Virus record (IMG/VR): IMGVR_UViG_3300042341_001047
Source: a virus
DNA length: 64,000 bases
Strand: one strand, 5' to 3'
Notes under the pieces: model-generated
Database searches by the model: none
What the model was told of the DNA's origin: nothing
What the model saw: only the letters and a program-made list of their open reading frames with translations
Shown: piece by piece, positions 1 through 64,000 of the stretch
How the letters are laid out: each line of letters starts with the position of its first letter
Position numbering within the stretch: position 1 is the stretch's first letter
Program-made: the position numbers and the translations under genes

Positions 1-240
1 AGTAGATATACTATACGGAGAACCTATTATTTGTGGTATATACCAATTTCTAAATTGATACTCTTCTATAATATCATAAATATTACTTAAATCATTAACT
101 GGTAGATATGTAGCACCACTTAAACACTTAGAGTAAAGTCTTGTAGAACTAAGTTCTTGTTTTAGATAATTAAAGTCACTCTTTGTTAACTTATCATCTG
201 TTGATGACCACTTATTAAAATCACTATTGTATTTCCACAT
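1..240 (-). CDS. Hypothetical protein, partial (runs off the left edge; MWKYNSDFNKWSSTDDK...)
   Basis: Manually translated open frame from ATG at 240, directly downstream of ORF 244..456. Confidence 0.6.
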   Translation of the reverse strand, partial: MWKYNSDFNKWSSTDDKLTKSDFNYLKQELSSTRLYSKCLSGATYLPVNDLSNIYDIIEEYQFRNWYIPQIIGSPYSIST

Positions 241-243
241 ATT

Positions 244-456
244 TTATTTTTTAACTTTTAATTCCCATAGAACGGTTTTACTATCCATTACTATGTTACT
301 TTTTGATATTTTAACCTTGGACTTTTTAAGCACACTCTTTATCATTGAAACAAACTCAGTATATTGATATATGTCTGTTATATAATCAGATATATCAATA
401 ATAAAAGATTCTTGTTCCGAAAATATCAAACTATAGATTAAATCATCTTTTTTCAC
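244..456 (-). CDS. Hypothetical protein
   Basis: ORF track; TAATATATA-like motif just upstream on minus strand. Confidence 0.6.
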   Translation of the reverse strand: MKKDDLIYSLIFSEQESFIIDISDYITDIYQYTEFVSMIKSVLKKSKVKISKSNIVMDSKTVLWELKVKK

Positions 457-543
457 TTTAACTCAGTCTTTGACTTATATATTAAAAGTATGCATCTCTA
501 ATGAGGGAGAAAATGGAATATCAATATATAAAATAAAGAAATA

Positions 544-1302
544 ATGTATATGAGTAAAAAGGGCGACGCTAACAATCAAATACAAGAAGGAATTCAGGAA
601 TTTGAATACAGAAAAAACATCAGAAAAAAGAATTCTCTGACTAAAGAAGAATTTCAAAAGTCTAATGTACATTTAAGTGATAAACAACAAAGCTTATATA
701 AAGGAATAAGAAACAGCACATTAACTGTTGTTCACGGACCAGCAGGAACCTCAAAAACATATACAACCTGTTACGCAGCTTTAGCACTATTAGCTGATAA
801 GAAAATCGAAAAGATTATTATAACAAAACCTATACAAGAATCTGGTGAGAATTTAGGTTTTTTACCTGGAAGTATGGAAGATAAACTACTTCCATATAAA
901 CAATCTTACTATACAACATTTTGTAAAATCATTGGTAAAGTATCAACTGATATGTTATTTGCTACAGAAGAGATTGTATTCGAACCATTAGCTTATATGA
1001 GAGGTTCTACTTATGATAATTGTATAATGTTATTAGATGAGTGTCAAAATGCTTCAATCAAACAATTAATGCTTTGGGTTACTCGTTTGGGTAAAGATTC
1101 AAGAGCCGTAATGATGGGAGATACATCACAATATGATGTTAGGAAAAAAGACTCAGGCTATAATGACTTCATTAAGATGGTAGATGGTATGGATGAACTT
1201 TGTATGTTTGAATTTAATAACTCTGATATTGTTAGAAATAAATTCTTAATACAAATTGCTAATAGATACGATAAATATCGTTCAGAACAAAAAGAGTTTT
1301 AA
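544..1302 (+). CDS. phoH: PhoH-like ATPase
   Basis: GPAGTSKT Walker A, GENLGFLPG, PLAYMRG, LLDECQN, TRLG, GDTSQYD, DIVRN motifs. Confidence 0.95.
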   Translation: MYMSKKGDANNQIQEGIQEFEYRKNIRKKNSLTKEEFQKSNVHLSDKQQSLYKGIRNSTLTVVHGPAGTSKTYTTCYAALALLADKKIEKIIITKPIQESGENLGFLPGSMEDKLLPYKQSYYTTFCKIIGKVSTDMLFATEEIVFEPLAYMRGSTYDNCIMLLDECQNASIKQLMLWVTRLGKDSRAVMMGDTSQYDVRKKDSGYNDFIKMVDGMDELCMFEFNNSDIVRNKFLIQIANRYDKYRSEQKEF

Positions 1303-1303
1303 T

Positions 1304-1334
1304 AAAAAACCCACTAAGATTTAGTGGGTTTTTT
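1304..1334. terminator. Bidirectional intrinsic terminator (ACCCACT family)
   Basis: AAAAAACCCACTAA-gat-TTAGTGGGTTTTTT between convergent genes. Confidence 0.85.
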
Positions 1335-1338
1335 ATTA

Positions 1339-2292
1339 TTAATTATCAAATTCAAAATTTCCATCATCATCATAAAATTCTTCTTCAGGTTCAGGATCTC
1401 TTTCGGTCTGACCATTACTTTGTACTAAAATATAGTCAAAACTATATCTATCAGAGTTTGAAAATCTACCCGTATTTTCATTATAAAACTTAAAGGTATC
1501 TAAATAAGGATAGTATCTAAAATCATAATTCTCCAAGACAACATAAAGTGATTTTATACAAGGACTTCCATCCACATCAAAAATTAACTCAGATTTAGCA
1601 TTTTGTTCCCATTTTGATAAGTAACCATTTTCTTTTGCCCAATCTTTGAAAAATGCAACATCATGATCGTAGATATAATATATTCTATCCATTACTTTGT
1701 ATTCTTTTTCTATTTCTTTATGCTCTTTAACACCTTCCCAAAGAAGTGCTCTAGCTCTCACTTTTCCATCATCTTCTAAATAAACTAACATTTTAATATT
1801 AGGATTTTTAGAATAAATCTCCATGAACTTATTTCTTTCTCTTTGTCTCATACAAGAGTTCCATAAAGTTCCAATTTTCATACCATTTGACAAATGGTAA
1901 TTATCTTCTAAATAATACTTTAGAATATCTTCACCAGAAACTATCTTTAGTTTAGATTTATCTCTTGAGAAGAAAGATTTATAAAGATTTACAAATCTTT
2001 CAATTGCGTTATCATTTATATTAAAATTAGATATTGAGAACTCAGTTAGGAATTTTCTTATAAATCTACCAATTTTAATTTTTGTTCGACCTGAACTCCA
2101 AACATCTTCTACTTTTTCATATTTAGAACGAGGTAGAAAAGATATAACATCTATTTCAGACTCTTCTACTTTTATATAATTACCCTCATCGGTTAAGTGC
2201 GAACCATCACCATTTAGTAGTATTTGAGAAATGATATCTCTTGATGCGAAGTGTAAGAATTCAACAAAATTTTTATCGAAAATAAGTCTCAT
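1339..2292 (-). CDS. Conserved phage hypothetical protein (NSCM / RARALLW / MDRIY / PYLDTF motifs)
   Basis: 317 aa ORF with motif pattern I associate with jumbo phage proteins; function unknown. Confidence 0.6.
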   Translation of the reverse strand: MRLIFDKNFVEFLHFASRDIISQILLNGDGSHLTDEGNYIKVEESEIDVISFLPRSKYEKVEDVWSSGRTKIKIGRFIRKFLTEFSISNFNINDNAIERFVNLYKSFFSRDKSKLKIVSGEDILKYYLEDNYHLSNGMKIGTLWNSCMRQRERNKFMEIYSKNPNIKMLVYLEDDGKVRARALLWEGVKEHKEIEKEYKVMDRIYYIYDHDVAFFKDWAKENGYLSKWEQNAKSELIFDVDGSPCIKSLYVVLENYDFRYYPYLDTFKFYNENTGRFSNSDRYSFDYILVQSNGQTERDPEPEEEFYDDDGNFEFDN

Positions 2293-2298
2293 AGATTT

Positions 2299-2307
2299 TA
2301 ATATATA
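2299..2307 (+). promoter_or_regulatory. Putative phage late promoter TAATATATA (representative copy; also at 6466, 16806, 18071, 23209, 29422, 29866, 31894, 40054, 50368, 60537 and many minus-strand sites)
   Basis: Recurs a few to tens of nt upstream of start codons; resembles T4 late promoter TATAAATA. Confidence 0.65.
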
Positions 2308-2311
2308 GTAT

Positions 2312-2524
2312 ATGAAATTTTTATTAGAGTTTAAGTCTTTTTATAATGTAGATGATATTGTTCTCATTGAATACTGGTATGGTGATATGGTTACTCCTGT
2401 TAAAATTGTTGAGAAACTATCGAGAGTTTCTTATAAAGTTAGCCATAATGTTCCAAATTCTAAAATATTTAATGCTCCCGATGAAATCATCAAATCATCG
2501 GATATAATTGATATTAGTCGATAA
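2312..2524 (+). CDS. Small hypothetical protein with CTS-like N-terminus
   Basis: MKFLLEFKSF start directly behind TAATATATA. Confidence 0.6.
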   Translation: MKFLLEFKSFYNVDDIVLIEYWYGDMVTPVKIVEKLSRVSYKVSHNVPNSKIFNAPDEIIKSSDIIDISR

Positions 2525-3713
2525 CGTTACCTAATAAGTAGTCATAAAATGTTTTATCATTTACACTATTCATATCAAGATATTGGTCTTTAACAACATC
2601 TAATTCTGATTTTGATAGATTTTTATCTAAAATTTTATCAATAATAGAATCATAGTAATCTTCTTTCTTATCAACAGATTTAGGTGTAATATCAATTAAA
2701 CCCGAGCCATTGTCAAAGTATTTCTTACCACTACGTCTTGTCTTTTTGAAAGAAGCATATTCTTTTTCACCTGGCCAATCTTCTTCAAGATCATCTTCTA
2801 AATCATCCTTAGGACCATCATACCAATCATCATGATATCCATAATCTCTACTTCTCCAGTTACTTCCTTTTCCTTTCCAACTACTTGAAGAACTTCCATA
2901 ACTTTTTTGTTTGTTTCTACCAAAAGAACCATAACAACCATAATCATAAGACTTATATTCTGTTTTAGAAGGATCTCTTCTAGTTGGTAAGTTTTCCCAG
3001 TCAATCAATAAACAAGCGTCAGCCAATTTGACCAAGTGTTTAATATCTTGAGACTCGTTAGTAGTGTGTTCTTTATAATAACCAACTGATATATTAGTAC
3101 ATTCTGGAATTAAATGTGTAAACTCAGCGGAGTCTGTATAAACACCACCATCATCTTTCTTATAAGACATACCACCTCTTTTATTAAGTTGTTTACTTAA
3201 TTCATCGGCGAACGCATCTGAACAACATCTTGAAGATGATTGGAAAGTAATAACAGAACCTGTATCTCGTCTATCAAAAGAAATTATTCTATCATATAAT
3301 CCTTTGAATTTATCGTATTTAGCAGCCAAACCCGAACCAATACAACCAACTTCCTCACCAATGAAAAAGTAGTAAAGACCTGGGATTTTATTTTTAATAA
3401 GATGTAGTAATATAGTGACACCTGCTTTATCATCAGCTCCTAAAATTGTTTTACCATCTGTTTTAATCATATTTCCATCGAAAACATGAGTAACTGGAGT
3501 TGCTTCTTTGCAAGCCGTGTCAAGGTGTGATGCGAAAATGGTTCTTGATTTACCAATTTTATAGTAGTAGTTACCATGTGAATCTTTTTCTAAATCAGGA
3601 AATACTCCTTGACTTATCATACTCTCAACAAGAGTATCTTCAGTACCATAAGGATAGGTACGATTTGTTAGTCGTAAAAATGTTTCTAAAATATAATTTT
3701 CTTTTTTACTCAC
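2514..3713 (-). CDS. M20/M28 family zinc peptidase with low-complexity C-terminal tail
   Basis: SHLDT, LGADDKAG, GEEVG, SFDRR, YTDSAEF, NISVGY..EH metal-binding motifs. Confidence 0.85.
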   Translation of the reverse strand: MSKKENYILETFLRLTNRTYPYGTEDTLVESMISQGVFPDLEKDSHGNYYYKIGKSRTIFASHLDTACKEATPVTHVFDGNMIKTDGKTILGADDKAGVTILLHLIKNKIPGLYYFFIGEEVGCIGSGLAAKYDKFKGLYDRIISFDRRDTGSVITFQSSSRCCSDAFADELSKQLNKRGGMSYKKDDGGVYTDSAEFTHLIPECTNISVGYYKEHTTNESQDIKHLVKLADACLLIDWENLPTRRDPSKTEYKSYDYGCYGSFGRNKQKSYGSSSSSWKGKGSNWRSRDYGYHDDWYDGPKDDLEDDLEEDWPGEKEYASFKKTRRSGKKYFDNGSGLIDITPKSVDKKEDYYDSIIDKILDKNLSKSELDVVKDQYLDMNSVNDKTFYDYLLGNVID

Positions 3714-3739
3714 TTTATCAATTTTATTTATAATTATAA

Positions 3740-3770
3740 CAAATATACGAAAAAAATTAGAAAAAACAAT
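3740..3770 (-). promoter_or_regulatory. Bacteroidota-type primary sigma promoter (ATTG-N19-TATATTTG)
   Basis: Matches the -7 TAnnTTTG box with a near -33 TTTG box, upstream of the peptidase. Confidence 0.6.
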
Positions 3771-3788
3771 ACTTTTAATATATAATTT

Positions 3789-4340
3789 ATGAATTTTAAA
3801 GTAGATAATTCAATTTTATGGGATAATGTGTTCTTTATCGAAACCGATAGTGGTGTAAAGTATGTTGCTAAATTAGAAGAAACATCACCGGGATCAGGGG
3901 TATGGACACTTTTCTTCCTTTTAGTAAATGGTATACCAAATTCTAGAGAAATATTTGGAACAATGAATACTCTAACTGAGAATCTTATAAATGTACTAAA
4001 TCAAAAAGGTATAGATTCTCTATTAGTTTGGATTGCTGGAAAAGATAGAAAAGAAATAGACCAAAAAACTAAAGTATTTTTAAGATGGGTAGAGTATCCA
4101 TTTGAATATACATTAGATGAAAATCCAGAAATTAGAATACAGGGTAAGAATGAAACCATATATCCGAATACAAATTTTATACACATAAAAAGAATTGTTA
4201 AACAAGAAGTTAAGGAAGTTAAAAAAGATGTACAAGTTCCAATTTCAAACATTAAAGTAAAATTCTGTTTTAATTGTGGAATGGAAAATAAAGATTATAA
4301 ATTTTGTCCTGGTTGTGGAACAAATTTAAAACAAACATAA
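3789..4340 (+). CDS. Hypothetical protein with C-terminal zinc ribbon
   Basis: FCFNCG...FCPGCG. Confidence 0.75.
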   Translation: MNFKVDNSILWDNVFFIETDSGVKYVAKLEETSPGSGVWTLFFLLVNGIPNSREIFGTMNTLTENLINVLNQKGIDSLLVWIAGKDRKEIDQKTKVFLRWVEYPFEYTLDENPEIRIQGKNETIYPNTNFIHIKRIVKQEVKEVKKDVQVPISNIKVKFCFNCGMENKDYKFCPGCGTNLKQT

Positions 4341-4455
4341 AGTTTTTCAATATATAACATTAGCTGTTCGCTACACTTATGTCGGGTATCATTAGGATAC
4401 CTTTGAGATTTAGAAATGAATCAAAGATATAGGATAAAATAAAAAAAGAATAACT

Positions 4456-5469
4456 ATGGCAAAATCAATTGCACAAACTAGCACTAAACCAAGTGCTTGG
4501 ATCGTAACTCCTAACGACAAAGGGAGAAAATCAATTAAAAGTGGTAAAATCTTCTTAGAAGATAAAGAAGAATTTGAAATAGAATTATTTAACCCACTAA
4601 CCGTTTCAGTTCTCGCTGATATTAAATTAAACGGTCAATCAATATCAAAAACAGGATTAGTTTTAAAACCAGGACAAAGAGTTTATCTCGATTGTTTTAT
4701 TGACGACAAAAAGAAATTCATATTTTCTACATATGAAATCGATGGTGGTTTAGAATCATTAAACGCTACTCAAAACAATGGTCTTTTAGAAGTTTTTTTC
4801 TATAAAGAAGATGTTATCACTTTAGATAACTGGAGATCTCGTTTTGATAGAGTAATCGTTGAAAAGTGGTATCCTGCTTACTACCCATCACATAACTATC
4901 CTTGGAACAACATCTATTGTGGTGGTTCTTTCGGAACTGGTGGGTATGGAACTACTCTAACCAATGGTATTATTGGAAGCACTACAACTACTAATGTTGA
5001 TTTATCTAATATAAGTAGTAATATCAATTCATCATATACATCTGACTCTAATGTTTCATATGGTGGAACTACGGTTAATAATTTATTTTCATTAAATAAT
5101 ATAGAAACTGGTAGAGTTGAAAAAGGTGAAGTTTCAAAACAAAAATTCACTGAAGTAGAAATGGACTTTGAAAAGAATTATATCTCTTCAACTATTATTC
5201 AGATATTACCAGAAAGTAGAAAACCAGCAGAGATTAAAAATGTTAAAATTAATATTGAACTTCCTAAAGGTGATTGGTCTAAAGAACAGATAGAAGAAGC
5301 CAAAGAAGTAGTTCAAAATTTCTTGTGGAAAGAAGATACCCAAGAAACACAAAAAGAAATGTATAAAAACATAGAACTAATTAAAAAATTAGCCGACTTA
5401 CATTCAGCAGGTATCTTAACAGATGAAGAATTCTCAACAAAAAAAACAGAATTACTAAGTAAAATCTAA
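4456..5469 (+). CDS. Conserved phage protein with C-terminal SHOCT-like helix
   Basis: Ends LKKLADLHSAGILTDEEFSTKKTELL-like (SHOCT pattern); structured 5' UTR. Confidence 0.7.
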   Translation: MAKSIAQTSTKPSAWIVTPNDKGRKSIKSGKIFLEDKEEFEIELFNPLTVSVLADIKLNGQSISKTGLVLKPGQRVYLDCFIDDKKKFIFSTYEIDGGLESLNATQNNGLLEVFFYKEDVITLDNWRSRFDRVIVEKWYPAYYPSHNYPWNNIYCGGSFGTGGYGTTLTNGIIGSTTTTNVDLSNISSNINSSYTSDSNVSYGGTTVNNLFSLNNIETGRVEKGEVSKQKFTEVEMDFEKNYISSTIIQILPESRKPAEIKNVKINIELPKGDWSKEQIEEAKEVVQNFLWKEDTQETQKEMYKNIELIKKLADLHSAGILTDEEFSTKKTELLSKI

Positions 5470-5493
5470 AAATAAATAAGTGAACAGCTTAAG

Positions 5494-5521
5494 AAGAGAG
5501 TCATTTTGACTCTCTTTTTTT
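5494..5521. terminator. Intrinsic terminator
   Basis: AAGAGAGTCA-tt-TTGACTCTCTTTTTT hairpin plus T-run. Confidence 0.8.
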
Positions 5522-5523
5522 AA

Positions 5524-6447
5524 TTAAATTGTAGTAGGAGTATCAACTGCTCTACCAGTTGATTTATCTCTTGTATTTATTACCATTGTTGATTTATCTA
5601 TCCAAGACTTAGTAGTAATATAAAATTCGTCTTCTAATTTCCCACTAACTCCTAATAAATCTAATATCTTATCTGGATTTTCATGACCAGCTGCAATCAA
5701 CATAGTTCTAACATTTTCAGCAGTATACATCTTATTATCTAAATCAGGTTTGTCAGTTGCTTGCCACCAATTACAATATTGATAAATCGAAGTTCCTTCA
5801 TCATTTATGTTTATATGTTCTCCTTTATTTTTTGACAAATTTCTACTTTCAATGTTCTTTAACAACCAATCAAATGGTGTGAATAAAATCCACTCAGTAA
5901 TTTGACCCTTAAAATAAGATTTTATACCTATACTTATATCATCAAATATAATTGTTTTACAATTATCGGGTAATAAATCAGCACACCAAGCCATTCCAGT
6001 AATTCTACCATCTGGACTATTACGAGGTATATTATTTTGTATATTTTGAGATATTGTTAATGGATATTTTTTACAAATTTCTTCAAATGCCTCGACTTCT
6101 TCGACAGGTGCTGTTTTTTTCCAATCCATATACTCTTTTTTATAAAAGACTTTTGTTCCATCAGACTGACCAAATGTCCAAGGCCAATCTGATATAGTAT
6201 CAGCAAGTGTATTCATACCTCTTTCTCTTAATAGTTTTTGGAAGTCTTCAAAGTATTTACCTCCACCAAAATTATCTGTACCAACTAAAACTACAGGAGA
6301 TAGATTTTCATACCAATCAGTTGCTCCTAATTTTTTTGCCAAAGTTGATTTCCCAGACGCACTTGGACCAGAAAATAAAATAAGTTTTTTTCCACTAATT
6401 GATTCTTTTATCAATCTAAATTTTTCGTATAGTTTTAAGTATCTCAT
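5524..6447 (-). CDS. P-loop kinase (AAA_33/nucleotide kinase-like) with CTS-like N-terminus
   Basis: GPSASGKST Walker A, IIFDD Walker B; MRYLKLYEKFRLIKES start. Confidence 0.7.
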   Translation of the reverse strand: MRYLKLYEKFRLIKESISGKKLILFSGPSASGKSTLAKKLGATDWYENLSPVVLVGTDNFGGGKYFEDFQKLLRERGMNTLADTISDWPWTFGQSDGTKVFYKKEYMDWKKTAPVEEVEAFEEICKKYPLTISQNIQNNIPRNSPDGRITGMAWCADLLPDNCKTIIFDDISIGIKSYFKGQITEWILFTPFDWLLKNIESRNLSKNKGEHININDEGTSIYQYCNWWQATDKPDLDNKMYTAENVRTMLIAAGHENPDKILDLLGVSGKLEDEFYITTKSWIDKSTMVINTRDKSTGRAVDTPTTI

Positions 6448-6481
6448 AAATTGTAATGAAATTTTTAATATATATTAAGAA

Positions 6482-7837
6482 ATGAAACTTAAAAGATATA
6501 TTCAATTTATTAAAGAGTCTATTAAAGAAGATATAGAAGAAGGAACTCTTTGGAAGTTAACCGAAGATGATATCACCGATTATATGTTAGAAATAACAGA
6601 TGCTGGATATTATGTTTCAGTTGAATTTGGTTTTTGCGAAACTATACAAGAAACAAATTGGTCTACTAAAGAGGTAAAAGATAAAGATATTTTTACTGAG
6701 AAAGTAAAATCAGGAGATAAAGTTAGACCGGCTTATTGGATTAAAATAGATAAAAGTGGTAGAGTTAAAAATGATGATGTTACTTCTACATTTCAATTTG
6801 CTTGTGGTATTATAGGTGAAGAAGCCAATACTGAAATATCAATAAATGATGCTGATGGTAACCTTGGAGATATAGACGGAATAGAAATTAAAGGTGGTTT
6901 ATTCTACACAGATAATTGGAATTCAAATGAACCAGAGTTATTAGAGGCTGAAGATTATATTGCTATTTTTGCTAAATCAAAAGAAACCATTACATTCACA
7001 CAAGAAAATTTAGTAGAGTATTATAACTGGTCAGATGCTATTGTAAAAGATGGTAGAATTTATATTGAAATAGATACAGAAGATTTATCTGATATTATGT
7101 TATCTAGAAGTTCTAGTTATAAAGACATCTTAGTAAAAGGTGAGGAAGATATGTATGATAATTACTATGGTTCTGATTATCAACCAGATATTACATCAAT
7201 GTTTCAATATTCTTTAGATAAAGAGAATGAAGTTTTATTAGTAAAAGCTATGATTAAAGAAATGGGTGGTTTAGAAGACACTATTAATCATATTGGTGAT
7301 GAATGTTCAGATGAAACATACGAAAGTGTTAAAGGTAAGTCAGAAGAAGAAGTCATTCAATTCCTATTAAAAGAAAGATTCTACGAAACATTAAAACAAT
7401 TATGTAAAAATTCTGAAATCTGTCAAGATATTAGACAAACTATTGGAGATTGGGAAATGAACGCTCACGTTGACACAAACTATAAAGAAATTCTTCATGA
7501 ATTTGATGAAGTTGTTGAAAGTGAATTCACATTTACAAAAGAAGATAAAGAAATTACTAGGTATTATAAATCAAAAGATGCCGAAGGAAATGAAACCAAA
7601 AGAGAGTATAAAGAAATAGTGACCTATTATACCATTCCTTATAGTAATGATTGGATAGATAATGAAGATGCCGAAAGACTAAAAGGTAATAGTTTATTTG
7701 ACATATTCAAAGAATGGTGTGGGGAACAATACTTTACATATGAATTGAAACCTTATTTTTCCGACCATGGTGATGTTGATTCAAAAGCTCTTAATCAGGA
7801 TTTGAAATCAGATTTAGAAAGATATCTTAAAAAGTAA
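6482..7837 (+). CDS. Acidic hypothetical protein with CTS-like N-terminus (putative internal head protein)
   Basis: MKLKRYIQFIKES start, TAATATATA upstream. Confidence 0.6.
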   Translation: MKLKRYIQFIKESIKEDIEEGTLWKLTEDDITDYMLEITDAGYYVSVEFGFCETIQETNWSTKEVKDKDIFTEKVKSGDKVRPAYWIKIDKSGRVKNDDVTSTFQFACGIIGEEANTEISINDADGNLGDIDGIEIKGGLFYTDNWNSNEPELLEAEDYIAIFAKSKETITFTQENLVEYYNWSDAIVKDGRIYIEIDTEDLSDIMLSRSSSYKDILVKGEEDMYDNYYGSDYQPDITSMFQYSLDKENEVLLVKAMIKEMGGLEDTINHIGDECSDETYESVKGKSEEEVIQFLLKERFYETLKQLCKNSEICQDIRQTIGDWEMNAHVDTNYKEILHEFDEVVESEFTFTKEDKEITRYYKSKDAEGNETKREYKEIVTYYTIPYSNDWIDNEDAERLKGNSLFDIFKEWCGEQYFTYELKPYFSDHGDVDSKALNQDLKSDLERYLKK

Positions 7838-8404
7838 TTAAATATTCATATACTCTTTTAACTTCAATAACATATAATCTGTTACTAAGTCAGATGTATT
7901 TAATGAAGAAAGATATTTAATATCAACTTTAACAGCCTTACTCATTTCCTCTTCTTTAGAACCATCACCTTTAGCAACTACTTCATGATAGTCTCTCTCA
8001 TTTAATGGTAGAATATAAGGATAATATTTGTTGGCTGATGCTTTATTAATAAAAAGTGGTCTCAAAGCTTCTAATTGATAATCTTCTCTTAAAACTATAC
8101 CAGCTTCTTCTTCTAATTCTCTTAGAAGAGCTTTATCAGGAGTTTCACCTTGTTCAATTCCACCACAAACTAAAGTAACATGGTATTCTTGACCATCAAC
8201 ATATTTAAATGTTGGAATATATTCATATCTTAAAACTATCTGATTAGTTTCAATCAAATATGGAATACAAACTACCGCATCTCTTTCTTTAAGAATTGAC
8301 CAATCCTCAAATTGAACTATTTGGAAATGTTCATCTTTATAAAGTACTTTTTCTTTAGAGTCGTCAAACTCGTCTTTTGGTTTTAATTTTGAAAATTTCT
8401 CCAC
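7838..8404 (-). CDS. Nudix hydrolase (ADP-ribose pyrophosphatase-like)
   Basis: Nudix box GGIEQGETPDKALLRELEEEAG. Confidence 0.9.
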   Translation of the reverse strand: MEKFSKLKPKDEFDDSKEKVLYKDEHFQIVQFEDWSILKERDAVVCIPYLIETNQIVLRYEYIPTFKYVDGQEYHVTLVCGGIEQGETPDKALLRELEEEAGIVLREDYQLEALRPLFINKASANKYYPYILPLNERDYHEVVAKGDGSKEEEMSKAVKVDIKYLSSLNTSDLVTDYMLLKLKEYMNI

Positions 8405-8435
8405 GGTAATTTAATTGTTTTTCTTATATATTAAA

Positions 8436-9074
8436 TTAATATTTGTAGTTCTTAGTCGCCTTACGACATTTCAACTGACTTTTAACATTATTCAATTCAG
8501 ATGTTCCCATTTCAAGACGAGCACTCTTACGCTTCATAACTAAACCTTCAATCATATCGATTGGTGTTAGTTTATCAAATAAGTCTTTAAATCCATTTAA
8601 GTAAGATTTAACACGATAAACATTTGTTGTAATATTATAAAGGTAATCTTTTTCAGAATCGACTTGACCGTAAATATTATCCAATAACTGAACTCTTTCT
8701 TGAAAAGTCTTACCAACTAAATAGTCACCATCTAAAGCAAGAATGTCAAAAATAACAAACTTATGGTTGAATGGTTGTCTAGTTTCATCAGATTTGTTCT
8801 TATTCATATACTCACCATTAAGAACGGTCCATCCACCAGTACCTCGGTAGATGTCTTTTACTTCTTCATCACTTAAACGGAAGTTAGTTAGTCTTTGATT
8901 ATGACGATTCATAACTATTGATTTAACACCATTAGTGAAAATCAAACAATTAGAACCGTTAAGTTTTGGCTGAGCAATTAGGCTATCATCATCCCAGAAA
9001 TCTAGTTCACTATCAGGAATAGCATTCTTAGGTCTTGGTGGATAGATATATCGATATGTTATAAATTTAGACAT
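8436..9074 (-). CDS. ATP-dependent ligase/nucleotidyltransferase domain protein (no OB-fold)
   Basis: Motif I QPKLNG, LNGE, FVIFDIL, EGLVMK, LKCR; only 212 aa. Confidence 0.8.
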   Translation of the reverse strand: MSKFITYRYIYPPRPKNAIPDSELDFWDDDSLIAQPKLNGSNCLIFTNGVKSIVMNRHNQRLTNFRLSDEEVKDIYRGTGGWTVLNGEYMNKNKSDETRQPFNHKFVIFDILALDGDYLVGKTFQERVQLLDNIYGQVDSEKDYLYNITTNVYRVKSYLNGFKDLFDKLTPIDMIEGLVMKRKSARLEMGTSELNNVKSQLKCRKATKNYKY

Positions 9075-9078
9075 AACA

Positions 9079-9110
9079 CAAAGATAATAAAACTTATGAT
9101 AGTTGCCAAG
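9079..9110 (-). promoter_or_regulatory. Bacteroidota-type promoter (CTTG-N20-TATCTTTG), near-leaderless ligase mRNA
   Basis: TAnnTTTG ends 4 nt before the ATG. Confidence 0.55.
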
Positions 9111-9708
9111 ACATTTGACCGAAAATTTGAGTTAAATCTTCATTATGTTTACGGGATGTTGAACTATAAACTTTTGTATTAATAGCCATATTCAACTTAT
9201 AATCCATTATTTCTAAAGGATTGTGAACTTTAAGTTTTTTCCCATTGAAGTCAAATATTATAAAAGAAGCATTATTATCATTATGAAAGAAATCAACTTT
9301 ATATTCTTTGTATTTAGGGAATAATTGTAATTTCTCGATACTAATTAAAGGTTTCTTTTTATATTTAAAATCAACATATCCTAATCTATTAGGTGTTGAA
9401 AATTCATCATCATATCCGTCTTTAGAATACTTAGAATATCGATTTTTATCATCAATAAGAATATCAATATCATTTGTATCTCTGTATATGAGACCAAGAA
9501 TATTTAGAGCTAATGAACCACTGATGATATCATTGGGAAATTCATCTGAAATAAAGTAAAGTAAATCTTTGTATTTCTCTTTCAAAGTAGGTTTGAAATC
9601 AATCTCACCATTGAGAACTTTCAGTTTATAATCTCTGAACTCTGTTTGTAACTCAGTAGGAGTTAAATAGTTGGTATGTACCGTACCTAAACGATATGAA
9701 TTTGCCAT
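9094..9708 (-). CDS. Pol-beta superfamily nucleotidyltransferase-like protein
   Basis: ISGSLAL...DIDI motif and downstream VDFF. Confidence 0.6.
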   Translation of the reverse strand: MANSYRLGTVHTNYLTPTELQTEFRDYKLKVLNGEIDFKPTLKEKYKDLLYFISDEFPNDIISGSLALNILGLIYRDTNDIDILIDDKNRYSKYSKDGYDDEFSTPNRLGYVDFKYKKKPLISIEKLQLFPKYKEYKVDFFHNDNNASFIIFDFNGKKLKVHNPLEIMDYKLNMAINTKVYSSTSRKHNEDLTQIFGQMSWQLS

Positions 9709-9722
9709 TAAAATAAAATTAG

Positions 9723-9793
9723 AGGTCGGGGGTAGTAACTAACTACCGTATCATCATTTGCAATGATGTACCTAAGATCTCGGTCACCCGACC
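9723..9793 (-). tRNA. tRNA-Cys(GCA), atypical D- and T-loops, no encoded CCA
   Basis: GGTCGGG/CCCGACC acceptor stem, ACC/GGT D-stem, CATCA-TTGCAAA-TGATG anticodon arm, GGTAG-TTAGTTA-CTACC T-arm, U73 discriminator. Confidence 0.85.
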
Positions 9794-9801
9794 ATATAGT
9801 A

Positions 9802-9942
9802 TTAAGAGTTTATTTCCTCTTGTAGTTCCGACATCAATAATTGATATTGGTAATCTTGTGCCATTGAAATTAAATCAGAAAGTGAATTCACATCCATTTC
9901 TGGGTTTTCTAAATAATCATTAATAACTTGTGTAGCGTCCAT
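9802..9942 (-). CDS. Small acidic hypothetical protein (MDATQVIND...)
   Basis: Start re-assigned to 9942, downstream of the promoter at 9959-9989. Confidence 0.55.
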   Translation of the reverse strand: MDATQVINDYLENPEMDVNSLSDLISMAQDYQYQLLMSELQEEINS

Positions 9943-9958
9943 ATCTTTTATATTTATA

Positions 9959-9989
9959 CAAATATAGTAATTATTTTCTAGATTCCAAA
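9959..9989 (-). promoter_or_regulatory. Bacteroidota-type promoter (TTTG-N19-TATATTTG)
   Basis: Perfect -33/-7 consensus and spacing. Confidence 0.75.
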
Positions 9990-10366
9990 ATATCACCAAT
10001 AGTTGTTTTAGAATAACCTATCATTTTTTCAACCCCTAAGATATGATTAATTCTTTTTTGTCTTAAAACATCTTTTGGATAAACAGAGTTTAAATCAATC
10101 AACCGACCAGTTGAATAAGTATGCTTAGTTACTCTGATACCTCTTTTACTCACATACTCAACATATTTTGGTTGAAATTCTTCTGGTAGGTATTCATAAC
10201 CAACACATTCATATCCATTACAATAATATCTACCACAATCACAATTCCAATAATAGTAATCATCATCGTAATCATCATCCCAATAACCCCAATAGTAATC
10301 ACTACCAAGTTCAGCCTTGGTTATTATCTTATCAAGAATTTCTGTTCTATTTTTTCTCAGTGCCAT
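9971..10366 (-). CDS. Hypothetical protein (Tyr/Asp/Cys-rich segment; RQKRINHIL motif)
   Basis: ORF track. Confidence 0.6.
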   Translation of the reverse strand: MALRKNRTEILDKIITKAELGSDYYWGYWDDDYDDDYYYWNCDCGRYYCNGYECVGYEYLPEEFQPKYVEYVSKRGIRVTKHTYSTGRLIDLNSVYPKDVLRQKRINHILGVEKMIGYSKTTIGDILESRK

Positions 10367-10754
10367 TTATTAATTCGCTTAATCTCCAATCCCTGATGTT
10401 GATTTTGAAATCATCAAAAGAATGAGAATTTGACATTATATCTATTCTTGTATTTATTTCTTTTATTAAGTCACTTATTTCCATATCTCTATTTCTACAT
10501 TGACCATCATAAACACATTCAATACTTGTTTTATTAGAAGCTAATATCCACATAGTAATATTTGAGTAAATATCAAACATTCGTTTTACTTGTGCTAAAT
10601 ACTCTTCAGCAGATTGTCTAGACTTACCAGATACATCAACATGAACGGTAAAGATAGGATTATTTAAATTTAGTTCAATTTTTTCTGGAGCAACACCATA
10701 TGAGTGAGTAAATGGATTGTTATTTATAGCATTTTGAAGATTTTGAAAAGACAT
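10347..10754 (-). CDS. Hypothetical protein
   Basis: ORF track; overlaps next gene in operon fashion. Confidence 0.6.
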   Translation of the reverse strand: MSFQNLQNAINNNPFTHSYGVAPEKIELNLNNPIFTVHVDVSGKSRQSAEEYLAQVKRMFDIYSNITMWILASNKTSIECVYDGQCRNRDMEISDLIKEINTRIDIMSNSHSFDDFKINIRDWRLSELINGTEKK

Positions 10755-10788
10755 AATAATAAATTTTTATTTATTATATCTACTTTAC

Positions 10789-11268
10789 TTAAAATGTTTC
10801 TAATACAGAAGCTGTCTTGTGGAAGATTTTATCTTTAGCTTGTTCTTTATCTAAAAATCCAGCCCAATCAATCTCTTCAATTTGAAGTCTTTCTTTTGGA
10901 ATAACTTCCGAATCTAAACCAATTTCAGAGACATCATTTATATGAACCGTATATAAAGTTATACTTTTATACTTTATGCCTTTCTTATTTTCATAAAAAA
11001 CAACAATAGGATTTTTAATATCTAATATTTGACTCTTACTAATTATAACTGAGGTTTCTTCTTTTAATTCACGAAGAGCAGCATCTAAAGTAGATTCACC
11101 TTCTTCTATACCACCTTTTGGAAATGAATAAGTTCCGAACCAACGAGAATTGGATGGATGACAAAGTAAAACTTTCTCACCTTTTAATATAATTACAACA
11201 CCGGCTGATTTCTTCATCTTGCTATCAAAAGGATCAAACTCAAAGAATTTATTGATTCTACTTAACAT
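10789..11268 (-). CDS. Nudix hydrolase
   Basis: FPKGGIEEGESTLDAALRELKEETS Nudix box. Confidence 0.9.
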   Translation of the reverse strand: MLSRINKFFEFDPFDSKMKKSAGVVIILKGEKVLLCHPSNSRWFGTYSFPKGGIEEGESTLDAALRELKEETSVIISKSQILDIKNPIVVFYENKKGIKYKSITLYTVHINDVSEIGLDSEVIPKERLQIEEIDWAGFLDKEQAKDKIFHKTASVLETF

Positions 11269-11750
11269 TATTTCATGTGTCTCACATCTTTATGTGATGA
11301 TTTAGGATTATTACTATGTGACCACAATCTAGCAAATGGAGTTTGAAAGAAATCATTATAGATTAGTGTATCATCTATATGAAGTGATATATTTTGCTCT
11401 TTACAATATTTAGCTTTAACATTATCCCAAACACCGTCTTCAAACTTCTTTTGAATAGTACCATCTGGAAACTGAATCTCTCCAGTTATGGTAGATCCTG
11501 TCTCAATTAAATAATCATATACTGAAAATTTATGTGTCCACTTGATACCAAAATCATTTAATTGTTTTTCAAAATCTTCATTCCAATGACCACCTGTTAT
11601 AAGGTGAACTTCACCACCATTCTTAACAAATGAATCAGTTAAGAATGAGAAAAAATCCGGCATTGAATCTACAACACCATGTATATCTAAACCTAGTTTA
11701 AATGTACCTGTACTAACTTCTTCATTAATCATTTCACTGAATTTTAACAT
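11268..11750 (-). CDS. HAD-superfamily-like protein with CTS-like N-terminus
   Basis: GLDIHGV, LITG, K...HIDD motifs; MLKFSEMINEE. Confidence 0.65.
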   Translation of the reverse strand: MLKFSEMINEEVSTGTFKLGLDIHGVVDSMPDFFSFLTDSFVKNGGEVHLITGGHWNEDFEKQLNDFGIKWTHKFSVYDYLIETGSTITGEIQFPDGTIQKKFEDGVWDNVKAKYCKEQNISLHIDDTLIYNDFFQTPFARLWSHSNNPKSSHKDVRHMK

Positions 11751-11772
11751 AAACTATATATAAAATTTATTT

Positions 11773-12171
11773 CTACAATAAATTTCGCCAACCCCCTCTT
11801 TCAACCGGAATTACTTTACAAAGATAATCATTTTGAGAAAAAACAGCATTACAATAATAAATTTCTTCTTCTGAATTTTCAAAATGCATATCGATTTTAA
11901 GTCTCATTAAATGAGAAAACTTCCATTCTCTATTTGTGAAGTTAATATCAGTTATTCCAAGTTTATTAGCCAACTCATAAACAACAACGTGTTCATTTTT
12001 TATTCCAAGATTTTTATTTTTTTCATCATATCTTCTTGTAACTATACAAACATCATGTCCTTCTTCAATATATTTTTTTGCTAATTGTTGTATTTCCTCT
12101 TTTTGATGATTGATAATCTTTCCACCAAATTCATCATCTAAAGTCCCATCAAAATCAAAACTTATTCTCAT
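11773..12171 (-). CDS. HAD-superfamily phosphatase
   Basis: SFDFDGTL, IVTRR, K...HFEN. Confidence 0.75.
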   Translation of the reverse strand: MRISFDFDGTLDDEFGGKIINHQKEEIQQLAKKYIEEGHDVCIVTRRYDEKNKNLGIKNEHVVVYELANKLGITDINFTNREWKFSHLMRLKIDMHFENSEEEIYYCNAVFSQNDYLCKVIPVERGGWRNLL

Positions 12172-12173
12172 TT

Positions 12174-12794
12174 TTATTTATTAAAAGTTTTTTCATAAAC
12201 ATTCCTAATGGCTTTTATACCATTTGGTTGAATCTCTCTTGTTCCTATACCCGCAAAATTTTGAGAAGTTATAGAAGGAACATCTTTCATTTCAACAAAT
12301 TGAAGAGTTGAGTAAGACCATCTAAACCACTTATCTCTAACTTGATCAAATACAAATACTTCTTTTTTATTATTTATACCCATCATTACTGCATATCCGG
12401 TACCACCATCGACAATATCAAATTCACCTTTATTGTAATATCCTTTTGAATTTTTGTGACCAGATTTAATAATTGTGCTAATTGCAAATATTTGATCCGA
12501 GTATTTCACTTGAGACCAATTACGAGCTAGCAAATTCATATACTTATGAATTCCATATCTATTTAGAAACTTATTTGCTTTATTAACTTCAATAACACCT
12601 TCATTATAATCATCATCTGAAATTTCAACTTTATTAGGTGATGTGTGTTTAGGTGTTTTATGAGAGTAGGCTCTGGTAGTAACATCATAGGTAACTCCTT
12701 CGTTTTCCCAGACGGTATCCGCTCCGACTGCACCACCAGAATGACAAACTACTTTTGTCAAGTCAATGGGTTTTTTATCAAAAATATCAATCAT
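12174..12794 (-). CDS. SLOG/DprA-like nucleotide-binding protein
   Basis: HSGGAVGAD, LARN, GGTGYAV, FAGIGTR. Confidence 0.7.
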   Translation of the reverse strand: MIDIFDKKPIDLTKVVCHSGGAVGADTVWENEGVTYDVTTRAYSHKTPKHTSPNKVEISDDDYNEGVIEVNKANKFLNRYGIHKYMNLLARNWSQVKYSDQIFAISTIIKSGHKNSKGYYNKGEFDIVDGGTGYAVMMGINNKKEVFVFDQVRDKWFRWSYSTLQFVEMKDVPSITSQNFAGIGTREIQPNGIKAIRNVYEKTFNK

Positions 12795-13041
12795 TTAGTA
12801 TTTTGTTTATTAAAAATTCTCTCTTTATCGATAAATCCTTTTCAAAAAATAGATTTATCGAATTTTCTCCACTAAAAGAGCTATAGATATTCAATTTATA
12901 TTTACAATCTTGATAATGTTTATCTAAGTATTTAATTATTAAATATCTAGCATCATCTATATTGGTTACTTTATCACTATACGGAACATCAAAACTCTCC
13001 ACTAAGTTTTTATTAGTTTCTAAATAAATATTTATCATCAT
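12787..13041 (-). CDS. Hypothetical protein ending KREFLINKILND
   Basis: ORF track, operon overlap. Confidence 0.6.
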   Translation of the reverse strand: MMINIYLETNKNLVESFDVPYSDKVTNIDDARYLIIKYLDKHYQDCKYKLNIYSSFSGENSINLFFEKDLSIKREFLINKILND

Positions 13042-13904
13042 AGTTTTACCTCCATACCTTGAGTGTTCCAGATGGCCAATGCACCATCCATCCTAAAATA
13101 CAGGTCTCTTATATCAATCGGTTCATTAAAAATGTATTTTTTAAGACAAAGAAAAAATCTATTTCCATTACAACCAACCATTTCTTTATGTAAGATATTA
13201 TTACCTACATCAATATAAGAATTAATTCTAAAATTCTCAACTCTTTCTACCGTAAATATCTTAGTACTAAATACTAAATCGATTGTATCCAATATTTCTT
13301 TAATCTCTGAGAAATCATTAAATGAATAAATCACTTCATCGTTTTTAATACAAGCAATTTTTAATCCTAAATGATTATATTTATTTATAACATCTTCAAT
13401 AATAACACGTTGTGCTTTACCCTGTCTCTTTGGATTAATATTACCGAATATATATTGTCGGAATTGTTTAGAGTGGTTAAAAATCTCAGGGAAATCAAAT
13501 TTTGATAAGAAATCTTCATATGAGTTTCCCAATTCATTTAGGAAATCAGGATCATATTTTTTAAGAACCTTCCAGTTTGCTTTTTTAATATCTATAGATA
13601 TATACTTACAATCTTCTGAATATTCAAAGTTTTTAGTAACTGGATAATCAGGTATTAAATTATCATCTTGAAGCTCATTATAAGCTCTTGTATTTTTGAG
13701 AAAATCAATTATCTGATTTGATTTTTCAATTCTATATTCATAAAGATCACCATACTTTTCTTCAGCTTCTTCATAAAGTCTAATTAACTCTTTAATATTT
13801 TTCCACTTCTCCAACTTAGAGAATTGTTCTATATAATAGTCAAAGTGTTCGTATTCGGGAACACTTATGTCCATTAATTTACAAAATCCTTTTACGTCTT
13901 TCAT
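13038..13904 (-). CDS. Conserved hypothetical protein, possibly degenerate polymerase palm
   Basis: ISIDIKKAN and KNDEV segments resemble polymerase motifs A and C; weak. Confidence 0.4.
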   Translation of the reverse strand: MKDVKGFCKLMDISVPEYEHFDYYIEQFSKLEKWKNIKELIRLYEEAEEKYGDLYEYRIEKSNQIIDFLKNTRAYNELQDDNLIPDYPVTKNFEYSEDCKYISIDIKKANWKVLKKYDPDFLNELGNSYEDFLSKFDFPEIFNHSKQFRQYIFGNINPKRQGKAQRVIIEDVINKYNHLGLKIACIKNDEVIYSFNDFSEIKEILDTIDLVFSTKIFTVERVENFRINSYIDVGNNILHKEMVGCNGNRFFLCLKKYIFNEPIDIRDLYFRMDGALAIWNTQGMEVKL

Positions 13905-13905
13905 A

Positions 13906-14235
13906 TTAGTTTAATACCTGTTTTATTTTTTCGTCTCTTTGATAAGCTTTATAATCTTCTCCTTCCGTGATAAAATATTCTGACATTTCTTGTTCAGTAA
14001 AATAATACCACTTTATTCTCTCACTATATGGTAAATTCCACCAATCTTTTCTACCAGAATGATATCCATGTTGATCATCTTCAACACAAAAACCATATCC
14101 TTTTCTACCATTAACTTCTGGATCAGCATTAAATTCTAAATTACCTCTTCCTTTGATATCATAATGACTACCAACTTTAATAGTTTTGTATTCTTTGACA
14201 CAAACAACTCTTTGACAATCCCATCTATCTTCCAT
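13906..14235 (-). CDS. Hypothetical protein ending RDEKIKQVLN
   Basis: ORF track. Confidence 0.6.
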   Translation of the reverse strand: MEDRWDCQRVVCVKEYKTIKVGSHYDIKGRGNLEFNADPEVNGRKGYGFCVEDDQHGYHSGRKDWWNLPYSERIKWYYFTEQEMSEYFITEGEDYKAYQRDEKIKQVLN

Positions 14236-14392
14236 CGAATAGTTTTTTAATTTTATATTTTCTAGCTTTTATAACATTAACTCTACATCTTAACTTGGAT
14301 AACTCTGAGTAAACATCAGTTACATTCATAGCACCGTAGCTCGAGTTCAAAATCATCTTGTAATAAGCTAATTTACTTTCTAATTCTCTCAT
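14225..14392 (-). CDS. Unannotated 55-aa protein with PolB motif-B-like KMILNSSYG and RKYKIKKLF tail
   Basis: Manual translation MRELESKLAYYKMILNSSYGAMNVTDVYSELSKLRCRVNVIKARKYKIKKLFDGR; ATGA overlap with upstream gene and overlap with downstream start. Confidence 0.7.
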   Translation of the reverse strand: MRELESKLAYYKMILNSSYGAMNVTDVYSELSKLRCRVNVIKARKYKIKKLFDGR

Positions 14393-14994
14393 AAATCTCC
14401 GTGATGGTCAATTTTTTCCATAGTTCTCTTTGACATTATATTAGTAATATCACCTATGTTAAAAGGTCGATATTCACCAAACATTTTATAAGCAACATCA
14501 ACTCCAACGTCCATAGAACGACCAAAGTCTGGGATAGAACCGTGTGAGTGACCATAAAGATGTATAACACCTTTGTGACTACCTAACCAAACTCGATGTG
14601 AGTAGTGAGAAAGGAATAGTTTTGTTTTACCAATATCTAAAGTTAAAACATCTTGAACTGATGAAAAAAGTTCAATTGGGTTAAATGATGTATCGTGATA
14701 TTTTATTTCTTTGTCTACTATGTGTTGGTCATGATTTCCTAAAATAAGATGTACATTTTTACAAACAATGTAGTTTCTAAATTGAAGTATGTTATGAACT
14801 CCACCGAAACTCCAATCACCTAAGTGATAAAGAATATCATCTTCTTTAACATATTTGTTGATACCATCAACAAGTGCCATATTCATTTCATGTACAGAGT
14901 TAAAATCTCTATATCCTGAAGACCAGTTCGATATTTTGGGACCAGCTATGTTAGTGTGTCCAAAGTGTGTGTCTGATGTAAACCATATATTCAT
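14389..14994 (-). CDS. Calcineurin-like metallophosphoesterase
   Basis: SDTHFGH, LGD, GNHD, HLYGHSH. Confidence 0.9.
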   Translation of the reverse strand: MNIWFTSDTHFGHTNIAGPKISNWSSGYRDFNSVHEMNMALVDGINKYVKEDDILYHLGDWSFGGVHNILQFRNYIVCKNVHLILGNHDQHIVDKEIKYHDTSFNPIELFSSVQDVLTLDIGKTKLFLSHYSHRVWLGSHKGVIHLYGHSHGSIPDFGRSMDVGVDVAYKMFGEYRPFNIGDITNIMSKRTMEKIDHHGDL

Positions 14995-15063
14995 AATACA
15001 AATATAAGGATTTAAAATAAAAAAACCACTCTATTGAATGGTTTTCTAATTTTTTTCAGATTT

Positions 15064-15828
15064 TTATTTTTTGACTTCTTTCCAAAAGTGCTTTTGTCCA
15101 GGTTCTTCTTGAATTTTCCCATCTTTAAATGCAAACTTTTTCAAACCACCAACTGGTATTTTATATGAATCGGACTGATTAGGTGGGGTAGGTGGAGTAT
15201 CAGTAGAATCTTTGAATCTACCAGTAAACTTATCATTTTCAGGTCTATAATAACCAACAGCCGCACTATCAGTACCATCATATCCAAAAAATTCAAGAAT
15301 CTTAGTTAATAACCAACTAACCACAAACGATCCTATCCAATATAAAGCAGCAATAGAACCACTACCATCTGTCATAAATAATCCTGTAACAAATGCCGGT
15401 AATCCAAACCAACCAGCAATATTCAATCCGAATAAATATTTAAGAGTTGCCAATATTTTTACTATAATGTTTTCACCTTCTACTGTATGCCACTCATCAC
15501 TTTGACTCTCTTTAACAGGACTTAGTTTAAGAGCCTCTATCATTTTAGAAACATTTTTTGAATCTAACTCTGGAGTAATTGTTCCAAAATTTTTCATCAT
15601 AAAGTCATATATTTTCTTTAATGATTCTTTACTTGGTTTTATAGAATTCAAAATATCATGACCTTTATCTTCTAACCATTTCTCAACAGGTTTAACCATT
15701 GTGTTTTTTATTTCATTATAGATTGATTTATAAACATCAGCTGCTCCAGCGATTGGATCAACTGGCATAAACATCATGTCCATAGTTTCATTTACATTGA
15801 AAGATTCAAATTTTTTAATATATTTCAT
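15064..15828 (-). CDS. Membrane-hairpin protein, PVDPI paralog family, CTS-like N-terminus
   Basis: MKYIKKFESFNVNETMDMMFMPVDPI; two hydrophobic segments; paralog of 56682 and 62210. Confidence 0.7.
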   Translation of the reverse strand: MKYIKKFESFNVNETMDMMFMPVDPIAGAADVYKSIYNEIKNTMVKPVEKWLEDKGHDILNSIKPSKESLKKIYDFMMKNFGTITPELDSKNVSKMIEALKLSPVKESQSDEWHTVEGENIIVKILATLKYLFGLNIAGWFGLPAFVTGLFMTDGSGSIAALYWIGSFVVSWLLTKILEFFGYDGTDSAAVGYYRPENDKFTGRFKDSTDTPPTPPNQSDSYKIPVGGLKKFAFKDGKIQEEPGQKHFWKEVKK

Positions 15829-15929
15829 AATATAAGTAATTTTTTATAACATATATATTATTTTTCTAAATATATTTTTCATCAAACTATCATTTTTTAG
15901 ATATATAAACTATAAAAAAATCGTATTTA

Positions 15930-16802
15930 ATGAAAAATCTATCATCTCAAGTTGGTCAAACTCCACTAATTCAAATATCAGAAAGAATCTTTGCAAAATT
16001 CGAAGGTCAAAATCCAAGTGGATCCATAAAAGATAGAATGGCATCTTTTATAATCAATGATGCTGAAAAAAACAATCTTATTAAAAAAGGTGATACAATT
16101 ATTGAAGCAACATCAGGAAACTCTGGAATTGCTTTTGCTTTCTTAGCAGCAGAAAGAGGTTATAAATGTATTATTATTATGCCTTCTAATATGAGCGAAG
16201 AACGAAAACAAATGTTAAGAATTTATGGAGCTGAACTTATTGAAGTTCCTGATGGTAAATTTGATGATGCGATTGCTTTAAGAGATAAAATGGCTAAAGA
16301 AAATGGATACTTTAACCCTAATCAATTTCATAACCCTCTAAATATACAAGCTCATTATGAAGGAACGGGTGTTGAGATTCTACACCAACACACAGAGAAA
16401 ATTGCTGCTTTTGTTGATGGAACAGGAACTGGAGGTACTCTTATGGGTATCTCTCGTCTTTTAAAGATGTATCATCCATGGATGAAAGTTGTTGCTGTTG
16501 AGCCAGCAGAATCTCCAGTTATGTCAGGTGGTCAACCAGGAATTCACGGAATTCAAGGAATTGGCGATGGTTCTAAATTCTTAGTTAATCTAAAAGAAGT
16601 TGATGATATTATGATTATATCAACTGAAGAAGCTAAAGAAAGAGCTAGAAGACTAGCTAAAGAACAAGGTTTATTTGTTGGTATCAGTTCGGGAGCTAAC
16701 ATTTTAGCATCAGAAAGGTTATTAGAAAAGTACCCGGATATGGAAGGTAATATCATTACTATATTATGTGATAGAGGAGAAAGATATCTTTCTTGTTTAT
16801 AA
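15930..16802 (+). CDS. cysK: Cysteine synthase (O-acetylserine sulfhydrylase, PLP-dependent)
   Basis: NPSGSIKDR, EATSGNSG, GTGGT, HGIQGIG, GISSGA, DRGERYLS. Confidence 0.95.
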   Translation: MKNLSSQVGQTPLIQISERIFAKFEGQNPSGSIKDRMASFIINDAEKNNLIKKGDTIIEATSGNSGIAFAFLAAERGYKCIIIMPSNMSEERKQMLRIYGAELIEVPDGKFDDAIALRDKMAKENGYFNPNQFHNPLNIQAHYEGTGVEILHQHTEKIAAFVDGTGTGGTLMGISRLLKMYHPWMKVVAVEPAESPVMSGGQPGIHGIQGIGDGSKFLVNLKEVDDIMIISTEEAKERARRLAKEQGLFVGISSGANILASERLLEKYPDMEGNIITILCDRGERYLSCL

Positions 16803-16819
16803 AAATAATATATAGTTTA

Positions 16820-18073
16820 ATGAAACACTTAAAATCTTACAACGAAGGATTCTTAGACTATTTTAAGAAAGATAGTAGTGATGACAAACTCACACTGGAT
16901 ATGATGCATCGTCTTGAAAAAGTTAAAGATAATAACCCATATGAAATTCATGATATAATGAAAGAAGATATGAGGTTACCTGCTTGGATGCAAAATGCAG
17001 CAAGTACTTCAGAAAATGGAGCTGGATCTGAATATTATAGTGTAATATACATTGTTAGATTTGATGATGTTGATGTATTAATATCAAATGATAGACATAA
17101 TCTAGTTAATGTTCAAACTGGAGCACCAGCAGGTCATAAGAAGTGTGTTAATAAGTGGAAATTATTTATTGGAAATAACACAGGTTTATGTGAAAGAATT
17201 AGATCTAAAGAATTATATCGTATAAAGTTATTTCACTTAATAGAGAAAATCTATAATGAAGATATAGAAAGAAAAAGAATTGATAGAATTCAAACTGAGA
17301 TTAACCCAGCGGCTGATTTATTAGAAGAAGGTCTTTTTGATTTCTTTTCTAAGAAGGAAACTGAAGATGATAAAATTGCTTCAGCATATATCAAAAGATT
17401 AAAGAAGGTTAGAGGTATTTGTCCTTATAAAATAACAAAAGACGATACTAGTAACGGAGATTCATACACAATAAATAAATGGGAAGTAGATTTTGAAGAC
17501 ACTCCTATTAAACTATGGTCTATAATATCTACTAGATCATCTGGATTTGATGAACAATCACAACAACTTTTACTTAGCAAAAAATTAGCAAAATATAGCA
17601 AATATGAGTTTTACGGACTAAATATTAAATGTGAAGGTGAACTTGAAAATTGTAAAGCAAGTGCTAAAGTGCTAAAAGAATTGGTTGAATTGGTAGAATC
17701 TGTATATGAAAATGATAAAGAAGCTAGAAGAATTGAACATATAAGAGTAAATATGAATGATGCTGCTGATTTAATTGGAGAATCCATATACGAAAGAGAA
17801 GTAGTATTCACTAATAAAAGAAACCCAAGATTAGTAATTGCAATTAAGAAGAATCCTGATGGTAGAATAACTGAAATTCAAAATGAAACCGGTATGAGAT
17901 TTCCTTTCTCAGTTGGTCAAATTCTAAATAGAACAGCTGAAGTTTGGGCTTGTAATAATAACTTCTTAATGGATGGTAAAGATACTTGTCCTGATAAAAA
18001 GATATTTGGTATTAAAACTAAAGATGTTCCACAAGGACACGAATGGAGACATATTTTCCCTCACAAATTTTAA
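16820..18073 (+). CDS. Internally duplicated protein with CTS-like N-terminus
   Basis: Start re-assigned to MKHLKSYNEG behind TAATATATA; repeats EGFLDYFKK..DDK / EGLFDFFSK..DDK and AADLLEE / AADLIGE. Confidence 0.65.
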   Translation: MKHLKSYNEGFLDYFKKDSSDDKLTLDMMHRLEKVKDNNPYEIHDIMKEDMRLPAWMQNAASTSENGAGSEYYSVIYIVRFDDVDVLISNDRHNLVNVQTGAPAGHKKCVNKWKLFIGNNTGLCERIRSKELYRIKLFHLIEKIYNEDIERKRIDRIQTEINPAADLLEEGLFDFFSKKETEDDKIASAYIKRLKKVRGICPYKITKDDTSNGDSYTINKWEVDFEDTPIKLWSIISTRSSGFDEQSQQLLLSKKLAKYSKYEFYGLNIKCEGELENCKASAKVLKELVELVESVYENDKEARRIEHIRVNMNDAADLIGESIYEREVVFTNKRNPRLVIAIKKNPDGRITEIQNETGMRFPFSVGQILNRTAEVWACNNNFLMDGKDTCPDKKIFGIKTKDVPQGHEWRHIFPHKF

Positions 18074-18083
18074 TATATAAACT

Positions 18084-18587
18084 ATGAAAAAAATAAAAGA
18101 TTTCAAATCATTCAATGAAGCACTAGCAGGTCATATGGGAGCGGTTCATTCAGCTACAAGGAATATGAAGTCAGCTTCTGGTGAAGAACCTTCTACTAAA
18201 TCAGATGAATTCTCACTACACATTTGTACCGATCCATTATATAAAAGGTTTGCTAACTATAACTACAAACTAAAAGATGTGGAAATTGAAAAAGTTGAGC
18301 CTAAAAAAGGATTTATGTCTAAATTATTTAGTGGTAGTTCATCTATTGATTTTACATTCACTAAAGTAAAAGACAACTCTGAAGCTTTTTTATCTTTAAA
18401 ATTAAAAGGAGATAAATTTGTTTTAGCCAATTCTTCAACAAGTGAGAACATTATGGCTACTATTCCGGATTTAGAACAAGCTAAAAAGTTTCTTAACTTT
18501 CTATTAGGACAATCCCAATGGAAAGATGAATTAACTAAGAATTTTGAAAATATAAAAGAATCGCTAACAATTGAATCTTTCAAATAA
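18084..18587 (+). CDS. Hypothetical protein with CTS-like N-terminus
   Basis: MKKIKDFKSFNE; C-terminus shared with next ORF. Confidence 0.65.
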   Translation: MKKIKDFKSFNEALAGHMGAVHSATRNMKSASGEEPSTKSDEFSLHICTDPLYKRFANYNYKLKDVEIEKVEPKKGFMSKLFSGSSSIDFTFTKVKDNSEAFLSLKLKGDKFVLANSSTSENIMATIPDLEQAKKFLNFLLGQSQWKDELTKNFENIKESLTIESFK

Positions 18588-18596
18588 AAAATAAAA

Positions 18597-19028
18597 ATGA
18601 TTATGAAACACATAAGAAAATTCAATGAATCAATTGAAAACGAAGAAATCAATGAAAACGAAATAAATGAATTCTTAAATAATGGAGTTAGAATTAATGT
18701 ATTTTTAACTGATTTACTTTATGATACAAATCTTATTTTACTTATGACCAATGGTGAGATATATGAAAGAAGAGCTGGTAATAAAAAATTCACTATTTAT
18801 TCATCAAAAGATGAATTCAAATCAAAAACTGGGGCTTCTTTAGATGATGAGTATGCTGGAAATGCTTCTCCTGCTTTAATCAATCTTTTTGGTGAGGTGG
18901 ATGATTATAGAGGTGGTTTAATTGAAATGGCTTATATTGATAGCCAATTTGATAATCCACTTTTAGATAGTATTCTAAAAAACTTTGAAAATATAAAAGA
19001 ATCATTAACAATTGAGTCTTTAAAATAA
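18597..19028 (+). CDS. Hypothetical protein with CTS-like N-terminus
   Basis: MKHIRKFNES; C-terminus KNFENIKESLTIESLK. Confidence 0.65.
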   Translation: MIMKHIRKFNESIENEEINENEINEFLNNGVRINVFLTDLLYDTNLILLMTNGEIYERRAGNKKFTIYSSKDEFKSKTGASLDDEYAGNASPALINLFGEVDDYRGGLIEMAYIDSQFDNPLLDSILKNFENIKESLTIESLK

Positions 19029-19041
19029 ATAAATAAAAACT

Positions 19042-19665
19042 ATGATAAAGAAATTTAACCAATTTGTAAAAGAAAATGTTTCACTAAGTAATTCGGCAGC
19101 TAGAATATACATTGATAGTGATGAAGCCGAAATGTTTACTACTGAACCAGCTTTGCAAAAATTAGTATCAGATAGAAAAGTATCTCTACTACCACCAGAA
19201 CTTTATTTTGAAGCAGAAGATAAAAGTACAATTGAGATACTTAAAGGATATTTTCCAGATGTTGATTTTGAGGATGATTTTGAGGATGAACATTATAGTG
19301 GTGACGATGAGGACGAGGATGATTCAGATGGATTTGACGATGATGACTACGAAATGAGTAATGAAGAAATTAACTTAAAAGGCCTTGCTGCTGGAGCAAT
19401 GATGGCTTTAATGACTGCTTGTCATAATGGTGAAATAAATGGTGAGCCATATGAAGGATATACTGGCGATATGTTAGTAAAAAAGATTGAAATGGGTGGA
19501 GGTAAATACAACCACTTTCTTGTACACGGACTTGATGAAGATGGTAAATATGTTGAATTTAGAACAGATAATCTAACTTTTAATGTAGGAGATTCTATTC
19601 ATGTTGACTTCTCAAAAGAAGAAGCTTATCCACTAGATGATAAAGAAAATATAGGAAAATTCTAA
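19042..19665 (+). CDS. Hypothetical protein with CTS-like N-terminus, acidic linker and internal lipobox-like segment
   Basis: MIKKFNQFVKE; INLKGLAAGAMMALMTAC. Confidence 0.6.
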   Translation: MIKKFNQFVKENVSLSNSAARIYIDSDEAEMFTTEPALQKLVSDRKVSLLPPELYFEAEDKSTIEILKGYFPDVDFEDDFEDEHYSGDDEDEDDSDGFDDDDYEMSNEEINLKGLAAGAMMALMTACHNGEINGEPYEGYTGDMLVKKIEMGGGKYNHFLVHGLDEDGKYVEFRTDNLTFNVGDSIHVDFSKEEAYPLDDKENIGKF

Positions 19666-19680
19666 ACAAAAAAGACCAGT

Positions 19681-20373
19681 TTAACTGGTCTTTTTTGTTT
19701 TAATATAGTTTGATAAGTTCTCCCAAAGTATTTTATAAATATCATCAAATTGATTATACCTAATTCTAATTGAATCAATATAATTATCTTCACAATAATC
19801 TTTTTTTATTTTATCTACTTCTTTAATTAAATAATGTTCTTTACTTAAATACTCAATTGTAGTTCTTCTATTAGGTAAATAAAATTGAAATATATTATTA
19901 TCTAAGTTTTTATTTTCATCATATTCAATTTGATACTTATCTAAAAACTCTTTAATATCATTTATTCCTTCTTTATCACAATTATTGATCTTATCTCTTA
20001 ATAGACTTTCCTCGTTATTTCTAAATTCAGGAGCAAGGCCTAGTAAGTGTGAGCTAGACCTTTGTTCGTAAACAATACCATTATAAATTATCTTAATATT
20101 ATTAAGAGCACCAGTATATTCAGTTAAAGAGTAATCATATTTGTCTTTCCAAATATTTTTGGCTTCTAAAATAAAATCTTCAGTTGTCTTTCTTTTAATA
20201 GACTTCTCAGGACATCTACCCATCAAATGTTTAGAGATGGATTGAGTATAAATCTCACCATTATATTCAATTTCTATTCTATCATTTAAGGTAACCTTAT
20301 CTGATAAATTTAAATAATTGTATTTATAACCGTGTGTATTTCTAGCTTTTTCTAAAAATTCTAACCTTTTCAT
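19681..20373 (-). CDS. Putative homing endonuclease (DUF723-like repeats plus degenerate Vsr/DUF559-like domain)
   Basis: FLEKARNTHGYKYNY / FILEAKNIWKDKYDY repeats; FYLP..IEY..H..D..K..YC...IRIRY C-terminus. Confidence 0.6.
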   Translation of the reverse strand: MKRLEFLEKARNTHGYKYNYLNLSDKVTLNDRIEIEYNGEIYTQSISKHLMGRCPEKSIKRKTTEDFILEAKNIWKDKYDYSLTEYTGALNNIKIIYNGIVYEQRSSSHLLGLAPEFRNNEESLLRDKINNCDKEGINDIKEFLDKYQIEYDENKNLDNNIFQFYLPNRRTTIEYLSKEHYLIKEVDKIKKDYCEDNYIDSIRIRYNQFDDIYKILWENLSNYIKTKKTS

Positions 20374-20477
20374 ATAGTATATATAAAAATCTTTACCTCC
20401 TTTCAACATTTTTTTAATTTTTCTTGAAAGAGGGAGTAAGTTTCTTAATATATAAAGTATAAAAATAATTAATTAAA

Positions 20478-21716
20478 ATGGCAAAACAATCAGGTAAAGA
20501 AGTAAAAAGATTCGAATTTAGTAAGGTAGGAACTATATTAGATAATATAGCAAAATCAACTCCAATTTTAATCGAAAAAGAACTGAAAGAAAGAAATTAT
20601 ATTTCAACTGGAAATTATCTTTTAGATGCGGCTCTTTCTGCAAAATTAGTAGGAGGTGGTATTTTAGGAGGTAGAATATTCGGACTTTTAGGAGAATCTG
20701 GTGCAGGTAAGTCATTTATCGCTTACTCTATATGTAAATCAGCTCAAAGAAAGCAAGATTATAGTGTGATATACATTGATACTGAGAACTCAATAGATAT
20801 CGAAGGTATAGCTAAAATGGGCATTGATAACTCACCAGAAAAATTCAGATTAATTAGATCTAATAAAGTTGAAGATATAAATATTACATTAACACAACTA
20901 TTAGATGAATTAAAAAATCAAAAAATGGCAGGATATGAAATTCCAAAGATTCTAATAGTATTAGACTCTATTGGTATGATGTCTTCTAACAAAGAAAAAG
21001 CGGATTTACTAAAAGGTGATATGAAACAAGATATGACTAGAGCTAAACAATTAAATGCTCTTTTTAGAAGTATTAGTTCTGATCTTGGATATTTAGATAT
21101 CCCCATGGTATGCTGCAACCATACATACTTGACACAAGATTTATTTCCAAGAGAAATAAGTAAGGGTGGTATGGGTCTAGTTTATTCAGCTTCAGTTTTA
21201 GGTTTTCTATCTAAATCAAAATTGAAAACAGGAGATGAGGATGATATGGACTTAGGCCAATCAGGTATCTCGGTTCTTTTCAAAACTCAAAAGAACCGTT
21301 TAGCCAAACCTAAGAAAATTAGATTTGATATCTCTTTTCTAAATGGTTTAAATCCTTACACTGGATTAGATGCTTTCTGTCGTCCAGAATATTTTGAACA
21401 AATTGGTATCGCTAAAGGTAAAATGGATGTTGATAAGAAAACAGGCGAAATGACTTTCATCCCAGGTGGTATCAGATGGTATGTTAATCACTTAAATAAA
21501 TCAGTTACAACAAAACAATTATTTTCATCTGAGATATTTACTCAAGAAGTTCTTGAAAAAATGGCACCAATTGTAAATGATTATTTCAGATTTAGATCAT
21601 TGGATGAAATTGAAGATGTTGAAAAACAATTTAATAGTGTAATCGGAGAAGATGAAGACGAAGATGAATCAAATGGATTCACAGATGCCGCTGACGCAGA
21701 TGATATCTTTGGATAA
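20478..21716 (+). CDS. uvsX: UvsX/RecA-like recombinase
   Basis: GESGAGKS, YIDTE, IVLDSIG, DMTRAK, NHTY, GG.G..YSAS; acidic tail. Confidence 0.9.
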   Translation: MAKQSGKEVKRFEFSKVGTILDNIAKSTPILIEKELKERNYISTGNYLLDAALSAKLVGGGILGGRIFGLLGESGAGKSFIAYSICKSAQRKQDYSVIYIDTENSIDIEGIAKMGIDNSPEKFRLIRSNKVEDINITLTQLLDELKNQKMAGYEIPKILIVLDSIGMMSSNKEKADLLKGDMKQDMTRAKQLNALFRSISSDLGYLDIPMVCCNHTYLTQDLFPREISKGGMGLVYSASVLGFLSKSKLKTGDEDDMDLGQSGISVLFKTQKNRLAKPKKIRFDISFLNGLNPYTGLDAFCRPEYFEQIGIAKGKMDVDKKTGEMTFIPGGIRWYVNHLNKSVTTKQLFSSEIFTQEVLEKMAPIVNDYFRFRSLDEIEDVEKQFNSVIGEDEDEDESNGFTDAADADDIFG

Positions 21717-21769
21717 TATTAAAAATAAAGTCGAAGAGTACTTAACTCTAAAAAATAAAATAAATTAAA

Positions 21770-21946
21770 ATGACAAAACAAGAAATCTACGAACAGTTAA
21801 AACAACTTTGGGAGCAATTCGAAGCTGGACACAATGGTACAACTAAAGTATCTGATTCAAGAGCTCGTAAAGCTTTAGGTGAAGTTAAGAAATTAATTAC
21901 TCCTTACAGAGCAGCTTCTACTGAAGAAGGTAAAGCAAAAAAATAA
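21770..21946 (+). CDS. Unannotated 58-aa histone H1-like (Hc1-type) nucleoid protein
   Basis: Manual translation MTKQEIYEQLKQLWEQFEAGHNGTTKVSDSRARKALGEVKKLITPYRAASTEEGKAKK; RARK..L...K.....R..S pattern. Confidence 0.65.
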   Translation: MTKQEIYEQLKQLWEQFEAGHNGTTKVSDSRARKALGEVKKLITPYRAASTEEGKAKK

Positions 21947-21962
21947 AACAAAATCAATTCCA

Positions 21963-22181
21963 ATGAAAAATATGATAAAATCGCTATTAGTGGAAAGAAA
22001 TGTGGAAAGTAAAAACTTTTCAGATGAAATATTATATAAAGTTGGAATGGACAATGTTAGAGATAACATTGAATTCTATCACGACAAAACATTCACTTGT
22101 GAGTCAGTGATAAAAGAATTGTTTATTAGAGGTATAATTAATTATATCGAGAAAAATAGGTTTCCTTATTTAGAAAAATAA
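21963..22181 (+). CDS. Hypothetical protein
   Basis: ORF track. Confidence 0.5.
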   Translation: MKNMIKSLLVERNVESKNFSDEILYKVGMDNVRDNIEFYHDKTFTCESVIKELFIRGIINYIEKNRFPYLEK

Positions 22182-22216
22182 GGTGGTGGATGTTCGGAAG
22201 TGATTCGGGCCCAAAA

Positions 22217-22252
22217 GAAAACCCTCTGAATTAATTTTCAGAGGGTTTTTTT
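22217..22252. terminator. Bidirectional terminator
   Basis: AAAACCCTCTGAA...TTCAGAGGGTTTT. Confidence 0.8.
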
Positions 22253-22707
22253 GTTGACGTATAAATAGTTCTGTATATAGAAATACACCAATAAATAATA
22301 TTTAAACCACCATAGACTAAATATAAACTTAAATTCATTCCAAAAAGCTTAAATACTATATCTAAAATGATAAAAAAACAAACAGATATTAAAAAATACC
22401 TATTTAGTTTATCAAATTTTTGAGTGACTACAAATTTTTGAAATTTATACTTTATAATTAAGTAAGGATGTTGTAATAAAGATATTTTTCTATCTCTACT
22501 ACAAGGTATGCAGATTTTTGAATAATCCTCTGATTTCATCAATCTTTCGAAAGTTTCTTTTTCAGATAAGTTCAAATCATCTTTGCAATTATAGCATATT
22601 TTACCTTTTTTTATCTCCCAACTTAATGAGTTTCTTTTTTTCAAAATTAAAATTTGAAAAAAAACAAAAAATATGGGTAAAAAACAATATATGATTGAAA
22701 ACATCAT
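22231..22707 (-). CDS. Membrane protein with CxxC...CxxC zinc site
   Basis: Three hydrophobic segments; CYNC, CIPC. Confidence 0.6.
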   Translation of the reverse strand: MMFSIIYCFLPIFFVFFQILILKKRNSLSWEIKKGKICYNCKDDLNLSEKETFERLMKSEDYSKICIPCSRDRKISLLQHPYLIIKYKFQKFVVTQKFDKLNRYFLISVCFFIILDIVFKLFGMNLSLYLVYGGLNIIYWCISIYRTIYTSTKKPSEN

Positions 22708-23156
22708 CCTAAAATTAATTTTAAAAAATTATCTCTCTTATCCATCTTAGATAAAGACTTAACACACTCTGGCCCTAAACCATTTAAGATACTAGAAGGT
22801 ACAGTAAGTGTTCTACCACATTTACCACATTTACCCTCGTGCCAAGCTTCAATGAAGTCAGGTAGAGTATTTGTTTTTAGTTTATTAAGAACATACTCAA
22901 ATACTTTAACGGATTGAGCATCTTTAGAAATTGCTGATTTTTTACCATGTCTATAGATACCTTCAATACAAGTACCAATATAGGAATATGTTTCAGGACC
23001 CGTCAAAACACTAATAAAAAACATATTAGAGTCTTTGGCTTGTTTTACTTTGAATGTAAAACGATTTCCTGTTTTTGAGTTAAGTAATGTAACAAGTGAT
23101 TTACCTGCAAAGATAAATTTAAGTGCTTCTGAGTTATTTAATTTATGTCCTTCCAT
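22704..23156 (-). CDS. DUF6011-like zinc-ribbon protein
   Basis: CGKCGRTLTVPSSILNGLGPEC. Confidence 0.75.
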   Translation of the reverse strand: MEGHKLNNSEALKFIFAGKSLVTLLNSKTGNRFTFKVKQAKDSNMFFISVLTGPETYSYIGTCIEGIYRHGKKSAISKDAQSVKVFEYVLNKLKTNTLPDFIEAWHEGKCGKCGRTLTVPSSILNGLGPECVKSLSKMDKRDNFLKLILG

Positions 23157-23175
23157 TTTGTAGTGATTTATAATA

Positions 23176-23206
23176 CAAATATAAGGAAAATATCTTAATA
23201 GTCAAA
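23176..23206 (-). promoter_or_regulatory. Bacteroidota-type promoter (TTTG-N19-TATATTTG)
   Basis: Perfect -33/-7 consensus. Confidence 0.75.
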
Positions 23207-23221
23207 TATAATATATAAATT

Positions 23222-23623
23222 ATGATTAAAAGATTTCAACAATTTATAACTGAAAGATTCTCACTTCAAAATGATTTTGGAGTGACATATAGTGAATTGG
23301 ATGAGATAATGTATTATATTACTGATGAATTTCAAAATCTAGGATGGTCAGTTGAAGATTCATCACAATCATCTTTAATAGAACAAGATGATAATTGTTT
23401 TATAATTGAATTATATGATAAAACGATTGATTTCCCATCTGATATGCCAGTTCTTCATTATATTGAACCAAAAGTTTTCGAGTTAATATCAGATGTTAAT
23501 AGTCAATTAAAACAATATGAACTGGAAGTTTACACATCAGACTTTGGATCAACTGATGCTTATTATGAGTTAGTAATATCTAAAATAGACCACACACCTA
23601 AAGATAGACAAAGAGGTTGGTAG
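23222..23623 (+). CDS. Hypothetical protein with CTS-like N-terminus
   Basis: MIKRFQQFITE behind TAATATATA. Confidence 0.6.
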   Translation: MIKRFQQFITERFSLQNDFGVTYSELDEIMYYITDEFQNLGWSVEDSSQSSLIEQDDNCFIIELYDKTIDFPSDMPVLHYIEPKVFELISDVNSQLKQYELEVYTSDFGSTDAYYELVISKIDHTPKDRQRGW

Positions 23624-23642
23624 ATTCTTACTATATAGAATT

Positions 23643-24365
23643 ATGAATATAGTAGCAGTCGATCCATCACTTATTTCAACAGCTCTTGTAGTTACATCAG
23701 GAGATACATTTAAGATTTATAATTATTGTAGAGAGTCATCTGCTTTTGGTAAAACAGGTATCAAAAAATGGTTCAAATTAGCTGAAGAGTTTGTAACTTA
23801 TAAGTTTATTGAATATAGAGAATTTGAAGATTACTCAGAAGGAGAACTAACAAAGTTAAAAGATTATGATAAAATAACAGATGATATCATAAAAGATATT
23901 TTAGATAATATAGATTCAACTAAACCAACTAAGATAGGAATCGAAGGTTATTCATTCTCATCAACTGCTGGTGATATTATTGACTTAGTTACATTCTCAA
24001 CTCTTTTAAGAAAGAAACTATTTGATGAAATATCAGAAGATATTACGGTTCTTTCTCCATCAACACTTAAATTAGAGTCTTGTAAATTGACTTATCCACC
24101 TATTATTAAAGAAATTGGAGGAAAGAAACCAAGACAAGAATTTATTTGGAGGAATTCAATTGGTGTTTCTGGTGGAAACTTTAAAAAACCAGAGATGTTC
24201 AAGTCTATTATTGATAATAATGATTTAAATGATTTTTGGGCAAAACATTGTAAGTTATCAAAATCAGATGTTTTATCTATTTCGGTTATACCAAAACCAT
24301 ATGAAGATGTTAATGACGCTTACTTAATCTATAAAGTATTAGAAAAACAAAACCCACTTAATTAG
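23643..24365 (+). CDS. RuvC-like Holliday junction resolvase
   Basis: AVDPSL, IEGYSF, PSTLK, DVNDAY acidic catalytic set. Confidence 0.75.
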   Translation: MNIVAVDPSLISTALVVTSGDTFKIYNYCRESSAFGKTGIKKWFKLAEEFVTYKFIEYREFEDYSEGELTKLKDYDKITDDIIKDILDNIDSTKPTKIGIEGYSFSSTAGDIIDLVTFSTLLRKKLFDEISEDITVLSPSTLKLESCKLTYPPIIKEIGGKKPRQEFIWRNSIGVSGGNFKKPEMFKSIIDNNDLNDFWAKHCKLSKSDVLSISVIPKPYEDVNDAYLIYKVLEKQNPLN

Positions 24366-24376
24366 GTGGGTTTTTT
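24349..24376. terminator. Bidirectional terminator (ACCCAC family)
   Basis: AAAACCCACTTA-at-TAGGTGGGTTTT. Confidence 0.8.
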
Positions 24377-24379
24377 AAT

Positions 24380-26371
24380 TTAACTTTCATATTGTTTAAT
24401 CTTATCTTCAAGATATTCAATTGTTTTCTTTTTAATTTCAGGTGATGTTTTTCTACTATGACTTAACCAAGTTAAAGCTGCTTTGAATCCACCTTTAACA
24501 CCTTTTTCTATCATTATATCAATGAAATCTAATCTACCATACTCTGCTGCCCATTTAACTGGCATGTTTCTACCAGAATCATCTGCTAATTTAGCACCAT
24601 ACTTAACAAGTAATTGGAATACATCTAAGTATCCTTCTCCAATATCATCAATATTTTTCCAACCACCTCTACAACATCTTCTTATTGGAAGTGAGTTGTC
24701 AAAGTTAGGATTTAATCCTTGTTTCAAACAATATTCAACAGCATTAACATCATTACAAATATTATTAAATACTTCTCCTGTTAATTCAGAACCATTAGAT
24801 ACCAATAATTTAATCATATCTAAGTCTTGAGCTTTATTAACAATAGCGTCTGCTTTACTTCTTAAGTTTGGAGAACCACCTAATTCTAAAATAACTTTAG
24901 CTTTCTCGTGATTGTTTTCTTCAACAGCATGTAAGAGAGCTACACAATTATCTTTATTGATATTAGCGCCATCTTCTTTAACATATTGTTTAATCTTTTC
25001 AATTGAAAGTCCTTTCTTAACTATTTCTCTTTCAGCAAGTTTTGCTCTTTCTCTTCTAGTGATTTCTTCTTGAGTCATTGGTTTAAGCTGAGCAAAAAGA
25101 TCTTCCTTAATATCATATTCACCTTCCCATTTTTTAAGAAGATTTTTAATTGAACTAAGAATATTAGCGTCGTCTTTAGCATGAGCCGCTCTTACTGATT
25201 GACCTGGTTGAATAGTAATACCAATAGTAGATAAGTTATCATATTGAGGAATATTAAAGTTATAAATATAATATTGTTTGTTATTATGGTTACCAACATA
25301 GTTTTCCCACTGAGAAGAATAATCTTTAATACAATGTCGTGTATGACCATTTAACATCTGATTAGCTTGAAAAGACTTAACTTCAATAATTAAGATACCA
25401 TTATCTTCAAATACGGTATCAGAACCTAAGTAACCATACTTCTCATTACAAGCATTAATCTTATCATAAAAAGCAATAATTGAATCATTTTCTGATGATT
25501 TCAAGTAGTTCTGAGCCGCTTTGATAAACTCTCTAATATTTTTATATCTGAAAAGAGGTCCGAAATATCTTTTATCACCTTTCTTATAAGCTTTACCATG
25601 AATAACTTGGTCAGCATCAATTATTCTAACCTCACCAAAGAATGATTTCCATAGTCTTTCTTTTTTAACTTCATCTTTACCACCTAATTGATCAAATCCT
25701 CTACAAACTTCAGCAAATTGGTCTTTAATAACTTCTGGTGAATCCATATAATCTTTTTTCAACACCGGAGTTAATTTATCAATTACTTTTTTAATTTTTT
25801 TATAATCCTCTAAACTATCTAATCCATCAATAAGTGCCTCTGCATTATTTGGAATATTTGGATCGATAAAATTAGCATCAAACTTTTTAGGAAGTCTATC
25901 AAGTAATCCAGAATATTCAACAAGTTTAGATAGAATGTTATTAGGTGCTTCAATTTCTTTACCATCAACTTCAATTTTCTCTACTCTTGTAAATAACTCT
26001 TCCATTGAAACCATCTCAACAAAAAAGAAATAAGTAAATGGATAAGTCCACCCTATGTGTTTTTGACCTAAATACTCTCTAATCTTTAAGAAGTCTGGAT
26101 TTCTCTCAATATTTCTTACTTCTTCATCTTTTAGTCTAAGTTCTCTTAACTTTAATTTGATCTCACTTTGTTGTTCTGGAGTAAAGTCACCTAAAGTCAA
26201 ACATCTTTTTTCTTTATGATCCAACTGAGCTTTTAACTCACCTTCAACAAATCCAAGGTTAGTAGCAGCAGTAGTTAACAAATAAGTATCTTTCAAGAAT
26301 TTTTTAGCCTTATCAAGATTTTCGTTTAATGGTTTCTCACCTAAAAATTGATTATATTTAAATAGTTTCAT
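24380..26371 (-). CDS. Ankyrin-repeat protein with CTS-like N-terminus
   Basis: GANINKDNCVALLHAVEENN, LLVSNGS, PVKWAAEYGRLD repeats; MKLFKYNQFL. Confidence 0.75.
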   Translation of the reverse strand: MKLFKYNQFLGEKPLNENLDKAKKFLKDTYLLTTAATNLGFVEGELKAQLDHKEKRCLTLGDFTPEQQSEIKLKLRELRLKDEEVRNIERNPDFLKIREYLGQKHIGWTYPFTYFFFVEMVSMEELFTRVEKIEVDGKEIEAPNNILSKLVEYSGLLDRLPKKFDANFIDPNIPNNAEALIDGLDSLEDYKKIKKVIDKLTPVLKKDYMDSPEVIKDQFAEVCRGFDQLGGKDEVKKERLWKSFFGEVRIIDADQVIHGKAYKKGDKRYFGPLFRYKNIREFIKAAQNYLKSSENDSIIAFYDKINACNEKYGYLGSDTVFEDNGILIIEVKSFQANQMLNGHTRHCIKDYSSQWENYVGNHNNKQYYIYNFNIPQYDNLSTIGITIQPGQSVRAAHAKDDANILSSIKNLLKKWEGEYDIKEDLFAQLKPMTQEEITRRERAKLAEREIVKKGLSIEKIKQYVKEDGANINKDNCVALLHAVEENNHEKAKVILELGGSPNLRSKADAIVNKAQDLDMIKLLVSNGSELTGEVFNNICNDVNAVEYCLKQGLNPNFDNSLPIRRCCRGGWKNIDDIGEGYLDVFQLLVKYGAKLADDSGRNMPVKWAAEYGRLDFIDIMIEKGVKGGFKAALTWLSHSRKTSPEIKKKTIEYLEDKIKQYES

Positions 26372-26379
26372 TTTAGTTA

Positions 26380-28137
26380 TTATTTTATTCTTGTATGAAA
26401 GCTATGGCCCTCATTAATTCTTTCTAATTCTTTTAGATAAATTTCTTTACCTTCTTTCATATATTGAGCTAACATTTGAACTTTTTTATAGTCACCCTCA
26501 TCTAAAGCAGCATCAATTAACTCTTGTAATTCTCTTGGAGTTAAATCAGCATAATCTACTTCACCTTCAGTTTCTTCAGATCCACCATATAAACTTTGTT
26601 TAACTAATTTATCAATGTCAGATTCTTCTTCTTCTTTACCTGGCTCCATAGTACCATCTTCTTCCTCTTCTTGACGATATTTTTCTTCTTCCTGACGATA
26701 TTTTTCTTCTTCTTGTCTTTCCTTTTCTTCTTGTTCCCATTCAGCAATTTCTCTATTATAGTCTTCGATATCTTCAACGATATAGTCAACTATCTTTTTG
26801 ATTTCTGTTTTAGCTAAAGATGAATTGAATTTTTGTTCATTAATAACAAATTCAATTTTACCACCTCTTTCAACACTATCAAATACAGAGAACATACTTT
26901 TCATAATATCTAAGAATTGTTTATCAGTTCTAGCAATATCTGCTTTCTTTTTCAAAAATTGTTTATGTTCTTCAGGAGCATTTTTAACTTCTTCTTGAGC
27001 TCTTTCTTTATCAACAGCTAACATTGTAAATACTCTTGTTTCTAATCTTTTATAATCATTAGATTCAGAAAATTTATTAACAAAAGTTAATAACATTTGT
27101 AAAGCTGGTGGTCCATATCTAAAGTCTTGAGCTTCATCCATAAAAGATGAAGTAGCTTTTTTAACTATTTCTGCAGTTTTCTTATCTTTCTTGATAGCAC
27201 CAGATTGTAAGAAAAGGAATATACCTTTAATTGTCTCGTGAATCAACATTGGAAAATCAACACCAGCAGATTTAATAACTATTTTAGTAGCTTCTTTTTC
27301 TAAAAGAAGATTCATATTATAAAAGTTACCTGACAAACTTTCCCATTTAACTTGAACAGCTCCAGCCATACCACCTGGTTGATTTCTCATCATACTAGCT
27401 TTTCTATCAATTGGAATAACCCAGTCCATTTTATCAGCGATATCTGACATTTGAACCCATAAGTTTAATATTGTTCTATAACCATCACCGAAAATTTGTT
27501 GTAAACCTTCATCAACAATATCAGAAGCTCTAATAATATCTTTTGTAGATTTACCAGCGGCTTGAGTAATCATATTAAGAATCTTTTTCTTTTCAACCGC
27601 ATCAACTAAATCAGTTCCAGGAACTTCTTCTTGTTCTTCATCTGATCCAGACTCTTGATTTTCATCTTGGTCCTCATCTTGGTCCTCTTGGTCTCTCTCA
27701 TCTTGCTCTTCTTGGTCTTGTTCAGTAGGCTGTTTAGCTTGTTGAGGAACTTCATTAATATCTCCAATTTCTCTATTAACAGAACCCATCGGTACTAATT
27801 TAATATCTAATTCAATTGGCTTAATAGATGAATCTAAAATTTCACCGAATTGATCTCTTACTACTTTCTCAGCTAACTTTTCTAATTTAGCAATTCTTTC
27901 TTGTACTTCTTGTTGTGATAATCTTTGTCCATTAGGACCTGTTGATAAAATTTGTTGAGATTGTCTCATAGCACCTTCAAAAGATGGCCAAAGATTTCTC
28001 ATTTGAGACTCATCATCAGGTCTGATACCTAAATTTCTTGCAGCTTCTTCATCAGATTTACGCATGAAATCAGTAGGGACTCCCTTATTTCCTCTCAAAT
28101 CAACTTCTTCTTTTATAAATTTTTCAAAATTTTTCAT
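26380..28137 (-). CDS. Large hypothetical protein with CTS-like N-terminus and C-terminal UVR-like helix
   Basis: MKNFEKFIKEE; LIHETIKG; LIDAALDEGDY; RQEEEKY tandem repeats. Confidence 0.6.
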   Translation of the reverse strand: MKNFEKFIKEEVDLRGNKGVPTDFMRKSDEEAARNLGIRPDDESQMRNLWPSFEGAMRQSQQILSTGPNGQRLSQQEVQERIAKLEKLAEKVVRDQFGEILDSSIKPIELDIKLVPMGSVNREIGDINEVPQQAKQPTEQDQEEQDERDQEDQDEDQDENQESGSDEEQEEVPGTDLVDAVEKKKILNMITQAAGKSTKDIIRASDIVDEGLQQIFGDGYRTILNLWVQMSDIADKMDWVIPIDRKASMMRNQPGGMAGAVQVKWESLSGNFYNMNLLLEKEATKIVIKSAGVDFPMLIHETIKGIFLFLQSGAIKKDKKTAEIVKKATSSFMDEAQDFRYGPPALQMLLTFVNKFSESNDYKRLETRVFTMLAVDKERAQEEVKNAPEEHKQFLKKKADIARTDKQFLDIMKSMFSVFDSVERGGKIEFVINEQKFNSSLAKTEIKKIVDYIVEDIEDYNREIAEWEQEEKERQEEEKYRQEEEKYRQEEEEDGTMEPGKEEEESDIDKLVKQSLYGGSEETEGEVDYADLTPRELQELIDAALDEGDYKKVQMLAQYMKEGKEIYLKELERINEGHSFHTRIK

Positions 28138-28145
28138 AGTTAAAA

Positions 28146-28418
28146 TTATTTTTGTTCGAAATAGGAGTCTATTTCTTTTTTATCTTCTTTTGAAGCATCT
28201 GAATAAACAGAACTAAGTCTATCAATTACTTTTTCAGCTGACGCTAAAGGAGCATCTTGTTCAGATGGAACTTCAGTTGGTGTTATACCTGGTCTACTTG
28301 GTCTCGGTCTCGTTGGAGTAGGAGTTGTAGTCGGTGCTGGAGTTGTAGTCGGTGCTGGATTTGCACCCATTACCAATTCCTCACTAACAAAACTCTCAAA
28401 CTTTTTGATAATTCTCAT
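28146..28418 (-). CDS. Small Pro/Thr-rich protein with CTS-like N-terminus
   Basis: MRIIKKFESFVSEE; PAPTTT repeats (18-bp tandem). Confidence 0.65.
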   Translation of the reverse strand: MRIIKKFESFVSEELVMGANPAPTTTPAPTTTPTPTRPRPSRPGITPTEVPSEQDAPLASAEKVIDRLSSVYSDASKEDKKEIDSYFEQK

Positions 28419-28470
28419 ATATAAGTTTATAATTTTTACATTATTATATATTAATTTCTAATCTTCAAAA

Positions 28471-28956
28471 ATGACATTAAAACCAATAAAAAGTTATTAT
28501 GATTACAAACAAGCTAAAAAATACCTAGAGTCTGTATCTTATAATGAATTAACGAAAGAAGAATCTAATGATATTGAAATTCTATCTATTCTAATAGAGG
28601 ACTTTGAAAGAAGAGGTAAACCAAACTTAGAAGATGTAGTTATTGAGCCAATAATTGATTATGTTTACGATTTAGTTGAAAACGCATCTAAATATGAGAA
28701 AAACGGATTAATAGAAAAGGGTCTAAAACTAGGAGAAGAATATGGTGAGTTATCAGCCGAGATTTTAAAATTAAAAGGATATAAAAAAACAACCGAAGAT
28801 GAAGGTAGAATAAACTATAATATTCTATTGGAATCAACCGATTGTTTAATAATGGTATTTGATATTATGTCATCTATGGGATTCACTAAAAAACAAATAT
28901 GTGATATGTCAGAAAAACAAGTTAATAAGTGGTTAAAAAATATAGAAATTAAGTAG
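28471..28956 (+). CDS. MazG-like NTP pyrophosphohydrolase with HigA-like N-terminal helices
   Basis: KLGEEYGELSAE...ESTD MazG motif; N-term LKPIKS..DY..A....IEILSILIEDFE. Confidence 0.7.
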   Translation: MTLKPIKSYYDYKQAKKYLESVSYNELTKEESNDIEILSILIEDFERRGKPNLEDVVIEPIIDYVYDLVENASKYEKNGLIEKGLKLGEEYGELSAEILKLKGYKKTTEDEGRINYNILLESTDCLIMVFDIMSSMGFTKKQICDMSEKQVNKWLKNIEIK

Positions 28957-28957
28957 T

Positions 28958-29389
28958 ATGAAAAAAGCGTATGTTATTTTAAAAAAAGGATTTGAGTATG
29001 ATGATAACATCTACAATGAATCAGATGGTGGTACACCAAATCTAATTGTATTTTCTAAAGAAGATGCTCAATTAAAAGTAAATGAATTAAATATTCAAGA
29101 ATTAAAAAATTGTTCAATATCAGAATACTCATATGATATGGAAGATATTCTTAATGTAGAAATTGATGAATATGATAAATTCAACGAATCTCTAAATACC
29201 AAGTATGGTAAACCAGAATCTAAAAATAGATGGGATTCATTTGAGAATAAACTACATCCAATGGCTAATGAAGAAGAAGCTAATCAATATGTTAAAATGG
29301 TTTCTATTAGTTTTTACGAGGCTGTTGAAACGGATATTGATGTTCAATCTCTTAGAGAAAAACAAGTTTCTAGTATTTTAGACAAGTAA
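28958..29389 (+). CDS. Hypothetical protein ending LREKQVSSIL
   Basis: ORF track. Confidence 0.6.
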   Translation: MKKAYVILKKGFEYDDNIYNESDGGTPNLIVFSKEDAQLKVNELNIQELKNCSISEYSYDMEDILNVEIDEYDKFNESLNTKYGKPESKNRWDSFENKLHPMANEEEANQYVKMVSISFYEAVETDIDVQSLREKQVSSILDK

Positions 29390-29481
29390 ATCAAAATAAT
29401 TATAAATTATCCTCATAGTTTTAATATATAGACTATGAGGATTATTTATTTTAAATAGTTTATAAAAATACCTAATGGAAA

Positions 29482-29868
29482 ATGAAAAAATTTACTAAAA
29501 TATTAGAAGAGGTAGAAAGTGAAAGATTCTACAAAGTAACAGCACAAGTTGAATTAATTATACCTGCTGAGAATGAAGGAGAAGCTGGATATATGTCAGA
29601 CTCTATATTAGCATCTATTGAATACGGTTCTAACTATACAATTGATTTAATCGATGAGACAGATGAAAGAGTAGTAACAGAATCAAAGTCGGAGATAAAA
29701 TCAGAAGTAAAAGGTAATGATTATCAAATGGTTTCTGGTATTATAGATATCCTCAATAAAGTAAAAGATAAAGAAAATAGAATGGAAATAGCAAAAGATA
29801 TGATTTCTCAATTTAAAAGAGAAGATATAAAATTTGATTATGATAAGTTTTTAGATTCAATAAAATAA
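29482..29868 (+). CDS. Hypothetical protein with CTS-like N-terminus
   Basis: MKKFTKILEE. Confidence 0.6.
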   Translation: MKKFTKILEEVESERFYKVTAQVELIIPAENEGEAGYMSDSILASIEYGSNYTIDLIDETDERVVTESKSEIKSEVKGNDYQMVSGIIDILNKVKDKENRMEIAKDMISQFKREDIKFDYDKFLDSIK

Positions 29869-29897
29869 TATATACTACATAAAAATAAAATATTAAA

Positions 29898-30464
29898 ATG
29901 AAAAGATTTTCAGATATTAAAAAAGTAAAAGTTAAAAAAATCAACGAAGCCGAAGGTGAATCAAATTTACCTTCAAACTACGAAGATATGTCAAAAGAAG
30001 AACTTTTAGCTCTTATGTCAGGTAAAAAAGAACAACCTGAACCAGAAAAGAAAGAAGAAGAAAAGAAAGAAGTATCTAACGAAGGTGGTGATGTTTCTAA
30101 ATTCATCTCTAAATTGTTAGAAAGTAGAGAGATGGCTCAAGTTTATCACTGGACGGTTAAAGGTGATATGGGTTCACACGCAGCTCACTTAGCATTAGAA
30201 GCTTACTACAGTGGTGTTATTGAATTTATTGATGATATCGTTGAGGTTTATCAAGGTCAATATGGTTTAATTGAAGGATATGATCAAATTGCTACAGATG
30301 AAACAAGATCTAAAGATAAATTGGATTACTTCAAAGAAGTTGTTGAATTTGTTAAATCAGAAAGAAGTTGCATTAAAGTAGAAGATACACACTTACATAC
30401 TATAATAGATGAGGTTGTAGTTCTTATTTACAAAACAATCTACAAATTAACTTACAATAAATAA
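29898..30464 (+). CDS. Ferritin/Dps-like (DUF5856-like) protein
   Basis: YHW....SHAAHLALEAYY...DDIVEVYQG.YG; IIDE...YKL. Confidence 0.7.
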   Translation: MKRFSDIKKVKVKKINEAEGESNLPSNYEDMSKEELLALMSGKKEQPEPEKKEEEKKEVSNEGGDVSKFISKLLESREMAQVYHWTVKGDMGSHAAHLALEAYYSGVIEFIDDIVEVYQGQYGLIEGYDQIATDETRSKDKLDYFKEVVEFVKSERSCIKVEDTHLHTIIDEVVVLIYKTIYKLTYNK

Positions 30465-30465
30465 A

Positions 30466-31014
30466 ATGAAACACATTAAAAAACATCCTATTAATGATAA
30501 AGCTCAGAAGCTTTCAAAGGATATAAAAAAACAAGATCATAGTAAACCAGCATCAAAAAAGAAATTAGACGCTGATAAATCTTTAAGTGATCCTGAGGTT
30601 TCAATGAAGGTAACTAAACCATCAAATAAAAAATTAAATGGTGAAAAGTTTTTATCTAACCCTACAATCAATACTAAAAAGCCTAATAAACCTTCTAATA
30701 AAAATTTAGATGGTGAGAAGTTCTTAGCAGAAGGACTTAATCATTTAAAAAGATTCAATGAAGAATTCGATTCAAGTGGATATCAATCACACTGGACTAA
30801 ATTTGCTCAATGGTTATGGGAAAAAGACTTTGAATTATATGGTGGTGGAGAAGACCTTCACAATAAATTTATGGAAGTATCTAATGATGATAACTTATCA
30901 TCAGAAGATAAAGCTAGTCAAATTACAAATTATTTAGATGAAAAATGGGGAGTCTATGATGGATATATGTCAGTATATAATTATTTAGAATCTTTATTCA
31001 TGGATGAAATTTAA
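30466..31014 (+). CDS. Hypothetical protein, Lys-rich repeats then internal CTS-like motif
   Basis: KPSNKKLNGEKFL repeats; LNHLKRFNEE. Confidence 0.6.
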   Translation: MKHIKKHPINDKAQKLSKDIKKQDHSKPASKKKLDADKSLSDPEVSMKVTKPSNKKLNGEKFLSNPTINTKKPNKPSNKNLDGEKFLAEGLNHLKRFNEEFDSSGYQSHWTKFAQWLWEKDFELYGGGEDLHNKFMEVSNDDNLSSEDKASQITNYLDEKWGVYDGYMSVYNYLESLFMDEI

Positions 31015-31016
31015 CT

Positions 31017-31044
31017 AAAATCCCACTTAATAAGTGGGATTTTT
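31017..31044. terminator. Bidirectional terminator (CCCACT family)
   Basis: AAAATCCCACTTA-a-TAAGTGGGATTTT. Confidence 0.8.
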
Positions 31045-31284
31045 TATTTCTATAGTTCCGTAAAAGTTATTATTTATAATCTTTTTAGAGTATCTACTCA
31101 TAATTGATTTACTTGGTGAGAATTCATCTTTAACATCTAAACCTAAACCAAATATCTTATTAATCTTTCTTTTTCTACTTACATTCTTAGAAGTATATCC
31201 AGATATAACAGAAGTGGTTGTCAATGGAATATAAGGAGCAAAAACATAACCTTGTTCTAAATTACTTTTCTTTCCTATTATCAT
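31027..31284 (-). CDS. 85-aa protein resembling the C-terminal fragment of a gp23-type major capsid protein, with inserted RKRKINKIF motif
   Basis: GYVFAPYIPL ... FSPSKSIMSRYSKK..NNNFYG resembles the gp23 C-terminal consensus. Confidence 0.65.
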   Translation of the reverse strand: MIIGKKSNLEQGYVFAPYIPLTTTSVISGYTSKNVSRKRKINKIFGLGLDVKDEFSPSKSIMSRYSKKIINNNFYGTIEIKNPTY

Positions 31285-31420
31285 TGAATATTTTTTTAAT
31301 TTTTTCTTTTCTTTTATCTTTTCTAAGAAAAGAACTTAAAAAGTTCATAGAAGAATAGTCATGTAATCTACTTCCAGGTCCACCTAGTACAACATTCCAC
31401 TCATCTCTCGCTTTTATCAT
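31262..31420 (-). CDS. Unannotated 52-aa protein ending RKEKIKKIF
   Basis: Manual translation; overlaps flanking ORFs. Confidence 0.6.
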   Translation of the reverse strand: MIKARDEWNVVLGGPGSRLHDYSSMNFLSSFLRKDKRKEKIKKIFNDNRKEK

Positions 31421-31535
31421 ATAATCTTTTGATTTTATTTTTTCTCTTTTCAGATCTTTCTTTTTTAGACCATCTGAAAATTGAATCTGTTATAGACTCT
31501 TGAAACTCTTTTGATTGATTTTCCCAAATTGACAT
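31401..31535 (-). CDS. Unannotated 44-aa protein ending RKNKIKRLY
   Basis: Manual translation MSIWENQSKEFQESITDSIFRWSKKERSEKRKNKIKRLYDKSER. Confidence 0.6.
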   Translation of the reverse strand: MSIWENQSKEFQESITDSIFRWSKKERSEKRKNKIKRLYDKSER

Positions 31536-31557
31536 AAATATTATACAATAAAATTAA

Positions 31558-31875
31558 CTACTTGTTTTCTGTGTACATATACTTTCTACCAGTATCATTA
31601 TAATCCATTAGATTATTAACAACGGTATCAATCTTATCTTTAGAATCATCAACATCTTTTTTGATAACTTGAAGCGCAGCAATTGAATCATCTATCTGAT
31701 CATTTCCTTTTTTAGAATCACTTTTGAAATTATTTAATTCATTTAGTAATGATTCTACTGATTTTGATTTATCATCCATGATAGAAGCAAAGTCTTTTAA
31801 CTCCTCAATAATTTCTGCTACTCTTTCTGATGAAATATCTACTTGTTCATCTTCATTGAATCTTCTAATTTTCAT
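31558..31875 (-). CDS. Coiled-coil protein with CTS-like N-terminus
   Basis: MKIRRFNE. Confidence 0.6.
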   Translation of the reverse strand: MKIRRFNEDEQVDISSERVAEIIEELKDFASIMDDKSKSVESLLNELNNFKSDSKKGNDQIDDSIAALQVIKKDVDDSKDKIDTVVNNLMDYNDTGRKYMYTENK

Positions 31876-31910
31876 ATTAATAGTTTAATATTTTAATATA
31901 TATATTAATT

Positions 31911-32594
31911 ATGAAACGTAAGAATAAGCTTATATTAGAATTCACAGAATTTAACATGCAAAGAATGAACCCTGATTCAGCGGCTCAAACAGTTGGAGGT
32001 GTAGATGATCCGTCATTATCAACAAATGCCTTTGATAAACACTCAGACGCTATTAGACAAGCGATGGGTAGAATTAATGACATCCTTTATAATCTTAGTG
32101 GTACAAGTGCTTATAAAAATCTTAGAAGTAGATTAGCATTAGAACATCAAGATATTCAAAGTATTAAAATTCTAAGAATTGTTAAGAATGAAATTTACTA
32201 TGATGCTTATATCACGTTCAAAATTGATGATTATGAATACTGGGGAGTTATTGAAAATGTAATGAACGCAAATCCAGAATTAACATCAGAAGTATTCAAA
32301 GATTATGACCTTTATCAAAGTAAAGAATGGGTTATTAAAATAAAAGGATTAGTAGTTAAGACTATTAAAACTTGGTTAAAACCAGAGCCAGGAATATACA
32401 GATTATTAAATGATGAAATCATTTGTTACTCTACTGAAACCGGCAAACAACTTAAAATGGATAAAGGAATCGAAATCGAGTTAATAAGATCACATAGTGA
32501 TAAAATTATCATTAAACACGAATCAGATTATTACAACTTAGTTGGTGATAATTATGTTTACTTTAACTGGTGGTTTGAGAAAATTGAAGATTAA
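31911..32594 (+). CDS. Hypothetical protein (probable virion protein)
   Basis: LILEFTEFN near the start; TAATATATA upstream. Confidence 0.6.
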   Translation: MKRKNKLILEFTEFNMQRMNPDSAAQTVGGVDDPSLSTNAFDKHSDAIRQAMGRINDILYNLSGTSAYKNLRSRLALEHQDIQSIKILRIVKNEIYYDAYITFKIDDYEYWGVIENVMNANPELTSEVFKDYDLYQSKEWVIKIKGLVVKTIKTWLKPEPGIYRLLNDEIICYSTETGKQLKMDKGIEIELIRSHSDKIIIKHESDYYNLVGDNYVYFNWWFEKIED

Positions 32595-34693
32595 ATATCT
32601 TTTGGTTTCTTCAATGGTTCAACAATAACTCTACCATTATCATCAGTCCATTCCGTATCATACATATGTTTATCATGTCTTTCTCCGATTACCATCCAAC
32701 TAATCTCATCAGAAGAAGTATTTGACTCGGATATTATCTCAAGTATATTTCCAGTAACTTTTCCTTTAACAGGTGTCCATCCTGTTTCATTTGTTGTAAA
32801 ACATTGAACATCTCTATTTAATAAAACAAAAGTGCCTTCAGTCATATTTGAAGATTCATCTAAATTAATTTCAGATTTACCATTAACTAAGGATACTTTT
32901 CCTCTATAGATCAAATCAGCTTTAGGACCTTCAATGAAGGAGTGTACTAATTCATATTTATCTTTCATAGATTCAATTGGATGATCAATTCTAAAAGATC
33001 CACTACCCTTACTTAAACTACCAGTAACAGATGCATTTGAACTAATGAAGAAATTTTGTTGACCTGTCCAATCTATTGAACATAACGCATTTGAAGAAAT
33101 AACCGTATAACCATTACCAAGAGATAAGTCATATTTGTTTATAGTCAATGTGGCGTTATTTAATGGTGAGTGTATGATAATATCAGTAGCACCTCCTTGT
33201 TTTATCTCCAATTTTTTAGTACCACTTGTGCTAAAAGCAATAACATTAGCACTTGGCATATACATACCACTTTGAGTATATCCATACCATGTGTAATCAG
33301 GAGCCGCTGCCGTTGAAAAAGAAGTACTGACAGCACCTACCTGTATATAAGGAGATTTAGTTGTAGTACCTGTACCTAAACTAGTAGCTGTTGTAAATAC
33401 AACACCACCATTTCCAGCATTTGTTCCTTTAATATGCATTCTAGGTGTTCCATTTGTAGTAAATGCTATTTGATTAGTAGTAGGTCTATAAATACCAGTA
33501 TCAATATCACCAGTAAATGTAATAGATGGAGCTGTTGGAGTACCATTACTATACCTTATTGGTGAAGTACTAAGAGAATATGTAGCATACAATCTAAATG
33601 GAACAGATCCACTTACTGAAAATCCAATAAATGGAGCTGTGTAAACTATTGGAGAAGTACCCGGAATTGCTGTATCAACACCAGCTCCAAATATACCAGA
33701 ATCATTACCAAAAGCAATAGGTGGATTATCAGGTCCATTAAGTTCAGCACTACCAAACATAAGACCTGTAAGGTAATAGGTAGGTAATAACATTTGAGCA
33801 GTAACTGAATTAAATGCGAACCCAGTCCCTCTAGAATTATTGTAATAAGTACTAACACTAGCACCATTCACATTAGAAGCCGTAGATGAAAACATCATAT
33901 ATTTTAATCCACTCGAAGAAGGTGAGACTTGTGAATTATAAACAGTAACGGTGGAAGCTGTTTTAGATCTATCAGAAATTATATTAGTAATCTGACTACC
34001 ATCTCCTTTAAAGAAACCACTTGTTTTTATATTTCCAGTAACATCTAAAATCTCTGCAGGTAAAACAGTAGAGCTCCAATTTGAACCAATACCAACTTTA
34101 TTATTATTTGAAAGATAAATGGTTTGAACAGGAGCTCCTGAACCACCTGGTCTATTTGATATAGATAAATCTCCTTGGTCATTACCAAAGCTAATCAATG
34201 AAGAACCCTTAGATGAGTTAAAATAACCATTACCACCGACAAAACCAGTATAATACCAATTAGAACCAATAATGGTTGTTCCACCTTTATGTATAACCAA
34301 TGGAGGTGCTTGACCCGCAACATAATTAGGATCTTCAGCAAGACTCATTCCACCAAACTGCATATAGGTATTATTACCAGTTGGATTATTAGTACCAACA
34401 CCAATTCTTTTTTCAGTACCTGTGCTAACCTGGAAAACTCCACTATTTCCTATATAATTTTGAGATGTAAATAAAGGAACATATCCAGCTACCCCATTAA
34501 CTTGGTCAGTTATTTCGGCACTGAAGGTAGTGCCATTATAATAGTATGATCTATTATCAGATGTATCAAAAACTCTTAGACCAGTATATTTATATGGTAT
34601 TGAATTTCTAGCAGCAGCACCAGATGCGACTATTCTATTATCCAATGGAGTTGAATTATTTACGGTGAATCCTGTTATTATTTGTATTGACAT
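32591..34693 (-). CDS. Tail fiber-like protein with C-terminal chaperone-like domain
   Basis: Gly/Ser/Thr-rich beta repeats (IGVGTNNP, APSITFTGDIDTGIY); SKGSGSFRIDHP..LVHSFIEGP..RG C-terminus. Confidence 0.75.
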   Translation of the reverse strand: MSIQIITGFTVNNSTPLDNRIVASGAAARNSIPYKYTGLRVFDTSDNRSYYYNGTTFSAEITDQVNGVAGYVPLFTSQNYIGNSGVFQVSTGTEKRIGVGTNNPTGNNTYMQFGGMSLAEDPNYVAGQAPPLVIHKGGTTIIGSNWYYTGFVGGNGYFNSSKGSSLISFGNDQGDLSISNRPGGSGAPVQTIYLSNNNKVGIGSNWSSTVLPAEILDVTGNIKTSGFFKGDGSQITNIISDRSKTASTVTVYNSQVSPSSSGLKYMMFSSTASNVNGASVSTYYNNSRGTGFAFNSVTAQMLLPTYYLTGLMFGSAELNGPDNPPIAFGNDSGIFGAGVDTAIPGTSPIVYTAPFIGFSVSGSVPFRLYATYSLSTSPIRYSNGTPTAPSITFTGDIDTGIYRPTTNQIAFTTNGTPRMHIKGTNAGNGGVVFTTATSLGTGTTTKSPYIQVGAVSTSFSTAAAPDYTWYGYTQSGMYMPSANVIAFSTSGTKKLEIKQGGATDIIIHSPLNNATLTINKYDLSLGNGYTVISSNALCSIDWTGQQNFFISSNASVTGSLSKGSGSFRIDHPIESMKDKYELVHSFIEGPKADLIYRGKVSLVNGKSEINLDESSNMTEGTFVLLNRDVQCFTTNETGWTPVKGKVTGNILEIISESNTSSDEISWMVIGERHDKHMYDTEWTDDNGRVIVEPLKKPKDI

Positions 34694-34711
34694 ATCATAT
34701 ATATAAATTTT

Positions 34712-36232
34712 TTAATACTTGAATTGATAATTTACAGAAGGTGGACCAACTTGTGGTATACCCGTCCATTTGTAAACTTTGAATTGTTTTGAAGCCCAAA
34801 GACCACTTGGTGATGATAGTATTGTTAAAGTCGGTATTGAAAAAGAGTTTCCAATAATTACTGAAATATTATCAATAACCTCATCTAAATCTGGATAAGT
34901 ACTATCATAAATAAAATATAAATTACCACTACCAGTTATATCAATTGTCTTATCTCCTAAAGGTTCAACTAATTTAGTAAGACCAGAAAGACCAGCTGTA
35001 TTCATAGCAGAAAGGGCACTAAATCCATAAAAATATGGATATATTCCACTAATACTAGCAGTTGATGTATTTGATTGAGTTCCATCTCCAACGGTAGCAG
35101 CAAAGTAAGTAGTTGTATTAGAAACTGGTGATATAACTATACCAGATGCTGTTCCAGATACGACAGTTGTTCCAGCAGTTGATATAGGAGGATATGAACT
35201 TGGAACCATATTTGACAAAGATGTTATGTTTGTTGGATAAGTTCTTTTTGTTATTGTATAATTTAATTTAATCAATGGTGAAGTACCAACTTCAACATAT
35301 CCTGAAGAATATGGAGGTAAAACAGATACCGAACATGTTGGAGGTAAGTAGGAATAAACTATTCTTCTTAACATCTCAGACATCTCAACTAAACTAAAAG
35401 TCTCTCCCATCTGTATATCACCAATAGAAACTAAACAAGGTCTACTATCTGTAAATTCAATTGGATATCCATTAACATTAATAGGACCACCATTTATATT
35501 TATAGGTGAACCAGTTACACCAATACTACTCATACTAGGTAATGTTATGTTATCCCAAACATAGTTACCATTATTCCAAACCAATATTCTCCCATCAGAG
35601 GCTCCTGTCAAACCAGGAGTTAGATTAGCCGAGTCCGATATAGTTGGAAAAACTATATTATTAACAGAAACTGAACCATAATCACTAGTCAAATTTATAT
35701 TACCACCCGTATTACTTGGATTAACTATATCAAATGATAATGAACTTGTAGATGCTATAGTCTGTACTTGTAAATAAGGAGCGACACTATATAAAGAAGA
35801 TTTTGTTCCTGATAAAATAGAAACTCTTGTCCTTCCGTTGGAAATAGTATCTCTTTTAGTATTGAATAAAAATATATCAACATCGCTATTCAACAAAGAT
35901 GTTGACATTATATCTTGATAAGGTGAATATGATGAATATGTTCCTGAAAAAGATCTTTTACCAAAGTAAATTTTATTTTTCAAATCACCATCTAATGGAT
36001 CAGATGTATCAATTCCTATGTAAGAATCATTTGAAACTTTTGTTTGAGTAAATATAGAATTAGCAGCAGTTGTTAAAAAAACATCTCTTAAATCCTTAGG
36101 ATTAATTTGTTTACTAGTATTATCCTCTAAAACCGTTAAAACCTGACTTAAATCAACGCCAGTGGCTCCAATTAAATCATAAGTGGTTGCTTCTGTTGAT
36201 AGTCCTATATTTACACTAAATGTTGCTGCCAT
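34712..36232 (-). CDS. Virion structural protein (paralog of 36235..37893)
   Basis: DNT.K.I.PKD.RD.FL, NVNGY..EF, GSG.LYF shared with neighbour. Confidence 0.65.
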   Translation of the reverse strand: MAATFSVNIGLSTEATTYDLIGATGVDLSQVLTVLEDNTSKQINPKDLRDVFLTTAANSIFTQTKVSNDSYIGIDTSDPLDGDLKNKIYFGKRSFSGTYSSYSPYQDIMSTSLLNSDVDIFLFNTKRDTISNGRTRVSILSGTKSSLYSVAPYLQVQTIASTSSLSFDIVNPSNTGGNINLTSDYGSVSVNNIVFPTISDSANLTPGLTGASDGRILVWNNGNYVWDNITLPSMSSIGVTGSPININGGPINVNGYPIEFTDSRPCLVSIGDIQMGETFSLVEMSEMLRRIVYSYLPPTCSVSVLPPYSSGYVEVGTSPLIKLNYTITKRTYPTNITSLSNMVPSSYPPISTAGTTVVSGTASGIVISPVSNTTTYFAATVGDGTQSNTSTASISGIYPYFYGFSALSAMNTAGLSGLTKLVEPLGDKTIDITGSGNLYFIYDSTYPDLDEVIDNISVIIGNSFSIPTLTILSSPSGLWASKQFKVYKWTGIPQVGPPSVNYQFKY

Positions 36233-36234
36233 AA

Positions 36235-37893
36235 TTAAAAAATAAATTCAAATTCACCACTACCACTATAACTACAAGTTCCTATTGTTCTATAAACTCT
36301 GTAATTACCATAATTGATTTCAGTTCCTGAAAGTGCCGGTGTTACTGAACCAGAATAAGTAAATGAACTAGTCAATGGATAAGCTGCATCATATACAATA
36401 TAACCGTTAGGATCTTTTATCATTGATAACTCACCATAATTATAATCTATTGAGTAAGGAACTAAAAAGTACAAATACCCTGATCCACTACAATTAAATG
36501 ATACTGATTGAGAGTTTCCAGGATATGGTGTAATATGTTTATTAGATATATTCATAATAAGTCTAGTTCTACTACCATTTATAAAGAATGTCGAAGATCC
36601 GGTATTGATAGTACTATTGAATATTGTAAAAAATGGACTTAAAAATGTCAAAGAAGCCGTAGCAAAATGATTGATTAATGTATAACCCAGTGAGTCTAAT
36701 GAATCAGATGCTTGTATTGCATAATCATTTGTTACAGGTGTAGAAACATAATCTCTTTTAACACTGTAAGTAAAAGTAACAATAGTTTGATCACCTGGTA
36801 GGGCACTTGAGAAAGACAAACCAGAGTATGTACCAACAGCACCAACGGTATAAGGTGATGTATTAGATGGACCATATATCTGATAAGTATCAATATTTTC
36901 GGAATACTTTGTTACTGAGTATGTAAAACTAATAGATGATGTAACTCCTATCTCAGCATAATTATCACCAGTAGCTAAATTAGACAATTGTATTGTAAGA
37001 CCTGGAGGAGAATATGGATATAAAAGTTTTCTTATAACCTCAACCATTGGCCAGTTTTGATAGTTACCAGTTACCAATGTAGCATCATATCCAAAAGAAG
37101 GAAATGAACTTCCAGCTTGAATACCACCAATGGTTTGAGTAGTCAATGTAGGATCGACAAATTCTAATGAATAACCATTAACATTACTTGGACTACCATA
37201 AATATTAGTAGGAGTCCCAGGAACTCCAATACTTGAAATCGATATTGTTGGATCATCCCATCTTAAAGAACCATTCGGCCAAGTTCCTGAATACTTTAAT
37301 ATTCTACCATTTGAAGCAGACGCTGATGTTTCAGCAGCTGTTGGAAAAACTATACCATTTATAGCAACTCTACCAGTATTACTATAAATATTTATTGGAC
37401 CACTATAAATAGATGGATTAACGATATCTAAATTTATAGCAGTTCCTGTTGAATTAGATTCGGCTTGTATATAAGGAGCACTCGTATATAAACTTGAATT
37501 AGTTCCAGCTAAAATAGCAATTCTTGTTTGACTTTGAGTTACTGTATCTGGTTTTGTGTTAAAGAAATAAATATCAGTAGGGTTTGTATAAGAAAGTAAA
37601 GCATTATTCATTATATCAACGCCTGTATAATTTCTTTTACCAATAAATATCTTTTGTTTTATATCTCTATTTTCTGGATTACCAGAGTCAATACCAATAT
37701 ACTCTAAAGAAGACAAACCTATAGTTTGTTTAAAAGCAGCATTTGCCCAAGTTGATAAAAAGGCATCTCTAACATCTTTTGGTGATATTAATTTTTGTGT
37801 ATTATCAGGTATATCCAATAAGACACTATTAATGTCTTGCTTTCTAAGGGCTTCAGTTGGCAATCCAACACTTATACTATATGTAGCTGGCAT
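36235..37893 (-). CDS. Virion structural protein (paralog of 34712..36232)
   Basis: Ser/Thr/Gly-rich; tandem paralogy; late-promoter motif upstream. Confidence 0.65.
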   Translation of the reverse strand: MPATYSISVGLPTEALRKQDINSVLLDIPDNTQKLISPKDVRDAFLSTWANAAFKQTIGLSSLEYIGIDSGNPENRDIKQKIFIGKRNYTGVDIMNNALLSYTNPTDIYFFNTKPDTVTQSQTRIAILAGTNSSLYTSAPYIQAESNSTGTAINLDIVNPSIYSGPINIYSNTGRVAINGIVFPTAAETSASASNGRILKYSGTWPNGSLRWDDPTISISSIGVPGTPTNIYGSPSNVNGYSLEFVDPTLTTQTIGGIQAGSSFPSFGYDATLVTGNYQNWPMVEVIRKLLYPYSPPGLTIQLSNLATGDNYAEIGVTSSISFTYSVTKYSENIDTYQIYGPSNTSPYTVGAVGTYSGLSFSSALPGDQTIVTFTYSVKRDYVSTPVTNDYAIQASDSLDSLGYTLINHFATASLTFLSPFFTIFNSTINTGSSTFFINGSRTRLIMNISNKHITPYPGNSQSVSFNCSGSGYLYFLVPYSIDYNYGELSMIKDPNGYIVYDAAYPLTSSFTYSGSVTPALSGTEINYGNYRVYRTIGTCSYSGSGEFEFIF

Positions 37894-37959
37894 TAGTCTT
37901 AATCTTTTTTTGTATATATTAAAAATCGAAGTCCAACTATTAACAAAAAAGTCTGATAA

Positions 37960-38061
37960 TTACTTATCAGACTTTTTAGAGAATATCTTTTCAATTGATT
38001 TCTTTCTTCTATTTTTTCTTTGAATAGAATTTGAAATGTAGGGATAGTGTGGTAACGGCAT
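37960..38061 (-). CDS. Unannotated 33-aa peptide MPLPHYPY...RKKSIEKIF
   Basis: Manual translation; ATG 2 nt after upstream stop; ends in a terminator hairpin. Confidence 0.5.
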   Translation of the reverse strand: MPLPHYPYISNSIQRKNRRKKSIEKIFSKKSDK

Positions 38062-38063
38062 AA

Positions 38064-38465
38064 TTAATTAAATAAAAATTCTAATTTAATCAAATCCTTA
38101 ACTTTAGCAGTTTGTAAATTTAAGTCATCAAAGTTTATCTTATCATAAGGAACTTCATTTTCAATTTCCATTAAATCTGACATCTCTCTTGAAAAATCAT
38201 CCATATTTGTTATATTAACAGAACCAGGAATAATATTTCCTTGTTCATCTTTAGGTTGAACAATTGTTCCATTTTCATCTTTTTCTGAAAACTTTTCTAA
38301 TATTCTTCTTTCCATTTTAACTTTATCATCAACTATAGAAGAAACTTCTTTGATAATTCTAGTTAATCTAAAAGCAACTGAAGCATTGATATCTAAATCA
38401 ATAAGTTTGTTAAGAGCCTCTATGGTTTCACTACTAAGTTGTGAGTTTTTAATTCTAATTGGCAT
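38064..38465 (-). CDS. Hypothetical protein (DUF1617-like)
   Basis: Helical protein with KDENG motif. Confidence 0.5.
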   Translation of the reverse strand: MPIRIKNSQLSSETIEALNKLIDLDINASVAFRLTRIIKEVSSIVDDKVKMERRILEKFSEKDENGTIVQPKDEQGNIIPGSVNITNMDDFSREMSDLMEIENEVPYDKINFDDLNLQTAKVKDLIKLEFLFN

Positions 38466-38485
38466 AATTATGTTTAATATTTATT

Positions 38486-39217
38486 TTATATATCATCAAT
38501 ATTCAACTTTGTTGATAATTTTTCTATTCTATTTTTGATAATATCAATATATTTTTCTTCTCTTTCAATTAAAATATATTTTCTATTAAGTAATATAGAA
38601 GCATGTCCTGTTGTTCCTGTTCCAGCAAAAGTATCTAAAACAACATCACCTTCATTTGAATGTTTTTTTATTAAATCAGATATTAGTAAAATTGGTTTCT
38701 GAGTAGGATGTTCATATCTTTCTTTTCCGTGACAGATAGGGTATTTATAAATACCATTATCATACTCCGAATTAAATGTTGGACTCTTTACTTTAACAAA
38801 AGTAAAAAAGTATTCTACAGCATTTGAAAGATAATTAATCTTTGAGTTAATAGGAACTGGATTTGTTTTTACCCAACTACAAACTCTTGGTTGTTTGAAT
38901 TTATATTTATCAGCAATTTGTTTAATTGTATTTGACTTCCAGATATCATAAAAGAAAATTAAAGTTCCACCATCTTTTAAAACTCGATGATATTCTTTAA
39001 ATAATAAATCCCAATCTATTTCTTCTTTATCCCAATCACCAAAGTCAATTGATATACCACCATATTTAGTAATAATATCTTTTGATGCTGATTTAGAATA
39101 CTTTTTGAAATTTGAACTTTTTGAAATTTGATAAGGTGGGTCAACAAGTATTAGATCAATTGATTTATTATCAATTTTCTTCATTAGTTCAAAACAATCA
39201 CCTTCTAAAATCATCAC
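38486..39217 (-). CDS. DNA N4/N6 methyltransferase (beta class)
   Basis: DPPY, HPTQKP, LDTFAGTGTT. Confidence 0.92.
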   Translation of the reverse strand: MMILEGDCFELMKKIDNKSIDLILVDPPYQISKSSNFKKYSKSASKDIITKYGGISIDFGDWDKEEIDWDLLFKEYHRVLKDGGTLIFFYDIWKSNTIKQIADKYKFKQPRVCSWVKTNPVPINSKINYLSNAVEYFFTFVKVKSPTFNSEYDNGIYKYPICHGKERYEHPTQKPILLISDLIKKHSNEGDVVLDTFAGTGTTGHASILLNRKYILIEREEKYIDIIKNRIEKLSTKLNIDDI

Positions 39218-39280
39218 AATATATATTAAGGCGTTACAAGCCCCATAAAATAATATATAGATAAAAGATTATATTTAAAA

Positions 39281-40051
39281 ATGAACTTAATCAATTTATT
39301 TAAGAACCTTTTAAGAACTCAAAAGAAATTGGATATTGATAAACTACCATCACTAGGTCTCTTTTATAAAGATGACTTTAAGATTCATATTAAAAAAGTT
39401 GATGTTCAAGATATTATTGAATATGAACATAACTATAATAGTGATGACTTAGGATCTGTGATTAATAAACTCAAATCTATAGTAGAGAAAAATACTATTT
39501 TTTCTAAAGGATATAATTTTAAAGATATTAAAAGTATAGATGTTGTTTTTATATTCTTAGAAATCGTAAGATTATCAAAAGGAAAAGCTATAAAACTCAA
39601 TTATATAGATGATGAATATGGAACTGAAGAAGATGTTGAATTTAATTCTATTTACTTTAATTATTTTGAGTTAAGTGAAGATTTGAAAAAACTATATGAT
39701 AAAGAGAATAGACAATTTATAATAAATGATTACAAGTATACCTTACCATCAATTGGTATAGAGAATTGTCTAACCAATTATTTAATATCTAAGTCAGATG
39801 ATCCAAATGCTGTAAGATTTAATAAGTATAACTACGATTTTACTTTCTTTTTAGGTGATAAAAAATCTATAAGTTTTAAAGAAATTGATAACCTAATACA
39901 GATTTTTAACTTTGATATGGAAGATAGTGAGATAAAAAAAGTTAGAAATATTACAAAAATGTTTCAACCTATACAAAGATATTCACTCATAAAAGATAAT
40001 AAAATAATTGAAATCAATTCAAGAATTGATTTAGAAAAAATATGGAAGTAA
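39281..40051 (+). CDS. Putative baseplate hub assembly protein (T4 gp26-like)
   Basis: LPSLGLFY..., D..FIFL.I pattern. Confidence 0.45.
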   Translation: MNLINLFKNLLRTQKKLDIDKLPSLGLFYKDDFKIHIKKVDVQDIIEYEHNYNSDDLGSVINKLKSIVEKNTIFSKGYNFKDIKSIDVVFIFLEIVRLSKGKAIKLNYIDDEYGTEEDVEFNSIYFNYFELSEDLKKLYDKENRQFIINDYKYTLPSIGIENCLTNYLISKSDDPNAVRFNKYNYDFTFFLGDKKSISFKEIDNLIQIFNFDMEDSEIKKVRNITKMFQPIQRYSLIKDNKIIEINSRIDLEKIWK

Positions 40052-40066
40052 TTTAATATATAGTCT

Positions 40067-40903
40067 ATGAAAATACTTAACTGGAAATTATTCTTAGAAG
40101 AATTAGTTGGTGAAAAACCAATAGCTGACTTTGATGACTATATCGAAGGAATGAAAATGTCTATGGAGGATAAATTATTTTTTGTAAACAAATTAGACTT
40201 TGATGTTATAGTTGATTTTGGATGTGCTAACGGAACGTTTCTTTCACTTGTTCAAAATATGAAACCTAATGTTAAGCTAATTGGATATGATTTAGACGAT
40301 ACAATGCTTTCAAAAGCAGAATCTATATTAGGAGAAGAATCATTACTAACAAGTAGTTGGGAACAAGTGGTTTTAGAATTATCTAAATATGAAAAACCTT
40401 TACTTAATTTAAGTTCTGTTATACACGAAGTTTATTCTTATTCACATTCAAGTGTTATTAAAAAATTCTGGGAACAACAAGTATTTGGAGGAAAATTCAA
40501 ATGGATAACTATTAGAGATATGATACCTTCAGTTGAAATACACAAAAGTGAATTAAAATCATTTGAAGAAGATGTTAAAAAAATTAGAGAGTTGGCTGAC
40601 CCTTACTACTTAAAATCATTTGAAGATAAGTGGAGTCCAATCGATAATAATTATAGAACTCTTGTTCATTTCTTATTAAAGTATAGATATACTGACAATT
40701 GGGATAGAGAATTAAATGAAAACTACTTACCCGTATCATTAGAAACTGTTAAAAAGAAAATACCTTCTTCTTATAAAATAGTATTTGAAGAAGACTTTAT
40801 AGTTCCTTTTATCAAGGATAAAGTTATGGAAGACTTTGGAATTACTATTAAACACTCTACTCATACTAAAATGATAATAAAAAATGATAGTTTTAAAAGA
40901 TGA
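40067..40903 (+). CDS. SAM-dependent methyltransferase with CTS-like N-terminus
   Basis: VDFGCANG motif I, GYD, SSVIHE, IRD; MKILNWKLFLEE. Confidence 0.8.
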   Translation: MKILNWKLFLEELVGEKPIADFDDYIEGMKMSMEDKLFFVNKLDFDVIVDFGCANGTFLSLVQNMKPNVKLIGYDLDDTMLSKAESILGEESLLTSSWEQVVLELSKYEKPLLNLSSVIHEVYSYSHSSVIKKFWEQQVFGGKFKWITIRDMIPSVEIHKSELKSFEEDVKKIRELADPYYLKSFEDKWSPIDNNYRTLVHFLLKYRYTDNWDRELNENYLPVSLETVKKKIPSSYKIVFEEDFIVPFIKDKVMEDFGITIKHSTHTKMIIKNDSFKR

Positions 40904-41631
40904 AATTAAAAAAGTATAATGACTTTATTAAAGAATCTTTTGGAACGTCAGCGGAGTATAATAATTTCTTAAAATCAAAATCTATAGACTTAGATTTATT
41001 TGATGATAGTTTATTTGATGTTAAACAATTTGCTAAAGTTAATACTTATAGATATTTAATTGATTCAAAAGGAAATACTATTAATACGGAAGTTGATGAT
41101 AACGAAAAGTATAAAATACTTTACACTTGTCAAATTCAATACAATTTAAATTCCGGTAAAAATGATTTTAATAAAGTTATTGATAATTTAAATACTATTA
41201 AGATTTCTTTAGAAGAAATGATAGATAGAATTGAATCACAAGGATTAAAACTTGACAAAAATGAGTATTGGTCAGATAAAATTCTTATGAATGTGGATAA
41301 AATTACTCACACATTTTCTATATCATTCAAAAGTGATGAGATAGATACAAAAGAGTTGAAAGATAAATTTGATATCTATAACACAACACAAGATGACGAA
41401 TACTTAGAAGGGTTAAAAAAACTTAGAAATATCTATAGAGCAGAAGATATAGATTTCGACAGATATATGGACACCACCGACCAAGATGAGTTTATTTTAA
41501 TAGGAATGTTTATAGGTGATGATTTATATGGAGTAGGCATATATAATTCAGAAACTAAAGAGTTCACTATTGATAGACAAGAAATTGGAGCTTCGGTAGA
41601 TGCTTATAACGAACTAGAAGATAATGAATAA
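40900..41631 (+). CDS. Hypothetical protein with CTS-like N-terminus
   Basis: MKLKKYNDFIKES. Confidence 0.6.
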   Translation: MKLKKYNDFIKESFGTSAEYNNFLKSKSIDLDLFDDSLFDVKQFAKVNTYRYLIDSKGNTINTEVDDNEKYKILYTCQIQYNLNSGKNDFNKVIDNLNTIKISLEEMIDRIESQGLKLDKNEYWSDKILMNVDKITHTFSISFKSDEIDTKELKDKFDIYNTTQDDEYLEGLKKLRNIYRAEDIDFDRYMDTTDQDEFILIGMFIGDDLYGVGIYNSETKEFTIDRQEIGASVDAYNELEDNE

Positions 41632-41661
41632 AAAAACCCACTCATTTGAGTGGGTTTTTTT
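41630..41661. terminator. Bidirectional terminator (ACCCACT family)
   Basis: AAAAAACCCACTCA-tt-TGAGTGGGTTTTTT. Confidence 0.85.
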
Positions 41662-41663
41662 AA

Positions 41664-43115
41664 TTAAAGTTGGATAGCTTTAATCTCATTAAATAAAGCC
41701 TTCTTATCTAACTCCATCATTTTCATGATGTCAAAAACTTTATCGCTGAAGCCAGCCAAAGCAAAAACGTTTTGTTCTGGAAATTGAAGTGTAGAGTAAC
41801 CAGCCAAATCCCAAGAATAAACATATGGATTAGCTCCAAACTTTTTCTTGTATTGACTGAACTCAGAAGCGGGTGTTGTATAACCCATCCAACCTTGCAT
41901 ATCTGACAAGATGATAACTCTGTCATACTTCTTATTAGCCTTTTGGAAGATAGAACGGAAGTTCGTACCACCACCAGAGAATCTAAAAGAGTTTCTAATA
42001 GTCATTACAGAATCCATTGGATTGTAAGACATATAATTAGCGTTAGTAGAGAAAGTCATAACATCACAGTTATTAACTTTAGCTAAAATAGCTCCAAATA
42101 AAGAAGCAATTTCAGATGGTTTACCACTCATAGAACCAGAGACATCCATAACAACAAGTGTTTCGCCATCAAATACTGGTACGTTAGCAACAGAGATATC
42201 AAGTGCTTGGTTGATTGCCATAAGAACTTCTCTTACTTCTTTAGAAGAACCAACCTTACTGATTTCTTCATAAGCAGTTGAGAAACGGAATGGAAGAACT
42301 CTAGAGTTCTTAATCAACTTTTCATCAACTAACATTTCACAAGCTGCTGAAATAGAATCAGGAGATTGGGATATAATATTTCTTAGGTTTTTAAGAAGTG
42401 CAAAATATCCCAATTTTCTTGTAGAAATTAATTCAGACCAAGCATCAGACTTTAATTTAGTTAAATCTTCTTCAGACTCAGCCATTTGACCAGCTAGTGA
42501 TAACTTAGATTCCCAAGTTTGTGTGTTTTTCAACTCACCTTTAATAAGTAACTCTAAAGCTTCTTTATTTCTCATAGTAGGAACTGGGTGGACAATGTTA
42601 ACTAAGTCAACAAGTTTTACATCTTTGTTATCACCTTTATATTTGGCCAATTGGTAACCATCAAACTTATCAAAAGCCTTAGCAAATCCTTTCTTCAAAG
42701 CATTTGGGAACTTAGGACTATCCTTAGAAGTCTTATAAGCTAGATAGTAAGACATGATTTCAGTCATATCATCAACACGAACAACTACTTTATCGTAGAA
42801 GTTTTTACCCCACTCAGCACCTTCCAATTGTGAAGTTAATTCACCAGCAAGTGCGTGAGTAATACTTCTCATACCGAAACGGTCACGAGCAAAAATAGCT
42901 GCCTTAGCAATAAATTCTTTATCTTTCACTTTAGTAGAAAGTTTTCTCAATTCATCTAAAGATGTTTGAGCATTTCTATAAAACTGATCATTAACAAATG
43001 ATGTTAATAATAAAGATACTAATGCTAATTCATTAGATTGTGAATAAGCTTGACCACCTGCTAGGTTTTCAGTTAAAGTTTTTGCCTTTGGCATTGTTGT
43101 GTTAAATTTTGACAT
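41664..43115 (-). CDS. rsr: Ro60/TROVE-domain RNA-binding protein with C-terminal vWA domain
   Basis: NLAGGQAY, YQLAKY, LVNIVHP, TWE..LS, ALLKNLRN, SRVLPFRF, MIDAS DVSGSM, GGT, IILSDMQ, DLAGY, GFSDKVF. Confidence 0.92.
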   Translation of the reverse strand: MSKFNTTMPKAKTLTENLAGGQAYSQSNELALVSLLLTSFVNDQFYRNAQTSLDELRKLSTKVKDKEFIAKAAIFARDRFGMRSITHALAGELTSQLEGAEWGKNFYDKVVVRVDDMTEIMSYYLAYKTSKDSPKFPNALKKGFAKAFDKFDGYQLAKYKGDNKDVKLVDLVNIVHPVPTMRNKEALELLIKGELKNTQTWESKLSLAGQMAESEEDLTKLKSDAWSELISTRKLGYFALLKNLRNIISQSPDSISAACEMLVDEKLIKNSRVLPFRFSTAYEEISKVGSSKEVREVLMAINQALDISVANVPVFDGETLVVMDVSGSMSGKPSEIASLFGAILAKVNNCDVMTFSTNANYMSYNPMDSVMTIRNSFRFSGGGTNFRSIFQKANKKYDRVIILSDMQGWMGYTTPASEFSQYKKKFGANPYVYSWDLAGYSTLQFPEQNVFALAGFSDKVFDIMKMMELDKKALFNEIKAIQL

Positions 43116-43148
43116 AATTTTATTTTTAATTTTAATTTATTTTTAAAC

Positions 43149-43189
43149 AAAAAAGACCAGATAAAACATTTCTGTTAAATCTGGTCTTT
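43149..43189 (-). terminator. Intrinsic terminator between the ncRNAs and the Ro60 gene
   Basis: AAAGACCAGAT...ATCTGGTCTTTTTT on minus strand. Confidence 0.75.
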
Positions 43190-43197
43190 ATAATTTG

Positions 43198-43484
43198 CGC
43201 AAACAAGTAAATTTAGCCTAAGGCGTTACAAAGAATTCTCCCGAAACTCTGCCTGTGTATTATCGTGTCCATCATACGAGTTTTTTTATTTAAAGGAAGT
43301 AAACTTTTTCCTTGACTTAGCCCTTAAAAAGGATTTACAGGAGTCACCCGGACTTTTTCACTTTAATTCAGTATGTCCTTTCGGCTTCATCTGAATTCAG
43401 TAGCCTTGCTGTCGCTTAGCACTTTTTCGATCATAGTTTATATTTGAATTTATCGAAGTATCTCAAACTATCGCTATGTCTGCG
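43198..43484 (-). ncRNA. Putative long Y-RNA-like ncRNA (287 nt)
   Basis: 5' CGCAGACA pairs with 3' UGUUUGCG; bulged U; AG/CU; UAGUUUGAG/CUUAGGCUA upper stem; internal hairpins; adjacent to Ro60 gene. Confidence 0.65.
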
Positions 43485-43499
43485 TTTTAATTATATTGA

Positions 43500-43568
43500 C
43501 CAGAGAAAATTACTAAAGAGTGTTTTTTAGAATAAATGTTTCGAAGTAACTCTTTAATTTACTACTGG
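43500..43568 (-). ncRNA. Putative short Y-RNA-like ncRNA (69 nt)
   Basis: CCAG-U-AG...UAAAGAGU-UACUUCGA...ACUCUUUA...CU-CUGG; same architecture and motif as the 287-nt element. Confidence 0.65.
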
Positions 43569-43715
43569 AATTTTTTAATTGTCTTTCTTTTATATCTGAA
43601 AATCAAAAAGTTTTAATTTTCTTCAAAAAAAGTTTTTTTAATTTGTTTAGTATATATCAACCTCTAAAATTTCACTTTTTTCAAAGGTGGATTGTTTACA
43701 GATAAGTTATATACC

Positions 43716-44357
43716 TTACTTACCAATATGTTTAGAGATTTCATAAATTAATTCCTCTAACTCTTCTTCTGACATTTTATCAGTTACCTTCAAATCATCG
43801 GTATTTACAAGGTCTCCAGGCATTTCTTGTTGAACTGGAGTGATTATATAATCAGAAAATTCTTCTTTCTCTTCATCAGTAAAACATTTAACCATTGATA
43901 AATAAGACCAATCTAATTTATCTTTCCATTGTCTAATAAAATCAATTGATAAGTCATTAGCACTAATAACAGACCATAAATTTTTATCTTCAATAACTTT
44001 AGTATGATTGTCAAATGAATCAGATTGAGTAGAGATATAAAGTATCATTCTATCCCAATTAATATTTTCTTTATACTTAGTGATAAAATCATCAGATAGA
44101 TTAGAATATGTTGTCATACTTAATTCTGTAATATCTTCGATATTTAAATACTCCATTTCAATAGCTTTAATAATAAACTCTTCTGAAAAATTCAAACCTT
44201 GAATAAGAACTTCTTTATCTAAAAGGTCTGTACATTCTAAAATAGTATCTTCGGATAATTCATAATTTCTAACAATATCATATGTTTCATATCCACTTGA
44301 TAATAATTCAATTACCCAACTTCTATCTAGTTTTCCTTCTATTTCAATTTTTTCCAT
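43716..44357 (-). CDS. Short helical repeat (tryptophan-repeat-like) protein
   Basis: LSDDFITKYKENINW / LSIDFIRQWKDKLDW repeats. Confidence 0.6.
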   Translation of the reverse strand: MEKIEIEGKLDRSWVIELLSSGYETYDIVRNYELSEDTILECTDLLDKEVLIQGLNFSEEFIIKAIEMEYLNIEDITELSMTTYSNLSDDFITKYKENINWDRMILYISTQSDSFDNHTKVIEDKNLWSVISANDLSIDFIRQWKDKLDWSYLSMVKCFTDEEKEEFSDYIITPVQQEMPGDLVNTDDLKVTDKMSEEELEELIYEISKHIGK

Positions 44358-44435
44358 AAAAATAATTTCTTTTTATTTATATAATAAAAAAAGGGATTGT
44401 TGTCACAACCCCTTTTTCAATTTTATCTATTTTGA

Positions 44436-46982
44436 TTAAGATCCACAAGCTAAACAATCATCTGGATTATCAAGTGAACAACTGATTTCAGCCATTTGTT
44501 CCTCAACAGATTTATTATCTTCTTGAACGGTGAACTTAACAGCATCTGAAGCTGATTTGTTTCTTAGATAATAGATACCTGTTTTCAAAGCAGATTTCTT
44601 ATCTCTATAACATCTAGCTTTTCCTTCTGAATCATATATGATTTCAATAGATTCACCTTGAGGAATAATTGGAGTACCATCAGCATTCATAATAAAGTTT
44701 CTTCTTCCCCAACCATAAAAGTGCATTGAAGTCAACTTCGCAAAGTTTGGAGAATCCATAAAGATATTCATTGATTGTGTTTGGTCGATGAAAGCTCCTC
44801 TATCAGCAGCCATGTCAATAACATCTTTTTGTTTAATTTCATAAACCGTTTTATAAACTTCTTTTATGTTCGTAGGAACTTGTGGTATATTTTGAATAGA
44901 ACCATTTTCTCCAATAATTCTTTTTCTTATATCATCATTCCATAATCCTAATTTAACCAATTCTTTTACAAGATATTTATTAACTAAGATAAATGTTCCA
45001 GAGAGTACACTTCTTGTATACATATTTGAAGTTTGTGCTTCACAAGATGCTTCATTACCTAAGATAGATGCTGTAGAAGCAGTTGGCATAATACAAGTAG
45101 TTAAAGAATTTCTAACACCATGTTTTTTAATTTCTTCTCTTAGTTTATCCCAATCCCATCTTTTTGTAGGTTTAGCACCCCATAAGTCAAATTGAAATTT
45201 ACCTTGTGAAATAGGAGAACCTTCATATGTTACATAAGGACCTTGTTCTTTAGCTAAGTCACAAGAAGCTTTAATTGAAGCGTAATAAATAGTTTCAAAA
45301 ATTTCTTTGTTTATTGATTTAGCTTCTTCTGATTCATAAGGTAATCCTAACATAAAGAATACATCAGCTAATCCTTGAACACCCAATCCAATTGGTCTAT
45401 GTAATAGGTTAGAGAATTTAGCGGCCGGTGATGGATAAAAGTTAACATCAATTACATTATTCAAGTTAATTGTAGCTTGATAAGCAACATCATACAATTT
45501 ATTGAAGTTATAAGTTTTGTTTTTATTAACAAACTTAGGTAAAGCGATAGAAGCCAAGTTGCAAACAGCAGTTTCATTCACAGATTCTTCACCAAAAAAC
45601 TCACCTAATCCAATTCTTTCCAATAACTCTTTATTTTGTAGTATCTCAGCTTGTGTTTTAGTAATTCCAGTTGCTTCAACAATTTCAGCACAAAGGTTAG
45701 AACTTCTAATCACACCAATATTAGATTGATTTGATTTCTCATTAATAGAATCTTTATAAAGAATGTAAGGAGTTCCTGTTTCAATTTGAGATTCAAGAAT
45801 TTTATTCCAAACCTCTCTTGCTTTAAGAGTTCTTTTAGCTTTACCTTGTTGTTCATAGCTTGTGTAAAGTTCTCTGAATTCTTTACCATAAGTTTCTGTT
45901 AAACCAGAACATTCGTGAGGACACATCAAAGACCAATCTTCATCAAGTTCAACTCTCTCCATAAATAAGTCATTCATCCACATAGCCAAGAATAAATCTC
46001 TAGCTCTAATTTCATCTTTACCTTGATTCTTACGAAGGTCTAAGAACTCCATAATATCAGAATGCCAAGGTTCCATATAAATAGCAATTGAACCTTTTCT
46101 TTTACCACCACCTTGGTCAACAGCTCTTGCTGTCTCATTAAAAATCTTCAAGAAAGGAATAATACCATTTGAGGTACCATTAGTACCAGCAATATAAGTT
46201 CCTTTAGATCTAACTTTAGTGAAAGAAATACCGATACCTCCAGCGTTTTTAGAGATTTGAGCAGATTCTTTAAGAGTGTTAAAGATGCCTTCAATTGAAT
46301 CATTCTCAACATCTAATAAGAAACAAGATGATAATTGTGGTCTACCCGTACCAGAGTTAAATAAGGTTGGAGTAGCGTGTGTATAATAACCTTCTGAAAG
46401 TGTATTATAAGTTTCGATAACTTTTTCCAAGTTCTCACCCCATACTTGAAGAGCTGTTCTCATATACATATACTGAGGTCTTTCAGCTACTTTACCATTC
46501 AATTTCAATAGATAAGACTTCTCTAATGTTTTGAATCCAAAGTAATCAAAATTGTGGTCTCTTGAATGCACAATAGCTGAATCAAGTTCACCAGCATGTT
46601 CTTTTACAATTTTATAAAAGCTTTCAGAAACAATTGGAGAATGTTTACCTGTTTTAGGATCGATGTACTTATAAAGATCTTCAGCAGTTTCAGAAAAACT
46701 CTTTTTTGTTTCTTTATGCAAATTTGTAATTGCCAATCTAGCCGCTAAGATAGAATAATCAGGATGTTTAGTAGCTAAAGACGCAGCTGTCTCCATAGCT
46801 AATTGATCTAAAGTATAAGTTTTAATATCCGGTGTTATTCCTTCAATTACCTTTTGAGCAACTTCAAAAGGAATTATAAGTTTCTGATCTAACCCATAAG
46901 TTTGTTGTTTAATTCTGTCTAAAATTTTGTCCAGCATAACTGGCTCTTTCTTCCCATTTCTTTTTATTACTTTTATATTCAT
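44436..46982 (-). CDS. nrdA: Ribonucleotide reductase class Ia alpha subunit with ATP cone
   Basis: VIKRNG ATP cone, ATPTLFN, SSCFL, SNLCAE, MPTAST, KTGIYY, C-terminal CLACGS. Confidence 0.97.
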   Translation of the reverse strand: MNIKVIKRNGKKEPVMLDKILDRIKQQTYGLDQKLIIPFEVAQKVIEGITPDIKTYTLDQLAMETAASLATKHPDYSILAARLAITNLHKETKKSFSETAEDLYKYIDPKTGKHSPIVSESFYKIVKEHAGELDSAIVHSRDHNFDYFGFKTLEKSYLLKLNGKVAERPQYMYMRTALQVWGENLEKVIETYNTLSEGYYTHATPTLFNSGTGRPQLSSCFLLDVENDSIEGIFNTLKESAQISKNAGGIGISFTKVRSKGTYIAGTNGTSNGIIPFLKIFNETARAVDQGGGKRKGSIAIYMEPWHSDIMEFLDLRKNQGKDEIRARDLFLAMWMNDLFMERVELDEDWSLMCPHECSGLTETYGKEFRELYTSYEQQGKAKRTLKAREVWNKILESQIETGTPYILYKDSINEKSNQSNIGVIRSSNLCAEIVEATGITKTQAEILQNKELLERIGLGEFFGEESVNETAVCNLASIALPKFVNKNKTYNFNKLYDVAYQATINLNNVIDVNFYPSPAAKFSNLLHRPIGLGVQGLADVFFMLGLPYESEEAKSINKEIFETIYYASIKASCDLAKEQGPYVTYEGSPISQGKFQFDLWGAKPTKRWDWDKLREEIKKHGVRNSLTTCIMPTASTASILGNEASCEAQTSNMYTRSVLSGTFILVNKYLVKELVKLGLWNDDIRKRIIGENGSIQNIPQVPTNIKEVYKTVYEIKQKDVIDMAADRGAFIDQTQSMNIFMDSPNFAKLTSMHFYGWGRRNFIMNADGTPIIPQGESIEIIYDSEGKARCYRDKKSALKTGIYYLRNKSASDAVKFTVQEDNKSVEEQMAEISCSLDNPDDCLACGS

Positions 46983-47098
46983 GTTTTTAATTTTTTTTGT
47001 CTTTTATATATCTGTGTTAAAATCCAATTAAAAATGTCAATTATTCATTTTTTTTTGGTTTTTTATAATAGCCTTTTTAATTATTTTTTTATAGTTTA

Positions 47099-48052
47099 TT
47101 ACAAAAAGTCTATATTGTTTAATTTATTTAGGTTATACTTAAATTTAGTATTATTTAAAATTTTAGTAATTTTTCCAAGTTCTACATTATATAAATTTTC
47201 ATAAGAGTCAACTTTAAAAGTTGATTCAATGTAGTCAGTTTCGATAACAACACCGGTTATTATTTTACTTTCCTCTAAAATCTCATCAAACCATTCGAAT
47301 TCAATTTCAGTTCCCTCATAAATATTTCTATTTGTGATTTCTTTAGCATTTACGTTTTTACCAATGTGATCTTGTAGTTCATTTATTATTAAATTCCTCC
47401 ACTTTTTATCCAATAGTTTGAACATATTGAAAAGATTATCTGAAAAATAAACAGCCAACTCATTAAACAATTCAATGTTTGTAAAACTCTCACTAGTAAG
47501 ATTTGTTTTCAATAGTGAATAATACTGATTGAAATCCGACCTAGATGGTTTTCTACGATTATTTAAAAAGTTAATACTAGTATTTTCAGTTAGAATAGCA
47601 TAAACTCTTTCTTTAACTAATTTAGACCTAATGTATTTTTCATTATCAATAGATTCAAAGTAGTAGTTAGATGATTTATCGACTTCAATAGTATCTTTAT
47701 GATACATACCAAATCCACCCATATCTTCATCCTCGTCTAAAGGATCTTCTTTTTTACCTTTGAAAATTGAATCATATTTTAATGAGTGTTTTCCTTCTAC
47801 CTTATGTTTAGATAGAACAACATCATCAGTTTCAGTTTCTTCAGGTTTCACATCGGTGATATTAAGATCTTCATCATCTATTTCGATAATGATGTCTAAA
47901 TTATCTTCATCATCATCAATCATATACCCATCACCATCGTCACTATCGTCATCTTCATCAGACTCTTGTTCTGGTTCAATAACCTCATTTTGAGTATCAT
48001 CATCTAATTCTTCATCAAAATCATCTTCATCGTCTCTAACTTTTTTAGCCAT
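47099..48052 (-). CDS. Hypothetical protein with highly acidic N-terminus
   Basis: ORF track. Confidence 0.6.
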   Translation of the reverse strand: MAKKVRDDEDDFDEELDDDTQNEVIEPEQESDEDDDSDDGDGYMIDDDEDNLDIIIEIDDEDLNITDVKPEETETDDVVLSKHKVEGKHSLKYDSIFKGKKEDPLDEDEDMGGFGMYHKDTIEVDKSSNYYFESIDNEKYIRSKLVKERVYAILTENTSINFLNNRRKPSRSDFNQYYSLLKTNLTSESFTNIELFNELAVYFSDNLFNMFKLLDKKWRNLIINELQDHIGKNVNAKEITNRNIYEGTEIEFEWFDEILEESKIITGVVIETDYIESTFKVDSYENLYNVELGKITKILNNTKFKYNLNKLNNIDFL

Positions 48053-48069
48053 GTTTTATTTTATTTTTA

Positions 48070-49398
48070 TTATTGATCTAAAAATTGATCATTTTCAAGA
48101 GTCAAATATGTAGAGTTCAAATTAAGTCGAATCTGTGACTTTAAGAAATCACCATCTCTTTGTTTTAATAACTTGAATCTATACAGATTTTGTCTTTTCA
48201 TTTCTTCAGTTCTTATTATAGCAAAAAATGTGTCTGCTGTTTCAGCAATCGCCTTAGATTCAGGTACACTTTCTAATGTAATATCAGCTGAGTTCCAAGC
48301 GTCCTTAGCGACTTGAACACCAGTTATGACTGGACACTTGTATTTAGCACCAACTGCTCTTAAAGCTTCTGCAAGAGTCTTACCTTTAGTATAAAGGTTA
48401 TCAGCCATTGCTCCTTTATTAGTTGCTACTAATGTGATATAATCCACGATAATTAAATCGATTTTTATATCTTTCTTTTCTTTTAACTTTTGAATGTAAT
48501 TATCAAAATCAGTAACCGTGGCAGTACCAGCCGCCCAGAACTTGGTAAAGATTTTACCAACTTTCTTATCAAAAAGATCCCCACTATCAGCAGTTTTACT
48601 AAGATTAGCGATTTTCTTTTTAATCATTTCGGTATCTTTTGAAAGAACATCATATTCATTGATAGGAATTTTTAATCTCATTGCTCCAATTCTTTTCATA
48701 ACTTTTCTTTCACTCATCTCAAGTGTTATGTAAAGAACATTATGACCCATATCAGCGGCTTTGAAAGCAAAGTTCTGCATCCAAAGAGACTTACCATTGT
48801 TAGTCTCAGCCATAATAACATTAAGAGTTGAAATATCCCAACCACCACCTAACATATGGTCAATTGATTCAAATCCACACTTAACTTTAAATTTAGAAGA
48901 ATCTTGAACGTGGTTTTCAGGGTCATCAAAGTCTGAACCTAAGTCATCATCTTGAATAAAGTTTGTTGATGACATTTCATTGACAATAGATTTAATTCTA
49001 TCAGCCGCTTCTACAGCTTTTTCAAAGTCAGAAATAGAATCAAGATTTCTTGTTTCGTCAATAATATCTACGGTGCCGGTTTTTAACCTATTTCCTAGAA
49101 TCCAAGCGTTAAATTTAGGTTCAATGAAGTTCTTCTCATCATATTCTTTTAAATCTACTTGTAAAATTGATTTTAATATTTCTTTAGTTATAACTCCTTC
49201 TTTATCTTCTAAAGAAACCATATCTAATATTTGTCTAGGAGTAGGAACCTGAGTATCAGCTTTAATCATATACTCTCTAATCACACCATAAACAAATTGA
49301 ATTTCGGAGTTTCTAAAGAAATAAGGTTTAACAATATCAAAGTATTTCTTGTTCTTAAGTATAAAGCTGAAAAATACTTTCTCTAATTGTGGAGTCAT
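48070..49398 (-). CDS. Replicative helicase (T4 gp41/DnaB family)
   Basis: AETNNGKS, YITLEMSE, IIVDYI, PESKAIAETAD, LKQR. Confidence 0.92.
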   Translation of the reverse strand: MTPQLEKVFFSFILKNKKYFDIVKPYFFRNSEIQFVYGVIREYMIKADTQVPTPRQILDMVSLEDKEGVITKEILKSILQVDLKEYDEKNFIEPKFNAWILGNRLKTGTVDIIDETRNLDSISDFEKAVEAADRIKSIVNEMSSTNFIQDDDLGSDFDDPENHVQDSSKFKVKCGFESIDHMLGGGWDISTLNVIMAETNNGKSLWMQNFAFKAADMGHNVLYITLEMSERKVMKRIGAMRLKIPINEYDVLSKDTEMIKKKIANLSKTADSGDLFDKKVGKIFTKFWAAGTATVTDFDNYIQKLKEKKDIKIDLIIVDYITLVATNKGAMADNLYTKGKTLAEALRAVGAKYKCPVITGVQVAKDAWNSADITLESVPESKAIAETADTFFAIIRTEEMKRQNLYRFKLLKQRDGDFLKSQIRLNLNSTYLTLENDQFLDQ

Positions 49399-49457
49399 TT
49401 AAATAATTTCATTTTTATATTATATAAAATGCTATTACTAAGTTTGCTATAAATGTG

Positions 49458-50243
49458 TTATTGCTCTTTAATTAGATCGATGTTTGAGTCTTTCTCAGTA
49501 TCAGTAAATGTAGAAAACTTTTGAATAGATGGGGTTTCTATATCAGCTAAAACTTCTTTTTGATTAATAGGGAATTTACTTTTAATTTTATTCAAAATAC
49601 TAACTATACCATGTTTTGCAATTATAGTACCTATACCAATTGCTAAACCTAAAAAGTTCTGACAAAGTGTTTCTAAATTCAATTCATATTTACCTATTAT
49701 TGATAAAACACCATTCATGACAGGTATCAATAAAGATGTATAAGCAAACATATCAATTATTCCATCAGCGATAGTACCTAGATGTTTACCTATAACTGAG
49801 AATATATTTTTTATTGATTCTAAACTCTTTATCATTTTTTTAACAAGGCCGTTTCCAATTCCCATCATTTTTAATTCTTCCAACATAGATTGAGAATCTT
49901 TTGTAAGTAAGGCTTCTTCTTCTGGTGTTTTGAATCTTTTTTCTTCTAAATATGCTATTGTTACAGAAGAAATTGTTAATAAAACAACAGATTCTGGAGT
50001 TATTTCGATTGAGGATATACCCATATTTCTTATAAGACTATCAACTATAGGATAAAGAGCTCCGATACCAGCTCCAAATGTAGCGATTAATCTAGTATTT
50101 AATTTTAAGTCAGCAACTACTTTCCTTTGCACTTTTTTATAGTTGGTCTCATCAGACTCTAATAACATTTTATCAAAAGAATTAATAAAATTAAAAGCCA
50201 TCGATTCAGTTGAATCATACTCTTCAAATCTTTGAATTTTCAT
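49458..50243 (-). CDS. Membrane protein with CTS-like N-terminus
   Basis: MKIQRFEEY; several hydrophobic segments. Confidence 0.6.
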   Translation of the reverse strand: MKIQRFEEYDSTESMAFNFINSFDKMLLESDETNYKKVQRKVVADLKLNTRLIATFGAGIGALYPIVDSLIRNMGISSIEITPESVVLLTISSVTIAYLEEKRFKTPEEEALLTKDSQSMLEELKMMGIGNGLVKKMIKSLESIKNIFSVIGKHLGTIADGIIDMFAYTSLLIPVMNGVLSIIGKYELNLETLCQNFLGLAIGIGTIIAKHGIVSILNKIKSKFPINQKEVLADIETPSIQKFSTFTDTEKDSNIDLIKEQ

Positions 50244-50398
50244 AAAGTATATATTATTTATTAATCCTCATTTTTCATAACAAAGGTTCTCTTTTAGTGT
50301 TAGATTCTAAAATAATTTAGAATTTTCATAACTATATCTAAAAAGCATAAAAATGAGTTTATTTATTTAATATATAAAACATAAAAATAATATTTAAA

Positions 50399-50887
50399 AT
50401 GAGATATCTAAAAACTTTTGAAAACTTTGATCTAGGACCTAGATTCACTGATGATAGCGTTGAAACCGACGAACAAGATTGGTTGACAAGAGCTAAACAA
50501 ATAGAAAATGAAGAAGAGTCTGAAGAAGAGTCCGAAGAAGATTATGAAGATTGTGAAGAATGCGATGATGAAGAGACAAATTCATTGGAATCTAAACCTA
50601 GAGTTTGGGGTGATGAAGTTGTTGAAAAGAAAAAGGTAAATGCTGGATTTCAAGCTTATTTAGATAAACAAAAAGCTAAAAAAGGAGATAAAAAAGAAGA
50701 AAAAGGTGGTAAAAAAGCTAAACCTGATTTTTTAGATTTAGATAAAGATGGTGATAAAAAAGAACCAATGAAGAAAGCGGCTAAAGATGCTAAAGAAGAT
50801 GACAAAGGTGGTAAAAAAGGTTTAACGGCTGGACAAAAGAAATTACCAGAAGCAATGCAAAAAGCTATTTTGAAAAAACAAAAATAA
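50399..50887 (+). CDS. Acidic/basic bipartite protein with EF-hand-like KPDFLDLDKDGDKKEPM motif, CTS-like N-terminus
   Basis: MRYLKTFENF; DxDxDG loop. Confidence 0.65.
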   Translation: MRYLKTFENFDLGPRFTDDSVETDEQDWLTRAKQIENEEESEEESEEDYEDCEECDDEETNSLESKPRVWGDEVVEKKKVNAGFQAYLDKQKAKKGDKKEEKGGKKAKPDFLDLDKDGDKKEPMKKAAKDAKEDDKGGKKGLTAGQKKLPEAMQKAILKKQK

Positions 50888-50904
50888 TTAAAAAGCTATA
50901 TAAC

Positions 50905-50934
50905 AAAAAACCCACTCAATTGAGTGGGTTTTTT
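50905..50934. terminator. Bidirectional terminator (ACCCACT family)
   Basis: AAAAAACCCACTCAATTGAGTGGGTTTTTT palindrome. Confidence 0.85.
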
Positions 50935-52601
50935 TATGCTTCTATTTTAATATTTATTCTCTTAATAGCATCTTGAATCCAATCCGGTAAAAAGTGCGAA
51001 CTATGTTTAATAACATCACCAAATGAACCATCAATTATAATAGTATCTGCATAATCTAAACTTGAACGAACAGGTCTACCAGTCATCTGAACTATACCAG
51101 AAACCGTTTTCCAAGAATACCATTCAGGATTATTCTTTTGTCTCAATTTATTCTTTTGAGAACCTAAACTAGGATATGGAACTTTAGCAATTATTTGAAA
51201 TCTAGCATCATCATTATCAAATGAAACACCAGTATCCATTGAAGGACTAACAATAACCGTTGGTTTATCAGACTCTTTGTGCATTTTTAAGACTTCATCT
51301 TTGTTAGTTGAATCATGAAAAATTAATCTTGGATCTTTTATCGATTGTTCAATCCATTTAGCTAATTCAAATGAGTTAGTATGTATGATACCTTTTTTAT
51401 TCTTATACTTATCTAATAGTTTCTTTATATAAGGAATGTATCTTTTAAATGTTTCTTCTTTAGATTTATAAGACATCTTACCAATAGGCATATAATAAAT
51501 AGGTCTATTCTTAACATTGAAAGGAGAAGCAATTGAATAATATACCGCTTTAGTAACATCTAATCCATTTAATTGGCAAAATAAATTCTTATCTAAAATA
51601 GTACCAGACATAAGAATAACCATATCATAATTAGCAAAGACATATTTATCTAAATAGTCATAAGCCCAAATAGGTTCTAATGATAATTCTTTTTGTTTTA
51701 ACTTTTCATTATAATATGTTTCTAATACCCAATTATTAGGATTATCTTTATACTCTTTCAGGAAGATTTCTATTTTCAATTGTAGTTGTCTAAGATCAGT
51801 AGCGAGTTGCATAGTCTTAACATCTGAATTTTTACCACCAATAACTTTATTGATTTTCAAATCTCTTTTATCTTGTCTAACATTTCTCGGAGCAGAAGAC
51901 ATACCCTTCTCCATTGATTCAATAGTTGTTAAAACCTCTCCGTTTAGATATCTTAGAAAGTCAACATACTGAGAAATAGAAGTAACTCCTTTGAGTTGTT
52001 TCATTATTGAATACTCATCACTAAACTTAAATCTTTTAATCATATTCTCAGTTATCTTAATAGTAATGAAGTCAGACATCACATCATCAAAGTCATGACA
52101 CTCATCAACTATCAAAACTCTAGCATCTCTATTCTCCATCAATTTAGGATTATAGATAGAATAAAGAATGTATAAATAGAAATTAGTAAGAGAAATACCA
52201 CCACTTATAAAAGACTCTCTTGAATAAGAATAAGGACAAGATTCACAAGTTGTTTTATTTAATCTATTGAACTCAGCACCTTGAGAACAAGAACAAGAAT
52301 ATTGCTCACACTCATAGTTTTCTTTACCTTTTAAGTCCGAGATAGACTCATATTCATTTGAGTATTGATCTTGTAGAATTTTACTATTAGTTATGATATC
52401 AACTTTAGCAGTTCTATTAACATTTTTTTTATACCAATCGGCAACCATAAGAGCTAAATGTGACTTTCCACTTCCAACTGGAAGATTAAGTAGAAAAAAC
52501 TTATTAAGTTTATTTTTATTATACTCGGTTTCGATGAAATTAAGAGCTTCTTTTTGCTCTTTTCTGGGCTTATATTTAGCCAAATCGTTTTTTAGTGACA
52601 T
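50934..52601 (-). CDS. DinG/Rad3-like SF2 helicase
   Basis: Q motif PRKEQ, PVGSGKS, KGKENYEC plus Cys cluster, DECH, MSGT, KVPYP, QMTGRPVR..D. Confidence 0.9.
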   Translation of the reverse strand: MSLKNDLAKYKPRKEQKEALNFIETEYNKNKLNKFFLLNLPVGSGKSHLALMVADWYKKNVNRTAKVDIITNSKILQDQYSNEYESISDLKGKENYECEQYSCSCSQGAEFNRLNKTTCESCPYSYSRESFISGGISLTNFYLYILYSIYNPKLMENRDARVLIVDECHDFDDVMSDFITIKITENMIKRFKFSDEYSIMKQLKGVTSISQYVDFLRYLNGEVLTTIESMEKGMSSAPRNVRQDKRDLKINKVIGGKNSDVKTMQLATDLRQLQLKIEIFLKEYKDNPNNWVLETYYNEKLKQKELSLEPIWAYDYLDKYVFANYDMVILMSGTILDKNLFCQLNGLDVTKAVYYSIASPFNVKNRPIYYMPIGKMSYKSKEETFKRYIPYIKKLLDKYKNKKGIIHTNSFELAKWIEQSIKDPRLIFHDSTNKDEVLKMHKESDKPTVIVSPSMDTGVSFDNDDARFQIIAKVPYPSLGSQKNKLRQKNNPEWYSWKTVSGIVQMTGRPVRSSLDYADTIIIDGSFGDVIKHSSHFLPDWIQDAIKRINIKIEA

Positions 52602-52710
52602 GAAAATTAGAAAATTTATAAAAATTATATCATTTTTTTCTATTTAGTTTAAGAAATAGGTTTTTTTGAGGTTTTTTATAAATATATAAGAAAAATACAC
52701 CTCTTTTATT

Positions 52711-52893
52711 ATGCTTTACATGGATTACGATGAGTTTAATATCTATACCACAATTGAAGATGTCGAAAGCTATGTAGAAATTCTTTTTTCTCAAGGATTT
52801 GAGTTGAAAGATGAGATATATAGTAAGTGTTTAAGTTACTTTGGAAATGACTTCAAACATTTAATAGACAGATTCTTTTATGACGAAGATTAA
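52711..52893 (+). CDS. Small hypothetical protein
   Basis: ORF track, overlaps next gene. Confidence 0.5.
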   Translation: MLYMDYDEFNIYTTIEDVESYVEILFSQGFELKDEIYSKCLSYFGNDFKHLIDRFFYDED

Positions 52894-53527
52894 AAACTAC
52901 AATGAATATATAAATCAAAATGTTCTTTACATATTTGATTTTGACGACACGCTTGTTAATACACCAAGCTACGAGGAACTCGCTATCCAATTTTTAAAAG
53001 AAGACGTAACAATAAAAGATTTATTAAATCAATCGGTTAATAGAATAGGCGTTACATTAAATGATCTAAAGTGGCAAGACGGAAGAATCTATGTAATGGA
53101 TATCAATAAACAACTAAAAGAATTTGGCAACTGGGTAAGAAAAGGTGACAGAATGTATATGTTGTCTCCAAATTTATTTCACACATCTGATATAAGTTTA
53201 CCAAGTACATTAAAAAGTCTTTCTAAGTTATACAAATCAGTTGATAATAAATGTATAGTAACAGCTAGAGAGGAATCCATAAGAGATAAAATAACAAATA
53301 AATTATTAGAACTTGGACTAGAAATTCCTAAATATGGTTTACATATGGCACCAGTTGGTACTAAAAATGCAGGACATTGGAAAGGTGAGAAGATAGTTGA
53401 AATACTAAAAGAAACAGGATTCCAAAAAGCTATCTTCTATGATGATAATTCTAAATATATTAGAAAAGCAACTAAAGTAGTAAGAGAAAAGATGCCAAAT
53501 ATACAATTTGAACCAGTTAAGGTTTAA
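52880..53527 (+). CDS. HAD phosphatase (Swiss-Army-Knife RNA-repair HAD-like) with CTS-like N-terminus
   Basis: FDFDDTLVNTP, IVTAR, K, FYDD; MTKIKNYNEYIN. Confidence 0.7.
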   Translation: MTKIKNYNEYINQNVLYIFDFDDTLVNTPSYEELAIQFLKEDVTIKDLLNQSVNRIGVTLNDLKWQDGRIYVMDINKQLKEFGNWVRKGDRMYMLSPNLFHTSDISLPSTLKSLSKLYKSVDNKCIVTAREESIRDKITNKLLELGLEIPKYGLHMAPVGTKNAGHWKGEKIVEILKETGFQKAIFYDDNSKYIRKATKVVREKMPNIQFEPVKV

Positions 53528-55053
53528 TATACTTCAGCTTCTAATCTTTTAATTTCATCCATTACTTCTTTTAACTCTTCTTTCTTATCCATCATCACTT
53601 TCTTAGCTTTCTTTCTATCAGCATAAACATCTTCCAACATAATCAACGTAGGTGACTTTCTTTTCTCAAATACAACACCATTGACACATAAAACATGTTG
53701 AGATAAATCTATAGGTCTTCCATTCGTACATTTAGATTTATCTTTCTCATCTTGAACTCCGACAAATGTTTCAGGAGCAATAAAGAATTGTCTTTGAGTA
53801 GTCGGATAAAGAGAAGCAAAGTCATAAGTAACACACCACTGATTCATACCAACCACCGGATCCTTAACCCAACCACCAGCAATTGTAGATTCAGCATCTC
53901 CTTTCTCATCTCTAAAAAGAACAATGTTTTCCATATCACGGAATTTGTTTCTTAAAACTCCTTCTGTAATAGCCAATGAGCCTAAAGCGTTATTCATTTG
54001 AGAGACAACATCAACAATTCTAATTTGAGCTAATGAAGAAATCGCATAAATAATTGAAATATAGTTACGAGCGTCGTGTATCTTCTGAACTAGAACACTA
54101 TCGACAGCGTTATAATACATAAAGGTTTCAAAGTCATCTTCATATAACTTTTGTAATGAACCGTTATACTTAATCTTTTCAACCCCAACTAACTTATTAG
54201 AAACGAAATCTAAAGATGATGATTCTTTTACTTTAATAGAAGTATCACAAATTTCATATAATTGCATATAATCGAAAATCATTCTATGAGCTGGTACCTC
54301 AAACTCAGTAGACCAAATCTTATTCATCTTTTTAGTTAAAGAAGAAACAGCTGGATCAATTTTATATTCTTTACCATTTACCCATTTAGAAATCTTTCTT
54401 GATCGGTTTACTAAATACAACCAGTCATATTGAAGGAAGTTCCATCCTGTTAGAATAGGCATCTTAGGAATCATCTTATAGAAGAAAGCATATAACATAT
54501 CAAATTCATCTTCATATTTGATATACTTGAATTTATAATCAGCTCCGAATTTTTCAAAATACTTGTTAGTATTATCCTTGATTCGTTGTTGCATATCTTC
54601 TGGCATTTCTTTAAGACCTAAAAGAATAATTTTGTCGTCATAAACAATAGATATAGATAGAACTTGAGTTGAAGCTCCTTCTTTTGTTACATTACCATTA
54701 ACGTCTTTAATATCAGCCGCTTCTGGGAAACCGTCAACGATTTCTGTTTCAATATCTATAAAGTAAATATTAGGTAAGTTAAACTCAAATATCTCATTCT
54801 TCTCAGATTCTGGAAGTGAGTCTAGGAACTCATAAATAGCATATCTATCTGGATGATTTACTTCTATCTGTTTAACGGATTTACCATCCCAAGATTTGAA
54901 TTCTGGATGTTTTTGAGGATCGTTATCTTCACAAGCCACATATTTCATTGGATCTTCCCAATTGTAATATTTTAGTTTTATATCACCAGACTTATCAACA
55001 TAACTTACTACTAGTTTTTTACTATTTGTTAGGTATTGTGTTTCTACGAGCAT
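53524..55053 (-). CDS. Family B DNA polymerase, N-terminal half (exonuclease plus motif A) of a split enzyme
   Basis: DIETE, GWNFLQYD, YNAVD, GGWV, YDFASLYP; stops after RKKAKK, lacking motifs B and C. Confidence 0.88.
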   Translation of the reverse strand: MLVETQYLTNSKKLVVSYVDKSGDIKLKYYNWEDPMKYVACEDNDPQKHPEFKSWDGKSVKQIEVNHPDRYAIYEFLDSLPESEKNEIFEFNLPNIYFIDIETEIVDGFPEAADIKDVNGNVTKEGASTQVLSISIVYDDKIILLGLKEMPEDMQQRIKDNTNKYFEKFGADYKFKYIKYEDEFDMLYAFFYKMIPKMPILTGWNFLQYDWLYLVNRSRKISKWVNGKEYKIDPAVSSLTKKMNKIWSTEFEVPAHRMIFDYMQLYEICDTSIKVKESSSLDFVSNKLVGVEKIKYNGSLQKLYEDDFETFMYYNAVDSVLVQKIHDARNYISIIYAISSLAQIRIVDVVSQMNNALGSLAITEGVLRNKFRDMENIVLFRDEKGDAESTIAGGWVKDPVVGMNQWCVTYDFASLYPTTQRQFFIAPETFVGVQDEKDKSKCTNGRPIDLSQHVLCVNGVVFEKRKSPTLIMLEDVYADRKKAKKVMMDKKEELKEVMDEIKRLEAEVY

Positions 55054-55123
55054 TTTTTAATTTCGATTTATATTTATAGACAAAAAAATAAAAAAGTTAT
55101 TTTATAAAAATTATTTAATAATA

Positions 55124-55155
55124 TTTGGAGAATTATAAAAGTTGCACTATATTTG
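55124..55155 (+). promoter_or_regulatory. Bacteroidota-type promoter (TTTG-N20-TATATTTG)
   Basis: Perfect -33/-7 consensus. Confidence 0.75.
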
Positions 55156-55189
55156 TATTATATAACAAACATATAAAGCCACTACAAAT

Positions 55190-55570
55190 ATGAAAACTGT
55201 AATACTTAAAGGACAAGAAATTAAAATCGGATCTGAAGTTCGTTTTATTGACGATAGAAATCTTTATTCAGATGTTAAAAATATCATCAAACCTGTTTTA
55301 GGAAATGTATATGTTGTTAGAGGATTCTCTAAAAACGGTGGATTTCTTTTAGAAGGAATTGAAAACCAAATTCACACATTTGCTGATATGAATGGTACAA
55401 TCTTCGATACTTGTGAACCAGGTTTTGGAGTTAACCGATTCGAACCAGCTACACCTCTTAAAAAGAGAAAAATTGTAAGAATTGAAATTCTACCTATGGT
55501 AGAAGAAAGACTTTATGTTCCAACTAAGAAAAAAACTAAAGTCAAAGAAGAAGAATTGGAATTGGCATAA
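55190..55570 (+). CDS. Hypothetical early protein
   Basis: ORF behind host-type promoter, followed by terminator. Confidence 0.65.
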   Translation: MKTVILKGQEIKIGSEVRFIDDRNLYSDVKNIIKPVLGNVYVVRGFSKNGGFLLEGIENQIHTFADMNGTIFDTCEPGFGVNRFEPATPLKKRKIVRIEILPMVEERLYVPTKKKTKVKEEELELA

Positions 55571-55600
55571 AAAAAGGGAAGTTTTTACTTCCCTTTTTTT
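55571..55600. terminator. Bidirectional terminator
   Basis: AAAAAGGGAAGT-tttt-ACTTCCCTTTTT. Confidence 0.8.
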
Positions 55601-55620
55601 ATTTTTATATCTTTTTTAAT

Positions 55621-56631
55621 TTATTTCTTAAAATTTCTCATTTTTTTAGAAGAAACACTTTCTACTGTAGATTTTGTTTGAGTAACATTACCAGAAACCT
55701 CAGCCATATTTGTGTTAAGAACTGCATGTAAGTCAGATGCGTTTATAAGATCTGTAATACTCATATTAAGTGGCTCTAAATAAGCTTTTAACACAGAGGC
55801 TAATCTACTGATACAATTATCAATTGCCTCAGCTTTAGCACCAGTATAACTAGTACTTCCTAAACCAATAGCACCTAATGCAACTAATGAACCACCAGCA
55901 GCAACTTCGTATCCTCCTCTTGGAGCTACAATGTCCCAACTAAAAGATCCGTGACTATATCCACCACCACCGGTAGATAGCCATTTATCAGGAGATTCTG
56001 CTTGAAATCTCATCATTCCAAACATTGCTAAACCAAAACCTAAAAGTAAAAGAGTTGGACCAGCAACAGTTACAGTTTTATCAACAAAATTTAACCATTT
56101 TGATTTTTTTGCTAAATCTTCAAAAATATGCTTAACATGAGCAATTTCTTCAGCAGTTGGTTTATAATCTATATAAGCTTCTTTATATTTACCAGTTCTA
56201 TCTTTATAAGTAACACCATAATAACCAATTGAGTATTCTTTAAAACTTTGAGCGACATACTCAGCACCAACTGGAATATCTCTCATACTACCTCTAAATT
56301 TAATTGAACCCGCTGTTAAAATTGGAAGTCTAGCAATAGCACTTTTCATTATAGAATCCATAGCAGCTGGATTAATTAAATCCTTACCTGTATAATTTTC
56401 TCTAATTTTTTCCTCAGGAAGATTTTGTGTTTCGGATTGAGCTTGTGCAGCTTGAATCATTTTATCTGAGATGTCTGATTTATTAGGATCCATAAGTTCA
56501 GCAGCATCAGCAGCAACGTCTTCAAGAGGCATTTCTTTTCTAGCTATATTTATTAGTTCCTCGGAGGAAACATTAGTTTCATTTTCGTAAACTTTTGAGA
56601 ATCCCTTAAAATTGTTAATTATTCTACTCAT
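55621..56631 (-). CDS. Membrane-hairpin protein with CTS-like ends
   Basis: MSRIINNFKGF..YENE; two hydrophobic Gly-rich segments. Confidence 0.6.
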   Translation of the reverse strand: MSRIINNFKGFSKVYENETNVSSEELINIARKEMPLEDVAADAAELMDPNKSDISDKMIQAAQAQSETQNLPEEKIRENYTGKDLINPAAMDSIMKSAIARLPILTAGSIKFRGSMRDIPVGAEYVAQSFKEYSIGYYGVTYKDRTGKYKEAYIDYKPTAEEIAHVKHIFEDLAKKSKWLNFVDKTVTVAGPTLLLLGFGLAMFGMMRFQAESPDKWLSTGGGGYSHGSFSWDIVAPRGGYEVAAGGSLVALGAIGLGSTSYTGAKAEAIDNCISRLASVLKAYLEPLNMSITDLINASDLHAVLNTNMAEVSGNVTQTKSTVESVSSKKMRNFKK

Positions 56632-56681
56632 TTTTCTGGTTTATTTTTTATTATATATTTTATTTAAAAAGTCATTTTTTA

Positions 56682-57530
56682 TTAATTGAATGACAAATCT
56701 TCTTGTCTTATTTTTTGACCTTGTTCTTTTAATTTTTGAAGATACATTTTCTGAAAAGGAGACTCACCTTGAGTAAAGTCTTGATAATCTTTAACTTTAC
56801 TTTTTGTAAACTCATCCCATCCTGTTATTTTACTGATAAAACTTTTTGGTTTATACCCTGGAACATCTCTAACATCTTTCATAACCTTTATCTCAAGATT
56901 AACTTTCTTCTTAGATGCCCATATAAAAACAATCAGTATAACAATACTACAAACAGCAGTAATAATAGGACCAGCTGTAACACCCAAAGCAACTAAAGCA
57001 CTGGTGATTAGATTTGATAGGACTAATGAAATAGCTGATTTACCAGCAAGAGCTAAAATTTTATTAATACCAAACTTAAGTTTTAGACTTTTATCTTCTA
57101 ATCCATCTTCTGATTTTAATTTTTCTTTATCATCAGAAAAAGACCAACTTTTATCTGTAACAAAGTCTTTTAAACCAACAGAAATTTTGGAATAAAGATT
57201 TTTAACACTCTTAGCGCTCAAGTCAGACCACTCTAAATCTGAGTAATCTTTACTAAAAAGTAAATTTATTATTCTATTTAATTGAATCTTTGACATCTCA
57301 CCGATAGCTTCAAATAATTGAGCAAAATAATCTTTAAATTTTGATAATTTATTTTTTATCCAATCTATAAAAGAAGTAATTTTATCCCAAATAAATTCAC
57401 CAGTATCTGATATCCACTGACCAATATCAGAAATGACATCCTTCATACCTGGTATTGGATCTACCGGTAATGTAAACATATCCAATGTCTCATTTGTTGA
57501 GAAATCTTTATATGTATTTAAATATTCCAT
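56682..57530 (-). CDS. Membrane-hairpin protein, PVDPI paralog family
   Basis: MEYLNTYKDFSTNETLDMFTLPVDPIPG; long hydrophobic hairpin. Confidence 0.7.
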   Translation of the reverse strand: MEYLNTYKDFSTNETLDMFTLPVDPIPGMKDVISDIGQWISDTGEFIWDKITSFIDWIKNKLSKFKDYFAQLFEAIGEMSKIQLNRIINLLFSKDYSDLEWSDLSAKSVKNLYSKISVGLKDFVTDKSWSFSDDKEKLKSEDGLEDKSLKLKFGINKILALAGKSAISLVLSNLITSALVALGVTAGPIITAVCSIVILIVFIWASKKKVNLEIKVMKDVRDVPGYKPKSFISKITGWDEFTKSKVKDYQDFTQGESPFQKMYLQKLKEQGQKIRQEDLSFN

Positions 57531-57571
57531 AGATTATATATTAAAAAAAAAGAGGCTAAAAGCCTCTTTTT

Positions 57572-58051
57572 TTAATAATCACAATCAAAATAATCAAGTA
57601 TTTCGTTTGTTCTACTATTGATAAATATCAATTCATCTCTTTTAACTAACTGATATTCATAGTGATTACCACTTTTGAATAAAGTTCTGATAAATGGAAT
57701 ATCTGTATTTTTATTTACATGTTCTTGGTTAACCATTAAACAAAGAACTTTTTTATCATCTTCTGGATTAAAATTAGTAATCTTCTCTAAATCATCGTGG
57801 TCTTTAGATAAACTTGTTTTATCATAACAAATAAACTTAGTTTCTAATTTCTCACCACTTGGCTTATAAGTCATAAATATATCATCACCTTCTTGAACAT
57901 CACATTCTTCTTTTAGATAAAGTCTAATCCAAATATAAACTTTTTGTTCTTCAATCACTTTCATATCAGGATCAGTATTCTTATCCCAATCTTTAACCTC
58001 TTCAGTATCGATTGTTTTTATTTGTTCAACTAAATTGTCATATCTTCCCAT
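57572..58051 (-). CDS. Hypothetical protein
   Basis: ORF track. Confidence 0.6.
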   Translation of the reverse strand: MGRYDNLVEQIKTIDTEEVKDWDKNTDPDMKVIEEQKVYIWIRLYLKEECDVQEGDDIFMTYKPSGEKLETKFICYDKTSLSKDHDDLEKITNFNPEDDKKVLCLMVNQEHVNKNTDIPFIRTLFKSGNHYEYQLVKRDELIFINSRTNEILDYFDCDY

Positions 58052-58065
58052 TTTTATAATTTTTT

Positions 58066-58275
58066 TTAATTTTGTCCAATATTTTTTAGATATTCCAAAT
58101 AATCTCTTTGAGTTGCCATTTTTGACATACTATCATGTAAAACTTTTATATACTTTTCAGTTGTAATTCTTTTCTTTTTATATAAAGAAGTGTGAAGTTC
58201 AATTGATTTAATAGATTCTCTGATAATTTTAACATTTACCGTTCCGGCTTCTTGCTTTTTACTTTTATTTTCCAT
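58066..58275 (-). CDS. Hypothetical protein
   Basis: ORF track. Confidence 0.5.
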   Translation of the reverse strand: MENKSKKQEAGTVNVKIIRESIKSIELHTSLYKKKRITTEKYIKVLHDSMSKMATQRDYLEYLKNIGQN

Positions 58276-58290
58276 ATTATTATATATTTT

Positions 58291-59157
58291 TTATATACCT
58301 ATTTCTAGTTTAGTTGATAATTTTTTTATACCATCGATATTAAATATCGAAAAGTCATCAATTGTTATATCATAGAAGTTTTTATTAGAAGTCAATTCTA
58401 ATATTGGTTGAATCTCAATTGGATTTCTATTTAATATCTCAGCCAAACCATCAAAATGTCTATCATAGACATGAAGATTCTGAACAAAATGACAAAACTT
58501 ACCTACTTTATAACCTAAATGTGAAGCGACCATCATCTGCAAAGCCACATACTGAATCTTATTTATATATCCAGCCATAATGTAGTCATTACTTCTTTGA
58601 TTCAAAGTCATATCTAAATAAAAGAAATCACCTTCTTGGACATCACTAGTAGTTTTCTTACATCTACTTCTTCTTACAGACCAAATGGTTTCATAAGCAC
58701 AAGGATGTAATCCTTTAGTTTCAGCCATATCCGATTCTTGATACATATTCATTATATGTCTTCTTGAAAACGGATCCTCTTTCAAAGATTTTAATAACTT
58801 ATTCATTAAATCATATCTCTGAACAGTAGCTCCATATCTTTGACCAATAGTATCATCACCAACATTCCATTCATCCCACCAATTAATACCCATTTCTCTA
58901 GCAACTGCTAATGAGTTAGTTTGTTTTTGATAAATCCAAAGTATTTCTTTGATACCTGTTTTAATAGCTGTGTTTCTCAATGTAGTAATTGGAAATTCAC
59001 CTTTTGATAAATCATATTCCTCAAATACTTGTGTTATAAATTTAGAATGTGCTTTTTCACCATCTGCATATTTAGGTCGAGGATCCTCATCCCAAGTACC
59101 ATCACCTTGTGATATTCTATTTAAGTTATCTATGTAATATTTATCAGCCTTAATCAT
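58291..59157 (-). CDS. thyA: Thymidylate synthase
   Basis: ELLW-like EILW, WDEW, SRRH, LHPC, QRSND, N..QY, HVYDRH. Confidence 0.95.
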   Translation of the reverse strand: MIKADKYYIDNLNRISQGDGTWDEDPRPKYADGEKAHSKFITQVFEEYDLSKGEFPITTLRNTAIKTGIKEILWIYQKQTNSLAVAREMGINWWDEWNVGDDTIGQRYGATVQRYDLMNKLLKSLKEDPFSRRHIMNMYQESDMAETKGLHPCAYETIWSVRRSRCKKTTSDVQEGDFFYLDMTLNQRSNDYIMAGYINKIQYVALQMMVASHLGYKVGKFCHFVQNLHVYDRHFDGLAEILNRNPIEIQPILELTSNKNFYDITIDDFSIFNIDGIKKLSTKLEIGI

Positions 59158-59668
59158 TTAATATTGAATTTATTTTTTGTTCTCTTATAATAATTTTTAT
59201 AAAGTCATCACTATTATAAGATTCTCCTTCTGTCTTTAATAAAACTTTTTTTCTTTTTTCCTCATCACTATATTCATTGGTGATTTCTAAAAATTTTGAA
59301 TTTTCAGTAAATTTTAATTTATTAACATCTAAGCAAGTAAATATTTTTCTAACTTTTATATTCATAATATTATTAAATACCTCATCAGATATATAATCAG
59401 CATCATCAACTATAAGTAAATTATAATCTTTAATATCAATTATTTCGGTAGCCTTTTCAATTATTTTTAAATTATTATACTCAGATGAATTTAGAAAATC
59501 AAAACTATCAAACTCTTTCATCACACTTCTTAATTCTGAAAACTCAGAAGTAGCACCAATAAAAAATACTTTTAACCCATATTCTTTCAAAGCGATTGAA
59601 ATATCAATCAAAAACTGACTTCTACCCGAACCTCTTTCACCATATATAATATTTAATTCACCAGTCAT
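59150..59668 (-). CDS. Degenerate P-loop NTPase ending IREQKINSIL
   Basis: GERGSGRS (Lys to Arg), LLIVDD. Confidence 0.55.
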   Translation of the reverse strand: MTGELNIIYGERGSGRSQFLIDISIALKEYGLKVFFIGATSEFSELRSVMKEFDSFDFLNSSEYNNLKIIEKATEIIDIKDYNLLIVDDADYISDEVFNNIMNIKVRKIFTCLDVNKLKFTENSKFLEITNEYSDEEKRKKVLLKTEGESYNSDDFIKIIIREQKINSILND

Positions 59669-59699
59669 ATCTTTTATATTATGAGTTAATTAAAATGTT

Positions 59700-60485
59700 T
59701 TAGTATGGACAATTATCTTTCCACTTTTCAACATACCAGAAAGTTCTTCCGGTTTTGTCTTTACAAGATATTCCTTTTTGATAAAAAACCCACTTCCTAA
59801 ACTCTTCATAATCAGTATCAAATGGATTTTTCCAATCTTGTAACTGACCACCATTTAAATTATAAGCCATAATAGGAATGTCTCTACACATTGATAAAAT
59901 TTTTGTATTATCTTTAATGACTTTTCTGGCTTCTTCAAATGGATTAACATCTAAGTAATATAAAATAGTACTTCTTAAGTAATTACCAATTCCATTGAAA
60001 TACTTTTGGTCGAGTAAAGCCTCACAGATAGGCTTATCAAATACTTTCTTATCTAAATTATCAATTACATTGTTATAAAAGTCAGTGAACTCTTTTGTTG
60101 GATCTGGTCCTCTTTTAACACCAGTAAATCCACCAATTCTATATTTAGGACCCATGTAAGAACCATAAAGAAGTAATGAATATCCATCAGTAGTATCTAA
60201 TCTCATTCTAATAAACTTAGTATCACTCCAATTTTCGGTTGGAACCCACTTCCAGTTACCAGACATACCCATAAAAACCGATATTTTATGAATTTCAGAG
60301 CCATTATAAAATCTAATTATTAACTCTTTTCCAAAAGATTCAGCATCAACCTTAAACTCATTAAGAAGTTGAAATTGTTCAGGATTATTACCCTTTAATA
60401 CATGAAATGATTTATTGAAAGTTTTCTCTTTTACATTCTGATTAATATAATCAGACATAATCTTCAATTCTGCTAACTCTGGCAT
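59700..60485 (-). CDS. nei: Fpg/Nei family DNA glycosylase, NEIL1-like
   Basis: MPE start, GKEL, GMSG, PICEALLDQKYFNGIGNYLR H2TH motif, GRTFW zincless finger. Confidence 0.9.
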   Translation of the reverse strand: MPELAELKIMSDYINQNVKEKTFNKSFHVLKGNNPEQFQLLNEFKVDAESFGKELIIRFYNGSEIHKISVFMGMSGNWKWVPTENWSDTKFIRMRLDTTDGYSLLLYGSYMGPKYRIGGFTGVKRGPDPTKEFTDFYNNVIDNLDKKVFDKPICEALLDQKYFNGIGNYLRSTILYYLDVNPFEEARKVIKDNTKILSMCRDIPIMAYNLNGGQLQDWKNPFDTDYEEFRKWVFYQKGISCKDKTGRTFWYVEKWKDNCPY

Positions 60486-60570
60486 AGATATAATTTTACT
60501 AAGGTTATATAAATTGAAAAAAAAAGGTTTATATTTTAATATATAACTATATTAAAAAAATAATTATAGT

Positions 60571-62208
60571 ATGAAACTAAAGAATTATAATGATTTTACA
60601 AATAAATCAAAAAACACAAATGAAGGTAATTCATCTAATTATATGGCTAAATATAGTTTATCTGAATTTAGAAATATGATATCTGATAGTATACTTGAAA
60701 AAGATGAGTTTATAAAAGAAGAAAAAATTAATAGAATTCACGCATCATATGAATTAGAAATGTTATACGAGTCTAAATCTCATTGGGAAAAAACACCAGG
60801 TTCTATTTATCATGTAGATTTTGGTGATCATATTTTCTTAGTTAAGAATTCTGAGGGTTTTATAATAGAGAAAAAAACATTTGAACTTACTAATAGTGGT
60901 GAGTTAGAAAACTCAGAAATTCTTGAAGAGTGGGGTTGGAGAGATCTTGTTCCTGACTTTATTGAAAAAAGAATTGATAAGGTTTCTGAAGGTGGTAAAA
61001 AAGTTTTAGAATGGGTTAAAAAGGCTAAGGCAGCTATTAAAGAGTTTGTTCATCATAATCATAAAGCAATAAGTATAATTTTAAGTATTCTAACTGCTGT
61101 ATTTGGTATCGCTGGTATAGTTGCTCCTGGTTTAAGTGTATTAGGTGGTATTTGTATGATGTTAAATGGTACTTTACACATTTCACACGGATGGAGTGAT
61201 TTCAAAAAAGGAAAAGAAGTACTTGGTAAAGTATCACTTAAAGAATCTGGTAAAGCACTTTCATCTGGAATCATTAGTGGATTACCTGGTTTACTTTCAG
61301 GTAGTTTAATGATGTGTATTGGACTTAATGATGTTTGGCATGGAGGTACTACAGCAATGACTCCAGCCGGAGCAGCTGCTGCGGTTCACTCTGAAGCAAC
61401 TAAAAAAGGAGCTATGGCGACAGTAGAAAAAGTAGTTACTGGGGTAGGAGCTACAATAGAACATACAGTCGAAGCAGGAATTGAATGGTTTGCAGAGAAT
61501 GTTGTTCCAAATGCTGTGAAATTTGCAGGTGAAACTTTATTACCAGAAGCAGCAAAAGGTTTAGCTGCTGGAGCACTTGGTATAGGTTCAATATACTTAC
61601 ATGTTGCACTTAAAAAAATAATCGGATGGATTTATGATGCTATTCTAAAATCAATAGATGTAGTTGTATCAACACTTGATGGTGTTTCAAAAATACCTGG
61701 TAAAATAAGTGATTCGATATCTAAATTTACTGAGAGTGCTAAAGGTTTTGTATCAAAATTAGTTAGTAAAGGATTAAATAAATTAATTAAACCTATAACA
61801 GATTGTATAGCTGGATTCGTAGAAAAGTATATTACTCCAATCCTTAACGGAGTTAAAGGATTTGTTGCTGGTCAACAAATGGCTGTTAAAATTCTACAAG
61901 AAATGGAAAAAAGTAAACCGGAAACTGCACAAAAGATAGAAGGTATGCAAATCCAAGCAGTTCCTAAATCTGATCAAAAAATGTTCCCCAATACAGAACC
62001 TGTTAATATTAGCGATGAAGATAAAAATCAAATAGAAGAAATCGCAGAAGAAGGTGAAGAAAAAAATGGAGGAGGAGAAGGTGATACAAAAAAAGAAGTG
62101 AATAAAGAGGAACAAGCTACACAACCCGAACAACCGGCTAAAGAAAAAGAATCTGTAGCTGAAAGTAAGAAATATCTTATTAAAGAATTTAATAAATTTA
62201 AATATTAA
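60571..62208 (+). CDS. Large membrane/hydrophobic protein with CTS-like motifs at both ends
   Basis: MKLKNYNDF ... ESKKYLIKEFNKFKY; multiple Gly/Ala-rich hydrophobic helices. Confidence 0.6.
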   Translation: MKLKNYNDFTNKSKNTNEGNSSNYMAKYSLSEFRNMISDSILEKDEFIKEEKINRIHASYELEMLYESKSHWEKTPGSIYHVDFGDHIFLVKNSEGFIIEKKTFELTNSGELENSEILEEWGWRDLVPDFIEKRIDKVSEGGKKVLEWVKKAKAAIKEFVHHNHKAISIILSILTAVFGIAGIVAPGLSVLGGICMMLNGTLHISHGWSDFKKGKEVLGKVSLKESGKALSSGIISGLPGLLSGSLMMCIGLNDVWHGGTTAMTPAGAAAAVHSEATKKGAMATVEKVVTGVGATIEHTVEAGIEWFAENVVPNAVKFAGETLLPEAAKGLAAGALGIGSIYLHVALKKIIGWIYDAILKSIDVVVSTLDGVSKIPGKISDSISKFTESAKGFVSKLVSKGLNKLIKPITDCIAGFVEKYITPILNGVKGFVAGQQMAVKILQEMEKSKPETAQKIEGMQIQAVPKSDQKMFPNTEPVNISDEDKNQIEEIAEEGEEKNGGGEGDTKKEVNKEEQATQPEQPAKEKESVAESKKYLIKEFNKFKY

Positions 62209-62209
62209 T

Positions 62210-62782
62210 ATGAAACACTTAAAAACATTTGAATCGTTTTCAATCAATGAAACAATGGATATGATGACACTACCAGTTGATCCTATTCCAGGATCAGTAG
62301 ATGTCTATAGTGAAGTATTCAAATCAATTGGTTATAAAATTAATGATATAGTTAATCCATTAAAAAGAGTAGCACTTCCAGATGTTGTTAAAATTAAAGG
62401 TTTCATGATTAAAACATTTGGAACTACCTCTCCAGAATTGTCAAAAGAAAATGTTGAAAAACTAAATAAAGTTCTTGGATTAGATTATATTAATGAAAGT
62501 TCTTTTCAAGAAAATGAAAACTTAGCTATTAAATTGTGTGGTAGAATTAAACAATTATTAGGTGTTAATATTTATGCCAGTGCTGGTATTCCTTTGGCTA
62601 CGGTTTTAGGATTAATATCTGGTTCAGTATTTATAGGATTTGTTACATTTTTAGCCGGATGGGCATTACTTTGGATTTTTTCAAAAATTATGCAAATCTT
62701 TGGATACGGAGATATGGACACTAATATTAGTGGTATTGGAACTTATGATCCAGATAATGACATCAGAAGAAGAGAGAACTAA
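62210..62782 (+). CDS. Membrane-hairpin protein, PVDPI paralog family
   Basis: MKHLKTFESFSINETMDMMTLPVDPIPG; aligns along its length with 15064..15828. Confidence 0.7.
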   Translation: MKHLKTFESFSINETMDMMTLPVDPIPGSVDVYSEVFKSIGYKINDIVNPLKRVALPDVVKIKGFMIKTFGTTSPELSKENVEKLNKVLGLDYINESSFQENENLAIKLCGRIKQLLGVNIYASAGIPLATVLGLISGSVFIGFVTFLAGWALLWIFSKIMQIFGYGDMDTNISGIGTYDPDNDIRRREN

Positions 62783-62796
62783 TAGAAAAGGTAATT

Positions 62797-63153
62797 TTAA
62801 TCATTACAAGTTTTCTTTACCCATTTAACAAGTATATCTCCGTGACAAGATTTACCACCACCTCCTAAATTTTTACACCAACACCCAAGAACTTTATCTT
62901 TTAATTCATGTAAGTCATTCATTAATTCTTCATTAGAAAGTAAATACTCTTCATAAGCATCTACGATTTTTTTTCTCGTAGTTCCCTCTGGAAAAGTATC
63001 ACGCAATTCTTTAGGGTAAGACCACTTATTGTATTTACCATTTGGTAACCGACCAATATAAATGTCAAAAGGTTCTTTCTTAAAATGAACTACTCTTACT
63101 TTATGGTCATATTTAGGCTTACCTTTAAAACTATCAAAAAAATCATCACTCAT
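62797..63153 (-). CDS. DUF4326 family protein
   Basis: VVH..K..DIYIGR...W, LHELKDKVLGCWC...CHGDIL. Confidence 0.85.
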   Translation of the reverse strand: MSDDFFDSFKGKPKYDHKVRVVHFKKEPFDIYIGRLPNGKYNKWSYPKELRDTFPEGTTRKKIVDAYEEYLLSNEELMNDLHELKDKVLGCWCKNLGGGGKSCHGDILVKWVKKTCND

Positions 63154-63229
63154 ATTGGTAGATTTACTTTACTCAATAATTGATTTGAAACGTGTGTATA
63201 TATCTCAGTTATAAATAATAAAACTAAAA

Positions 63230-63382
63230 TTATGAATTGTTTAATTCGTTCAGTCTTATTTTCGCTGTTTCATAAGTATTCCACCTTTCATAAAATGATT
63301 CAAATAATCCAAACCATCTTACATATATCATGTGATAAACTTCACCACACATCAATTCTTGTTTAATAAAGTATTTTTTCAT
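63230..63382 (-). CDS. Small hypothetical protein inside inverted repeats
   Basis: Start re-assigned to MKKYFIKQ; flanked by IR arms 63208-63233 and 63388-63414. Confidence 0.55.
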   Translation of the reverse strand: MKKYFIKQELMCGEVYHMIYVRWFGLFESFYERWNTYETAKIRLNELNNS

Positions 63383-63409
63383 ATTGTATAATTTTAGTTT
63401 TACATATTT

Positions 63410-63457
63410 ATAACAAAGTGTAAAAAACATTAAAACGATTTTTTACACTCAACCGTT
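63410..63457 (+). repeat. attC-like hairpin repeat, copy 1
   Basis: ATAAC-AAAGTGTAAAAAA...TTTTTTACACT-CAACC-GTT; 47/48 identical to 63948-63995. Confidence 0.75.
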
Positions 63458-63519
63458 GTTTTGGAAGAAGAGTGATTTTTATATCTTAACTTTTCTTCAA
63501 ATATTTTAAGAATTTTCAT
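63430..63519 (-). pseudogene. Possible N-terminal stub of an integron-type tyrosine recombinase
   Basis: MKILKIFEEKLRYKNHSSSKT resembles the LR.+NYS..T start of integrase N-terminal SAM-like domains; cut by the attC-like repeat. Confidence 0.35.
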
Positions 63520-63620
63520 ATAGAATCATATATAAAATAAGTGATTTAGTTTAATTATAGATATATAATAGTTATGTTTAATTGTTCGTTCCTCACAACT
63601 ACACTTCGTTAAACATAACA

Positions 63621-63830
63621 TCAGATAAACGAAATAAAATTAAAAATCAGCGATATTGCTAATACAATCACTATTCCAACTATCCATTTTCGTGCAAGAA
63701 AAAATCCTTGTACAAAACCATTTGAATATCCACTCGTATATGAATGTTTATCAATGTTTAGTTTTTTGTAATCAACCTTATCGTGTTTATTTAATTTTTG
63801 TAAAAGTATTTTTTTAAGTATTCGTTCCAT
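63621..63830 (-). CDS. Small membrane-anchored protein inside inverted repeats
   Basis: C-terminal hydrophobic helix; flanked by IR arms 63615-63646 and 63834-63869. Confidence 0.55.
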   Translation of the reverse strand: MERILKKILLQKLNKHDKVDYKKLNIDKHSYTSGYSNGFVQGFFLARKWIVGIVIVLAISLIFNFISFI

Positions 63831-63947
63831 ATTTTTTTAATTTTACATTCGTTTATCTGTAACCGTTATGTATAATAAAAACTTAATTATGAGTTTCTAT
63901 TTTACAAAAATATTTATCCAAGTGAATAATTAAGTTTTTACTAATAC

Positions 63948-63995
63948 ATAACAAAGTGTAAAAAACATTAAAACGATTTTTTACACTCAATCGTT
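63948..63995 (+). repeat. attC-like hairpin repeat, copy 2
   Basis: ACATAAC...GTTAGTG boundaries with internal AGTGTAAAAAA/TTTTTTACACT stem. Confidence 0.75.
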
Positions 63996-64000
63996 AGTGA

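Follow-up and report, generated by a model that had tools for sequence, protein, structure and literature searches.

A tagged mini-protein of freshwater huge phages resembles motif B of family-B DNA polymerases

The stretch of DNA analysed here (the window, 64,000 nucleotides) comprises bases 31792-95791 of a 175,660-bp IMG/VR virus record with a G+C content of about 29%. At the centre of this study stands a short open reading frame (ORF), hereafter the micro-ORF, whose product, the mini-protein, carries a stretch reminiscent of the polymerase motif B and a basic C-terminal tag. The features concerned, with the evidence for each, are the following:

12174..12794, minus strand: DprA-like gene (phrog_768), which closes the syntenic block; present in all related loci listed
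13038..13904, minus strand: 288-aa ORF, a variable neighbour; absent in loci L004, L014, L104 and L105
13906..14235, minus strand: 109-aa ORF, also tag-ended (QRDEKIKQVLN), a variable neighbour; absent in loci L017 and L105
14225..14392, minus strand: micro-ORF, 55 aa, ATG to TAG (ORF call, conservation, dN/dS)
14237..14263, minus strand: C-terminal tag of the mini-protein, residues 44-52, R-K-Y-K-I-K-K-L-F (family conservation, recurrence in other ORFs)
14333..14359, minus strand: motif-B-like core of the predicted helix 1, residues 12-20, K-M-I-L-N-S-S-Y-G (family conservation, hhalign, HMM)
14389..14994, minus strand: calcineurin-like phosphoesterase gene, directly upstream, its stop overlapping the micro-ORF start (phrog_547, E=8.6e-43; Pfam Metallophos_2)
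53524..55053, minus strand: N-terminal half of a family-B DNA polymerase (PolB), 509 aa, with exonuclease, motif A and first fingers helix (Pfam, phrog_262)

The initial annotation had described a 55-aa ORF coupled to the genes on both of its sides, and such an ORF is indeed present: its start overlaps the stop of the phosphoesterase gene by 4 nt (ATGA), and its 3' end overlaps the start of the 109-aa ORF by 11 nt. The stretch KMILNSSYGA lies inside it, as had been noticed, at residues 12-21, and a search of the whole record in all six frames gives the pattern K...NS.YG a single time, within the micro-ORF. The residues ARKYKIKKLF, given as its end, are likewise there, but the true tail, ARKYKIKKLFDGR (A-R-K-Y-K-I-K-K-L-F-D-G-R), runs three residues further. 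An identical protein sequence is present in the ESM Atlas.

Twelve related loci, the window included, were examined. In nine of them (the window, L004, L010, L011, L014, L015, L017, L104 and L105), a 52-62-aa ORF lies directly behind the phosphoesterase gene, with position and frame conserved; it is absent from L003, L012 and L013. A six-member profile searched against 1.84 billion cluster representatives (clusters at 50% identity) retrieved 58 proteins at E≤1e-3, 15 of them at E≤1e-10, and 57 of the 58 are 36-80 aa long. The exception, a 388-aa repeat protein, was regarded as spurious; apart from it, no polymerase or any other long protein is found among the 58 matches. The comparison of substitution rates among homologues that had been proposed for this ORF gave dN/dS values of 0.12-0.67 (Nei-Gojobori), below 1 in all 14 computable pairs (15 pairs, one saturated), values which are noisy because the micro-ORF has only about 31 synonymous sites. 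For comparison, the phosphoesterase gives 0.04-0.08, the 288-aa ORF 0.07-0.11 and the 109-aa ORF 0.06-0.39. Since invariant residues of the mini-protein are encoded by synonymous codons (AAG/AAA, AAC/AAT, TAC/TAT, and TCG/TCT/TCA/AGC for serine), selection acts on the protein.

One might still take the ORF for a chance open frame between two real genes, considering its small size, the lack of a library family match and the fact that no RNA contig spans it. This is scarcely credible: frame, position and motif are kept across family sequences down to about 30% identity, and with the synonymous substitutions at invariant residues and a dN/dS below 1 the idea is refuted as far as sequence data go. 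Judged by its conservation, the micro-ORF is a real conserved gene. At least 20 metagenome runs from lakes or fresh water contain DNA of the locus. Four metatranscriptome runs yielded only short contigs with 88-99% likeness over parts of 13000-15100, for which DNA carry-over is possible; one 51-nt piece, which may also stem from carried-over DNA, touches the 5' end of the micro-ORF, and one joint derives from a relative without the 109-aa ORF. A full-length micro-ORF is present as one copy in four of five large relatives and is absent from the fifth, LR756502.1 (642,428 bp, complete); the gene is therefore accessory. Its fast evolution outside two modules, together with its dispensability, is typical of phage accessory genes.

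The gene order around the micro-ORF is constant, with the phosphoesterase gene followed by the micro-ORF, then by a variable set of ORFs of 109 aa, 288 aa and 84-86 aa, and finally by the DprA-like gene; the phosphoesterase gene lies directly upstream in all nine loci that have the micro-ORF. Two types of phosphoesterase occur, which are 31% identical to each other, whereas the micro-proteins behind them are 64% identical, and this difference points to mosaic exchange at the phosphoesterase/micro-ORF junction. Among the neighbours, no significant match to a homing endonuclease or defence protein was obtained in Pfam, NCBIfam or PADLOC (PADLOC 0 families), and Pfam matches remained below threshold (e.g. 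LAGLIDADG_WhiA, E=0.03, and CfrBI, E=0.066). The 288-aa ORF was considered as a PolA-like protein and then as a nuclease; neither proposal found support from Pfam, NCBIfam, PADLOC or PDB.

Residue conservation was derived from 58 aligned family sequences. In the motif-B-like core, K12 is kept in 55 of 57 sequences, N16 in 56/57, S17 in 54/57, Y19 in 56/57 and G20 in 47/57; no other position of the predicted helix 1 is as well conserved as these five. Position 17, serine in the said 54 of 57 members, is never glycine, and position 20 carries serine instead of glycine in 8/57. The tag is conserved to a similar degree (R44 56/57, K45 48/57, K47 52/57, I48 56/58). Positions 4, 8, 11 and 15 are leucine or isoleucine in most family members (L4, L8, L11 and L15 here), positions 34, 38, 41, 48 and 51 are isoleucine or leucine in the family, and the loop between the two hydrophobic stretches varies in length and sequence. 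Going by this residue pattern, the mini-protein most likely consists of two amphipathic helices packed on each other as a hairpin. K12, N16 and Y19 (i, i+4, i+7), together with S17 and G20, would then form a stripe beside the hydrophobic seam of helix 1.

In family-B polymerases such as gp43 of T4/RB69, motif B (KxxxNSxYG) lies on a fingers helix, and the mini-protein has the same five residues at the same spacing. Hydrophobic residues stand between the key positions of motif B, likewise on the predicted helix of the mini-protein. The PolB of Stenotrophomonas phage RAS14, for instance, reads YKILLNSSYGALGN, and the window mini-protein has YKMILNSSYGAMN at the same place. Unlike PolB, the mini-protein is a stand-alone product of 55 aa without palm, motif C or thumb, and an unrelated basic tag helix follows the motif. 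Motif C (DTDS) and the palm/thumb sequence expected after motif B are absent; the mini-protein ends 35 residues past motif B.

We examined this likeness by directed and by open comparisons, with differing outcomes. When six family members were aligned with nine PolB C-terminal halves of the same phage clade (hhalign), motif B alone aligned, over 13 columns with 54% identity (P=0.0023, probability 12%). A protein search with the PolB C-half gave 658 database matches, all of them relatives with at least 74% identity, and a diverse PolB set was therefore taken from eight named phage records (Lak-B6, DLP_6, S-SM2, VH7D, Cr30, S-PM2, Se-J and RAS14) and combined with five clade sequences. Against these 13 polymerases, the 58 family members again aligned through motif B alone, over 14 columns (P=5.2e-5, probability 67%). 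When the columns of the family alignment were shuffled 300 times, the observed score of 31.0 was reached in three of the shuffles (null mean 10.05, 99th percentile 16.8). A 34-column HMM of PolB motif B ranked the micro-ORF first (E=0.0019; next 0.04) among 1,937 stop-to-stop segments of at least 30 aa from the six frames of the whole record. The PolB likeness of the motif in the ORF, asserted at the outset, is supported by the directed tests, but the open PDB, Pfam and library searches did not return PolB. PolB was absent from a PDB profile search, in which one coiled-coil chimera appeared at E=5.3; Pfam gave 0 families at E≤10 for the window protein, and PF00136 was matched by 0/7 family members. 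Scans of the record with phrog_262 and PF00136 reported the PolB N-half only, not the micro-ORF. A Pfam RNA_pol match of one family member (locus L014; E=0.0033, below cut-off) was treated as chance. Taken together, these comparisons suggest that the likeness of the mini-protein is to a generic PolB motif B, spans 13-14 residues and goes no further.

Such a limited match raises the question of whether the likeness arose by convergence or chance, in which case the mini-protein would be a tagged small helical protein with an unrelated job, for example as a partner or regulator of the phosphoesterase. The failure of open searches to retrieve PolB speaks for this explanation, as do the shortness of the match (13-14 columns) and of the pattern K...NS.YG, which was spotted by eye, and the replacement of G20 by serine in 8/57 members. 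In canonical motif B, a serine at the G20 position would be atypical. Furthermore, the constant neighbour is a phosphoesterase gene and not a polymerase gene, with overlapping stop and start in 9/9 loci. However, the five defining residues occur with exact spacing and are the top conserved positions, the directed tests (P=5e-5, 3/300 shuffles, rank 1 of 1,937) run against chance, and an ORF that joins PolB motif A to the tag exists in a sister genome (see below). The unequal divergence of phosphoesterases and micro-proteins (31% vs 64% identity) also suggests a positional link rather than co-evolution. On balance, we consider convergence rather unlikely, while giving it appreciable weight.

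The polymerase itself requires a revised description. As the initial annotation had stated, the PolB gene at 53524-55053 ends before motif B; this is confirmed by the match limits, since the product matches Pfam DNA_pol_B at positions 20-151 of 453 and phrog_262 at positions 109-503 (ends about 505) of 856. The C-half was not found on the 175,660-bp record by the phrog_262 and PF00136 scans. The N-half is 84% identical to those of its closest relatives, the uncultured huge phages LR745206.1 (634,780 bp) and LR756502.1 (642,428 bp), and both of these encode a C-half of 474 aa (phrog_262 positions 483-839 and 492-839, respectively). Complete relatives thus do have the second subunit, which had been called missing, on the other strand and at a distance of 100-130 kb from the N-half (about 101 kb in LR745206.1 and about 132 kb in LR756502.1). 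The LR745206.1 genome has the C-half at 131 kb, the N-half at 233 kb and the micro-ORF at 266 kb; applied to our record, this order places the C-half about 12 kb past the record end. The record is probably a fragment of a much larger genome, with the second PolB subunit lying off its end. In Prevotella Lak phage, PolB stops and a fresh Met follows about 40 residues before motif B, with the halves about 10 kb apart, so that this polymerase looks split at the same point.

It had been suggested that the peptide mimics the start of this second subunit. The C-half, however, starts 34 residues before motif B, and its motif reads A-L-K-L-V-L-N-G-S-Y-G-A-F, with N, G and S invariant in nine clade members, followed by motif C (YGDTDS/YADTDS) about 70 residues further on. 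The PolBs of other phages read N-S in motif B, like the mini-protein family. The about 475-aa forms of the clade C-half share with the mini-protein a motif B near the N-terminus and the same phage clade, but they start 34 residues earlier, read N-G and continue into motif C and thumb, as the mini-protein does not. The alignment with the C-terminal subunit that had been proposed as a check was run on the relatives; the motif-B part of the expectation held (13 columns, 54%), and wider similarity was not seen. Since the family keeps N-S and the clade C-half has N-G, the mini-protein is neither a recent copy of the cognate C-half nor a mimic of the N-terminus of that subunit. Three of the 12 related loci and one relative with a complete 642-kb genome lack the gene, which speaks against the micro-ORF being obligatory for the split polymerase.

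The C-half gene was located at 46 IMG/VR loci, several of which may represent the same phage sampled twice; 41 cover the motif-B region, which is uninterrupted in 13 and carries an insert in 28. The inserts are 36-48 nt long, begin with or soon reach a stop codon and form a G+C-rich hairpin. They occupy three sites, namely after Q-L-A-L, after K-L-V and after N-G-S-Y, and past the insert the C-half frame picks up again at precisely the residues expected. Two of these sites show a pair of codons for one and the same residue, one just ahead of the insert and the other just ahead of the point of resumption (CTT...CTA and GTT...GTA), the same codon-pair arrangement as in the bypass of T4 gene 60; no such pair was found at the third site. 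Inteins are present in motif C of the C-half in some loci. In the accessible part of the work of Manning and Atkins (bioRxiv 10.1101/2022.08.31.505936), such elements are reported in topoisomerase genes only and a polymerase is mentioned 0 times. The clade PolB is a two-gene enzyme, with a hotspot of stop-plus-hairpin inserts in its second half.

Two further explanations arise from these inserts. In the first, the mini-protein is a third, trans-acting piece of the polymerase that supplies the motif-B helix wherever motif B of the C-half gene is interrupted. Many relatives do have a C-half broken in motif B, and the contig of L014 and L037 carries both a micro-ORF and an interrupted C-half. The micro-ORF nevertheless co-occurs with an uninterrupted C-half in LR745206.1 and in genome G007, it is absent from LR756502.1, and, given the exact resumption of the frame, a bypass of the insert would leave the C-half with its motif B. 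A mini-protein that replaces a broken motif B was rejected in view of the uninterrupted C-halves beside which it occurs, and we regard a role as third polymerase piece in general as highly improbable. In the second, the micro-ORF descends from the PolB motif-B homology region of a selfish cassette and is now domesticated or a nearly neutral remnant. This would accord with the C-half motif B as an insertion hotspot (28/41 informative loci with the 36-48-nt stop-plus-hairpin insert), with the inteins in motif C in some loci, with the variation of the genes adjoining the micro-ORF and with the N-S of the family, which is that of other phages' PolB and not the clade N-G. A precedent is the T4 MobA element, which carries an in-frame copy of its own target region, as described in the same preprint (Manning and Atkins, 10.1101/2022.08.31.505936). 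Against such a descent stand the lack of a significant homing-endonuclease neighbour in Pfam, NCBIfam or PADLOC, the unrelatedness of the 288-aa ORF to the 251-aa ORF beside PolB-C in LR745206.1, and the persistence of the micro-ORF where the 288-aa and 109-aa ORFs are absent. By hand count, only 15 of 33 bases are identical between the motif codons of the micro-ORF and those of the L023 PolB-C, and the purifying selection seen on motif and tag in 58 clusters that share less than 50% identity speaks for a function. We judge the cassette origin improbable.

The second module of the mini-protein is not confined to it. Among 211 ORFs of the record, called by a crude greedy procedure, 14 carry R-x-x-K-[IL]-x-x-[ILVF] within six residues of the C-terminus, and these account for 14 of the total of 30 occurrences of the motif in 55,770 aa. 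RKYKIKKL, which ends 4 residues before the micro-ORF stop, matches the pattern. Because its codons and its distance to the stop vary, we take the tag to be a motif at the peptide and not at the DNA level. The tag half of the family profile alone (positions 24-56) matches other small ORFs of the relatives (E 2.5e-4 to 0.015 per genome), whose N-terminal parts are unrelated to the mini-protein; the protein is therefore modular. To our knowledge, the shared tag has no counterpart elsewhere. In LR756502.1, an open phrog_262 scan detected a 49-aa ORF (E=5.6e-4) in which PolB motif A (D-Y-T-S-L-Y) is followed by the tag R-R-I-A-K-I-K-R-I-L. Its match to Pfam DNA_pol_B covers positions 58-91 (E=1.3e-4) with 21.3 bits, at a cut-off of 23. 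This ORF has no relatives in IMG/VR or in a set of 5.8 billion proteins and may therefore be young. Its composition shows that polymerase fragments joined to the tag do arise in this clade. A 92-aa tagged ORF of our own record (G000, 19780-20058; FTDTDD, then the tag) was considered as a motif-C mimic and rejected: it is conserved over its full length in 16 relatives, in which the DTD is not invariant (FTDLDN, FTGTDN and FTDTND forms).

Based on these observations, we tentatively favour, at a little under an even chance, the reading that the mini-protein is a modular mimic: an accessory protein with a putative binding function, composed of a motif-B 'bait' helix and a shared 'address' helix. 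We propose the following hypothetical scheme, in which (i) the micro-ORF would be co-translated with the upstream phosphoesterase gene; (ii) helix 1 would present the invariant face of motif B, the K12-N16-Y19 stripe, as bait; (iii) helix 2 would end in the basic R-K-x-K-I-x-x-[IL]-F tag common to many small proteins of the clade and dock the mini-protein on a partner common to all tagged proteins; and (iv) the mini-protein would act by binding whatever recognises the motif-B face. As candidate partners we consider the N-half of PolB, either that of this phage or that of a rival, and a host factor sensing the polymerase; the roles first suggested for the peptide (regulator, inhibitor of competing phages, decoy) are hypothetical. 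The conserved residues of motif B (the K, N, Y face) are the nucleotide-facing ones in polymerases. Because the conserved residues of the mini-protein are these and not merely packing residues, recognition of the invariant face by a partner fits better, we infer, than simple docking.

The same reading can be extended, at a correspondingly lower probability that we would call unlikely, to a dispersed set of proteins, each of which would present an invariant motif of an essential phage protein and carry the common tag. The bait would be PolB motif B here and PolB motif A in the sister genome, and the tag would dock all members on one hub. Such a set might serve as decoys for host sensors of motifs that cannot be mutated, or might poison the split enzymes of competing phages. 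We know of no sensor of PolB motif B.

Read cautiously, our study describes a hitherto undescribed micro-protein family across freshwater huge phages, with 58 clusters at 50% identity, and corrects the picture of their polymerase, which is a two-gene enzyme with halves 100-130 kb apart in complete relatives. The two sharply conserved modules make point-mutant tests easy to design. If the motif-B helix is a bait, these phages would be employing the most conserved motifs of their own enzymes, in miniature, as tools. This would represent a new class of small effectors and offer a way to learn what, in an infected cell, recognises polymerase motifs. Should the wider set of baits with a common tag be real, it would constitute a strategy of counter-defence or competition without described counterpart.

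Searches with the 55-aa protein alone placed it in no known family: tblastn against 50,697 phage records gave three Lactobacillus-phage matches at E=2, the related-locus search no relative, PHROGs only phrog_13625 at E=0.061, Pfam, NCBIfam and PADLOC no match, and the ESM Atlas search no usable match. A literature search gave no description of tagged polymerase-motif mini-proteins or of a split PolB in such an arrangement. Small mimics of larger proteins are known as microProteins or dominant-negative mimics, such as plant LITTLE ZIPPER and the Id proteins, and as phage protein mimics. A microProtein, small and built of a single module, is similar to one element of a large protein and could titrate the partner of the latter, and the mini-protein may act likewise; unlike microProteins, it resembles one motif and not a domain, and its tag, shared with unrelated mini-proteins, has no counterpart there. 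For decoy logic, a precedent is the Gol peptide of T4 gp23, which is sensed by the Lit protease, in that a host defence there recognises a short conserved stretch of a core protein of the phage; unlike in the Gol/Lit system, nothing links the micro-ORF to a defence system (PADLOC 0 families). The T4 mobA/gene 60 cassette (50-nt bypass; Manning and Atkins, 10.1101/2022.08.31.505936) divides an essential replication gene at a conserved position and contains a look-alike of its target, and the clade C-half has stop-plus-hairpin inserts. In contrast to this cassette, the micro-ORF has neither a detectable nuclease neighbour nor a hairpin, and it is separated from the PolB C-half by about 100 kb or more (LR745206.1) and from the N-half by about 39 kb (window). 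The mini-protein family is thus undescribed, and the concepts nearest to it are microProtein-type mimics and the target copies of homing cassettes.

Phosphoesterases of two types, only 31% identical to each other, fill one slot upstream of closely related micro-ORFs, which suggests that the phosphoesterase gene has been replaced through recombination at its stop/start overlap with the micro-ORF. The loci compared, together with an ORF found beside the phosphoesterase, are as follows:

Window 14389-14994 (-), phosphoesterase, compared with the three loci below
L010:1728-2336, phosphoesterase of a related locus
L004:4448-5080, phosphoesterase of a related locus
L104:3054-3653, phosphoesterase of a related locus
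Window 15930-16802 (+), 290-aa ORF conserved beside the phosphoesterase in the related loci L004 and L105

Judged by eye from its sequence, the 290-aa ORF looks like a PLP-dependent cysteine synthase, and as such it is a possible auxiliary metabolic gene. For a 288-aa ORF family (window 13038-13904, -), residues 19-87 gave a PDB match at E=2.5e-4 to vimentin coil 1A/1B chains; the match, which takes in F-x-x-Y-I-D and G-D-L-Y-E, could reflect a genuine segment of intermediate-filament type or else a bias towards coiled coils.

Two further small ORFs carry the tag near their C-terminus:

L009:1489-1638 (LR756502.1, ~523.5 kb), 49-aa ORF combining PolB motif A (DYTSLY...) with the shared tag (RRIAKIKRIL)
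G000:C1:19780-20058, 12 kb before the window in the same record, 92-aa ORF with the C-terminal end FTDTDD-RFKKIEFIL

The 49-aa ORF matches Pfam DNA_pol_B with E=1.3e-4, and no relatives of it were found in IMG/VR or in a set of 5.8 billion proteins. We rejected a reading of the 92-aa ORF as a motif-C mimic, because its family (16 relatives) is conserved over the whole length.

The C-half of PolB is missing from the 175,660-bp record, despite a listed CheckV-type completeness of 85%. The closest relatives measure 635-642 kb, and the record probably represents one quarter to one third of the full genome. In the Lak megaphage Prevotella phage Lak-B6 (MK250025.1; L065), PolB likewise seems to be split at the fingers tip: its translation contains stops and a further Met, some 40 residues upstream of motif B, and ~10 kb separates the N-half and C-half matches.

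Among the related IMG/VR loci, the C-half ORFs of L053 and L056-L059 have an initial sequence that terminates in ...HTFIANDILVHN, immediately followed by S-L-F-V-S-F or T-D-S-I-F-V-S-F, an arrangement resembling the end of a motif-C intein. An insert of a different kind, 36-48 nt long and comprising a stop codon plus a G+C hairpin, interrupts 28 of the 41 C-half genes that are informative among the loci L019-L064. These inserts lie within motif B or just upstream of it (about locus positions 400-460) at three distinct sites, and the reading frame resumes exactly after them. At two of the sites the flanking codons match (CTT/CTA and GTT/GTA), as they likewise do in bypass of the T4 gene 60 type.

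Follow-up and report, generated by a model that had tools for sequence, protein, structure and literature searches.

A tagged mini-protein matching the C-terminal strands of T4-type capsid proteins, in a cassette of overlapping micro-ORFs from a huge-phage contig

Why would a phage encode, far from its real capsid gene, an 85-residue protein that reads like the end of a T4-type capsid protein, and why would this protein share a short basic motif with the two micro-ORFs that precede it? These questions are raised by positions 31027-31535 of the window, that is, the whole 64,000-nucleotide stretch of DNA that was analysed (bases 31792-95791 of a 175,660-bp virus contig; G+C 29%). The closest named relatives, LR745206 and LR756502, are uncultured phages of 635 and 642 kb, and homologous loci are also found on metagenome contigs of up to 630-660 kb, indicating that the contig is a fragment of a huge phage.

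The layout of the locus was found to be as an earlier note on this DNA had described it, with three overlapping minus-strand ORFs of 44, 52 and 85 aa that all carry the motif R-K-x-K-I-x-[KR]-[IL]-[FY], referred to here as the tag. ORF1 (31401-31535) is a tagged micro-cistron of 44 aa with its tag at 31419-31445, five residues before the end, and ORF2 (31262-31420), likewise a tagged micro-cistron, of 52 aa, has its tag at 31286-31312, seven residues before the end. In the 85-aa ORF3 (31027-31284) the tag, R-K-R-K-I-N-K-I-F (31150-31176, minus strand), lies 40 residues before the end. The three ORFs overlap head to tail, every following ORF being in the +1 frame. The ATG codons of ORF2 and of ORF3 lie 0-1 nt past the preceding tag, with that of ORF2 overlapping the end of the first tag, and the end of ORF2 overlaps the start of ORF3.

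An extended -10-like box, TGTATAAT (31540-31547, minus strand), is located 4 nt upstream of the ORF1 ATG; it is kept across seven aligned loci and directly precedes ORF3 in relatives that have neither ORF1 nor ORF2. Its sequence suggests a candidate promoter. The box was missed by a consensus promoter scan that demands a -35 hexamer, and a promoter motif census of TGTATAAT and TATAAATA gave no clear promoter class. At the other end of the cassette, a hairpin of 12 pairs resembling a bidirectional intrinsic terminator (31017-31043; inverted repeat I7) covers the last codons and the stop of ORF3, such terminator-like sites being found twice against 0.4 expected. Scanning the locus with Rfam returned nothing at threshold.

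The genes flanking ORF3 are tail-fibre-like or of unknown type, and head genes are not among them. In the nine related loci a gene for a 105-aa protein (31558-31875) always precedes ORF3. The convergent neighbour downstream of ORF3 (30466-31014, plus strand) encodes 182 aa here and 299 or 100 aa in relatives, or is absent from them, and this variability points to a gene-turnover hotspot around the shared terminator. The gene at 32591-34693 (minus strand) encodes a tail-fibre-like protein of 700 aa, whose counterparts in relatives end in a peptidase S74 (intramolecular chaperone) domain; over 280 nt, its DNA is ~70% identical to that of a Prochlorococcus phage P-SSM2 tail-fibre gene. A similar leader, M-K-x-x-[KR]-F-x-E, opens many neighbouring proteins (ORF starts 31875, 30464/29898, 15828 and 31911) and recalls the protease-cleaved capsid-targeting leaders of T4-type phages.

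The relationship of ORF3 to capsid proteins was examined by profile, translated and pairwise searches. The earlier note had likened ORF3 to the C-terminal part of T4 gp23-type capsid proteins, interrupted midway by the tag, and all of these searches support that reading. A match to Pfam Gp23 (PF07068), which the note had proposed as a check, was obtained with E 6.5e-4 over profile positions 306-354 of 376, its score of 19.7 bits falling below the curated cut-off of 24.4 bits; at E ≤ 0.01 the same profile matched 26 of 33 ORF3 relatives (best 2.3e-5), and two ORF3 homologues carry a precomputed PF07068 hit. With tblastn, ORF3 found the 3' ends of annotated capsid genes in Microcystis phage Mel-JY01 (2e-6) and Flavobacterium phage immuto (3e-4). 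The alignment is collinear over the last ~58 residues up to a common stop, interrupted by an insert of ~22 residues that holds the tag, and ORF3 keeps the signature residues of gp23-type capsid proteins. ORF3 also aligns with the phage's own capsid protein (583 aa; Gp23 profile positions 6-355), at a pairwise E of 1.5e-4 that is weaker than the values of 3e-11 (Mel-JY01) to 2e-8 obtained with canonical T4-type capsid proteins. A second, canonical full-length capsid gene was looked for in the complete relatives and not found, each of them having a single full-length Gp23 match.

What ORF3 reproduces, as a gene of its own, is the end of a T4-type (gp23) major capsid protein from the P-domain β-hairpin through the final strand, three strands in all, with the tag inserted in the hairpin tip. 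It shares the signature residues, the stop and the last ~58 residues with gp23-type capsid proteins, but comprises 85 aa as against more than 500 for T4 gp23 (PF07068; PDB 5vf3, 6uzc). ORF3 was rejected as a complete Gp23 member: the N-arm, the E-loop, the spine helix and the A-domain core are all missing, the profile is matched at positions 306-354 only, and no HK97 fold is possible. The T4 vertex protein gp24, an accessory paralogue of the capsid protein, offers a parallel in that it, too, is encoded by a capsid-protein-derived gene kept alongside the real capsid gene; gp24, however, has the HK97 fold over its full length, whereas ORF3 is a three-strand fragment. Solved structures, searched with a profile of the ORF3 family, yielded no match.

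T4 numbering was transferred to ORF3 by aligning the Mel-JY01 capsid protein with the T4 gp23 PDB chains. Strand 1 of ORF3 corresponds to T4 gp23 residues 447-456, including A455 of the P-domain sheet, the insert to T457-K465 (the P loop) and the return strand to 466-478. In T4, the gp23 substitutions T457A, R460C and G461S change head length, and at these sites the P loops of three adjacent capsomers meet at the quasi-threefold axes (PMC9546572). The position of the insert at T457-K465 indicates that the tag replaces the P loop. Fold prediction gave models of moderate confidence (mean pLDDT 51.5 and 67.9), in which an α-helix over residues 33-45, containing the tag, is the best-supported element (block pLDDT 79-86 in the deeper alignment) and the remainder is extended. 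From these models, the capsid-derived strands are predicted not to hold a stable fold alone.

ORF3 belongs to a large unannotated family of ~80-aa phage proteins. It has 356 close homologues of constant length (~85 aa) with 74-96% identity, and the family profile recovers 362 clusters at 50% identity, nearly all of ~80 aa; of the best 150 clusters, 138 lie below 150 aa, and full-length capsid proteins account for only a few. Likewise, the neighbours of ORF3 in the ESM Atlas are ~80-aa clusters that carry Pfam Gp23. Between pairs of relatives, dN/dS lies mostly in the range 0.13-0.5 and reaches 0.77 in one pair; the adjacent 105-aa gene gives 0.03-0.11. The homologues, the clusters, the dN/dS values, the conserved upstream box and the terminator together establish ORF3 as a real, selected gene. 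A pseudogene or decaying fragment, one of the outcomes that the earlier note had named as fatal to its own reading, was rejected on the constant length of the 356 homologues and on the dN/dS values. In a separate observation, dS between relatives is clearly lower for ORF3 (0.15-0.8) than for the adjacent 105-aa gene at 31558-31875 (0.3-2.3), for which an additional constraint on the nucleotides, or gene conversion, may be responsible. In the literature searched, neither mini-proteins made of capsid fragments nor a tag of the R-K-x-K-I type was found described; the capsid-hairpin mini-protein family is widespread and undescribed.

The tag proved to be a genuine shared motif. With expectations taken from 40 fifth-order Markov simulations, the strict motif occurs six times in the 175,660-bp contig, always on the minus strand, against 0.0 expected, and a looser pattern occurs 17 times against 0.5. 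A position matrix at a score of ≥ 12 gave 24 hits in ORFs as compared with one in shuffled ORFs, the scores of ORF3, ORF2 and ORF1 being 24.4, 25.1 and 19.8, respectively; 19 of the 24 hits sit 0-9 residues from the end of their ORF. The family pattern in this lineage can be written R-[KDE]-x-K-I-x-x-[IL]-[FLY].

The position of the tag relative to the capsid-derived strands varies within the ORF3 family. In the syntenic orthologue of LR745206 (L001 3384-3611, minus strand) the hairpin has a short canonical loop and the tag lies nine residues before the end, while some family members are circularly permuted, with strands 2-3 followed by strand 1 and then the tag. Further members have two tags, or are untagged and extended at the N-terminus; overall the tag is present in 59 of the 138 small family representatives. 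It is an autonomous, position-independent protein module, which in the ORF3 lineage takes the form of a nine-residue basic amphipathic helix, R-K-x-K-I-x-K-I-F, and at least 19 other small ORFs of the contig end in this helix.

Conserved residues of the tag are encoded by differing synonymous codons, and between tag copies there is no DNA-level repeat, palindrome or target duplication, the matches being limited to low-complexity stretches of 12-20 nt. These two observations place the constraint on the peptide and not on the DNA, and a selfish in-frame DNA repeat of the RPE or MITE type was ruled out. The Rickettsia palindromic elements resemble the tag as short translated inserts at varied places in coding sequences; the tag differs in having neither DNA repeat nor palindrome nor target duplication, and in being conserved at the amino-acid level. 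An origin as a copy of the end of the capsid spine helix was rejected, all six capsid proteins scoring below 5 on the tag matrix; in the capsid fragment at L004 1450-1665, the tag replaces the native helix and is not aligned to it. A MinD-type membrane-targeting helix was set aside, many copies being net neutral or acidic.

The tagged ORFs, which are often arranged in runs, carry bodies of diverse kinds. A 55-aa micro-ORF (14225-14392, minus strand; tag 14237-14263) has a body weakly like the start of motif B of a split family-B DNA polymerase; of the polymerase fragment to which the earlier note had linked ORF3, what stands is this weak match (E 0.007 in a two-sequence search). Directly downstream lies a tagged ORF of 109 aa (13906-14235, minus strand; R-D-E-K-I-K-Q-V-L, one residue before the end, score 18.8). 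Others encode 84 aa (12787-13041, minus strand; R-E-F-L-I-N-K-I-L, two residues before the end, score 12.2) and 33 aa (37960-38061, minus strand; R-K-K-S-I-E-K-I-F, six residues before the end, score 15.3). A tagged ORF of 172 aa (59150-59668, minus strand; R-E-Q-K-I-N-S-I-L, two residues before the end, score 22.3) weakly matches P-loop NTPases (AAA_22, E 2e-4; TK, E 4e-3; both under curated cut-offs), suggesting that the tag is also borne by proteins unrelated to the capsid. Zinc-ribbon proteins are tagged as well, and recognisable core-protein content is absent from most tagged ORFs. The presence of the tag on zinc-ribbon and weakly P-loop-NTPase-like proteins means that its reader need not be a component of the capsid.

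The split polymerase itself has an N part of 509 aa (53524-55053, minus strand) that ends after motif A; in LR745206 the C part (474 aa; L023 442-1866, minus strand) starts just before motif B and ends in a tail like that of T4 gp43, V-M-D-I-F-G-G.

A 71-aa ORF outside the window (L004 1450-1665; contig 102988-103203, minus strand), with the tag at its end, reproduces another part of canonical T4-type capsid proteins, from the return strand of the E-loop to halfway along the spine helix (E 7.6e-12 to Mel-JY01); BLASTP against the capsid protein of the phage itself gave no hit. The contig contains three further partial capsid paralogues, at contig positions 110230-110979 (minus strand), 100190-100972 (plus strand) and 20625-21158 (minus strand), corresponding to loci L005, L007 and L006; two are C-terminal halves (249 and 261 aa) and one is an N-terminal piece, and some have tag-like motifs. 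Both C-terminal halves have their nearest match in the capsid protein of the phage itself. The affinities of the N-terminal piece are mixed, its start being of own type (W02, E 4e-7; own, 2e-5) and its residues 137-155 resembling immuto (1e-5). The possibility that the dispersed capsid fragments tile one split gene was rejected, two of them having their own C-terminal strands.

The descriptive part of this account is firm: ORF3 is a conserved capsid-hairpin mini-protein, the helix is shared at the level of the peptide, and the cassettes turn over at the tag. As to mechanism, we infer from sequence a tentative reading, with a probability of roughly 0.35, in which the tag helix would be an address or docking peptide read by one putative partner, and the strands derived from the capsid protein would work as mimics in the region where capsomers touch. 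The strands probably engage the capsid lattice or unassembled capsid protein by strand or hairpin mimicry in the quasi-threefold contact region. ORF3 might then be a head-assembly accessory or modulator, used for the phage's own assembly or against that of another; as it is nearer to canonical capsid proteins than to that of its own phage, a competitor-directed or decoy role fits at least as well.

Address labels of HK97-fold shells are known from the T4 capsid-targeting sequence, the C-terminal tail of the HK97 protease and the cargo-loading peptides of encapsulins. Like the tag, they are short peptides common to unrelated proteins, act independently of the body and are in several cases C-terminal. 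The tag differs from them in sequence, in being helical and basic and in that it can be placed in a loop. For the strands, an analogy may be drawn with donor-strand complementation and with dominant-negative fragments, in which, as would be the case for ORF3, a strand of a structural protein could act only by pairing with a partner sheet.

In a first alternative, which we regard as unlikely, the core-protein snippets would be decoys or adaptors that occupy or divert host sensors, the tag recruiting a common neutralising partner. CapRel, Lit and some CBASS or Pycsar systems are among the defences set off by capsid proteins, and ORF3 keeps the canonical T4-type residues and not those of its own capsid protein. 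At least one other tagged ORF, the L004 copy at 1450-1665, follows the same pattern of a canonical capsid segment with no match to the own capsid protein, and the fast turnover of the cassettes is often seen in accessory genes. However, we know of no defence system that reads the C-terminal P-hairpin, most tagged ORFs lack recognisable core-protein content, and anti-defence genes are typically much less widespread and less stable than ORF3.

A target in other phages is a second, similarly doubtful, possibility. During co-infection with a canonical T4-type phage, ORF3 would bind that phage's capsid protein before assembly, or its lattice as it forms, and keep capsomers from making contact at the quasi-threefold sites; the diverged capsid protein of its own phage would be insensitive. 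This is consistent with ORF3 being more like the capsid proteins of T4-type phages of Flavobacterium and Microcystis than like that of its own phage, with the replacement of the P loop, a mediator of capsomer-capsomer contacts and of T4 head length control, by the tag, and with the prediction that the strands do not fold alone. The shared residues, though, may simply be those that a hairpin requires, and the sharing of the tag with unrelated proteins is left unexplained.

Elements of both alternatives meet in a modular 'snippet plus label' system of large uncultured phages, a speculative scheme to which we give little credence. Short conserved pieces of hallmark proteins (the capsid P-hairpin, the E-loop with the start of the spine helix, perhaps polymerase motif B and the terminase P-loop) would be carried as micro-proteins on one docking helix, and a common reader would blind host sensors or poison competing T4-type phages. 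The cassettes would be shuffled by recombination at the label.

The behaviour of ORF1 and ORF2 was followed across the nine related loci. Both are missing from L020 and L033, where ORF3 stands alone behind the TGTATAAT box; in L021 they have collapsed through a tag-to-tag deletion, and in L013 and L001 unrelated tagged ORFs take their place. In L019 they form an in-frame fusion of 81 aa and in L018 they are split, the two loci differing by one base in a G-run (locus ~1870-1880) that may be a real polymorphism or an assembly error. The boundaries of exchange are the tag and the ATG that follows it. The tag-coding stretches are where ORF1 and ORF2, both tagged micro-cistrons, have been acquired, lost, joined or exchanged. 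Their collinearity with the capsid protein, plausible by eye, was ruled out by the absence of any Pfam hit at E ≤ 10 and of any BLASTP hit to six capsid proteins; the earlier idea of a core-protein fragment was therefore not borne out for these two ORFs, which are dispensable, variable cassettes.

Such turnover invites the reading, improbable in our judgement and limited to ORF1 and ORF2, that they are short-lived, near-neutral debris of recombination at tag-coding stretches upstream of the selected ORF3; it is compatible with any reading of ORF3. Besides their absence, collapse, replacement, fusion and splitting in the loci above, this is favoured by the highly divergent, indel-bearing bodies of both ORFs and by the 17 homologue clusters of ORF2 (48-61 aa) as against 356 homologues for ORF3. 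Set against it are dN/dS values below 1 (0.33-0.64 for ORF2 and 0.19-0.38 for ORF1) and the maintenance of ORF length. Moreover, the start codon, the N-terminus and the tag of ORF2 are invariant in the 17 clusters, part of which may be explained by overlap with neighbouring frames.

It is very unlikely that the tag binds a sliding clamp in the manner of the T4 gp43, gp33 and gp55 tails, recruiting small proteins to a replication and late-transcription clamp. The one feature that suggests it is spacing: the V-M-D-I-F-G-G end of the LR745206 polymerase has the h-x-x-h-F-G arrangement that recurs as I-x-x-I-F-G in several tags, and the T4 tails, near the C-terminus of small proteins, have h-x-x-h-[FY]-G. 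T4 gp33 provides the precedent of a small protein with a clamp-binding tail. The tags, by contrast, are basic or of mixed charge and not acidic-hydrophobic, several are internal, and the capsid-derived bodies are left unexplained. No gp45-type or β clamp was found with PF02916, PF09116 or PF02768 in the contig or in two complete relatives, although divergence could hide one. Least credible of all is a single ORF1-ORF2-ORF3 polypeptide, for which ribosomes would have to undergo programmed +1 frameshifting, or bypass, within the A-rich tags: both junctions are indeed +1 and within A-rich runs, and in-frame fusions occur elsewhere (L019, P0137, P0154 and P0190), but every ORF opens with a conserved ATG immediately past the tag before it, L020 and L033 have ORF3 by itself downstream of the TGTATAAT box, and neither a conserved shift site or stimulatory structure nor an Rfam match was found at the locus.

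Whichever target the strands may have, hundreds of phage lineages conserve a gene that consists solely of the inter-capsomer contact hairpin, and its conservation in several topologies implies that the fragment has a use of its own. With its tag in the loop that controls head length in T4, ORF3 is a candidate for studying how very large capsids are sized or held together, or how one phage sabotages the assembly of another. In the reading that we prefer, in which the helix is an address for one partner, the tag would mark some 20 small proteins for a single putative reader, and identifying that reader would place a good part of the 'dark' small genes of huge phages in a context.

What the first reader, a model, noticed from the sequence alone, without database searches (positions are those of the whole stretch)
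41664..43568. Phage-encoded Ro60 with two tandem, unannotated Y-RNA-like ncRNAs
Seen: the 600-bp ORF-free region upstream of the Ro60/TROVE gene holds two minus-strand elements with the same architecture: terminal stem, single bulged U, AG/CU pair, internal loop, upper stem ending GAG, then (U/A)UACUUCGA. Element 1 (43568-43500) is CCAG-U-AG...UAAAGAGU/ACUCUUUA...CU-CUGG. Element 2 (43484-43198) is CGCAGACA-U-AG...UAGUUUGAG/CUUAGGCUA...CU-UGUUUGCG. The stems differ in sequence yet both pair, which is covariation-like support. Established: Ro60 binds Y RNAs at a 5'/3' stem with a bulged pyrimidine, and bacterial Y RNA genes lie next to rsr. Inference: a phage Ro60 RNP with a minimal and a large Y RNA, neither with the tRNA-like module of YrlA. 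It could act in RNA decay or repair, or in counter-defence.
Basis: partly seen in the sequence, partly recalled or inferred. Interest (0 to 1): 0.88.

Follow-up and report, generated by a model that had tools for sequence, protein, structure and literature searches.

The report
Phage Ro60 with two Y RNAs
Just upstream of its Ro60 gene this large freshwater phage encodes two conserved folded RNAs that share one docking stem found beside Ro60 genes in many phages and bacteria. They are very probably the protein's Y-RNA partners: one is a bare stem-loop, the other carries a 230-base folded domain of unknown role where relatives carry a tRNA look-alike.

Summary
Both elements exist at the stated coordinates, on the Ro60 strand, in a stretch with no ORF over 28 aa. 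A strong terminator hairpin separates them from the Ro60 start.

All 24 related phage loci keep both elements, with strong compensatory change:
- E1: 98% of cells paired, 10 of 16 pairs with double changes.
- E2 closing stem: 99% paired, 8 of 10 pairs.

E1 and E2 share one "handle": closing stem, one bulged pyrimidine, 2 bp, a 3-nt/6-nt internal loop, a 9-10 bp stem, then UACUUCG.

A covariance model built from E1 alone finds this handle beside Ro60 genes elsewhere:
- in crAss-like phages;
- in 45 of 80 bacterial Ro60 loci, with all 53 hits on the Ro60 strand and 52 of them upstream.

In those loci the long versions carry tRNA-like cargo that scores below threshold against Rfam YrlA. E1 therefore looks like a YrlB-type short Y RNA. 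E2 looks like a YrlA-position RNA whose tRNA mimic is replaced by a clade-specific multi-hairpin domain. No Rfam family matches either element.

Binding to Ro60 and expression are untested here. This scan has already reported the same pair on related DNA (e1-5725556) and the same handle in other phages. Verdict: a new variant of a known kind.

The parts
41664..43115 (-). Ro60 gene, 483 aa: TROVE/HEAT ring plus vWA domain with the MIDAS DxSxS motif
   Evidence: Pfam TROVE 1.1e-17 and vWA_Ro60 1.2e-6. PHROG 850 RNA-binding protein, 7e-43. Best solved relative is Thermus phage phiLo Ro60 (9KOP/9L5Y), E 6.5e-24 over residues 12-476.
41629..41662 (-). Terminator-like hairpin after the Ro60 gene
   Evidence: 15-bp stem followed by a T-run.
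43144..43190 (-). Hairpin plus U-run between E2 and the Ro60 start; likely terminator of the RNA unit
   Evidence: -21.1 kcal/mol, z -6.5, 0/200 shuffles. Present in all relatives, with variable apical parts.
43198..43484 (-). E2, 287 nt: handle plus a cargo of about 230 nt
43454..43484 (-). E2 5' half of the handle: closing stem 43484-43477, bulged U 43476, 2 bp 43475-43474, loop CGA 43473-43471, upper stem 43470-43462, A 43461, UACUUCG 43460-43454
   Evidence: Closing helix plus the 2-bp step: 98.8% paired, 8/10 pairs with double changes.
43223..43453 (-). E2 cargo: several hairpins around conserved single strands. Hairpins with compensatory change lie at about 43264-43278, 43228-43252 (GNRA-capped in the window) and 43313-43346
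   Evidence: RNAalifold on 13 relatives. Pair counts. nhmmer finds the cargo only in the closest part of the clade. No Rfam match.
43198..43222 (-). E2 3' half of the handle: upper stem 43222-43214, 6-nt loop 43213-43208, CU 43207-43206, closing stem 43205-43198
43500..43568 (-). E1, 69 nt: handle with only a 27-nt A/U-rich apical loop. Closing stem 43568-43565/43503-43500, bulged U 43564, AG/CU 43563-43562/43505-43504, loop 43561-43559, upper stem 43558-43549/43521-43512, UACUUCG 43548-43542
   Evidence: Model R1 scores it at 81.3 bits.
43588..43613 (-). Conserved upstream box (AAACTTTT, 10-18 nt, WATAAAA) about 20 nt before E1; candidate promoter of the E1-E2 unit
   Evidence: Occurs once in the 64-kb window. 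Seen by eye in most relatives. No function shown.

Best explanation
E1 and E2 are the phage's own Y RNAs, partners of the Ro60 ring protein encoded next to them. They are probably made as one unit, from a conserved upstream box to the hairpin with a U-run at 43190-43144, and then trimmed. Each folds so that its 5' and 3' ends form one shared handle: closing stem, one bulged pyrimidine, 2 bp, a small asymmetric internal loop, a 9-10 bp stem and the junction motif UACUUCG. Ro60 is inferred to grip this handle on its outer basic surface, as it grips the stem of known Y RNAs. The apical part is the variable module. E1 offers only an A-rich single-stranded loop and is the YrlB-like form; it could gate the ring or bind the single-strand-binding domains of a host exoribonuclease such as PNPase. 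E2 displays a 230-nt multi-hairpin domain where relatives display a tRNA mimic, and it presumably recruits a different, unknown effector or substrate. Shown here: the conserved structure, the shared handle, its linkage to Ro60 genes across phages and bacteria, and the absence of a tRNA-like domain. Inferred: binding, processing and function during infection.
For: Structure: covariation in E1 and E2; both elements are present in 24/24 related loci.
Linkage to Ro60:
- Model R1, built from E1 only, hits beside Ro60 in cr111_1 (E 1e-7) and csAssE-Sib (E 5e-7), and twice downstream of the TROVE gene in cr106_1.
- Among 80 IMG/VR loci picked by a short pattern, all 7 that hold a TROVE gene have R1 hits. 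None of the 69 R1-negative loci holds one.
- In 80 bacterial Ro60 loci there are 53 hits in 45 loci, all on the Ro60 strand, 52 upstream. These show 94.4% pairing, and 16/16 pairs have double changes.
Link to Y RNAs:
- Long handle-bearing RNAs overlap YrlA matches of 28-41 bits, E down to 7e-6.
- The YrlA model aligns its conserved 5' junction to the handle's junction.
Precedent:
- Bacterial Y RNAs lie next to rsr and are modular (PMC4201824; 10.1101/312249).
- Thermus phage phiLo has two Y-like RNAs upstream of its Ro60 that bind it in vitro and form complexes with host PNPase (PMC12135203). That protein is the closest solved relative of this one.
- The terminator between E2 and the gene argues for separate RNAs.
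Against: - There is no binding or expression evidence.
- The canonical motifs (GGUCCGA; GNCGAA(N)G) are absent as such. Rfam Y_RNA and YrlA do not match E1 or E2 even at E<=10.
- R1 finds no handle beside the Ro60 genes of phiLo or a Vibrio phage, so the handle serves one Ro60 clade, not all.
- Only 3 of the 8 basic residues that matter for RNA binding in phiLo Ro60 are kept at aligned positions (the numbering offset is my inference).
- In other phages the handle also lies inside tRNA arrays on contig fragments with no TROVE gene in view.
Confidence: 0.8

Rival explanations
1. The handle is a processing or stabilising cassette for small RNAs and tRNAs of phage RNA operons: a leader-trailer clamp read by RNases or other factors, not by Ro60. 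It sits near Ro60 only because Ro60 genes live in or beside tRNA arrays.
For: The handle encloses RNAs that ARAGORN and Rfam call tRNAs (L046, L028). Handle copies lie within tRNA arrays on fragments without a visible TROVE gene. Long tRNA arrays precede bacterial Ro60 genes. TROVE genes accompany tRNA clusters in archaea (PMC6333295).
Against: This phage contig of 175 kb has no tRNA gene at all, yet keeps two handles, both next to Ro60. E1 has no cargo to process. The four TROVE-less contigs are only 5-17% complete, and the one complete genome tested has a TROVE gene. A processing role and Ro60 binding do not exclude each other.
Confidence: 0.12
2. E1 and E2 are a cis-acting leader of the Ro60 mRNA, for example an autoregulatory site where Ro60 controls read-through of the hairpin with the U-run.
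For: They are on the same strand, directly upstream, and co-oriented in nearly all loci. A terminator lies between them and the gene.
Against: The handle lies downstream of the gene in cr106_1 and in L150, and is separated from it by tRNAs in other loci. Two to eight copies with different cargo occur per locus. The distance to the start codon varies from 78 to 168 nt, with unrelated inserts.
Confidence: 0.05
3. Chance hairpins in AT-rich intergenic DNA.
For: Single-sequence folding energies are ordinary (z -1.7 and -1.8).
Against: Covariation and conservation hold across phages and bacterial phyla. All 53 bacterial hits are on one strand.
Confidence: 0.01

Closest known systems
YrlA and YrlB, the bacterial Y RNAs of Salmonella and Mycobacterium (Chen et al. 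2014, PMC4201824; Wang et al. 2018, 10.1101/312249; Rfam RF02553)
   Same: They are encoded next to the Ro60 gene, often two per locus (one long, one short). They are modular: a stem formed by the two ends plus a variable effector module. Handle-bearing relatives of E1 and E2 carry T- and D-arm cargo that gives sub-threshold YrlA matches.
   Different: E1 and E2 do not match RF02553. The handle has an extra basal bulged helix and the motif UACUUCG instead of GNCGAA(N)G. E2's cargo is a 230-nt multi-hairpin domain, not a tRNA mimic.
Yrl1 and Yrl2 of Thermus phage phiLo with phage Ro60 (PMC12135203; PDB 9KOP, 9L5Y)
   Same: Two Y-like RNAs lie directly upstream of a phage Ro60 gene, with a stem-bulge-stem design. 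That protein is the closest solved relative of this one. Binding to Ro60 and to host PNPase was shown there.
   Different: The protein alignment is distant (HMMER E 6.5e-24 over residues 12-476; 25% identity by tblastn). R1 finds no handle in the phiLo locus. Their motif is CGAA. No large cargo domain is described.
Animal Y RNAs and Deinococcus Yrn1 (Stein et al. 2005, as cited in PMC4201824)
   Same: The 5'/3' stem carries a bulged pyrimidine inside a conserved helix, with a large loop as the second module.
   Different: The sequence of the conserved helix differs, there is no Rfam Y_RNA match, and transcription and end formation differ.
TROVE genes inside tRNA gene clusters (Morgado and Vicente 2019, PMC6333295) and jumbo-phage TROVE proteins with a 'tRNA-like partner' (PMC7824862)
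   Same: Ro60-type genes travel with tRNA arrays and tRNA-like RNAs in mobile DNA, as in the bacterial and crAss-like loci found here.
   Different: Those papers, in the passages I read, do not describe the shared handle. This phage contig has no tRNA genes.

Membership tests
Y RNA in the broad sense (Ro60-partner ncRNA) | Gene lies next to the Ro60/rsr gene | tested here: met
   E1 and E2 lie 82-453 nt upstream on the same strand. The arrangement is kept in 24/24 related loci. The handle is linked to Ro60 genes in distant phages and bacteria.
Y RNA in the broad sense (Ro60-partner ncRNA) | Long stem formed by pairing of the 5' and 3' ends | tested here: met
   Covariation.
Y RNA in the broad sense (Ro60-partner ncRNA) | Conserved helix with a bulged pyrimidine that carries the Ro60 site | tested here: inconclusive
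   A single bulged U or C next to a nearly invariant G-C pair is kept across 52 distinct sequences. The helix sequence differs from GGUCCGA, and the real contact site is unknown.
Y RNA in the broad sense (Ro60-partner ncRNA) | Physical binding to Ro60 | not testable with these tools
   No protein-RNA tool was available.
YrlA (Rfam RF02553) | tRNA-like effector module with T and D arms | tested here: not met
   No YrlA or tRNA match at E<=10 in 43050-43760. ARAGORN found none. No match in seven relatives at E<=0.1.
YrlA (Rfam RF02553) | 5' motif GNCGAA(N)G | tested here: not met
   The motif is absent from both 5' arms. The equivalent junction reads G(U/A)UACUUCG, which the YrlA model aligns to its own junction in a crAss-like relative.
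YrlB-type short Y RNA | Short RNA with the Ro60-binding stem but no tRNA-like domain, encoded beside a longer Y RNA | tested here: met
   E1 is 69 nt and consists of the handle only, 15 nt upstream of E2. No curated YrlB model exists to test sequence membership.
Animal-type Y_RNA (Rfam RF00019) | Match to the covariance model | tested here: not met
   No match at E<=10.
Ro60 protein (TROVE + vWA) | TROVE/HEAT ring, inserted vWA domain, MIDAS motif | tested here: met
   Pfam TROVE and vWA_Ro60 both score above their cut-offs. The alignment to phiLo Ro60 is full length and keeps DVSGS.

The most novel reading that the evidence does not exclude
The handle is a universal grip by which one large clade of Ro60 proteins, in huge phages, crAss-like phages and tRNA-array islands of many bacterial phyla, holds a set of interchangeable cargo RNAs. 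The cargoes range from nothing, through tRNA mimics, to RNAs that tRNA finders call genuine tRNAs. E1 would then be an 'empty' cassette, and E2 would display a new 230-nt effector domain. Under this reading Ro60 works on the tRNA pool during infection (maturation, protection from or repair after host anticodon nucleases), not only on misfolded RNA.
Probability: 0.25. Interest if true: 0.8.

Novelty: new variant of a known kind. Interest (0 to 1): 0.62.

Why it matters
Ro60 and its Y RNAs are a long-studied RNA particle whose function in bacteria and phages is still unclear. This locus gives a compact natural comparison: one protein, one shared docking stem, and two very different second modules (none, and a large folded domain). 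The same stem carries tRNA mimics in relatives. That makes two questions directly testable. Which part of a Y RNA does Ro60 read? What does the second module recruit? The handle model also gives a way to annotate Y RNAs that Rfam currently misses beside Ro60 genes in Bacteroidota, Verrucomicrobiota, other phyla and gut crAss-like phages.

Tried and rejected
- RNase P-like core in the E2 cargo (an AAAGUCCG strand with a bulged U pairing to CGGC). Rejected: in L021 the changes are compensated within the neighbouring hairpin and not in that pairing; the L012 group does not fit; Rfam gives no RNase P match.
- UACUUCG as a T-loop. Rejected: the base after G is not conserved.
- Pairing of the 5' arm pentamers with CUAUG/CUAUC in the cargo, and a UUCGAU/AUCGAA hairpin. 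Neither is conserved among relatives.
- A UUCG/UGAA mini-hairpin in the E1 loop: 85% paired but no covariation, so left open.
- RNAalifold's alternative for E2 (UAGC pairing with GCUA) has one covarying pair. I preferred the architecture shared with E1.
- R1 with filters off could not span long cargo; MFE folds were used instead.
- The sigma-70 promoter scan was no better than shuffles.
- RtcB is absent from the contig.
- Literature searches found no description of this handle. The library is incomplete, and the Chen 2014 supplements are not held.

Full report
**What is there.**
On the minus strand the window reads, 5' to 3', as follows:
- a 213-aa gene of unknown function (43716-44357);
- a conserved hairpin;
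- a conserved box (43613-43588);
- E1 (43568-43500);
- a 15-nt spacer;
- E2 (43484-43198);
- a hairpin with a U-run (43190-43144);
- the Ro60 gene (43115-41664) with its own terminator.

The protein has a TROVE domain and a Ro60-type vWA domain. It aligns over its full length to the Ro60 of Thermus phage phiLo, its closest solved relative, and keeps the MIDAS motif. The window belongs to a 175,660-bp IMG/VR virus record with 29% G+C and no tRNA genes. The nearest GenBank record is a 635-kb uncultured phage.

**The observation.**
One sequence alone is not convincing: the folding z-scores are -1.7 and -1.8. I therefore fetched 24 related loci whose Ro60 is 68-92% identical, plus the GenBank relative.

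Every locus with upstream sequence has both elements in the same order. E1 is 63-75 nt and E2 is 214-294 nt. They are 10-19 nt apart, and E2 ends 78-168 nt before the start codon.

- For E1, 98.3% of cells form pairs and 10 of 16 pairs show changes on both sides. No shuffle out of 500 reaches this, and slid registers give 34-54%.
- For E2, the closing helix plus the 2-bp step is 98.8% paired, with 8 of 10 pairs compensated. This includes AG/CU changing to GG/CC. Two cargo hairpins also covary.

No ORF longer than 28 aa lies in the region.

**The shared handle.**
E1 and E2 have the same basal module:
- a closing stem;
- one bulged U;
- 2 bp;
- an internal loop of 3 nt on the 5' side (YGA) and 6 U-rich nt on the 3' side;
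- a 9-10 bp stem;
- UACUUCG at the junction.

E1 adds only a 27-nt A/U-rich loop. E2 adds about 230 nt.

**Linkage to Ro60.**
A covariance model built from E1 alone (R1) finds only E1 in the phage's own contig. Elsewhere it finds the handle next to Ro60 genes that are only about 26-32% identical:
- upstream in crAss-like phages cr111_1 and csAssE-Sib;
- twice downstream of the TROVE gene in cr106_1.

It finds none beside the Ro60 genes of phiLo or a Vibrio phage.

A crude pattern scan of IMG/VR returned 80 loci, mostly chance matches.
- The 7 loci that contain a TROVE gene all have R1 hits.
- None of the 69 R1-negative loci has a TROVE gene.
- Four R1-positive loci without a visible TROVE gene are fragments, 5-17% complete. 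The one complete genome tested has a TROVE gene.

A scan of one genome per prokaryote species with an alignment of these Ro60 proteins gave 80 loci, 45-61% identical. They come mainly from Saprospiraceae and other Bacteroidota, Verrucomicrobiota, Chloroflexota and Cyanobacteriota MAGs.
- R1 hits 45 of these loci, 53 times in all.
- Every hit is on the Ro60 strand, and 52 of the 53 are upstream.
- On these hits 94.4% of cells pair, and all 16 pairs show double changes. That alignment was fitted to the model, which favours pairing.

The consensus keeps the following:
- the G-C pair before the bulge;
- a bulged pyrimidine;
- AG/CU;
- UGA;
- GUUACUUCG;
- a U-rich 3' loop strand.

**Relation to known Y RNAs.**
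Rfam has no match for E1 or E2, even at E<=10, and none in seven relatives. Handle-bearing RNAs with 60-80 nt of cargo do give YrlA matches of 28-41 bits, against a gathering score of 69. These occur in csAssE-Sib and in the bacterial loci, and show clear T and D arms. In that alignment the conserved 5' junction of YrlA falls on the handle's junction.

In some phages the cargo is called a tRNA outright. One example is a tRNA-Pro in L046, whose first base is the G of UACUUCG. The annotated tRNA-Tyr and tRNA-Lys of csAssE-Sib also sit inside handles, though their acceptor stems are imperfect.

So the handle looks like the Ro60-side module of a divergent YrlA/YrlB lineage. On that reading:
- E1 corresponds to the short, YrlB-like form.
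- E2 corresponds to the long form, with its tRNA mimic replaced.

**The E2 cargo.**
The cargo is a set of hairpins around conserved single strands. Several of the hairpins show compensatory change. The cargo is found by sequence only in the closest part of this phage clade. The more distant relatives keep a recognisable but diverged version. I could not identify it with any known RNA.

**How it probably works.**
Published work provides the following:
- Y RNAs bind Ro60 through the stem formed by their ends and use the other module to tether an effector (10.1101/312249; PMC4201824).
- In phage phiLo, two upstream Y-like RNAs bind the phage Ro60 and form complexes with host PNPase (PMC12135203).

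By analogy, E1 and E2 dock on the phage Ro60 through the handle. The two near-invariant sites, at the base and at the top of a stem one helical turn long, suggest a two-point grip. This is inference. E1's single-stranded A-rich loop could gate the ring or contact the S1/KH domains of an exoribonuclease. E2's domain would bring a different partner.

Only 3 of the 8 basic residues that matter in phiLo Ro60 are conserved at aligned positions, so details of the contact may differ. Nothing here shows binding, transcript ends or a phenotype.

**Rivals.**
- A processing or stabilising cassette for RNA operons is the main rival. It fits the tRNA-bearing copies. It does not explain the cargo-less E1, or a tRNA-free contig that keeps two handles exactly at Ro60.
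- A cis-leader role is unlikely, given the terminator and the variable position of the handle relative to the gene.
- Chance is excluded.

**Novelty.**
Phage Ro60 with neighbouring Y-like RNAs is known (PMC4201824, PMC12135203, PMC7824862). The papers I could search do not describe this handle, its breadth or the E2 cargo, and Rfam does not hold it.

This scan has reported the same pair on related phage DNA (e1-5725556), and handle-type RNA arrays beside Ro60-like genes in other phages (e1-272486, e1-5790182, e1-5935525). I treated those notes as leads only; the tests above were run on this window.

Noticed in passing
L021:3001-5130 (also L022, L023): The Ro60 gene of these relatives is interrupted after about residue 160 by roughly 700 nt that carry many stops in the Ro60 frame. 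The second part resumes in the same frame at ...LVDVVNLVHP. This is probably a mobile insertion or split gene.
   Followed up: partly
L014:2833-3000; L017 and L024:2846-3000: These relatives carry an extra G+C-richer insert of about 85 nt between the terminator hairpin and the Ro60 start codon. It is absent from the window and has no Rfam match.
   Followed up: no
window 43658-43692 (-): A conserved hairpin lies between the upstream 213-aa gene and E1 (z -2.6 here, -5.2 and -5.8 in relatives), followed by ATATATAC and not by a U-run. In relatives its loop reads like the UUCG...CGAAA mini-hairpin of bacterial handle RNAs.
   Followed up: partly
L028:1141-1265 and 1285-1414 (phage csAssE-Sib): The annotated tRNA-Tyr and tRNA-Lys each sit inside a full handle (closing stem, bulged U, GG/CC, UGA, upper stem, UACUUCG). 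Their acceptor stems are imperfect, so they may be tRNA mimics rather than working tRNAs.
   Followed up: partly
L031:3094-3247 (phage cr106_1): A tRNA-shaped RNA has acceptor, D and T arms but a long insertion holding a UACUUC motif in place of the anticodon loop. It follows two E1-like hairpins downstream of the TROVE gene. ARAGORN does not call it.
   Followed up: no
L154, L156, L167, L173, L191, L207, L218 and others: Bacterial Ro60 loci of this clade are preceded by arrays of 10-20 tRNA genes on the same strand: 96 tRNA matches in 20 loci. One of these loci lies in a 3.5-Mb contig, so these are not all misbinned phage.
   Followed up: partly
window 8511-8981 (-): There is a weak match to the RNA_ligase family PF09414 (26.9 bits, about at the cut-off) in a 231-aa frame. 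It is not adjacent to Ro60. No RtcB is present in the contig.
   Followed up: no
window 43150-43190 versus E1 closing stem: The terminator stem contains the same CCAG/CUGG core as the E1 closing stem. In L017 both read UCAG/CUGA, but in L021 only E1 changed. This may reflect alternative pairing or common origin; it is unresolved.
   Followed up: no

Follow-up and report, generated by a model that had tools for sequence, protein, structure and literature searches.

A probable inactivated integron-like cassette platform in giant phages of probable Bacteroidota hosts

In integrons, cassette open reading frames (ORFs) lie on the top strand of attC and are transcribed away from intI from the Pc promoter, and an insert specific to IntI reads the extrahelical bases of the folded attC sites. 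Folded single-stranded DNA (ssDNA) can also be used by an Xer enzyme, as in CTX-phi, where an ssDNA hairpin mimics dif, and in the pdif modules of Acinetobacter plasmids genes are bracketed by inverted recombination sites. For phages, CALIN (clusters of attC sites lacking an integrase) have been reported from virulent representatives, including Polaribacter phage P12002L (Qi et al., 2023; PMC9892861); the site P12002L_attC1, predicted by HattCI only and treated as an ordinary attC, was the single one of six such sites for which no junction made by IntI1 was verified (PMC9892861). The shuffling associated with the PeSLs (promoter-early stem-loops) of T4-type phages has been ascribed to homologous recombination between terminator/promoter motifs, with no dedicated recombinase (PMC2839356; PMC4122927). 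No description of a system that combines a short recombinase with hairpins was found in the published literature.

The window analyzed here is a stretch of 64,000 nucleotides from the IMG/VR virus record IMGVR_UViG_3300042341_001047, which comprises 175,660 bp with a G+C content of 27–31%. We infer, with a probability of about 0.75, that positions 63150–64000 of the window, together with adjoining DNA past its end, constitute an inactivated integron-like cassette platform of freshwater giant phages with probable Bacteroidota hosts. The array extends to ~64266 and is bounded by a 156-aa gene (64291–64761, past the window end) and a DUF4326 gene (62797–63153), and every credible ORF there is encoded by the minus strand. 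At 19 single bases the window departs from the stored genome record (20822, 49075, 53198–53251, and 62019–62979), none of them in 63000–64000 and one of them altering a DUF4326 residue (T/P), and it seems to derive from a near-identical variant of that record. The region has no match in Rfam, and for eight related loci the sole hit, to Flavo-1, was unrelated and sub-threshold; Pfam and PHROGs yielded no family for the 50-, 65-, and 69-aa cassette proteins, apart from a sub-threshold SLATT_5 hit for the 69-aa protein.

An earlier note on this DNA, made from its letters alone, had described a chain of inverted-repeat units with shared boundaries, two similar sites preceding them, and a 29-codon ORF; all of these are present, and the repeats are non-random. 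Paired arms occur at 63219–63233/63388–63402 (15 of 15 positions complementary), 63622–63646/63835–63859 (25 nt), and 63873–63890/63926–63943 (18 nt, 94%), and as the pair GTTATGTTTAA/TTAAACATAAC at 63571–63619. A 38-nt hairpin core is exactly duplicated at 63415–63452 and 63953–63990, a match that arose in none of 100 shuffles. Exact inverted repeats of at least 11 nt number about 10 in 860 nt at the array, compared with 0.64 per kb genome-wide (112 in the whole genome vs. 55–80 in Markov shuffles). The hairpins are unlike the ordinary terminators of this phage, which have G+C-rich stems, 3–4-nt loops, and A/T runs alongside. The genome as a whole contains two loop-type hairpins, one or two long-loop sites, and one attI core, and no others. 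The two similar sites are copies of AATAAnTGATTT at 63175 and 63536, and the 29-codon ORF occupies 63430–63519 on the minus strand.

Read in the direction of the genes (minus strand; a caret marks a junction), the array begins with cassette 0, which enters the window with its 3′ end, ...CACTAAC (63993–64000), continues past the window to ~64266 (G000:C1:96057), and contains a long-loop hairpin site and a 65-aa ORF (64209–64012). Cassette 1 (63865–63992) consists of a loop-type hairpin (stems 63977–63987/63955–63965) followed by an 88-nt palindromic body without an ORF (63952–63865), which folds at −25.9 kcal/mol (z = −5.7); its boundaries read TAACC^GTTAT and CAATC^GTTAG. Cassette 2 (63571–63864) starts at TAAC^GGTTA and proceeds through a 25-nt stem (63859–63835), a 188-nt loop, the second arm (63646–63622), and AT-GTTAT; a membrane-anchored ORF of 69 aa (63830–63621) lies in the loop, and a palindromic body without an ORF follows (63619–63571). 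The ...ATAAC end of this last cassette joins TATTATATATC... in an attI-like region that also comprises the recombinase leader (63520–63570), ~50 nt before the recombinase ATG. The recombinase gene itself survives as a 5′ remnant or “stub” (63455–63519), in which the first 15 codons, MKILKIFEEKLRYKN, are fused to HSSSKTT, and as a 3′ remnant (63150–63207), which codes for EIYTHVSNQLLSKVNLPI and a stop that overlaps the ATG of the DUF4326 gene. Between them, inserted in the recombinase gene at CAAC^TGAG, is cassette 3 (63208–63454; 247 nt), with AAC at both ends. It carries a loop-type hairpin (stems 63439–63449/63417–63427; loop TCGTTTTAATG), then a TTT-GTTAT box, a leader, a 50-aa ORF (63382–63230), and a terminal inverted repeat ending in TATAAC.

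Relatives of this region were retrieved via both flanking genes (the 156-aa and DUF4326 genes); these and other comparison loci are designated by L numbers. In L016, the interval between the flanking genes ends in an intact 265-aa gene, the stop codon of which overlaps the DUF4326 start codon and the first 15 codons of which match the stub of the window. The 265-aa protein matches Pfam Phage_integrase (5.6e-34) and Phage_int_SAM_4, and the catalytic R, K, HxxR, H, and Y are invariant across seven recombinase homologs. The 3′ remnant in the window is 95–96% identical to the end of the L016 gene, with tblastn identity of 100% over residues 247–265. The 29-codon stub, which had been proposed to derive from an integrase, therefore does descend from a Xer/IntI-superfamily tyrosine recombinase of 265 aa, as the L016 alignment, Pfam, and tblastn all indicate.

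Two lesions separate this remnant from a functional gene. Window positions 63594–63470 align to positions 1383–1508 of the L016 interval and 63475–63455 to 2178–2198, such that ~670 nt are gone between codon 15 and ...GHSSSKTT. The second lesion is the 247-nt insertion at 63208–63454, which falls between ...KTT and EIYTHV..., just before the codons for the catalytic tyrosine, and is missing from L016 at exactly that point; the stub, deletion, and insertion junctions could all be mapped to the base. What is left of the recombinase is its first 15 and ~25 C-terminal codons, separated by a cassette. A search of the genome of the window for an intact tyrosine recombinase, which the earlier note had proposed as a check, recovered only this split and deleted remnant and no second copy; intact genes occur in relatives. 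The target of cassette 3, CAAC^TGAGATATATAC inside the recombinase gene, resembles the attI core, and this is why two similar sites are seen in the window. Only that at 63536 belongs to an attI-like region. That at 63176 is the antisense of the C-terminal coding remnant of the recombinase, since the 3′ end of the gene survives at 63207–63150; it is an attI-like pseudo-site in coding sequence that a cassette has used.

In the relatives, the interval between the flanking genes varies from 7–10 nt (L007 and L014) up to 2620 nt (L021), with unrelated contents; it is a general insertion hotspot. In several relatives (L003, L006, L020, L021, and L004), the same interval is filled by other genes without hairpins, for example those encoding a ~110-aa two-helix membrane protein family (MKNYHDIKEEE...) and a ~137-aa protein (MxVIFTDIDGV...). 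In L016, the first element after the 156-aa gene is a second copy of the DUF4326 5′ end, 46 codons long (positions 54–194 of the interval, L016:3802–3942); after it come the cassettes, then the recombinase gene, and finally DUF4326 in full. This suggests that a partial duplication of the target either accompanied the arrival of the platform or was caused by it.

Further copies of the loop-type hairpin, which the earlier note had anticipated, were found by pattern scan in about 50 other viral contigs, and profile and motif searches revealed arrays of 2–6 hairpins in a single orientation. On the gene-sense strand (the minus strand of the window), the site reads nTAAC-GGTTGA-[stem]-ATCGTTTTAATGT-[stem′]-TTT-GTTAn. 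The hairpin structure is directly observed in the pattern of variation: 36 distinct stems are compensated while the loop and the TAAC/GTTA boxes remain constant, and in an alignment of 38 sites, 11 of the 12 pairs of the inner helix (helix 2) have changed on both sides, with 93% of cells paired. Covariation of this extent was reached in 0 of 500 shuffles, and controls in which the partner was slid gave 40–55% paired cells. The loop ATCGTTTTAATGT is invariant in all 38 sites. No conserved bulged bases were detected in the stem; the only asymmetry is in the spacer (6 vs. 3 nt). A bias between strands is likewise evident, with 28 G.T pairs on the sense strand and three on the antisense strand; therefore, one particular strand folds, as DNA or as RNA. 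The leaders that follow GTTAT are conserved.

A second, long-loop class of site keeps the TAAC^G...GTTA frame with a 20-bp stem, and its loop of 60–90 nt contains an AT-rich leader, an ATG, and about 20 conserved codons. Around 19 homologous copies, the stems of which covary, are present in recombinase loci, and one heads the 65-aa ORF past the window end. Sites of this class (e.g., 64135–64266; G000:C1:95926–96057) encode the N-terminal peptide MKDxKHIxxFNExxENLNISDV within the site itself, and homologs of the MKDxKHIxxFNE type occur in L037, L120, L129, L132, L137, and others, so that unrelated cassette proteins share a leader. It is similar to the MKxxKxFE leaders of other proteins in this genome (62210–62782, MKHLKTFESFSINE), and we take it to resemble the capsid-targeting sequences of T4 internal proteins. 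Cassette 2 represents a third site variant, in which the whole 69-aa ORF lies in the 188-nt loop. It is 87% identical to L137:7626–7946, directly upstream of an intact recombinase gene, with compensatory changes in the arms of the body and one change of G-C to G.T in the stem; the body also occurs in L092. A gene inside a hairpin loop, as had been claimed from the window alone, is thus retained in L137. In five loci (L127:7892–7952, L129:7905–7965, L146:260–320, L162, and L174), the stem is made of the boxes themselves (GTTATnnn-ATCGTTTTAATGT-nnnATAAC), a form that resembles an “empty” cassette body and often stands immediately before the attI core. The palindrome at 63571–63619 of the window has the same GTTATnnn...nnnATAAC frame with a different loop of 27 nt.

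Linkage of the hairpins to the recombinase, and their polarity relative to it, are apparent in 80 loci found by a search from the recombinase side (at least 54% identity). Thirty-nine of these loci contain 84 loop-type hairpins, every one of them upstream of the recombinase gene and on the same strand; none was found within ~8 kb downstream. The long-loop sites are also exclusively upstream (23 of 23), and some hairpins directly precede the recombinase gene itself (−66 to −87). At ~55 nt ahead of the recombinase ATG, 40 of the 68 distinct upstream regions match the core TAAC^TA(T/G)nATATATA under a strict pattern, and in most of the others it can be made out by eye, offset by one base; in the window it occupies 63574–63560 on the minus strand, and in L148/L149 it is the junction with a cassette. 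Viewed on the plus strand, the window thus has the divergent geometry that the earlier note had ascribed to it: a leftward integrase gene, attI, and cassettes each ending in ...AACC^GTT. The hairpins are more widespread than the recombinase: of 10 long hairpin-bearing viral records sampled, nine have no recombinase gene, and the estimated completeness of two of these is 100%.

The positions of the junctions, and the sharing of cassettes between phages, can be read from near-identical blocks. In L148, L149, and L160, blocks of 99.9–100% identity occur in differing order, and identity ends at TAAC^. A 960-nt cassette is joined to attI in two of these contigs (...GTGTATAAC^TATTTTATATAAAC), and the third contig has it three positions away, next to another hairpin (...GTGTATAAC^GTCCGATG...). 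Over 250 nt, cassette 3 of the window matches L129:1478–1727 with 99.6% identity, and the match extends no further than the cassette itself; the L129 copy belongs to an array in a different phage, of 180 kb, and an intact recombinase gene lies 6.5 kb downstream of it. Gain, loss, and reordering of cassettes in related phages, which the note had predicted for G^TT boundaries, therefore occur exactly at G^TT (equivalent to AAC^), with resolution limited to the shared AAC triplet. This triplet is all that is shared with three junction partners: attI (L148/L149), the pseudo-site in the recombinase gene of the window, and a non-hairpin flank (L160). The ends of each cassette are mutual inverted repeats (GTTAnnnnn.../...nnnnnTAAC) that covary, and so match what would be required of an R-box re-formed in an excised circle. 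Across loci, 44 distinct cassettes were delimited (median 596 nt), of which 38 have their main ORF in sense and none in antisense.

Among cultured phages, DNA similarity identified only the DUF4326 gene and a hairpin of P12002L; the nearest integrases of cultured phages (Polaribacter and Cellulophaga) are 36–37% identical to the recombinase. P12002L (L209, 29.2–31.3 kb) is a virulent phage available in culture; in it, each of two successive DNA methyltransferase genes is headed by a hairpin of the family, providing a concrete example of cassette cargo in the form of anti-restriction methylases. In bacteria, the site pattern was found in four genomes, all Bacteroidota, once in each and in ordinary intergenic DNA. 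The loop 13-mer occurs in 62 of 151 Flavobacteriaceae genomes; a reversed control also matches often, and a few genomes have 5–16 copies. On these grounds the hairpin was rejected as a universal Bacteroidota dif. Three Flavobacteriaceae genomes (L192, L193, and L198) share a conserved intergenic element of ~70 nt, CGCGGATATAAA-ATCGTTTTAATGT-TTTATATCCGACGTTAAACGAAGGTAGC..., with the invariant loop in a covarying stem, and no recombinase was found beside these bacterial elements. Homologs of the recombinase in the copy-rich bacterial genomes are longer (open frames of 372–404 aa), and no hairpins were found within 1.5 kb of them.

In a working copy of the platform, a series of cassettes in one orientation would terminate downstream in a 265-aa recombinase gene. 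Each cassette, on the gene-sense strand, is modeled as G, spacer, hairpin, TTT, and GTTA, followed by a left repeat, leader, small ORF, and a right repeat ending in TAAC, the two repeats being matched and specific to the cassette. With the sense strand folded, cutting and joining would take place in its 5′ arm, at AA(C)^, and the partner would be either another hairpin site or the attI-like core TAAC^TATnATATATA, which precedes the recombinase gene by ~55 nt. By analogy with the bottom strands of attC, the site most likely recombines as folded ssDNA, and a single strand exchange followed by replicative resolution may be envisaged. Catalysis by the recombinase, a substrate of ssDNA rather than RNA or a cruciform, and the exact bond cleaved are all inferred. 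In the window, the recombinase gene lost ~670 nt, and a cassette then entered the attI-like pseudo-site within the sequence coding for TEIYTH. Because the recombinase gene is deleted and split by a cassette, four cassettes are stranded without an enzyme in cis. The earlier proposal of a phage-borne cassette system is supported, since further repeat copies, boundary polymorphism, and the integrase stub are all present; its identification as an integron-type system holds insofar as this is an integron-like platform, but not an integron proper, and the copy in the window is dead. Several points weigh against the platform reading: no experiment shows the recombinase acting on the hairpins; the enzyme is without the insert by which IntI reads extrahelical bases; most of the long hairpin-bearing records sampled have no recombinase gene; IntI1 gave no verified junction with P12002L_attC1; the junctions resolve no further than the AAC triplet; the invariance of the loop is unexplained, given that the loop of attC is variable; and the wobble bias would be equally expected for an RNA element, with a hairpin 45–90 nt upstream of an ORF and a U-rich tract after it.

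The last of these points leads to the most serious rival, that the hairpins are regulatory elements like the PeSLs of T4-type phages, each acting as an RNA terminator, insulator, or protein-binding site combined with a promoter, with cassettes shuffled by homologous recombination between repeats of ~50 nt and the recombinase a mere frequent neighbor. Nearly every cassette ORF is indeed preceded by a hairpin at 45–90 nt, and the recombinase gene too sometimes has one directly before it; the wobble bias of the sense strand is compatible with RNA, the invariant loop suggests a sequence-specific binder, the leaders after GTTAT are conserved, the recombinase is missing from most hairpin-bearing records sampled, and there is precedent for such elements (PMC2839356; PMC4122927). 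However, several junctions (attI in L148/L149, the pseudo-site of the window, and the L160 flank) have just AAC in common with the partner DNA; in the 80 loci, no hairpin follows the recombinase gene; and the two ends of a cassette covary. A consensus scan of the region detected neither an excess of promoters (20 sites vs. 22.7 expected) nor any terminator-like element, but it carries little information, the promoter type of the host being unknown. We therefore regard a purely regulatory role as unlikely, while recognizing that the two roles are compatible, as attC sites influence expression too.

The remaining explanations fare worse. Were the units miniature transposons, with terminal inverted repeats GTTA...TAAC, an unidentified transposase, and a 3-bp AAC target duplication, then the inverted ends of 10–26 nt possessed by each unit, the AAC on both sides of the insertion in the recombinase gene, and the existence of units without an ORF (63865–63952 and 63571–63619) would all be accommodated. 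Such elements are nevertheless very improbable and were rejected: no transposase is linked, the units are always head-to-tail in one orientation in polar arrays ending at the tyrosine recombinase gene, the mobile blocks include a hairpin outside the inverted repeats, and dispersed copies are absent from the genome. Chance palindromes in AT-rich intergenic DNA could be entertained only on account of the low G+C content (27–29%) and the frequency of short AT-rich inverted repeats in shuffles. They are refuted by the absence of the 38-nt repeat from all 100 shuffles, by a local density of inverted repeats more than tenfold the genome average, and by the conservation and covariation of the elements in dozens of other contigs, leaving chance with next to no plausibility.

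Returning to the integron-like platform, a stronger formulation, to which we give roughly even odds, is that it is a functional analog of integrons in Bacteroidota phages, derived from or sister to Xer recombinases, in which a 265-aa enzyme lacking the IntI extra domain recombines folded sense-strand hairpins at AA^C via the invariant loop. By this means, virulent giant phages would trade mini-genes that bear promoters, and some cassettes, judging by the MKDxKHIxxFNE leader, may be swappable proteins that are packaged and injected. If active, the system would have a direct bearing on the evolution of integrons from Xer recombinases, would mean that phages, including virulent giant phages, own a gene-capture machine, and would account for a published phage “attC” that was not recombined by IntI1. 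The copy in the window serves as a natural record of decay, in which the recombinase gene was deleted and then hit by its own cassette at an attI-like sequence encoding the catalytic-tyrosine motif.

Compared with described systems, the phage hairpins resemble PeSLs in being short conserved stem-loops that precede small accessory genes, within hyperplastic parts of large myovirus genomes, where they mark the boundaries of indels and replacements; they differ in having non-homologous junction partners and in forming polar arrays that end at a tyrosine recombinase gene. In P12002L, two sites of the hairpin family flank DNA methyltransferase genes, and the published primer for P12002L_attC1 corresponds to one of them (loop GTCGTTTTAATGC; CTAAC/GTTAG boxes); as in the window, no functional integrase adjoins. 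A CALIN is defined by at least two attC sites under the IntegronFinder/HattCI models with no integron integrase near them; two loop-type and two long-loop sites are present in the window. The P12002L study (PMC9892861) does not describe a cognate short recombinase, nor does it report the invariance of the loop, an attI core, or shuffling of cassettes. An Xer-like recombinase is shared with Xer modules, but there is no dif-like 11-6-11 core, the arms vary freely with compensation rather than conforming to the conserved 11-bp arms that surround a 6–8-bp spacer in the 28–30-bp dif core, and the enzyme is encoded by the phage rather than being the host XerCD; its scores for XerA (182 bits vs. a cut-off of 220) and XerC (152 vs. 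335) are below threshold.

Against integrons, one difference is in the enzyme. The 265-aa phage recombinase has 31 residues (176–206) where IntI4 (PDB 2a3v) has 79 (181–259), so that the insert, which in IntI lies between patches II and III, is missing from the profile alignment, and TIGR02249 (IntI) scores 150.8 bits, in two stretches, against a cut-off of 265. A short Xer-like enzyme that has no IntI insert makes the platform integron-like and not an integron. The main ORF of a phage cassette runs in the direction of the recombinase gene, on the folded (“bottom-like”) strand (38 of 44 cassettes), and the ORFs have their own leaders; the hairpin precedes each ORF instead of trailing it; the loop of 11–13 nt is invariant, whereas that of attC is variable; some sites have loops of 60–190 nt holding the start of an ORF or a whole one; the end-repeats of cassettes reach 10–26 nt; and the hosts are phage genomes. 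Thus, the IntI insert, a variable loop with extrahelical bases, top-strand ORFs, and, in the window, an intact recombinase beside the array are features of integrons that are not met.

The likenesses to classical integrons, such as the Vibrio chromosomal integron (VchIntIA, PDB 2a3v), extend to most other levels. In both, the enzyme is a Xer/IntI-superfamily tyrosine recombinase whose N-terminal domain is SAM-like, an attI-like site lies close to its gene, and insertion at secondary sites occurs. Head-to-tail cassettes of ~0.3–1 kb, mostly with one ORF, are common to both, as are imperfect hairpins with conserved AAC...GTT boxes, covarying variable stems, and strand-specific folding; the phage sites satisfy the attC-type definition of TAAC/GTTA boxes with conserved structure and variable sequence. 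The junctions are at G^TT (the R′ box), with insertion at the recombinase-proximal attI, and arrays without an integrase exist in both cases. In both, too, the recombinase is encoded on the folding strand and the junction is at AA(C)^ of the 5′ arm, which is the established geometry of the attC bottom strand and intI (PMC3458562). In the grammar of its sites, its strand bias, its insertion next to attI, and the dynamics of its cassettes, the phage platform thus matches integrons, but it does so with a minimal Xer-like enzyme.
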